A stretch of DNA of 40,649 bases. Origin: Guillardia theta CCMP2712 (lineage: Eukaryota > Protista > Cryptophyta). Numbering within the stretch: position 1 is the first letter of the stretch; every line of letters begins with the position of its first letter. Positions 1-40,649 of this stretch are shown piece after piece. The notes under the pieces are model-generated. The model was given only the letters and a program-made list of their open reading frames with translations, made no database searches and had not been told where the DNA came from. The stretch lies in NCBI RefSeq assembly GCF_000315625.1, contig NW_005434562.1, positions 125,742 to 166,390 of the forward strand. Reading direction: 5' to 3'. The position numbers and the translations under genes were made by a program.

Positions 1-108
1 AGGAGGAGGAGGAGGAGGAGGAGGAGGTAGAATGGATGGTAGGAGGGGAGCAGCAGGAGGAACAAGAGAAGGTCGAGACAAGGAGAAGGAGTAAAGTGAA
101 GGGCAGGA

Positions 109-193
<85 letters not shown>

Positions 194-3100
194 AGGGGAG
201 CATCAGACCGCAACAAACTTGCTGACGGCAATCAGATCCTCGTCCCTCGCCTGCCCTCCCTCCATTGTTGGTTTCTCTGTCTTGAGCTGTGCCCGCCGCC
301 TGTCCTCCTTCCCTCCCATGGTGGAGTACCTGCCATACTGTCACCTTCTGCTCCCCAGCCCCTCAGGAGCTACGGGAAGAGCAGGCGACTTGAGGAGGGA
401 GGGAGGGAGGAGCGCAGCGACCGATGCTGCTCCGCCCACACGCCGGAGGAGGAGGAGTCGGAGATGATGACTGGGAGCAGGAGGTCAGGAGGAGGGGGGA
501 GAAGGGGGAAGGAGAGGAGGGGAGAGAAGACGGGGGAAGGAGGGGGAGGGAGAGGAGGGAGAGGAGGTGGAGGGGGTGGAAGAGTCAGGACTTAGTCTCG
601 GTCCCAGCGAGTCAGAATGCTGCTTCCCCTGCTTTGTTCTTGCCTTGAACATCAGTCAGGAGGATGGAGACGTTGGAGTGGGAGGGGAGAGGATGAAGAT
701 CAAGGAGAAGAGAACGAGCAGCAGGAGGAGAAAGAGGAGACAGGAGAAGACCGAGGAGGAAAAGGAGAGAGAAGGAGACGGAAGACGAGGAGCAAGAAGA
801 TGAGGGGAAGGAGAATAAGAAGGGAGGAAGAGGAAGGAGACGAGGAAGGGAGGAGGAGGAGGAGGAGGAGGAGGTTGAAGAGGAGGAGGAGGAGGAGGAG
901 GTTGAAGAGGAGGAGGAGGAGGAGGAGGTTGAAGAGGAGGAGGAGGAGGAGGAGGAGGAGGAGGAGGAGGAAGGAGGGGTGGAGATCGCAAGACCTGATG
1001 GAAGAGAGTGAGGATATCGTAGAGGTCTATGTAACCGTCCACAGCGACCCATCTCCCACTCTTCTTCTGCGCGTGTCCGCTGGAGAGAGAGAGTGAGCAA
1101 AGAATGAGAAGATGGCGAAGGAGGAGGAGGAGGAGGAGGAGGACGAGGAGGACGAGGAGGACGAGGAGGACGAGGAGGACGAGGAGGAGGAGGAGATGGT
1201 TGTGAAAGAGGAGGTGATGGCAAATATAGATGCAAGGTGAGCAATCCTACCTGTAGACGATGAAGAACATGTCAGCGTTGGGTTCTTCAAACAAACTTCG
1301 CACTTGCTGTAACGTTTGCTTTCTTGTCATGTTGGTGTTTGCTTCAAGCAACTCCATCATCATCTCCATCACCCAGAGTTAAATGTTTCACCGTTCTCTT
1401 TCACGTTGATTCGAAATCGCCGAGCAAGCTCCTTGAAGTTTTTGTGATCCTCAACAACGCTAAATCAAGTCAGGCCCACTTTCTCGACACTTCATCCTCT
1501 CTCACTCTCCTTCCTCTTCCTCCTCCTCTTCCTTTTCCTCGTCCTCGTCCTGCTCACCTTGGCAAGTCTTGTCCGAAGTTTGTTGAAGCATCCTTCTTGT
1601 TGACGTCTGCTTGACTCCCTTGAGAGGAGTCAAACTCCCGTGTAGTCAACTGTTGCTGGCATAAGAAAATATTCTCAAGTACCTCCCTCCTCCTCCTCCT
1701 CCTCCTCCTCCTCCTCGTCACATCTTCCTACCTCAAACAACGAGTCCAGACTCGCCGTCGCTCCTGAATGCCAGGGGAACTTCAAGTTCTCCTGCCGAGG
1801 ACCGCCGAGGAGGAGGGAGAAGCAGCGAGGAGGTCGAGCAGCGAGGATGGGCTCTTGAGGAAGAAGTCGGATCTCCTCCTGTAAGGAGGGAACGGCACCG
1901 AGCTGGAGCTGTTGGTCGTCGATCAATTTCTTGTCGTCGTCTGAATTTTGTGCAGCTGTCAGACGGGAGGGAGGAAGGAAGGAGAGGGAGAGGATGAGGT
2001 GGGAGGGAGAAAAGGGGGAGAGGAAGGAGGAGAATAAAGAGGAGAAACGAGTTGTAAGGGGGAGAGAGAGAGATGGGAAGAAAGGAAGGGAAGGAGGGTT
2101 CGGACATGGTGGAGAGGGAGGCGCGAAGGAGGAAGAGACAAAGGAGAAGCAGAGAAAATGAAAGAGATTTGGAACAGCGGAACAGGAGAAAAAATCTGGA
2201 TAGCAGGAGGAGGGGAGAGCTGGAAGCAGTGGAGGATAGGCAATGAAGGGGAAGGAAGAGAGATGAAGGAGGAAGAGACGAAAGGGACAGGAAGGAGGGC
2301 AGTGGGGTGGAGAAAAGATGTCTGGTATACCCATCTTTAAGGACAAGTCGTAAACAGCTTCGATGAGGGTTGTGTCTGCATAGGATAGACAGGACTTCCC
2401 ATCCTTATCGCACCTCGACCAGTCAGCACCAAACTGGAGAAGGACTCTTATCATTTCTCGGTCCCTCCGTTGAACTGCAAGGTGGAGTGGAGTTCGGAGG
2501 AAGAACTGAAGGTCGGTCAGTTGGAACGCGCAGAGATGAAGGGATGGGAAGAGAACAGGATAGAGGAGGAGGAAGGAGAGGTAGAGAATGAGACTGGAGG
2601 GAAACCAAAGCAGAGCAGAGAAGAGGAGGTGAGGAGAGGGGACGAGAGGGGAGAGGTGGAGGAGAGGAGAGGAGAGGAGCTGGAGCTGTAGGAGGAGAGC
2701 CGAGGAGAGCCGAGGAGAGCCGAGGAGAGCCGAGGAGAGCAGAGGAGCCGTGGAGCACAGGAAGAGTTCATCAAGTCCTCACCTTGTTCGGGATGTTTAC
2801 GTCACATCCTTCCAACAGGATGAACTGAACAACATCTGACAAGAAGGCCCAGCAACATGAGCAGGCTCACGAGGAGGAGGCAACTTCCTCACCGATCTTC
2901 CTCCGGGACACAGCATGGTGCAGGGCAGTCCAGCCCCCGGCGTCTCCTCGATGTAGGATCTGCTCATTGAGGAGGTAGGAGGTGGCAACCTGCTTGTCCT
3001 TCTTGAAGATGGAGATCTTGAACTCCTTGGCTCGCTTCCTCCTCATCATCATCCTCACGAGGTAAGGCAGGTCTCTTCCTATCCCCTTCCTCTGGTCTGC

Positions 3101-5933
3101 CTCCCTCTGCTGCAGCTCTCTCCACTTCAGCAGCTCCTCCGCAAACTTGGAAACATCCCCGGTGCTGGCAGCAGCGTGGAGAGGATAGTTCCTGAGCCGC
3201 TCGAACGCGATTGCCTCCTCGTCCTCTTCCTCGTCCTCCTCGTCCTCCTCCTCCACCTGCCGGACTGCCTCCTCTATCCTTCCAAGGAGAATGTCTTTCA
3301 CTGTGATGCGGAAGAAATCAGCGATGAGGGAACAAAGGGTCTTGAACTGCTCGAGATCGATCTCCCGATCTCCCTCAAGCATCCTCCTCCTGATCGTCCC
3401 CTTGGCTGCGAAGAAAAACTCGGCCAGCTGCTCCTTGTCAAGATAGGAGGGTGAAATGCTCCTTGCGCGAGCGAAGGACAGGAACTCAATGAAGTTCATG
3501 GAGTAAATCCGGTTCCCCTGCATGATCTCATACTGGGACGTTCTTCCTTCCCTCTGACGCGCCTTGTTCGCGAAGCTCTCTTGCTCCTCCTCCGTCTTCT
3601 TCCCTGCCTTCACCTCCCCTTCCCCGGTCTGGGTCCCTTCCTCCTTGCCGTACATGCTGAATGTGGTGAACTGCTGGAAAAGCAGCGCCTGCAGCTCATC
3701 CCGCTCACCCCCGAGTTGAGACTTGAAGCTCTTGTTGAAGTCAAGGGAGGAGTTTGGAGAGGTCGGGGACTTTGTTGGGCTCTGGACAAGCGAGACGTCG
3801 TCGAGTGAAGTTGCATGGTCGCTTTTGCTCGAGTTAGCTCGGATCTGTAACCTGATGCGAGAAAACTGAAGAGGAAAGGAGACAGTCAGGCAAGACATAG
3901 AGCAGCCATCGTGTGGGAGAGAGAACGTTGGGAGAGGAGAAACGAGAACGACAAGTGATGGGTAAAAGAAAAGAATTCAACAACCTGATCAGCAAAAGTG
4001 TCCGCCTGATAGCCAACAACATATTCCCCCCTCTCATCAACGAGAAGGAAATAATCGTCAAGTGAAAACCCGTCGTTCACGATGTCGTGCATTTCGGGCA
4101 GCTCGGCATATCCAATGAATTCATCGGATCTTATAACGCTGGTCTTCCGCTTTTCCATGTTTAACAATCTGAGCTCGTCGAAATCCCAAACCTCTATCCT
4201 CATCCTTTCGTTCCACCTGCAGCTATTTTCATCCTTGATCAAAACTGACCCACCATGCTACGTCTTCACCAGCACAGACACACTTTCTTCAAGGAGATTT
4301 GTGGATACTCAACACTTTCATCATCATAATCATCATTGTCGTCCTTGTCAACCATGTCTTGGTTATCATCATCAACATCTCCACAATCATCAACACCAGC
4401 ATCAACATCAACATCAACATCAACATCAACATCAACATCAACATCAACTATCGCGACTCACTCTCTGCTGGAGTGATAAAACACTTGCCCCGCTCCCCAA
4501 GACGGGCTCATCGTGTTATACCGCACGCTTGTCAAGTACTCCTTCTCTCCTGCTACAACCTTCACATAAGGATCACAAGAACCAAGCTTGTCCATCTTTG
4601 GGAGCTGCGCACATTCCATGATGGTAATTTTGAGGGGTGCACAGACAAACAACTTGATGGTTCCCTTCTCCGACAACAACTCAGCCTCTTCGCATGCTCT
4701 CTGCAGCTGCTCCTCCCGTCTGATCGAAACTTCGTCCGAAGGCTTCATGGGGATGTTTGGATGCGAACAGTCCACCGACAGTTCGCAGAAGTTCAACCAC
4801 CTTGACCCTGCCTCCCTCACGGCTTGCAAGATTACTCGACGTGCGCTCGCCTCTGTCACCCTCCATCTCGCCAGCTTCGCGTCGTCGGCGATGCACTCAA
4901 AGTCCTTGGACAGAAAGTCCTCCATCCCCAGCCCCTGCTCGCTGAAAGCCTTGATGTACTTGTCAGCCTTCTTCATCAGCAGCCCCCTCGACGACTCGAG
5001 CAAGTTGGAGACGAAGTCTGACATGGCGTTGAGGAAACAGTTCTGATGGTAATCGCTGAGCTCGAAGTCGATAGCAAGGTGCAAAGAGGTCAGTTGCCCG
5101 TCTGCTCCCTGCACGAAGATCTCGTCTGGAGAGCTGGGGTCCAGCCCACGACAGACTGCGCGGCATCCTGGCTGCCACCTGGCCCTGTGCCATGCATCGC
5201 TAGAGGACAGCGACTTCCGCTTCAGATCTTTAAGGTACTCGATGTTCTGCTGCATCCTCTCCACTTTCGCTTGCTGTAGCGCAGGAGGCAGTGAGGCACC
5301 CGAGTCGCCCTGCAGCAACTTGAGTTGCTCTTCCAGCTCCGCTGCCTGCCCGTCCCATAGCCTAGCACGAACCCTCCGCACGAGATAATCTTGGACGGGG
5401 AGATCGATGAGCCCGAGCTGCTCTTCTTTCTGATCCTTCCCCTTGGTTCTCAACTCTACCAGCAAGTGGAGGGCGCTGATGGTTGCCAAGTCCATATCCC
5501 CCCGCAAGTTCCATGTCAGAGTCTCGTTCCATTCCGGAGAGAGGGAGTTCTTCGCTACTTTCGTTTGCGACTTGTGGGGAACGCGGCTGTATCCTTCAAA
5601 GAGGAGGCTGTCCGGTACTATCCTAGCCCTACAGAACGAGTTCGTCAGCCCCTCGCGCTCTGTCTTTGGGAGGTGTCGCCCCGATCGCACTCGGAGTACG
5701 ATCCTCCACACGGAGGAAGGGTGGTATCTCAACTCGAGGTTGTCGCTCTTGAACTCTTTCTGTAGGATTGCATCGACTTCATCTCGTGAGGGTGTGTGCT
5801 CGAGCTCAGCGACCCGGATGTCTGAACCCCAGCAGAATTTTAGTTTTCTCCCCTTATTCATCTCCACATATCCCTGCCAGCTCTTCACGGTTTGTTCCCT
5901 TCTAGAGCAGAGGGGTCGAAGGATCCCTCCCAT
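1..5933 (-). CDS. Multi-exon C2-SAM-C2-EF-hand-ankyrin-caspase-fold (clan CD-like) protein; 3' end off-window, start approximate
   Basis: Hand-spliced with GT-AG sites. C2 #1: WRIVLRVRSGRHLPK...TKVAKNSLSPEWNETL. SAM-like: KYIKAFSEQGLGMEDFL...VTEASARRVILQAV. C2 #2: ITIMECAQLPKMDKLGSCDPYVKV...RIEVWDFD...DEFIGYAEL. EF-hand/p25-like: MNFIEFLSFARAR...REIDLEQFKTL. Ankyrins: YPLHAAASTGD, GWTALHHAVSRR|DVVQFILLEGCDVNIPNK|FFLRTPLHLAVQRRDREMIRVLLQFGAD. Caspase-like part from exons ~1955-1730, ~1657-1557, ~1458-1392, 1341-1251, 1079-995, 643-592, 470-422 and ~330-208. Confidence 0.8.
107..194 (+). repeat. (GAGCAG)n hexamer microsatellite, intronic
   Basis: Perfect tandem GAGCAG units. Confidence 0.95.
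4398..4448 (+). repeat. (CATCAA)n microsatellite in an intron of gene 1
   Basis: Tandem CATCAA units lying between the exons of the second C2 domain. Confidence 0.9.
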
Positions 5934-6103
5934 CCATCTGCAAGCACTTCAAGTCTCGACTCGTCATCGTCTCTCCTTCAAGATCGAGATCCACCTCGTC
6001 GCTTCTATGTTTACATCATTGCAGTTGCTCCGGGAAATGCGATGATTCCAACCCTCCTCCCCGCTCAGCACTGTACTCAGTTAAGTCTGCAGTTCAGTGC
6101 TGC

Positions 6104-6175
6104 AGTTAAGTTAAAAATCAGTACGAGGACAATGCATGGCCAAGTTTACTCAAAGTTAAGTTAAAGTCAGTACGA
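6104..6175. promoter_or_regulatory. Recurring intergenic motif TTTACTCAAAGTTAAGTTAAA(G/A)TCAGTACGA; one full and one partial copy
   Basis: 6145-6175 matches 22841-22871 at 30/31 positions, with a partial copy at 6104-6126. Both loci lie between divergently oriented genes. Confidence 0.55.
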
Positions 6176-6600
6176 GGAGACAAAAGACACTAGCACTGAG
6201 GTGCTCTCAAGTAACTAGTGCTGTAGCCGGGAATTCTAGAACACGGAAAACGCGAACTTTACAACAGTGTTCGACTGGGGGCACGTACCCTGTTTTCAGT
6301 GGTGCAGAGGAGGGGTACTCGGTGTGAAAGTGTAGCCTCCCGGAACTCCGAGAGTTCAGGGGGTGGGGTCATCAAGAATTTGAACAAAAAAAAACGTATC
6401 GATCGACCCTACCCCTGATACACCCTACCCCTGCAATGATTGTCCCTACCCTACCTGATTTCGTAGTCTGACGCCAAAAACAGGGGTAGTAGCAGCAGTA
6501 GTCGGAGCGACGGGATTACCGGTGGAGCAAACAGAGTACCGGCTATGACCCATCTTTTTAACTGCTAGAGTGAACCCTTGGCACAGGGACACGCGTCGCA

Positions 6601-8650
6601 ATGCTCGCAACATGCAGCGGCAGCCGACTTGTGCTGTCCTTGCTCGTTCTCAACTTCCTCTCGGTTGCGGCCATGACGCCATGTGCTAACGACTACTTGA
6701 TGGAGCTCAGAAAGAATGCCAGCATGATGGTTTCCACGTGTTTGGGAATACCGATAGAGCCAGGCAGTATTAACATGTCCATGTTTGCGAACCAAGGACT
6801 GTTCATGGACAAATGTCAGGTTTCTTTTGCAAACATCTCCAGTTGCTTATCTCAGCTTGAAAACTACTCTTTCCCTGACATGTCAAACATGTCGTGTGTG
6901 AAGGAGATGTCAACGGCAGAAATGAAGAATGAGTCTGTCGTGACGCAGGAAATCAAGATGTATGCGATGCAAGCATGGCAGAACGTGACTATGAATGGGA
7001 AGGGAATTTTAAGCATGATTTGTCTCAACGTGAACGGAAGTTTTTGCTTGCCGGAGTTTCTCAGTCTTTCTCTCGCAGCTAATGTGACTGAGCCGGTGAG
7101 CCTCTCTTGATCTCTCAAGTCATCAAGACTGAAGCCTCCTTGCAGGGTATGGACAGGCAGACGGCGATCATGGCGATACCAACTCTCTGCTCCTCTCCTT
7201 GCTTCAATGCCCTCTTGCAAGCCTTCGAATCTCTCGTCAAATTCTTTCCTCCACCTGGTCCGGCTCCTGCAAATCCCATGATGATGAAACAAGGCTTCGA
7301 ATATGTATGCACGATCAAAGACTCAAGTGGGAAGTATTGCTTCGCCAACTCGTACGCCACGATGACGAGCTCTGCATACGTGTGCTCGGAGTGTGGCTCG
7401 TTGGTAATGAGAGGCGATGATATTGCTTGTCCACTGAGAGGAGGGTGACAGATGATGGCTAATGGACTTGTAGATCTACAAAAGAATCTTCCAAGTGGCC
7501 TGTCGCCGCAAATGCTCAGCACGGTCGCGCCGATGATGTGTCTGAAAGGTGATAGTTGTGGGTACAAGGTGTAAGATGTCATGGTGACATGGAGTGTTCT
7601 AGATGGAACGCAATACTGCCTAGACAAAGCGAACGGATTTCAAACAGTCTTGACAGGAGGGCTTTCTTGCTTGAGTGCTCCGACTCCAGGAACCTGTCCT
7701 ACCGACAACACGTGTAAGGTGACGATGATGCTTCCTGGCCTGGCGGTTCGTCTCTGACAGAGTGAGATACAGCAAGCAATAGTGCAAGCTCAGGGCATGG
7801 GCTGTTGCGTCGGGTCTCTTCTCAAGTTGAATCCTTCAATCGATGGCGTTGTAGCAGGAATCGCCAAGGATTGCAAACTGAACATCCCGGACCCCTGTAT
7901 GTCTTTCTCTTGCCGCTGGCGGTATCAGTCCCTGATACAGGAGATTGATTTGGCCACATTCAGGTCAGGCTGGACCAAGGATCACCTTCTCGATCGACAT
8001 CTCCAACCTCAAGTATAGTTGGTACTCTGCAAGCACGGCCAACTCAGACACAGCCAACAAATATGTGAGGATTGCCTTGAATGATCTCGCCGCTCTGACT
8101 GTCTCATGTCAACCTTCAGCTCGGTCTTGACATCGGCGGCTTCCTGAGCGTCCTTCCGATTGCGGTAAAACAACCGACCCACTCAGCGAATGCCGTATTT
8201 TACTTGGATGATGGGATAGGTGAAAACTGTGGCCTCGACGCAACTCACAACGACCAATCCCTCCGGAACTCAACTGAAAGTGCAGGTAGACACCAGCTCG
8301 ACACAGCAGGTGCTTATTTACAGCCTCGTTGTTTGACCCAGCCGTGACGAGACTCTTGGTAGGGGAACACGGTTGTCCAGAAGCTCAACTCCCACATGAA
8401 CAGACGAAGCGGAGGCTTGTCTCTCAAGCAGCTGTCCAGCAATCTTGACGCAAGTGCCAAAGTCAACCCCAACCAGGACTTTTCTCTCACTGTCGTGTCG
8501 GGAAGTATCCAACAGTCCGACCCTTACCAGGCGCAGACCACAATGACTTCGACGACTCCGATGTCTGCAGGAAACACTCTTAGCGCGACTAGTATGCTTA
8601 CACAGCTCATGGCGATGGTGTTGTCTGTTTGTATTCTGAGACATGCTTGA
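6601..8650 (+). CDS. Multi-exon secreted cysteine-rich protein with probable GPI anchor or C-terminal hydrophobic tail
   Basis: N-terminal signal peptide MLATCSGSRLVLSLLVLNFLSVAA and many N-x-S/T sequons. Repeated C-x(4-7)-Y/F-C motifs (CLNVNGSFC, CTIKDSSGKYC, CLK|DGTQYC) plus MGCCVGS. Short GT-AG introns. Ends in a Thr/Ser-rich stalk and hydrophobic tail SMLTQLMAMVLSVCILRHA*. Confidence 0.75.
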
Positions 8651-8853
8651 GCGGGTCATGGAGGAGAGAGTGTTTGACAAAGATTGGTGCTTTGAATGTA
8701 AAGAGTCTTGCCTGTTCTGACTGAACAGTCGACAGAGGTACACCATAGGTGACACGATGAAGAACAAGAGACATTTATTTGATTCCAAATCTTGCAGCTC
8801 GCAAGCTCTATTTACACCGATGATTTTGTATGTCGCGCTTGTATGTTGTCAAC

Positions 8854-9782
8854 CTAGTCATCTGTATCTGCCAACATTTTCTGCAGCTAGAACCACAACA
8901 GTCAGTACGCTATGCAATACGCCGCCCTCCACTCATCCACCATCTGCACCTCCCTCCACTCATCCACCATCTGCACCTCCTTCTTTACCTTGGCAGCACC
9001 GTACTGCTTGTTAGCATCCCAACGGCCTTTCAGAGCTGCAGTGATAGCCTTTGAAGGAATCAGAGGTCAGGGCAGGAAGACGATCCAAACGAGCCTCACC
9101 TCGTCAGACTGTTGGGAGATTTCATCTGCCATCTCACCAGCTGTCTTGTTCAACAATCTGTCGCTTCTCTCGATGTATTCCTGCACTGCTGCCTGCTGGC
9201 AAAGGTAGTTGATCACCTCCAGCAGCTGTTTCTTGCTCGCATGCTCCTTCCCGTGCATCTTCGGCTCTACTGGCGTTTGAGGCATTGCTGGATCAACAGC
9301 ATGAAGGTCACCTTGCTCAACCATGAAGATTGCCCATGTCAAGGCACTCCATCCGTCCTTGTCTTGCACGGTCGGGTCTGCACGATTCCCCTCTGGGCCT
9401 CCCTCCAACTGTAGGTAAGGGAAGCGAGAGTGGTTAGGCACAGTACCATCATGTGCACAGAGCATCCTACAAGGTAACGAAGGACGTTCTTGTGCCCTCG
9501 CATGGCTGCCCAGTGAACAGCTGCAAGTCCATCCTGCACCAAGTGCCCTGAGACCAGCAGCAACTTCGAGGAAGCAGCCAGGCACCTCGTCCTGCATGTC
9601 GACAGCTATTCGTACATGCCCTGGCTTCCTGTCCTTGCCCTTTCAAGAGGACACCAGTCAGGACAGAGTCTGATGAGCATCTAGCTCACCTGCACGAAGT
9701 CCTTCACCTTCTCGATGTCTCCCTTTGCTACAAAATTGTGGAATGCCGCTAGAGCATTCACGTTGGTAGATCGTCGAGCCAT
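8854..9782 (-). CDS. Small ankyrin-repeat protein (~6 exons)
   Basis: MARRSTNVNALAAFHNFVAKGDIEKVKDFVQ|GKDRKPGHVRIAVDMQDE|DGLAAVHWAAMRGHKNVLRYL|LEGGPEGNRADPTVQDKDGWSALTWAI...|AITAALKGRWDANKQYGAAK|KMLADTDD*; canonical splice sites. Confidence 0.8.
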
Positions 9783-10387
9783 GGATCGCTATGTTGCACT
9801 TGGAGCTCGCAAATTGAAGCTGATGAAGAAGTAGGAGTATGGATGTCAGCATGACGTTTGTTATAGTCTTAAGACCATGGTCCACAGCTGGTGCATGCCT
9901 TTCATCCCTTCACCTCCTGTCTACAGTCCCTCCTGTAATCACAAGTCTTATCTATGATTTCTCAACGACTGGTTTCCACAAGACTTCCAATTCACATGTT
10001 CTTCTTCCCATCTTTGCTAAACTCTTCCTGCCTTCTTCTTCTCATCGACATCCTTTCCTACTGCTCTTCTCCTATGGTTATCAAAGTTTTCCCCGCCATT
10101 TCGTACGCTTCAAATTCCCCCTGGCAAACCGGAGATGAGGATAAGCCCTACAAACCCGCCTCAACAAAATACTACTAAATGGAAAAGGCAGCAAAAACCG
10201 GAACACAAACAAAGGAGGAAAAGTAGAAATGGCAGGAAGTTTGTGGTTTGAAATATTGTGAAACAATAGAATTGACAAAAAACTAAAGGAAAAGTATTGA
10301 ACCTACTTCGAATCCTACTAGATCAAGCTTGAAAGATCCCATAGCTCTACAAATCCGCCTCAATACTTAGCTGAGAACCGCGGCACC

Positions 10388-12722
10388 ATGAGCGGCAGTC
10401 TGCATGGCGTCACCGCGAAATGCAGGAAGTTCTCAGAGTTTCTTCTTGCCATCGATCTCGCAAAAGATCTCGACCTGCCTCAAATTGCCGCGCTCGGTGA
10501 CACGTCGTCGGGCAAAAGCTCAGTCTTGAGCGCCATGTCGTCAGTGGTGTTTCCTTCTCGAAGCGACATCACAACAAGATGCCCGACCAGACTGTGTATG
10601 GATACGGGCGAACAGTTTCAGTGCAAGATGCAGGTCCTTTGGCATTCAAAGCCAGCCTCGGGAAGCAACCCTGAGGTAAAGAAGAGCGTGACACAAGCTT
10701 CGGATGTCACCGCAGCAATCGAGGAGCTGCAAAAGAGCGTTCTAGATCACGAGAAGACCGAATCTGGCGTTTCCAAAAGCATCATTGAGATCTGTCTGAC
10801 GGGACCAAACTATCCCAACCTCACGCTCATAGACCTTCCGGGAATCGTCCGCAGCACCGGTGATGGTGAAAGTTTAGAAATGATACGAGACATCCAAAGT
10901 GTGATGGAGCAGTACCTGAACAACAAGAGATGCATTCTTCTCGCCGTCCATCCTGCCAACATCGACCGTCACAACAACGAAGTGTTTCGATTGACCAAAG
11001 AGGTTGACCCAGATTCCGCACGCACGATCCCCGTCATTACGAAGATCGATCTGGTCGAAAAAGGCACTGAAGGCAACGTAATGAGGCTCATCCAGGGTAA
11101 AGAGGCAAAGTTTTCTCTTGGATTCAGCGTCGTCAAGTGCCGCACGCAGACGGAGCTTGATCAGGGAGTTACCTTGGAAAAGAGTCTCGAACAAGAAATG
11201 ATCTTTTTCAGAGATACATCGCCTTGGAATCAAATGAAACAAGACAACATGTTCGGTATCTCCAACTTGACGGGGAAGCTCAGTCAGATCTACGTGGAAA
11301 TGATTCAGTCCACGATGCCGGCAGTTTTGGAGGATTTGCGAAACAAGAAGCGAGAGCTGCAACAAGATCTTAAGGAGTTTGATACTGATCTGTCTTCTCC
11401 ACACCTTCGCCGCGAGTTCGTTGTATCTATAGAATCCGACGTGAAGACGCTTCTCTCGGGGTTTGCTACAGATCACGTTTTCGAGACGTCAAGCAGCGAT
11501 GGATGGACTTACCGCGCGTTGATGGAGAAAGCAAAGAAGGATTTCGCCAGCCGTATTTTCAGCAGCCCTTTTTGTGCAGATTTGTGCCCGATCTCTTTTG
11601 AGACAGGTGATTCTGTCGTCGTTTTTGTGAATGGAAATGAAATTCGAGCCCGAATCGCCCTTGTGCAACAACTCCAGGATGCCGTCAAGGAATACTACTT
11701 GTTGCCACAAAATCCCGCGGATACTGGTTTCTTTTTGGAAGAAGAGACATGCGTGAATAATCTTTCATTGCAGTCTTCCAAGTCGTCCTGGAGCAAAGAC
11801 GAAGCTATGATTTCTAAACAAGGAGTGGCATTGGTGATGTGCGAAGACTACCCGGGCACGACAATCAGATTGTTCAAGAAGAAATACTCATTGGCTGAAT
11901 TAAGTACCGACACCGTTACCGCCGTTGAATCTATGAGGAAACGAATTGAGAGATTAGGTAGCCCCGACTTGCCAGTGTTCTTGAACGCTTCGATCTTCAA
12001 TGCCATCGTTTCGGCGCACTTACAATCTCAGTGGATGCCTTTCTCGATGGACTTGGCAGAGCAGATCAAGAAGCTTGTCATAAAGTACATTGAAGAACAT
12101 GTCATGGGAAAGATCAAACTACGTGCAAAGCATCTTCGGAAATTCAGCGCCTACATGGAGTGTGTATTGAAGGATCATGTCGATACTCTGTTCAAAGCAA
12201 GCGTCGCGTCCATGCAAGCCACTTGTGAGAAGGAGAAATTTCCCTCCACCTTCAACCATTACTTTGCCGACAACATCACCAAACGAAGAGTGGACAAGCA
12301 GAGGCAACTGCTTAAGAGCATAGCTGACGGGTCGGGCAACATTTCTTTCGCAACCGTGGAGTTAGTTTTGAATCAGAACACGCGAAAGAGCATCGATGAC
12401 TTTGTCGCCGAAGAGATGCTTTTTGTGTTGGATGCCTACGGTACGTTGGCATGCTCATGATATCGAGTGCGATGTTAACACCAGACTTCCTGCAGGAAAG
12501 GTAGCAGCTAAGCGCTACGGCGATGACGTACCCAACGCTCTTGAAGCCAGTTTCGTGCGAAAACTAGCTTCGTTTTCTTTTGCGAGCTGCCTTTCGGATG
12601 ATAGTCTTGACAGCTTGGTATCCATGCCAAAGCATTTGAGCCAAAAGCGCATCTCGCTCGAACAGAGAATCCTCAATCTTGAACAAGCACTGAACATGTC
12701 GCAAGAGCTAGAACTGGCCTGA
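10388..12722 (+). CDS. Mx-like dynamin-superfamily GTPase, ~759 aa, single intron 12441-12495
   Basis: G1 LPQIAALGDTSSGKSSVL, G2 ITTRCPT, G3 LTLIDLPGIVR, G4 TKID. Mx-type GFSVVKCRTQ and stalk DLPVFLNASIF. GED AYG|KVAAKRYGDDVP followed by a C-terminal leucine helix. Confidence 0.92.
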
Positions 12723-12999
12723 GCCCATCAGTTGGTTTCCAAAGGCGCTCTTGTGATTTGTCGCTATGCGTGAAAGAATGAGAAACAATACGGGAATGAA
12801 ATTTGAATCGTTTGCTTTTCTCTCCCTCTCCCCGTCCCTCCCTCCCTCATACTCCCTTTCCTCTCATCCTCCTGTTCCCTCCCTTCCCTCCCTATCTCAC
12901 TCCTCCCCTCCCCCTCTCTCCCCCCTCGCTCCGTCCCTCGCTCCCTCTCCTTCCTCCCTCGCTCCCTCCCTCCCTCCCTCCACTTCTTCAGTTTGCACA

Positions 13000-14039
13000 C
13001 AGGACCTACGACTTGTCGACTTTCTTCCATGCACTAAGACTTGTCGACTTTCTCCGCTACCAGCAAGCAGATCGTTAATCGCACATGAGATTGTTCAGGT
13101 CACCTTGCCAGCCTTTATCCCAGTCGTGGAGGCCAGGTGTCCCACCAAGATGCCACTGATCGCATTCCTGATGACGATAGTCCGTGGCTCTCATTGTGAC
13201 GCTGCCGCTGAGCTGCGCTGTTTGTCAGCCTACGAGGAGAAGAAAAGACCATGGGAAGACAAGGACGAAGAACCTTATCGCACCTGCCCTACTGTGCCAT
13301 GCTGTCGGTTCGAGGAGATTTTGCTCTTGTGGAGGGCGATGCTTCCTCCCTGTAGGGAGATCAAACGGCAGCAACAGAGTTGTAAAGAAGCAGATGCAAA
13401 AGAAGAGCAGCGAAGACGCCACATCCTCCGTTGGCGCTCACTTTACAGCTACTGCCCATCACCTCCAAGACGTCATGGAGATGTTGAGAACTGAAAAACT
13501 TCCGGAGCAAAGGCAGCGGCAACAAGACCTTCCTTGCGGTTCTCTTCGATGCGGCAGCTGTCGAGGTTCACCTCCTCAGATTTCATCGCCTGCTCGTGCT
13601 GCTGCTCCTTCTGCTCCTCCTCCTCCTGCTCCTGCTGCTCCTGCTCCTCCTGCTCCTTGTCCCCCTCGTCCTCCTGCTCGTCCTGCTTCTGCTCGTCCTG
13701 CTCCTGCTTCTCCTGCTCCTCCTGCTTTTCCTTCGCCTCCTCCTTCTCCTCCTTGTCCTCCTCCTCCTGCTTCTCCGTCCCCGATCCCCTCCTTGTCCTC
13801 GTCCACCAAGGTCTCCTTGTCTCTCGCTGACAAGCCAACTCCCTCGTTCCCCGTCACTTCGCTCTTGCTCATGTCCACTCTTCCTCCGCCCTGCTGCCAC
13901 ATCAGCCGGCAGCGGCCGCAGCAGGGGAGACCACAGAACGAGCTCCTCCTCTTCGGTTGCATGAGTAATGGCAAAGTTCGATAAAAACAGCAGCTGCAAA
14001 CGATGGGGGAAGAGACTTGTTCACCGGCAGCCGGCACAT
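13000..14039 (-). pseudogene. Degenerate or truncated parallel beta-helix (PbH1-like) repeat gene
   Basis: Spliced repeats share an 11-residue V/I-x9-N core followed by G: VFIELCHYSCNRRGG, VDMSKSEVTGNEGVG, VNLDSCRIEENRKEG, VMGSSCKVSANGGCG, IALHKSKISSNRQHG, VTM[frameshift]TIVIRNAISG. Frameshift near 13180-13190; no convincing 5' or 3' end. Confidence 0.6.
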
Positions 14040-14493
14040 GCTGGTGTGGTCGGACGAGTACGCGAGAGGGGCACGTGACACTTCCGAGTCCCGCTCGTGA
14101 TATCTGTGAAGCCCCCCCGGGCCCGCCGGCCCACTATCCGGGCCGTGGCATCGATTCCCACGTCTCTTCCTGTTTGATCCGGTTGCAGATCTACTCGGGC
14201 CCGGGCCCCGGCCCGGCGACAGATAGCTAGCGAATGGCTCATCAGACTCCGACTGAGGAGTTAACTATTGCTATATTCCTCAATAAAATTTTCAATGCTC
14301 AAATGTTTGTAATGTTTCAAAGTTTTGCCAGGATAAGTCCATCCATGGTTGGAACGAGCGAAAAGGGGAGCGGGATACCACCACCACAACGAGACGGAGG
14401 AGGAGGAGGAGGAGGAGGAGAAGCATGAGCAGGAGGAGCAGGAGAAAGATGATCAGGGGCTTCTAGAACATTCATCCTGCTCATCCCCATCCC

Positions 14494-16631
<2,138 letters not shown>

Positions 16632-16931
16632 ATGTCTCGCCGTAATGTCTACCTCCTTCTCCTCCTCCTTCTCCTCCTCCTCCTCCTCCTCTACCTCCTC
16701 CTCCTCCTTTTCCCCTCCTTATCCTTATCCTTGCTTTCTCCTACTCGTCCTCATCATCGTTATCCCCATCCTCACTCACTCCCTCACCTCCCATCATCTC
16801 ACTCTCACCCATCTCCTCCCTTCCTCCTCTTCTGCTGCCTCCTACTTCTACTCCTGCCTTCTACTCCTTCCCTTCCCAGATGTCGTTTCGGCATTTCTCT
16901 TCTTTCTCTGGAAGTTTAAATAGCACAGACT

Positions 16932-22497
<5,566 letters not shown>

Positions 22498-22840
22498 GTT
22501 TGCCTCCTCTTGTATCTGGAGCGGGCCAGGCGTGTTGTCACTTTTAAAAATTGAGTCACGGCTACAAAACTCGTACCACGCGTCCGATCATGGGAGTCAC
22601 CCCGGGCCGGGCCCGGTGAATGGAGCAGTGAGTGACTCTGAACTTAGTGGCACTAGTACTGAGTGCTGAGTGCTGCCGCGGCCAGTACTATGACGGTACT
22701 GACCTGCGGCGCGGGTCAGATCACCGAGCAACTTCAAGTTGATAGTTAAACGTGTCGGAACGCGAGCCTCGCGGCAGCCCTGCGGCAAAACTTGCAGCAC
22801 TGCGGCAGACGGGCCCGCCTGGGCCAGTGACACGAAGACT

Positions 22841-22871
22841 TTTACTCAAAGTTAAGTTAAAATCAGTACGA
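22841..22871. promoter_or_regulatory. Second copy of the 31-nt intergenic motif
   Basis: TTTACTCAAAGTTAAGTTAAAATCAGTACGA; 30/31 identical to 6145-6175. Confidence 0.55.
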
Positions 22872-23063
22872 AGACTGCGACGGTACTAGGCTGACTGACG
22901 CCGTTACTAGTTACCTTGGACTGAGACGGCGGAAGTTGACCGCGGCGCGAAACTTTGAAACTTTGAAACCTTGGAACTTTGAAACGTTGAAACTTTTCAA
23001 GTTGGTGGCATGCTGGCGGGGCGCAACGTACGTACGAAGGGGGCCAGAGACATGTGAGGGCAG

Positions 23064-23097
23064 AGAAGAAGAGGAAGAGGAAGAGGAAGAGGAAGAG

Positions 23098-23129
<32 letters not shown>

Positions 23130-23313
23130 AGAGGAGGAGGAAGAGGAAGAGGAAGAGGAAGAGGAAGAGGAAGAGGAAGAGGAGGAGGACGAGGAAGAGG
23201 AGGAGGACGAGGAGGAGGAAGAGGAAGAGGAAAAGGAGGAGGACGAGGAGGAGGAAGAGGAAGAGGAAAAGGAAGAGGAGGAGGAGGAGGAGGAGGAGGA
23301 GGAGGAGGAGGAG
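23064..23313 (+). repeat. (GAA/GAG)n polypurine tract
   Basis: About 250 nt of GAAGAG/GAG units upstream of the G-patch gene. Confidence 0.95.
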
Positions 23314-23519
23314 AGACTATGACTAGAACAAGCGAGCGAGAGATTCTGCTGTGATGGATTACCAGGTTCGACATGATCAGAAACACGCCTGTAACATGTA
23401 CCAGAGGCTTCGACACCTTGCCGACATCCCCAACTTCAAGGAAGACAGCTACACCTCCACATAGAGGGCCTTCCATCCCTTGTGGCTGAACAAGTGCTTC
23501 AGCGTGTACACAAGTAGAG

Positions 23520-26359
23520 ATGTTCGGACACACGGGTCCTTTGGTGGTTTTCATAGTGCTATTTGCCGTTAGCGTGGGAGATGTTGGAGGATACAGCCTC
23601 CAATCAGCAGCTGTCGGTATGCAGAAGGAGATAGGAGGGGAGAACAAAGGGTTTCAGATGATGCAGAAGATGGGGTGGAGCTCCGGAGCATTGGGGAGGA
23701 ACAACGAAGGGATCGTGAAGCCGATCGACCCTCTGGAGATGTCGGTGCTCTCTCCTCGGAGGTCTGGTCTTGGTAGCTACAGCGCAAAGAAACATCATTC
23801 ACCGCGCAAGGGATCCAAGCGAGAAGCCGATGACAAGGTTCAGAAGATCTTCAAGAGGCATGGGATTAAGGATTCAACGAGTGAGTGGAGGTCGAAGAAG
23901 GGGAAGGAGAGGAAGAAGTCAGAGACGCGCTCGCTGCTGGCAACGACTCTCCGTCACCTAAACTTGCTCCCTGATGCAGTACTGGAGAGTCTGATCGATG
24001 AACTCGAGGTCGTTCTTTTCTTGTCGTGTTGTTTGCACTGACGGTTGAGCTGTGTTGTTTGCAGAGGCGGGTAAATAACCTGAAGCTTCCTTACTTCATG
24101 CTTGAGCTGCTGTGGAATTTCTTCTTGAATGAGAAACAGGGCCACGTTGTGCTGCCAGCCACGTTGACTTCTTTCCAGCGCAAGCAGGTCAGCAGAACAC
24201 CGCTGTTGAAGAATTCATGTGGATGACAAATCTTTTGAATCGCAACTCTGTCATATGGTAATCGCCTTGTTTCTTCCTCCTTTCAGGTCCACATTCTTGC
24301 ATACGATTGCGGTTTACTCCATAGAAGCAAAGGGACAGGAAAGAGCAGAAGAATGATCTTGAGAAAAGTGATCATCAATACTGTCCTTCGATCAGCCCTG
24401 ACCATACCCTTTTCGCAGTCGCATACGGCACATAAATCTGTAAGTTCGTCTAGCAGCAAGTCGGAAGCAGAATATGAAGAATCTCTGTCGGTGCGTTGAG
24501 AGGGAGAGGAAGCCTTCATTTACAACCTCACATGCTCTCAGACTGCTGACCTGTCTAACTCGCATGGGGTCAGTCTGTTTTCTTGTTTGTCTTGCCGTCG
24601 TTTCTTCACACTCCAAACAACAGGATAGTGTGCTCGGGCTCCGAAATTTCCTGGATGAAGACGGTAAAGATTCCAAAACATCTTACAACCTTTGATGTTC
24701 TTACCTGCCTCTGTCATTCTCTTGGCAGAAAACTTGAGAGAGCCAATAGAAGACTCAAGAAGTTTGGAGGAGGAGGAGGAGGAGGAGGAGGAGGAGGAGG
24801 AAGAGGAGGAGAGGTCAGGAGTTGAATGAGCAAGAGCCATGAGCTTACTTGTAGCAACAGGAGAGTGAAAAAGGAACACAAGGAAAAGAAGGAACACGAA
24901 AAGTTCAACCATCTGCGTCCTGATGGTGAGGATTGAATAAAAAGGAGGAGGACATCGGAGTTACGGCGAGGACGAGGAGGTTTGGGGGTAGATACGTGAT
25001 GGGCAGGGGTTGAACTAGAGAAGCAAGAAGAGGAGACAGGGAGGGAGGGAGGGAGGGAGGGAGGGAGGGAGGGAGGGAGGGAGGGAGGAGGAGGAGGAGG
25101 AGGAGGAGGAGGAGGCGAATTTACAGAGTCTTTCAGCAGCGAGGATGCAGGACCCGAGGCTTCAGACTCCGCGTGCAAAGTTGTTCAATTCAGATACACT
25201 TGAGGCGATCGGCGAAGACAACCGTGGGTTTGCAATGCTCAGGAGGATGGGCTGGGATGGACAAACAGGTATAGGTGCACAGGTATTGTCTTCCCTTTCC
25301 CTGGTCCAGCTGCTGCTGCTGCTGTTCCTCCTCCTCCCCCTCCTCCGGCTCCTCCTCTTCCTCCCTGCCCCCACTGTCGAAATTGGTCGCCTGTGCTGCA
25401 GCTAGCCCTCACATGGCGGCAGGAACAAGGGCGATCGACTCCCATCTCGCTGCAGGCGAAACTTCCCCTGCTGCTCTTCCAGTCGTTGACGCTGCAGCGC
25501 CAGGGGAGAGCCGGAAGACTTGGACTGGGAGCAGAGAGCGCGAAGGAGCCTCCCAGACAGGAGCGAGCAGTGCGAGAGGAAAACGGAAGGAAGGAGAAGG
25601 TGAGGAGGGAGAGGTGGAGGAGGGAGAAAGTAGGGAAGTTGAAGGGAAAAGGATCAGTGGAGGGGGATGGCAGCGTTAAGGCAAGTGAAGGAAGCGTTCA
25701 TTGTGAGGAGAGGACAAGGGAGGCGAGGGAAACGAGCAGGGATGGCGAGGGTAGCAGTTGACTGCATGCTCACTGTTGTTGTTCTAGGTGAAAACCAAGA
25801 AGTCAAGGGATACTTATGATCTAGATTCTGACGAGACCAGCTCCTCCTCCTCCCCTTCCTCCTCCTCCTCCTCCTACCCTGACAACTGGAAGTCGGTCCT
25901 CTCAAGAAGCCCAAAGGAGACAAAGCACCAGCAGGAGGCATTGAGGAAGAAGCAGCAGGAAACGCAAACCAAGGGGAAGAAGAACAAGATGAATCAACCC
26001 ATCGAGTTTGTGGGGGAGGTCAAATCATTAGCTCCTCCCTCAATCCCTACCCGCTCACCTTCCCCCTTCCTCCTCCCCCTCCACCTCCAAATGTTCCTCT
26101 TGTTTGCCCACTGTCCTTTCCTCCACCCCTTCTTCTCTCTCTCTCTATTCCCTCTCTCTCCATTCCTCACCCCCTCCTCACGCCTTCCTTCAGCTGATAG
26201 CGGCTTACGGCGATCGACTCCCTCTTGCTACCCTCGGAACGATTTTGAACCAGGAGAGGCCGGACATGAAGCTCAAGATCGGCCCCCTCCGTCGCTTCCT
26301 TGCCCTCAACAGCCTCCACTTCGAGTACTCGCCATGCTCCTCTCCCTCCTCCTCCCTTG
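23520..26359 (+). CDS. G-patch/R3H/G-patch RNA-processing protein (Sqs1/Pfa1-like domain content); 3' end lost in the gap
   Basis: G-patch 1: ENKGFQMMQKMGWSSGALGRNNEGIVKPI...RSGLG. R3H: LPATLTSFQRKQ|VHILAYDCGLLHRSKGTGKSRRMILRK. G-patch 2: IGEDNRGFAMLRRMGWDGQTGIGAQ...RLGLG. A later exon LIAAYGDRLPLATLGTILNQERPDMKLKIGPLRRFLALNSLHF looks winged-helix/LOTUS-like. Confidence 0.78.
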
Positions 26360-27350
26360 NNNNNNNNNNNNNNNNNNNNNNNNNNNNNNNNNNNNNNNNN
26401 NNNNNNNNNNNNNNNNNNNNNNNNNNNNNNNNNNNNNNNNNNNNNNNNNNNNNNNNNNNNNNNNNNNNNNNNNNNNNNNNNNNNNNNNNNNNNNNNNNNN
26501 NNNNNNNNNNNNNNNNNNNNNNNNNNNNNNNNNNNNNNNNNNNNNNNNNNNNNNNNNNNNNNNNNNNNNNNNNNNNNNNNNNNNNNNNNNNNNNNNNNNN
26601 NNNNNNNNNNNNNNNNNNNNNNNNNNNNNNNNNNNNNNNNNNNNNNNNNNNNNNNNNNNNNNNNNNNNNNNNNNNNNNNNNNNNNNNNNNNNNNNNNNNN
26701 NNNNNNNNNNNNNNNNNNNNNNNNNNNNNNNNNNNNNNNNNNNNNNNNNNNNNNNNNNNNNNNNNNNNNNNNNNNNNNNNNNNNNNNNNNNNNNNNNNNN
26801 NNNNNNNNNNNNNNNNNNNNNNNNNNNNNNNNNNNNNNNNNNNNNNNNNNNNNNNNNNNNNNNNNNNNNNNNNNNNNNNNNNNNNNNNNNNNNNNNNNNN
26901 NNNNNNNNNNNNNNNNNNNNNNNNNNNNNNNNNNNNNNNNNNNNNNNNNNNNNNNNNNNNNNNNNNNNNNNNNNNNNNNNNNNNNNNNNNNNNNNNNNNN
27001 NNNNNNNNNNNNNNNNNNNNNNNNNNNNNNNNNNNNNNNNNNNNNNNNNNNNNNNNNNNNNNNNNNNNNNNNNNNNNNNNNNNNNNNNNNNNNNNNNNNN
27101 NNNNNNNNNNNNNNNNNNNNNNNNNNNNNNNNNNNNNNNNNNNNNNNNNNNNNNNNNNNNNNNNNNNNNNNNNNNNNNNNNNNNNNNNNNNNNNNNNNNN
27201 NNNNNNNNNNNNNNNNNNNNNNNNNNNNNNNNNNNNNNNNNNNNNNNNNNNNNNNNNNNNNNNNNNNNNNNNNNNNNNNNNNNNNNNNNNNNNNNNNNNN
27301 NNNNNNNNNNNNNNNNNNNNNNNNNNNNNNNNNNNNNNNNNNNNNNNNNN

Positions 27351-30300
27351 CAGCTTGTTCTTTCCCCTGAAAAACTCGATATTGCGCCTCGCTCTGATAG
27401 TGGAGGAGGACGTTGAACATGTCTGATGATGCGGTGTGAGACAGAAGAGGGCGGAGGAGGGAGAGGAGGAGAGGAAGAGGAGAGTGGAGGGGGGAGGAGG
27501 TGAAGAGGGAGGGAGAGGAGGAGAGGAAGAGGAGGAAAGAGGAGGAAAGGAAGGAGGAGAGAGAGAGAGAAAGAGAAAGAGGAGGGGTGGTTAACGGGGG
27601 GAGAGGGGGGGACCTTCATCCATGCGGTCATCGCCGAGGCAGAGGATGAAGTCGACGCCTCCTCTATCGGTGATGTGACTCATCAGATGCTTCGTGATCG
27701 CCCCCTTGGTCACTCCCTCGTGTCGAACACGCACAAATGACTTCCCCATCACAACCTGCAGCCCTCGGTCAACCTCCTCCTCCTCCTCTCATCTCCTCCT
27801 CCTCCCCCGCTCATCTCCTCCTCCTCCTCCTCCTCCTCCTCCTCCTCCTGTTACTGTTCCATCCTACTCACCTCCCATCTCCACTTCATCCTCTTTTCTC
27901 CACTTCTTTACTTCCCCTCCCTCTCCTCAACTTCCCTCATCCCCCACCTCCTCCTCCACATGTCCCCTGCTCCTCCCTCTCTTCTTGTCCTTGTGTCTGT
28001 CTCTGTCTCCCGCTCTCGCAGTCTCTCGCTCCTCCCTTCTTCCTCCTCCTCCTCCTCCTCCTCCTAACCTCGACGGGCAGATGCGCCATAGTGTCCTCGA
28101 GATGGTTGAGGAGCTCTTTGCCTACCGAGATGTTGAGCCGAAAGATCGACTACAAGGCAAGGAAGCAGAACGCGAGCGAGGAGAGGAGAACGAGGGAAGA
28201 GAACAGTGGAGGGCGACGAGGAGGGAGAGGAGGAGAGGAGGAGGGCAGGAGTAGGGAGAAGGCGACAGAGAGAGACATAGGAGGCAAGGACGGAACAACG
28301 GAGAACGCGGGAGGAGAAACTTTGGGTAACCTTGAAGGGCTCCAAACTCAGGGTTGGTCGACCCGTAATGCCAAGTGATGGAGGCGACCTGTTGCTCGTC
28401 AACAGTCGACCAGCAACAAATACTGGGAGAAAGGGCAGAGAAAAACAGAAGAGGGAGGGAAGAGAGGCAAGAGAGGAAGGCGAGATAGGAGCTGCTGGAG
28501 TGAGGAGGGAGTGAGGGAGTGAGAAGGCTAGAGGAGGGAGTGAGGAAGTGAGGGAGTGAGGGAGTGAGGGAGGACGAAGAGAGGGGGCGGGTCCGCTACT
28601 TTGTCGCCTTCGATGAAGGTTCCTGTCGTCCTCTCCGCGTACGCCTCCATGACGTTCCTGCAGACCTGGAGATCGCCCCTACAGCGTCAGAGCATGTGTA
28701 ATCTTCGACTTCACATCCGTCACCTCCTTCCAGTCTGCTCTGACCTGTTCAGGTAAGATTGATCAGATCCTCCTCCTCTACTCCTCCTCCTCTCCTCCTC
28801 CTCTCATCCTCTAATCTCTTCCTCCTCTCCTTGTCCTCCTCTCATCCTCCTCCTCCTCCTCCTTCTCACCTCCATCCGAACATCCCATCGCTGCAAAGGA
28901 GAGCCCGGCCACTTGTAGTAGTATCCGTCCTCTGCTGCCAGACCCATCTGCTCCCACGCCTGCCCTCAGAGTCATCGGTCGACCCCCTTCGCTCCTCCTC
29001 CTCTGCCCTCTCCTCCTGCTCTCCCTCTCTCCTCCCTCTCACCTTGGCATGTGCCGTCCCCAGCCACTTGAGCAAATTCTCTGGCGTCTCTGAGGAGAGG
29101 AGGAAGACCAGGTTTCCACTTTCCTGGACTGCAAGGAGATCACTCTAGAGCGCGGAGGAGGAGGAGCACTCAGGGAGGACGAGCGATGAGAGCTGGGGCA
29201 GAGCTGGACATGAAGCAGGGAAGGGCAGTGGAGTACCTAGTTGCTGGAGGGACCTGATGCATTGGTCCTTGGATACATCCCCCATCTCTTCCTGCGGGTC
29301 GAGTGAGGAAGACGGAGGAGAGGAGGAGGATCAAGTGAGAGGACGAGGGAGAGAGGCAGAATAGAGGTGCAGGAGGGGGAACCCATGGGGAGGGGAGAGG
29401 GAGAGGGAGAGGCAGAGGGAGAGGGACAGACGAGGACGGGAGGGCATGGAGCGGGGGCCATCTGCCCCTCTTGATCGGCTCTCAGCTGTTGTTTACCTTG
29501 GGGCGAATGAGCAAGTCGACGTCGATAAGGAGAAGCCTTGTCTTTGCCTCCGAGTATGCCATCAGCACCTGTAAGACAAGGACGAGCATCAGAGTCTCCT
29601 CCTCCTCCTCCTCCTCCTCTTCCTCCTCCTCCTCCTCCTCCTCCTCCTCCTCATTTCCACTCCTCCATCGACCATCCTCGACTTCTCCTTGACCTCTCCT
29701 CATCCTACCCTCCATCCTCTCCTCCTCTCACCTGATCCGCCTTCAGCACATTGCTCGAGATCTCCTTGTACGTGCTCTTCACGAGCCCGACGCGGCAGCT
29801 CGCCGCTCGTTTCACGTCCTCGCCGTTGAGGATCATGCTCTCTCGCACTCTCTTCATGTCCAACAGGATCGTCTCTGCCCATCTCTCCACCGTGTGAGTC
29901 TTGCACCAGTCCACCTGCTGCAGGTGGTAGTGCTGCCGCTCGTGCGGGGGCTGCCGAAGGCACTTGACGATGGCCTTGGCGAAGTCTTCGTCTCGGAAGG
30001 GATTCGTTCTCATGGCCCCGGGGATGACGCGGCTGCACGCGGCGAACTCTGAGACCACCAGCGAGCCCTTCTTCCCCCCGTACTCGTTGCAGAGCACAAA
30101 CTCAAAGGGCACGAGGCTCAGGCCATGGCGCACCGACGCCATAACGAGCGCATCGCACTGCGCGAAGAGGGCACATCTCGGGCCGAAGGGCATCTTCTCA
30201 GTGAGCAGCATGAGGCTCCCCGGGTACTCCTTCTCGATCAGCTCGGCGGCTGCGTGCACCTGGTTGACGTACTCCTTGTGCATGAGCTCTCCCCTCGAGT

Positions 30301-32047
30301 CGTGGAGGGGGATGGCGACCTGGATGAGGAGGAGGTTCTTGCGGTACTCAGGGAACCCGTTGAGGATGTTGCGAAAGGCAGAGAGCTTGAGCGTGATGCC
30401 CGTGAGAGGCTCCAGGTCGTCGTACCCGCACAGGATGACCTGCTTCCCAGACTCCGCAAACTTCGCCTTCCAGTTCTCCAGCTCCTGCGACACCTGGGGT
30501 TCCTTGAGCCGCTCGCACAGAGTCGGAGCATCGATGCCGACGTGGCACGCCCGGATGTAGCAGTGGTGTCCGTTGAAGACCAGGAGCATCAACCCGCCGC
30601 GGGTGGGTCTATGCTCGATACCCAACAAGGTGGAGCAGCAGGAGAGGAAGTGTCGAGTGTAGTTGTAGTCGTGGAACTGGATGAAGTTGGAGTTCAGCAG
30701 GGAGTTGAGGATCTGTTTCCTGATCGGCAGGGTGCGGAAGATTTCAGAGGAGGGGAAGGGGGTGTTGAAGAAAAAGCAGACGTTGGCAGTGCGAGCTCGA
30801 GAGCCAATGAGCGTAGGGGCCATGAGAAGCTCGAGGTCAAACACGAAGACGATGTCTCCATCGTTGAAGTTCTGCACCACGGGAGTGACGTAGCGCAGGT
30901 TCACCGCGTTGTACAGCTGCCACTTCGCTCCGGCTGAGAAAGCACAGCACATGTCTCGATTTGTCGGATGGAAGAAATGGAAGACAGGCTTCAGGATATC
31001 ATGGCAGAAATCTTCGAACTCTGATGCCATGTCTCGCGGAAGGAAGACTGGGATACACTGAAACTTCTCTGCAAGCTCCTTCTCCACTTGCTCCTGATCC
31101 TCCTCGCTCACCTCGATGCCCAGTCCCCCCACATACCACACGTTGCAACGAGACCGAAGATCGCGAAGGTTCTCAATGACGTATGTCGCATGCCTGCTCA
31201 TGGATCGCATGACCTTTGTGTTGTCCATCTCTCGCAGCTTGCTGTCGGACAGCTGAGACAACCATTCAAAAGAGTACTTCCCTGTGACTGGGTCTCTGTG
31301 CGTGCTGAGAGGCAGGCGATATGTGATGATGTAGATCGTGTCGCTCTTGTCCAGGTTCGCCTGAAGTTCCAAGAAATGCTTTCCGAGATCTTTCTTTCCC
31401 TTTTCAAGAGATTGCTTTTTCTTGTTCAACAATCTTGCTCGCTCAGAGTTGAATCTGCCGTCGTCAAGCACCACTGAAGTTCCCTCCGGTGTTATCATTC
31501 GATTCTCTATGTCATTCTCCCAAGTCACGGTGCCATCCTGCTTGATGATCGAATACTTGTACTCGATGGTCTGACCTGTTGGCAAGTCCACAATCGCTGA
31601 CCACATCGGATATCTGTGATTGTCTGTCGATAGCACAACTCCGTTCCTTGGCTCCCATGAGCCGAGCTCTAGGCTTGACCCAGTAACGACTACAAGATCT
31701 CCAACCTCGGTGTTTGCCGTCACCTGGAATTCCACATTCGTCACAACTCTTCCTGAGCCGCTTGACAGCTTCAGCATCTGCGAATCAGGCCCTTGCTTGA
31801 ACTCGTTCAAAATCTGCTCCCTGCTCGACGGTCGCGACAGCCTAGCCTTGGGGGTCGCGGAGACAGGAGGCCTGGACAGGTCATTCGCGCTTCCTCCAGG
31901 GTTCCCAGTGAAGGACTGGATGCTCGACTGACTGTTTGTCCTGGAGGACAGCGTGCCCCCACTGGGGATGGTTGGGAGACCCCCGCTGCTGGGGTTGCTG
32001 TTGAGAGTTTTCTCGTGCGAAGAGTTTCTCTTCAATGTTCTGTCCAT
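27351..32047 (-). CDS. CBM20-trehalose-6-phosphate synthase (GT20)-phosphatase (HAD) fusion, class II-like; 3' end in the gap
   Basis: CBM20: VEFQVTANTEVGDLVVVTGSSLELGSWEP...YPMW...IEYKY...WENDIENR. GT20: RLP, WQLYNAVN, TPFPSSEIFRTLP, LVVSEFAACS. HAD exons: RLLLIDVD, GLAAEDGYYYKW, MEAYAERTTGTFIE, KELLNHLE, VRHEGVTKG, DFILCLGDDRMDE|DMF. Confidence 0.92.
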
Positions 32048-33476
32048 CTTCAAACTTTTGGATAACTCGGAAGCTCAATCAAGATTTGTGTCAGGTGATC
32101 CGAGTTGCCTCAGTGCCTTGGATGGCATGCGAACTCTCGTGACCTGACAAGAACCGTCAACAAGACGAGGAGACAGACACCTCCACGATCCCTAGCGCAT
32201 TTGACACCACAACGCAGACACCACAACGGATGGAGCTACATTCAGACAGAACCAGAACAAATGGAGCAGAGATGGACCTGAGTCGGGGTTAAGGAAACGA
32301 CAACGGATCCTGTAACGCAGGAGAACGAGCAGACCAGGAACGGAGGGGGAAGGAACAGGAAGAGGGATGCAACAATTAAGGTCTGGTCTCATGGTGCTGC
32401 ATACGGATGCGAGGAAACGGGTTGTGTAGAAGCGGTGGAAGCACAGTTTGTATGGAGCGGAGGCAGGGAGCGAGAGGGAGATCAATACAAAGGAACAAGA
32501 AAAGGAGGGATGGGGCAGGGGGAGGGAGGAGACGGAGCGGAGAACGAAGAGATCATGGGATACGAGAGAGGTAGTCAAGTGAAGAAGACGCATGATGAGA
32601 ATTATAACACGGAGCAAGCAAGCATGTACGGCGGAGCAAGCAAGCAAACGAATACGGGGTCGACGCCCTCGGGAGGCCATGAGGAGAGAAGATCGGGGAG
32701 TTGAGGTGGGGGGCGATGCGAGCGGAAGAGAATGGTATAGGCAGAGGGGAATAGTGGCTTTCGAGAGAAGTGAATCTCGCTGAAGAAGTAGGTGTTGGGA
32801 TGATCATTCCAGGTTGAGGTGCCGAAGTCAAGAGGGGTATATGAAAAGCACAAGAGAGGAGTTCAGACAATCAGAGGAAGAGAGAGAGAGGAGGGGAAGG
32901 AAGTGGAGACGGGGAGGAGAGGAGAAGAGAGAGGAGGGGGGGAGGAGAGCGGGAGGAGAGGAAGAGGAAGTCGCAGAATTTGTCGCCCCGCATGCCGCCG
33001 GCAATGAGAAGTGGGAGCAATGAACCAAAGGGGGGGTCCTTGAAAGCAGAAACGAAGGGTGGTATCAGAAAGTAGGGGGTAGTCTAAAGCAGAATTTTTG
33101 GTAGAATGGAGGGGTGATGTTTGATTGACAGGGGGTTGGCTCCTTTCAGCAAGAGGGGGTACTTGTGAGATCGGGGGTTGTTTCTCACTGAGAAGGACGG
33201 GTGATCTCGAGGTACCTCGCATTTAGATGTAGAAGAAAGGGGTGGGTTATATTCCAGTAAAATAGGAGGGTGGTTTACCGATATTTCTGGGGTCCTCGAA
33301 ACGCTATGGTGGGTAGGGGTGATGGAGCATGAAGGGTAGTAGTGGACAAGTGGTCGCTAGAGACAAAAGAGGGTGGGGGTGATTCTGGAGATTGTGTGGA
33401 AGATGAGGGGGTACATGAAGCTAAATGAATTGGTAGGGGTACTCCAAGATATACAGTGGGGTAGTAGATATCTGAC

Positions 33477-33730
33477 ACTTTCCGATTTCAATCGAATTCA
33501 TTTGGGCCGGCCCGGGCCCGCACATTCACGTTTCACTCAGTCACTCAGCCTGCCCGGCCACAATGTTGAATCAGTACTCGAAGCTCTGCGTATCTACACC
33601 ACGCAGTATCCTCGAGCCGATTGGGATAGGTACCTCCCCATCCTGGAGACTCACCTAAACTCAGCTGTTCGCCGCCCCATCGGTGCCAGCCCTTTCGAAG
33701 TACGGTAATGGCGAATCATGCGGCTCGTTC
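33477..33730 (+). mobile_element. Dispersed repeat carrying a degenerate Ty3/gypsy-type integrase core fragment
   Basis: NVESVLEALRIYTTQYPRADWDRYLPILETHLNSAVRRPIGASPFEVR* resembles the post-catalytic rve segment (LR.Y...DWD..LP.....N.......G.SPF). No RT, gag or LTR is visible. A second copy lies at 40123-40270. Confidence 0.65.
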
Positions 33731-34239
33731 GGCTCGTTCGGCCGCTGGCCCGCCAGTCGCGGGAGCGAGACTGAGAACTTGAACTCGGAACTCGGATTGA
33801 GCCGATGAGCTTTTTCAGGTCGGCAGGAGGTCAACAAGGAAACTGCCGAAGTATCGCTGGTTGTCTCTGCCCACCTGCACAAACTGCCAGTCAAAAGGAT
33901 AGAGCCGAAACTTTCACCGTTCCTTCGTTACCGTGTAAAGCGGGATAATGGCCTCTCTGGAGCCCCGAACATGCTGCGACCTCTCTAACATATCCTGAAA
34001 AGTTACGCATCTCAGTCAGGCTTATCGGATCACCAACAAGACCCCCCTGCTCCCTTGAACTACTAAGTGGTTTCTAACTTCATCCCCATGTTACCCCTGT
34101 TCCCCCTCAGGCAATACCACTTCATTCTATTCCTGTTTGTTGTTCCCTACCTGGACCACACTCTCAAGAGTGCCTCCTTTGGTGTGAGATGAATGCTTAT
34201 GACGGCCAACGCGATCGTCCATCCCTCCGACTCCTGCCA

Positions 34240-36356
34240 CTACGACAAGGCGAGCAACTGCTCCTGGTTTCCGGTACTGGACATGCCAACAGGATCATGG
34301 AAGAGGATGTGTTCGGAGCTGGAGGTCACCTGGGCGATGCATGGATCGACTGCCAACTCAGCCGCCCACTGAGCAGAAAAAATGAACAATCGCTCGAAAG
34401 GTAATTGCCGGGCCAGACCTGGGGGAACCCTCGAAATGAAACATAGTCGGTTCCGTTCAAGGTCTTGCCAGACTGAACAGCTCCCACCAGGCTGCGAGTG
34501 GCCGCTCCTGCTTGTTGGCAACGCTAGTGCAATGAGACTGGACGGTGAGATTGAAGTCGAGCGAGACGTACCTGGAACGATACTGAAGGATGCACCAGAT
34601 CGTTGCAGAAGTAGCTTCCGACTGGCCTTGGTCGTCCAAGTCTGCTGAGGGTTGAAGACGCCTGGAGGCCAAGAGTCATCACTGCCGTCTCCTCGAACAA
34701 TGATCTGACAGATGTCAACGACGGGCTGTACGTCGGTGCCGCCATGGCCTTGGAGATCCACGTGCTCTTTGTGCGGGGCTTGTCATTGTGTATTCCTTCC
34801 TCGTCGTTGAGCTGCAGGTCTTGAGTTCTTGCGCTCAGAACGTCTGCATGCTCCCAAGACTCGTGAGGCCCGCGGGGGTCGGCGCTCTGAAGCTCAACAC
34901 TGGAGTCCGGCTGATTACAGGAATGCTCCTCTTGATACACTTCATCGAAATCCTCCGGCTCGTAGAATTGAGACTCGTAAGCATCAAGCAGCCTCGCAGA
35001 GCACAGTATAACTTTTGGTTGCGGCGGTCTGACCCTATGTGGATATTAGGCCATGAGTGTGCGTTGTCGATGAAAGCTCACTTGATCGGTTTACCGAGAA
35101 TCTGCCCTCCCTAGGAGTCTGTCAGACAAGAAGGTGGCCCAGTCGAAAGCAACCTTCATATCTTCAAAAGCACTCTTTGCGCTTGACTCATCAAGAAAAT
35201 TCACAAAAGCCAGGGCATTGTAGAGTCCTTCCTAAGGCGATATTAGAAAGCGAGGCTGGAAGGGTAAAGTTGACCCCGACCCCTCGTAACAACAATCTCT
35301 GTGGCATGCAGACCATCAAAAACAGACCTTCTGTTGGTTTTGAACTGCTATCGACGCTATCATTCCAAACTGCTCAAACACATCCCACAGCTCCTAAAGG
35401 ACACTTGAGTCAGCCACGCTTGAGAATGGACCAAGCTTTCCTACTTGTTTTGTCACCAGAGGAGGTAAACTTCCTACCCACAGCACCCAACACTCGTGAG
35501 GAACCTCTTCATCGTAGTCTTGATACTCATAGTATTCATCCTCGATGGAAATTGGCTGCTCTGTCCTTTCATCGTCCTGTGAACCATTCGCTTGCTCCTG
35601 TACTGGTACATCCCAATTGCCAGCGACCTGTTCGGACATGCCGTCAAGGAGCTGAGGATTCTTCAAGGCTCAAAGCTCCTTGCCTCTGATGCAGCTGCAA
35701 ATTCCACAGGGAGTGTGCTCTCGTCGGCATTTGTATCCACAAAGGCACTGTGGTCACTGCGCCCTCCGCAATCGTCATCTTGTGCCTAACAATGCCCTCA
35801 GGTACAAAACAGCAGAAGAAATCAGAGCATAGACTCACTTCGACCGAATGAGAAGTTCTGGGCACTACATCCACTTTTCCCGCCAACTGCAACAAGGTTC
35901 AATTCAACTTCTCATGTTCCCATGTGAGCACACGTCGGTATTCTTGTCCTCTTCAACCATCCCTGCACACAGCGCAGGTGACGTAGTTGTCGGTTGGACT
36001 TCACTCGGCGGGGCATTCTTCGAATTCTATCCCATTCTGTCAGAGGCAAGGGCCTAGTAGAGGCCTATCAGCAGCGTACGATCCATTCATCGATGATCCT
36101 TTCAGCTGCCTTCTCGATCTTATGGACATCTATCAGGAGAACTCAGGAGGGATGGCAGGGTCCGTTGGAGGACCTTCACTGCACGAGGATTCCAGAACCT
36201 GAATGCCCAACATCAACGCACCGGACGGGATGTCAAAGGAAAAGTCACTTACTCCTCGAACGACCAGCAGTTGTTCTTCTCGGGACCCCCCTTCCTGCAG
36301 TAGCGAACAAGATCAGTGCGAGGACACTTTGGTTGGGGCGCGACCTCCTCGGACAT
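34240..36356 (-). CDS. Multi-exon RRM-containing protein; both ends uncertain
   Basis: Spliced RRM at ~35020-35495: WVLWVGSLPPLVTKQ|ELWDVFEQFGMIASIAVQNQQK|EGLYNALAFVNFLDESSAKSAFEDMK|GGQILGKPIK|VRPPQPK, with RNP2 LWVGSL and RNP1 NALAFVNF. Candidate start MSEEVAPQPKC at 36356. Confidence 0.6.
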
Positions 36357-37756
36357 GATGATAGATGTGATGGAGATGCAGCTGACTATGGGCATGGATA
36401 TGGACATGAATAAATCGAATAGATGGATAGACGGATGGATATGACCAAGATGATGAAATTGATAGAAACGATTGTATTTATGGTGATGAGGTATACGATC
36501 GAGCTTGGCCATGATTCTCATATCGTGAAATTTGTGATAGAAGAAGTTAAGACAAGTCTCTCACATCTAAGATTGCATGTATGTAAGGCGCCATGACCGA
36601 TTCGTCGCACTCCTCCAGCTCCATCCACGCCATTGCGTCTGCCCCCAGATCCTGTCGTAAGCCTTGCCTTGAGGTGGACTCGGAGAAATACCTTTTTGAT
36701 TTTCAAAATTATTGCCCCCACATTTCAAAATTAAAAAGTAAACTTGAACTCTCAACAATTCGTCATTCACCCCCCTTTTCTCTGGTAGCAACACCCGGTC
36801 CTCAGAAATCTCCAAATTTATTCAATATGAACAACCCACCCCCAAACTTCCCGCGCTTTCCCCTAATACAAGCGGGTCACCCCCATCACCCCGTATATTA
36901 TAGTGACCTGAACCCCAACTCTCAACCACACTACCCCTCTATTTACTGTTAAAAGTACCCCTATAAAATCTACAAGACATCTACCCCACCACCAAGTGTG
37001 ACTCATATTCTACATGATCTTGACTACACACCACCCTACCCACGAGCTAATCAAAGGCAACCCCTACCCACTGATGAAAACGAAGTTTGGGTTAGTGCTA
37101 CACCACACCCCTGGAAATACACCGTCCTTCCTAATATGACCCCAAGTATACAGATATATTACCCCCACTTAAGACTATGCTGTGATCTACCCCACCACTA
37201 CAAGAAGCTAAAATTTACACAACCCCTCCTTTCAGTTCTACTACCCCGTGCTAGTCAACGTTCTTCGTTGCGGCCGAAACTTTGCGAGTGATAACTTTTA
37301 TATTATATATAATGTTTTATATCATTGATCCGTACAAATTGTTTTCTTCCGTTGCGACAAATCTTTTATTTTTAGCATCATTATGTCAATTATGCTCTTC
37401 ATACTCCAAGACTTGTGCAGTATATATATGAATATTTGTACCAAAATACATTGAAGGCAATCTCGTGCTACCGGATTTCCTTTTAAAGATTTTTAAAAAA
37501 TGTTTTACTGGCACTTGTAGAATACTTTTAGGAGGATGCCTCTCTTTATTAAGGAAGGCCGCGTGCCATGTCCGCTGACCACAGTATGGACATGCATGCT
37601 AGCCCTTTGGAGGAGGAGGAGGACAAGATCTGATCGCCTGCACTCCATCCTCTTCACATCAGTTACATCCGTATACCTTCCTCTTGCCGGACAGGTTCCT
37701 TCTTGCCCTTGACTGTTGTCGTTGGTGCTTTGTTCGAAGTTCTTTGGGATATTCAA

Positions 37757-38908
37757 ATGTTAAAACTTCTTTTGGCAAGATCTGCCATGATTCTGTTTGC
37801 TATGAATGTCGGGCTCACCAACTTTGTTGTGCCATCTCTCGGTTTTGTGCATAGCTTGCCGTCATTTCGTTTGAGCGCGACGGCAACAAACTACGAGAAG
37901 GAGCATGTGAAGAATGTCGGCGCGATCGTATCAACACATAAAAAGCTCAAGCACTCGCCATATGTTGTTGAAGGCGCCAGAGATGCGATCTTTAGTTTCG
38001 ACTTCGAGAGCGCGGCCGAGATACCTGAGACTTTCCTGGGGCAGGAGATTCAGCGGTACTCGCCCATGGACCTCTTTCACGAGCTCTGTCTTGAGTCAAG
38101 GAAGTATGACCACAACAAGCTCCTGATTGGAGAGATGAAGAAGCACATCCTCTACAGAAACAGTCTGGCGGAATCTATCGCCAGTGTGCTGGCATCGAAG
38201 CTTGCTACTAAGGAGATAGACGAGGACCATCTCTTCGAGACCTTGCATGCCACTTTGACGGAAAATCCTCAGATCGTGTCAGACTCCATCCAGGACTTAT
38301 TGTGGATCCGAGACATCGACCCTGCAGCCACCAGCTTCATCCAGCCGTTCTTGTACTACAAGGGATTCCATGCAGTGATCGTCCAGAGGATCGGACATCG
38401 TTTGTGGGTGACAGGAGATGAAGAGATGCGGATGATTGCTCTGATGCTTCAGAGCCGCGCCAGTGAGAAGTTCTCGGTGGATGCCCATCCTGGAGCGAAG
38501 CTGAGCCACGCTATCATGATCGATCATGCGTCAGGGGTGGTGATAGGCGAGACGGCGTCCATCGGGCATCACTGCTACATCCTTCATGGAGTGACGCTGG
38601 GGGCAACCGGCAAGGCTGGGGTGTTTGATCGTCATCCAAAAGTAGGGAATCGCGTCAAGATTGGAGCTGGCGCGATGATCCTGGGAAACATTCCCGTTTC
38701 GGATGATGTTGTGGTTGGCGCAGGAGCGATTGTAACTATTCCTGTTGGACAGGTGATAAGATTGCATGTTGTCTCCTGTGTAAGCCTGTACTGACTAGAT
38801 GAACAGGGAGAGACGGTTGTGGGAATTAATCGTGTTCTAGACGCAAATCAGCGCAAGACAGCCAACGATGCGCTGCAGGACATGAACACCTGGATGTTCA
38901 CGATCTAG
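37757..38908 (+). CDS. cysE: Serine O-acetyltransferase, probably plastid-targeted; intron 38753-38806
   Basis: DPAA...FLYYKGFHA...RIGHRLW, VDAHPGAKL, MIDHASGVVIGETASIG, ILHGVTLGATGK, DRHPKVG and hexapeptide repeats. C-terminus WMFTI* ends in the Ile typical of SATs that bind cysteine synthase. N-terminal signal peptide with SLG|F followed by a Ser/Thr-rich transit-like stretch. Confidence 0.95.
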
Positions 38909-39590
38909 AAGGGCATGTGGCTTCGCACTCTTGTACATAGAATGTAACTGATAACAAACATCTGATCTGGTGCGGAACTCCGTCTGTTTACTCATTGTTT
39001 CCTGTCAAGCTTTGTCGTCACGACAAACTGTCAAGCTTTCCATCAAGAGAGTTTGATGGACTTTCTGCTGTGTTGTACCTTGACGTTGGGTATAACGATC
39101 AACATCCTTGCATGGCGTTTGGCACTCAAACATCAACTCCACCCGCTCTCATGCACGATTGTTCGATAACACTTCAAAGTAAAAGATGTCAGATATGTTT
39201 CACAATCTCCATTGAGTCTGGCACAATCAGCACTCGAGTTTGTTTGTTAGAGCTTTCGAAGGGTTATCGAATATTGCCCTTGTTCACACACCCTTGCAGG
39301 AGGTATAAGTTGGCTGTTAGACCTGTTCCTCCTAGCCCTGCACATCAACCAGCTCTCTCTTGTTAGGAGCGTCTGAGGGCATGACGGGAGTAGAGGAGGC
39401 TTCCGTGAGGAAGGGAAGGAAGGGAAGGACCTGACAGGCTCAACAGAAGGGAGCGGGGGGGATCTGCATGGCTTCACCTACGATGAGATGCGGTAGGATG
39501 CGGGAGGAGGGGCAGGAGGAGAGGAGATGCTATCAGCAAGTAGGGCAGAGGTTCATTTATTTGACTGACACTTTGCCGGATGTCAAAAAG

Positions 39591-39694
39591 TGCAAGACAG
39601 CCAACACGGCATGACCACCTGGATGGTCACAATCTAGAAAGCATGTTGAATTGTACTCTTGTACATGCAATGTAACTGATAGCAAACATCTGAT
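39591..39694 (+). pseudogene. Diverged duplicate of the end of the SAT last exon and its 3' UTR
   Basis: caagacagccaac...catgaccacctggatggtcacaatctagaa...actcttgtacat..aatgtaactgat.gcaaacatctgat aligns to 38853-38966 with substitutions and an internal deletion. Confidence 0.8.
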
Positions 39695-39848
39695 TTCCCT
39701 CGTCCTCGTCCTCGTCCTCGTCCTCTCTTGCACTCGCCCGCTCCTCTTCCTCCACTGAGCTTCACCACGGCAGCTTCTCCCTGTCGTAGGCGAAGAAACT
39801 TCCAGTTTCGGCCTGATCGAAAAAGTTGCACGTCAGACAAACTAGAGA

Positions 39849-39990
39849 AGGAGAGGGAGAGGGAGAGGGAGAGGGAGAGGGAGAGGGAGAGGGAGAGGGA
39901 GAGGGAGAGGGAGAGGGAGAGGGAGAGGGAGAGGGAGAGGGAGAGGGGAGAGGGAGAGGGAGAGGGAGAGGGAGAGGAGGAGGAGGAGGG
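39849..39990 (+). repeat. (GAGAGG)n microsatellite abutting an assembly gap
   Basis: Tandem hexamer running into Ns. Confidence 0.95.
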
Positions 39991-40122
39991 NNNNNNNNNN
40001 NNNNNNNNNNNNNNNNNNNNNNNNNNNNNNNNNNNNNNNNNNNNNNNNNNNNNNNNNNNNNNNNNNNNNNNNNNNNNNNNNNNNNNNNNNCCTCTAAAAG
40101 AGGGTGAGAGTAGACATGGACT

Positions 40123-40270
40123 CTTTTCAGATCTCAAAGAAATTCATCTTGGGCCGGGCCGGAAACCTCACCAAACACATTTCACACAGTCACCTCCGCG
40201 ATCCCGGCCTCAACGTTCACCCCCCCACTCCAAGCTCTGCGTATCTACACCACGCAGTATCCTCAAGCCG
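40123..40270 (+). repeat. Second, truncated copy of the 33477-33620 dispersed repeat
   Basis: 40232-40270 matches 33581-33619 at 38/39 positions; the upstream ~110 nt are loosely similar, including a GGGCCGG box. Confidence 0.85.
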
Positions 40271-40649
40271 TGGTGGAGGAGGAGGAGGAGGAGGAGTATG
40301 TCCCATGGAGACCGAGTCTATCACGTCAAGAAGATCCTTTGCTGCCCTGCAAGTCTGTCAAGCTTGACTTCCTCGCTCCCTCCTTTCTCACTTGTCAACG
40401 GTGAAGAGTTTCTCCGGTTTGACGCGTGCCTGGCAGGGCTATGAGACTCTTATCCTCCTGCTGACGTCTTCGTTTCCCCCCTAACTCTTCCTCCTTCCTC
40501 CTTCCTTCCTGCTGTCATCTCCCCCCCCCTTTCCATGGCCTTCCACTCTCCCCCTGCCCTCCCCCTTGCTCCCCTTCTCAACCTGGAATGGCTTCGAGAG
40601 TTCCGTGGCGACGGTTCCAGGATGCAGAGCAATGGCGGCGCATCCCTTG

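Follow-up and report, generated by a model that had tools for sequence, protein, structure and literature searches.

The 3′-end of one large minus-strand gene in the cryptophyte Guillardia theta probably encodes a divergent domain of the caspase/metacaspase fold (MEROPS clan CD, C14) and of the p20 type, which has lost its nucleophilic Cys and most likely serves as a binding module that does not cut. We assign a probability of about 0.7 to this reading, which draws on the sequence and on structural models and which includes the predicted order of the gene product: C2, C2, a conserved helical region, ankyrin repeats, and, encoded by a series of small exons, the C-terminal caspase-like domain. 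Coordinates refer to the window, the whole stretch of 40,649 nucleotides that was analyzed. The domain appears to preserve the strand-helix order of the fold together with an Asp in helix 1, the His that follows strand 3, and the Asp that closes strand 4, and to have exchanged the nucleophilic Cys for Ser, or for Pro in the two known homologues. Because the nucleophile is lost, the domain would most likely be unable to cut peptide bonds, and its probable role is that of a binding or dimerization module, a pseudoprotease like c-FLIP, the N-terminal domain of Raptor, or trypanosome MCA4. The C2 domains would recruit this module to membranes, possibly through Ca2+ targeting, and its link to partner proteins would be made by the ankyrin repeats.

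The upstream part of the gene is composed of recognizable domains, with both C2 and Ank confirmed by Pfam. The N-terminal exons (4009..5933, minus strand) include an open reading frame at 4458-5933, and the second C2 domain has its second half at 4209-4009; C2 was found by Pfam in two stretches (E 1.3e-20), and tblastn matched these exons to P0002 and P0003. Exons 3865-2893 and 2835-2783 (2783..3865, minus strand; open reading frame 2867-3898), whose splice borders were read from the sequence, encode the helical region and the first ankyrin repeat. The helical region is conserved with P0002-P0009, with nine homologues in a representative search, and the two exons give weak Pfam Ank matches; with the 343-residue upstream exon as the query, no homologous proteins were found within the length range of the search. 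The ankyrin-repeat exon of the same gene, 2505-2331 on the minus strand (AG 2507-2506, GT 2330-2329), matches Pfam Ank with an E value of 2.7e-7, aligns by tblastn to P0002, P0003, and P0004, and ends in a phase that fits the first of the small exons (E1).

From this ankyrin exon the phases run on through seven small minus-strand exons (E1-E7) that form one continuous reading frame, all of them flanked by AG at the acceptor and, apart from E7 with its uncertain donor, by GT at the donor. P0003 and P0004 are unspliced homologues from uncultured eukaryotes that five of these exons match in order. By tblastn and a shuffle test, the peptides of E1, E2, E4, E5, and E7 are colinear with residues 292-501 of the contiguous P0004, with z-scores against 500 shuffles of 15.7, 16.5, 9.4, 15.1, and 4.5, respectively; in each case none of the 500 shuffles reached the observed score. 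Moreover, junctions 1558/1459, 1251/1079, and 592/470 fall within stretches that are uninterrupted in P0004. Judged from these alignments, the coding in the small exons is not a product of chance. The initial annotation had split the domain over about eight small exons, of which about seven are supported by GT-AG borders, a common frame, and, in five of them, significant matches to P0004, their peptides being reproduced as written; the last exon or exons, at 208-421, found no support.

The seven exons supply the elements of the fold in succession. E1 (1955-1732; AG 1957-1956, GT 1731-1730; P0004 292-347) encodes the linker that follows the ankyrin repeats and a first β-strand, 'LLLGG', comparable to the 'ALLIG' of C14, which is aligned with strand 1 of the C14 profile and corresponds to strand E21-26 in the AF2 model. 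E2 (1655-1558; GT-AG borders; P0004 347-377) contributes an insert specific to this family, 'REFD ... ASTNFG.D.P', which separates strand 1 from helix 1 by about 45 residues, is strongly conserved, and is gapped out against the C14 profile and disordered in the AF2 model. Helix 1, with its conserved Asp ('VED' vs 'NDV/DA' in C14), and strand 2 are encoded by E3 (1459-1392; GT-AG borders), which is joined to E2 by a Ser codon split over 1558/1459 and whose similarity to P0004 380-390 is marginal (z 2.2) and in the colinear place. E4 (1341-1251; GT-AG borders; P0004 409-437) encodes helix 2 ('T+..L..V+.LF') and strand 3, ends in Y-S, and aligns to the C14 columns directly before the catalytic His. 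A second split Ser codon, over 1251/1079, leads into E5 (1079-995; GT-AG borders; P0004 439-464), which carries a G-H-A motif with the conserved His, a β-hairpin, 'GRWVA.DG', and helix 3. E6 (643-592), with GT-AG borders and the correct phase, would supply a variable loop and the start of strand 4; it shows no significant similarity to P0004 (z -0.9), and the matching loop also differs between P0003 and P0004. Finally, E7 (470 to about 422; AG 472-471; P0004 486-501) encodes strand 4 and a decayed active-site motif, D-S-S-S-S-G, followed by 'VWA' at the start of helix 4, and aligns to the C14 columns 'D.C(R/H)', in which D is invariant and C nearly so.

Remote homology to the C14 family emerges from comparison of profiles. 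Domain-level searches used P0004 as a stand-in, the exons of the window being searched one by one. Against residues 290-520 of P0004, Pfam PF00656 gave an E value of 0.001 and 19.2 bits over profile positions 45-128, and thus did not reach the curated Peptidase_C14 threshold of 21.4 bits. Single exon peptides from the window were too short for any Pfam match even when E values as high as 10 were allowed, and a PF00656 scan of the genome yielded 28 matches in uninterrupted open frames, none of them at the C2-ankyrin locus. When the family was aligned by hhalign to 13 of the genome's own Peptidase_C14 domains, with a family profile that is effectively three sequences (Neff 1.5), the probability was 90.9% with an E value of 1.2e-6; a greedier run gave 94.4% and 9.1e-8 over 156 columns starting from the first strand. 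This homology runs from strand 1 to beyond strand 4, and the clan CD element order that had been proposed from the sequence recurs in this alignment. Close relatives are few: a homologue search with the P0004 domain region returned only P0004 itself, and one with the family alignment returned only P0010, a fragment of 110 residues. Searches of PDB sequences with the P0004 domain and with the family profile gave insignificant rows only, one of which, an ancestral caspase-6 (E 1.8), aligns the His loop.

Predicted structures raise the possibility, which we hold at somewhat less than even odds, that the domain shares its family with the C-terminal cytosolic domain of animal TMEM168 and represents an old eukaryotic Cys-less module, not the recent decay of an algal metacaspase. 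Three TMEM168 clusters ranked first in structure searches of the ESM Atlas, with TM-scores by query of 0.58-0.61 for residues 300-505 and 0.72-0.73 for the core (395-505), compared with 0.49-0.67 for C14 clusters, and TMEM168a appeared again at a TM-score of 0.40 when the AF2 model was used. Matching TMEM168 motifs had been pointed out independently in the initial annotation, and the structure searches back that resemblance as no more than a lead. Against it, both sides of the comparison are predicted models, the Atlas model of P0004 having a pLDDT of 0.48, and TMEM168 is absent from the feature-based Atlas lists. In the literature searched, no paper connects TMEM168 with a caspase-like fold, and of the 20 papers that name both TMEM168 and a caspase, the 10 listed seem unrelated by title and abstract. 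More tentative again is the proposal that the algal domain joins the C-terminal domain of vertebrate TMEM168 in one ancient eukaryotic caspase-fold family without the Cys, in which the His loop has been kept. If true, TMEM168 would gain a fold assignment and conserved surface motifs ('SGHA..G.W' and 'D....G.W'), and this uncharacterized protein would also gain a tractable unicellular relative for functional work; the structural link, should it hold, would be the first fold-level handle on an uncharacterized vertebrate membrane protein.

The 3′-end of the gene (203..421, minus strand) runs into an assembly gap of about 1.15 kb of N that lies directly below window position 1. Candidate GT donors are present at 421-420 and 389-388, and the frame of the last exon initially proposed is that of the open reading frame 203-319. 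For that exon or exons, from 421 to 208 and ending in 'KFVA', no frame resembles the tails of the homologues, which are short and then of low complexity. Translated in three minus-strand frames with stops as X, window positions 200-432 gave no significant match to the tails of P0004 and L005 that would mark a continuation of the domain, and nothing recognizable as a p10-like region was found in window positions 203-421. An alternative is that decay or mis-assembly has affected the 3′-part of the gene, leaving no intact domain to be produced in this organism: a TAG at 372-370, a short way past strand 4, closes the frame if no further intron is removed, the conserved tail of the homologues has no recognizable counterpart, the assembly gap adjoins the locus, and no paralogues of the E4 and E5 peptides were found in the same genome. 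We consider this improbable, since seven consecutive exons keep their frame, canonical splice sites, and conserved residues, which would be unexpected of a pseudogene. Furthermore, a p20-only domain that ends shortly after helix 4 would be a viable architecture, because the structures matched by Foldseek are stand-alone large subunits.

Those Foldseek matches come from an AF2 model that is poor (mean pLDDT 50). Searched with this model, the PDB returned caspase p20 chains for all of the 50 best matches, the best with an E value of 7.9e-4 and a probability of 0.99, at low TM-scores (0.26-0.49). VIA-align, which is independent of Foldseek, found caspase-1 (Z 5.7) and the yeast metacaspase Yca1 (Z 5.4, 21% identity), and also lists c-FLIP (3h13) and a TORC1 (TOROID) entry, 7pqh. 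By features, caspase-domain clusters of the ESM Atlas scored 0.93, and Raptor_N appeared once the C14 clusters were left out. The clan CD assignment suggested initially from motifs is supported by profiles, at hhalign E values of 1.2e-6 to 9e-8, and by the structural matches of this low-confidence model. The same model also provides what can be said for a different three-layer α/β domain, for example a macro-like one, whose motifs mimic those of a metacaspase by chance: the top VIA-align row is the PARP9 macro domain and several macro domains are level with the caspases (Z 6.0 vs 5.7), the model is of low confidence, and a fold search of the Atlas with it gave a mixed list with TM-scores of at most 0.42. 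This reading is very unlikely, given that the profile evidence, which does not depend on any model, correctly positions the helix-1 Asp and the two dyad columns in an alignment of 156 columns, that the Foldseek list is caspase-only, and that the feature matches in the Atlas are all to caspase-clan families.

Within the caspase-like domain, the two positions of the catalytic dyad have had different fates. The His codon at 1075-1073, named at the outset as the intact catalytic His, coincides in the profile alignment with the column that is invariantly His in the genome's 13 C14 domains, and the residue is conserved in P0003, P0004, and P0010. Against the reading as a dead enzyme, the conserved His together with the highly conserved 'SGHAQ..GRWVA.DG' could mean that some chemistry has been retained. 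The nucleophilic Cys, by contrast, is missing, as had been noted from the D-S-S at 459-451: the D codon is 459-457, and the Ser encoded by 453-451 aligns to the catalytic Cys column. Exons E5-E7 contain no Cys. The same column holds Pro in P0004 and in the second exon of the P0003 gene, so that the survey of D-x-C versus D-x-S among homologues gives D-A-P in both, and they read D-A-P-H-A-G where metacaspases read D-S-C-H-S-G. All four Ser codons of the motif are TCC, giving a (TCC)4 run of the sort that a site free of constraint would show, and, relative to the genome's C14 domains, substitutions also affect the Gly that follows the His and the His/Arg that follows the Cys. With Pro in both homologues, a protease that is dead throughout the family is far likelier than an enzyme with a Ser nucleophile, and of the two options first put forward, a pseudoprotease or a Ser-substituted variant, the former is favored. 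An active protease variant in which the Ser at 453-451 acts as a nucleophile with the retained His is very unlikely: the loop around the His is strongly conserved and the His itself strictly so, Ser is chemically capable of the role, and trypanosomes provide a precedent in the Ser-for-Cys metacaspase homologues TbMCA1 and TbMCA4, but Pro in both homologues makes the family independent of a nucleophile there, the Ser lies within the (TCC)4 repeat, the residues following both dyad positions have changed, and the Ser-type TbMCA4 has been reported to be inactive.

Some consequences follow if the domain is a pseudoprotease of the caspase fold. Being hidden below the Pfam threshold and behind seven small exons, it implies that algae have a larger caspase-like repertoire than standard annotation counts, and surveys of algal "cell-death proteases" would overlook the gene or, on finding it, could mistake it for a protease. 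Its fusion to C2 and ankyrin modules suggests a membrane-recruited scaffold, for which the conserved His loop and the insert specific to this family offer a candidate binding surface.

Among known systems, metacaspases and orthocaspase-type proteins (MEROPS C14B, PF00656) share with the algal domain the order of strands and helices, the spacing of about 50 residues from the His to the Cys position, and the motifs around both ('F.YSGH' vs 'FHYSGHG', and 'D-S-S-S-S-G' or 'D-A-P-H-A-G' vs 'D-S-C-H-S-G'). The algal domain differs in the absence of the Cys (Ser/Pro), in an Ala for the Gly after the His, in the insert after strand 1, in having no identified p10 region (its 3′-end abuts the assembly gap), and in a Pfam score below the gathering cut-off. 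Caspase domains elsewhere in its own genome keep the His-Cys dyad ('AGHG' and 'DACR') and are detected by Pfam, and the 28 PF00656 matches there lie in uninterrupted open frames, whereas the domain at the C2-ankyrin locus is cryptic and Cys-less and its gene is split by many introns. In the ESM Atlas, with predicted models on both sides, no structure matches better than the C-terminal domain of vertebrate TMEM168. That protein, about 700 residues long, passes through the membrane several times; the algal protein is built from C2 and ankyrin modules, and no membrane part is predicted in those of its exons that were seen. A broken dyad in a caspase fold is what the algal domain has in common with the clan CD pseudoproteases c-FLIP, the N-terminal domain of Raptor/Kog1, and Trypanosoma brucei MCA4. 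These nucleophile-less caspase-fold domains are binding or regulatory modules and not enzymes. The algal domain is set apart from them by its C2/ankyrin context, and the likeness to c-FLIP, TORC1, and Raptor lies in matches of structure and features. Most likely, it is a further caspase-fold domain without a nucleophile.

In a gene on the minus strand, running from roughly 5933 to below 470 of the window, we identify a caspase-like domain encoded at the 3′ end by seven small exons: E1 (1955-1732), E2 (1655-1558), E3 (1459-1392), E4 (1341-1251), E5 (1079-995), E6 (643-592) and E7 (470 onward), which were read from the sequence and checked by script. An AG acceptor precedes every exon, a GT donor follows all but E7, and the phases run unbroken (0, 2, 1, 2, 0, 1). 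E1 joins in phase to an ankyrin exon at 2505-2331, and farther upstream the phase continues to exons at 2835-2783 and 3865-2893. Translation exon by exon returned the small-exon peptides and the His codon (1075-1073) of the initial annotation. The D-S-S triplet lies at 459-451, and the Ser at the nucleophile position (codon 453-451) falls within four consecutive TCC codons. On the coding strand the introns are rich in C and T and contain long tracts of the (CCT)n/(TCC)n type (window 700-1000, 1100-1210, 1960-2330 and 2520-2760); a 701-base query from them matched similar simple repeats at over 100 sites in the genome (87.1 Mb, 669 contigs). The (TCC)4 run at the active site looks like this intronic repeat, but it lies inside an exon.

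Relatives were sought with the 343-residue upstream exon (2867-3898), a minus-strand region conserved in nine metagenomic proteins. A word-indexed protein search with this exon gave no match; an exhaustive representative search returned the nine proteins. The top-scoring one, P0001 (3389 aa), combines dozens of ankyrin repeats with an nSTAND3 NTPase domain; the ankyrin repeat is the sole matching part, and P0001 was rejected as unrelated to the caspase-like domain. Two of the nine, P0004 (632 aa, from an ENA metagenome contig) and P0003 (1135 aa, from JGI metagenome contigs), run on past their ankyrin repeats, and the sequence that follows matches the small exons in succession; tblastn of both against the window gave colinear pieces at 1887-1729, 1658-1560, 1351-1253, 1081-1001 and 471 to about 420. 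When each exon peptide was scored against 500 shuffles of itself, E1, E2, E4, E5 and E7 matched the homologue with z = 15.7, 16.5, 9.4, 15.1 and 4.5, no shuffle reaching the observed score; the similarity of E3 was marginal (z = 2.2) yet at the colinear place, and the 17-residue loop of E6 showed no conservation in this test. The Ser codons split at 1558/1459 and at 1251/1079, like the Ile codon split at 592/470, lie within stretches that are continuous in P0004. Together with the colinear matches, these junction residues make the predicted exon model well supported from 1955 to about 422. Some 4 kb upstream of the P0003 gene, the opposite strand of its contig holds two more gene calls (L005:1-1013), both with ankyrin repeats and one with C2, which may be paralogues in a high-GC eukaryote.

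Downstream of E7, the part of the initial model with a last exon ending in 'KFVA' (read in the ORF 203-319 frame and followed by a GT at 208-207) found no support. In the homologues, 'VWA' is followed by a conserved tail of about 40 residues, placed tentatively on strand 5 by hhalign, and then by low-complexity sequence; nothing resembling this tail occurs in the three frames of window 432-200. The E7 frame meets a TAG at 372-370, and no acceptor choice after the GT donors at 421-420 and 389-388 yields a supported continuation. A run of N of about 1.15 kb (L003:4820-5975, in the contig stretch reaching below the window) adjoins the gene's 3′ end directly below window position 1, and the assembly may lack the true end of the gene. 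More N runs lie at about 1240-2990 and 3640-3740 of the same stretch. Within the window, 25788-27631 (GC 0.21 in 26001-27000; several frames of each strand open over 350-540 codons) looks to be a further N gap, not a real AT-rich island.

The fold assignment is carried by profile evidence, for which the contiguous P0004 served as proxy in domain-level searches, the window coding sequence being compared exon by exon. Pfam Peptidase_C14 matches P0004:290-520 with E = 0.001 and 19.2 bits, just below the 21.4-bit cut-off, over profile positions 45-128, the His-to-Cys region. The family alignment combined the domain of P0004, the partial one of P0003, the P0003 gene's second exon and, each in its own row, the peptides of five window exons. 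We compared it by hhalign with 13 of the 28 Peptidase_C14 (PF00656) domains found in the same genome, giving 90.9% probability (E = 1.2e-6, 114 columns) or, with a greedier setting, 94.4% (E = 9.1e-8, 156 columns) from the first strand to past the fourth. The proposed clan CD element order was exactly reproduced: strand 1 ('RVLMLG'/'SLLLGG') on 'ALLIG', the helix-1 Asp on the conserved D of 'NDV/DA', the helix 'T/S-R..L..V+.LF' on 'TR.E.L', 'F.(I/L)VYSGH' on 'FF.(F/Y)(S/A)GHG' with His on the invariant His, and 'RL(I/V)...D(S/A)(S/P)' on 'VLD.C(R/H)', where the Asp matches an invariant Asp and the Ser/Pro a nearly invariant Cys. Strand 1 is separated from helix 1 by an insert of about 45 residues, encoded by E2 and the last part of E1, for which C14 has no counterpart. 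No other part of the domain is as well conserved between alga and metagenomic homologues (z = 16.5), and the insert and the His loop are together the obvious candidate for a functional surface. In the same genome, at least 9 of the 28 PF00656 matches lie within about 76 kb of one contig (C97:156310-232340). Most occupy same-strand open frames, uninterrupted and about 624 residues long; these caspase-domain genes form a tandem array and keep an intact 'AGHG'/'DACR' dyad.

Structural evidence is consistent with this assignment, although weak alone. The AlphaFold2 model of the family alignment was poor (mean pLDDT 50, pTM 0.53), with a core at pLDDT 74-84, a disordered insert, and the order strand, helix, strand, helix, strand, hairpin, helix, strand, helix. 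With this low-confidence model, all 50 best Foldseek rows in the PDB were caspase large subunits (best E = 7.9e-4, probability 0.99, TM 0.26-0.49). VIA-align, which is independent of Foldseek, placed macro domains (Z = 6.0) level with caspase-1 (5.7) and yeast metacaspase Yca1 (5.4, 21% identity), in a tie group that also holds caspase-2, caspase-3, c-FLIP and the TORC1 entry 7pqh. By ESM Atlas language-model features the nearest clusters were caspase-domain families (0.93), and Raptor_N appeared when C14-type clusters were left out. The likeness to TMEM168 proposed in the initial annotation gained real but indirect support: three TMEM168 clusters ranked first for the ESM Atlas model of P0004 residues 300-505 (TM by query 0.58-0.61), and for the core, 395-505, they came ahead of C14 clusters (0.72-0.73), both sides being predicted models of modest confidence. 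The AlphaFold2 model again found TMEM168a (TM 0.40). Our literature search found no paper tying TMEM168 to a caspase-like fold.

The His is present in all members, inside the very conserved 'SGHAQ..GRWVA.DG', and E5-E7 encode no Cys. As the initial annotation held, the nucleophilic Cys is missing, with Ser in its column in the window; the metagenomic homologues have Pro there instead, as read in P0004 and in exon 2 of the P0003 gene. With Ser in one and Pro in the others, the entire family is predicted to be without a nucleophile at the canonical site. That the Ser acts as the nucleophile of an active enzyme is very unlikely given the Pro at this position in the homologues, which favors a pseudoprotease. 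We therefore put at roughly 0.7 the probability that the gene encodes a C2-ankyrin protein ending in a Cys-less caspase/metacaspase-type pseudoprotease domain. The window's D-S-S-S-S-G, a (TCC)4 run, fits what one expects of a sequence that can drift or slip freely.

Pfam detected C2 domains and ankyrin repeats both in the homologues and in upstream exons of the window gene; among the exons scanned, it gave weak Ank matches at 2867-3898 (minus strand), C2 on an upstream exon, and no EF-hand or SAM. The product thus combines two C2 domains, a conserved helical region common to P0002-P0009, ankyrin repeats and the Cys-less domain. Membrane binding, often together with Ca2+, is typical of C2 domains, and other clan CD pseudoproteases bind partners or substrate-like peptides, or dimerize. 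We speculate that a membrane-recruited scaffold would be the most economical reading of this domain combination and that, by analogy with those pseudoproteases, the dead caspase fold may bind a partner or substrate-like peptide, or dimerize.

Caspase-fold domains without the Cys are already known. Guillardia theta is likewise known to have metacaspases and metacaspase-like proteases (PMC3734836). What is new is a cryptic family that scores below threshold, its conserved insert, the Ser/Pro in its nucleophile column, its setting beside C2 domains and ankyrin repeats, and a possible link to TMEM168. Where metacaspases read D-S-C-H-S-G, the homologues read D-A-P-H-A-G; they thus retain the His that follows the Cys position, which points to a metacaspase-like ancestry.
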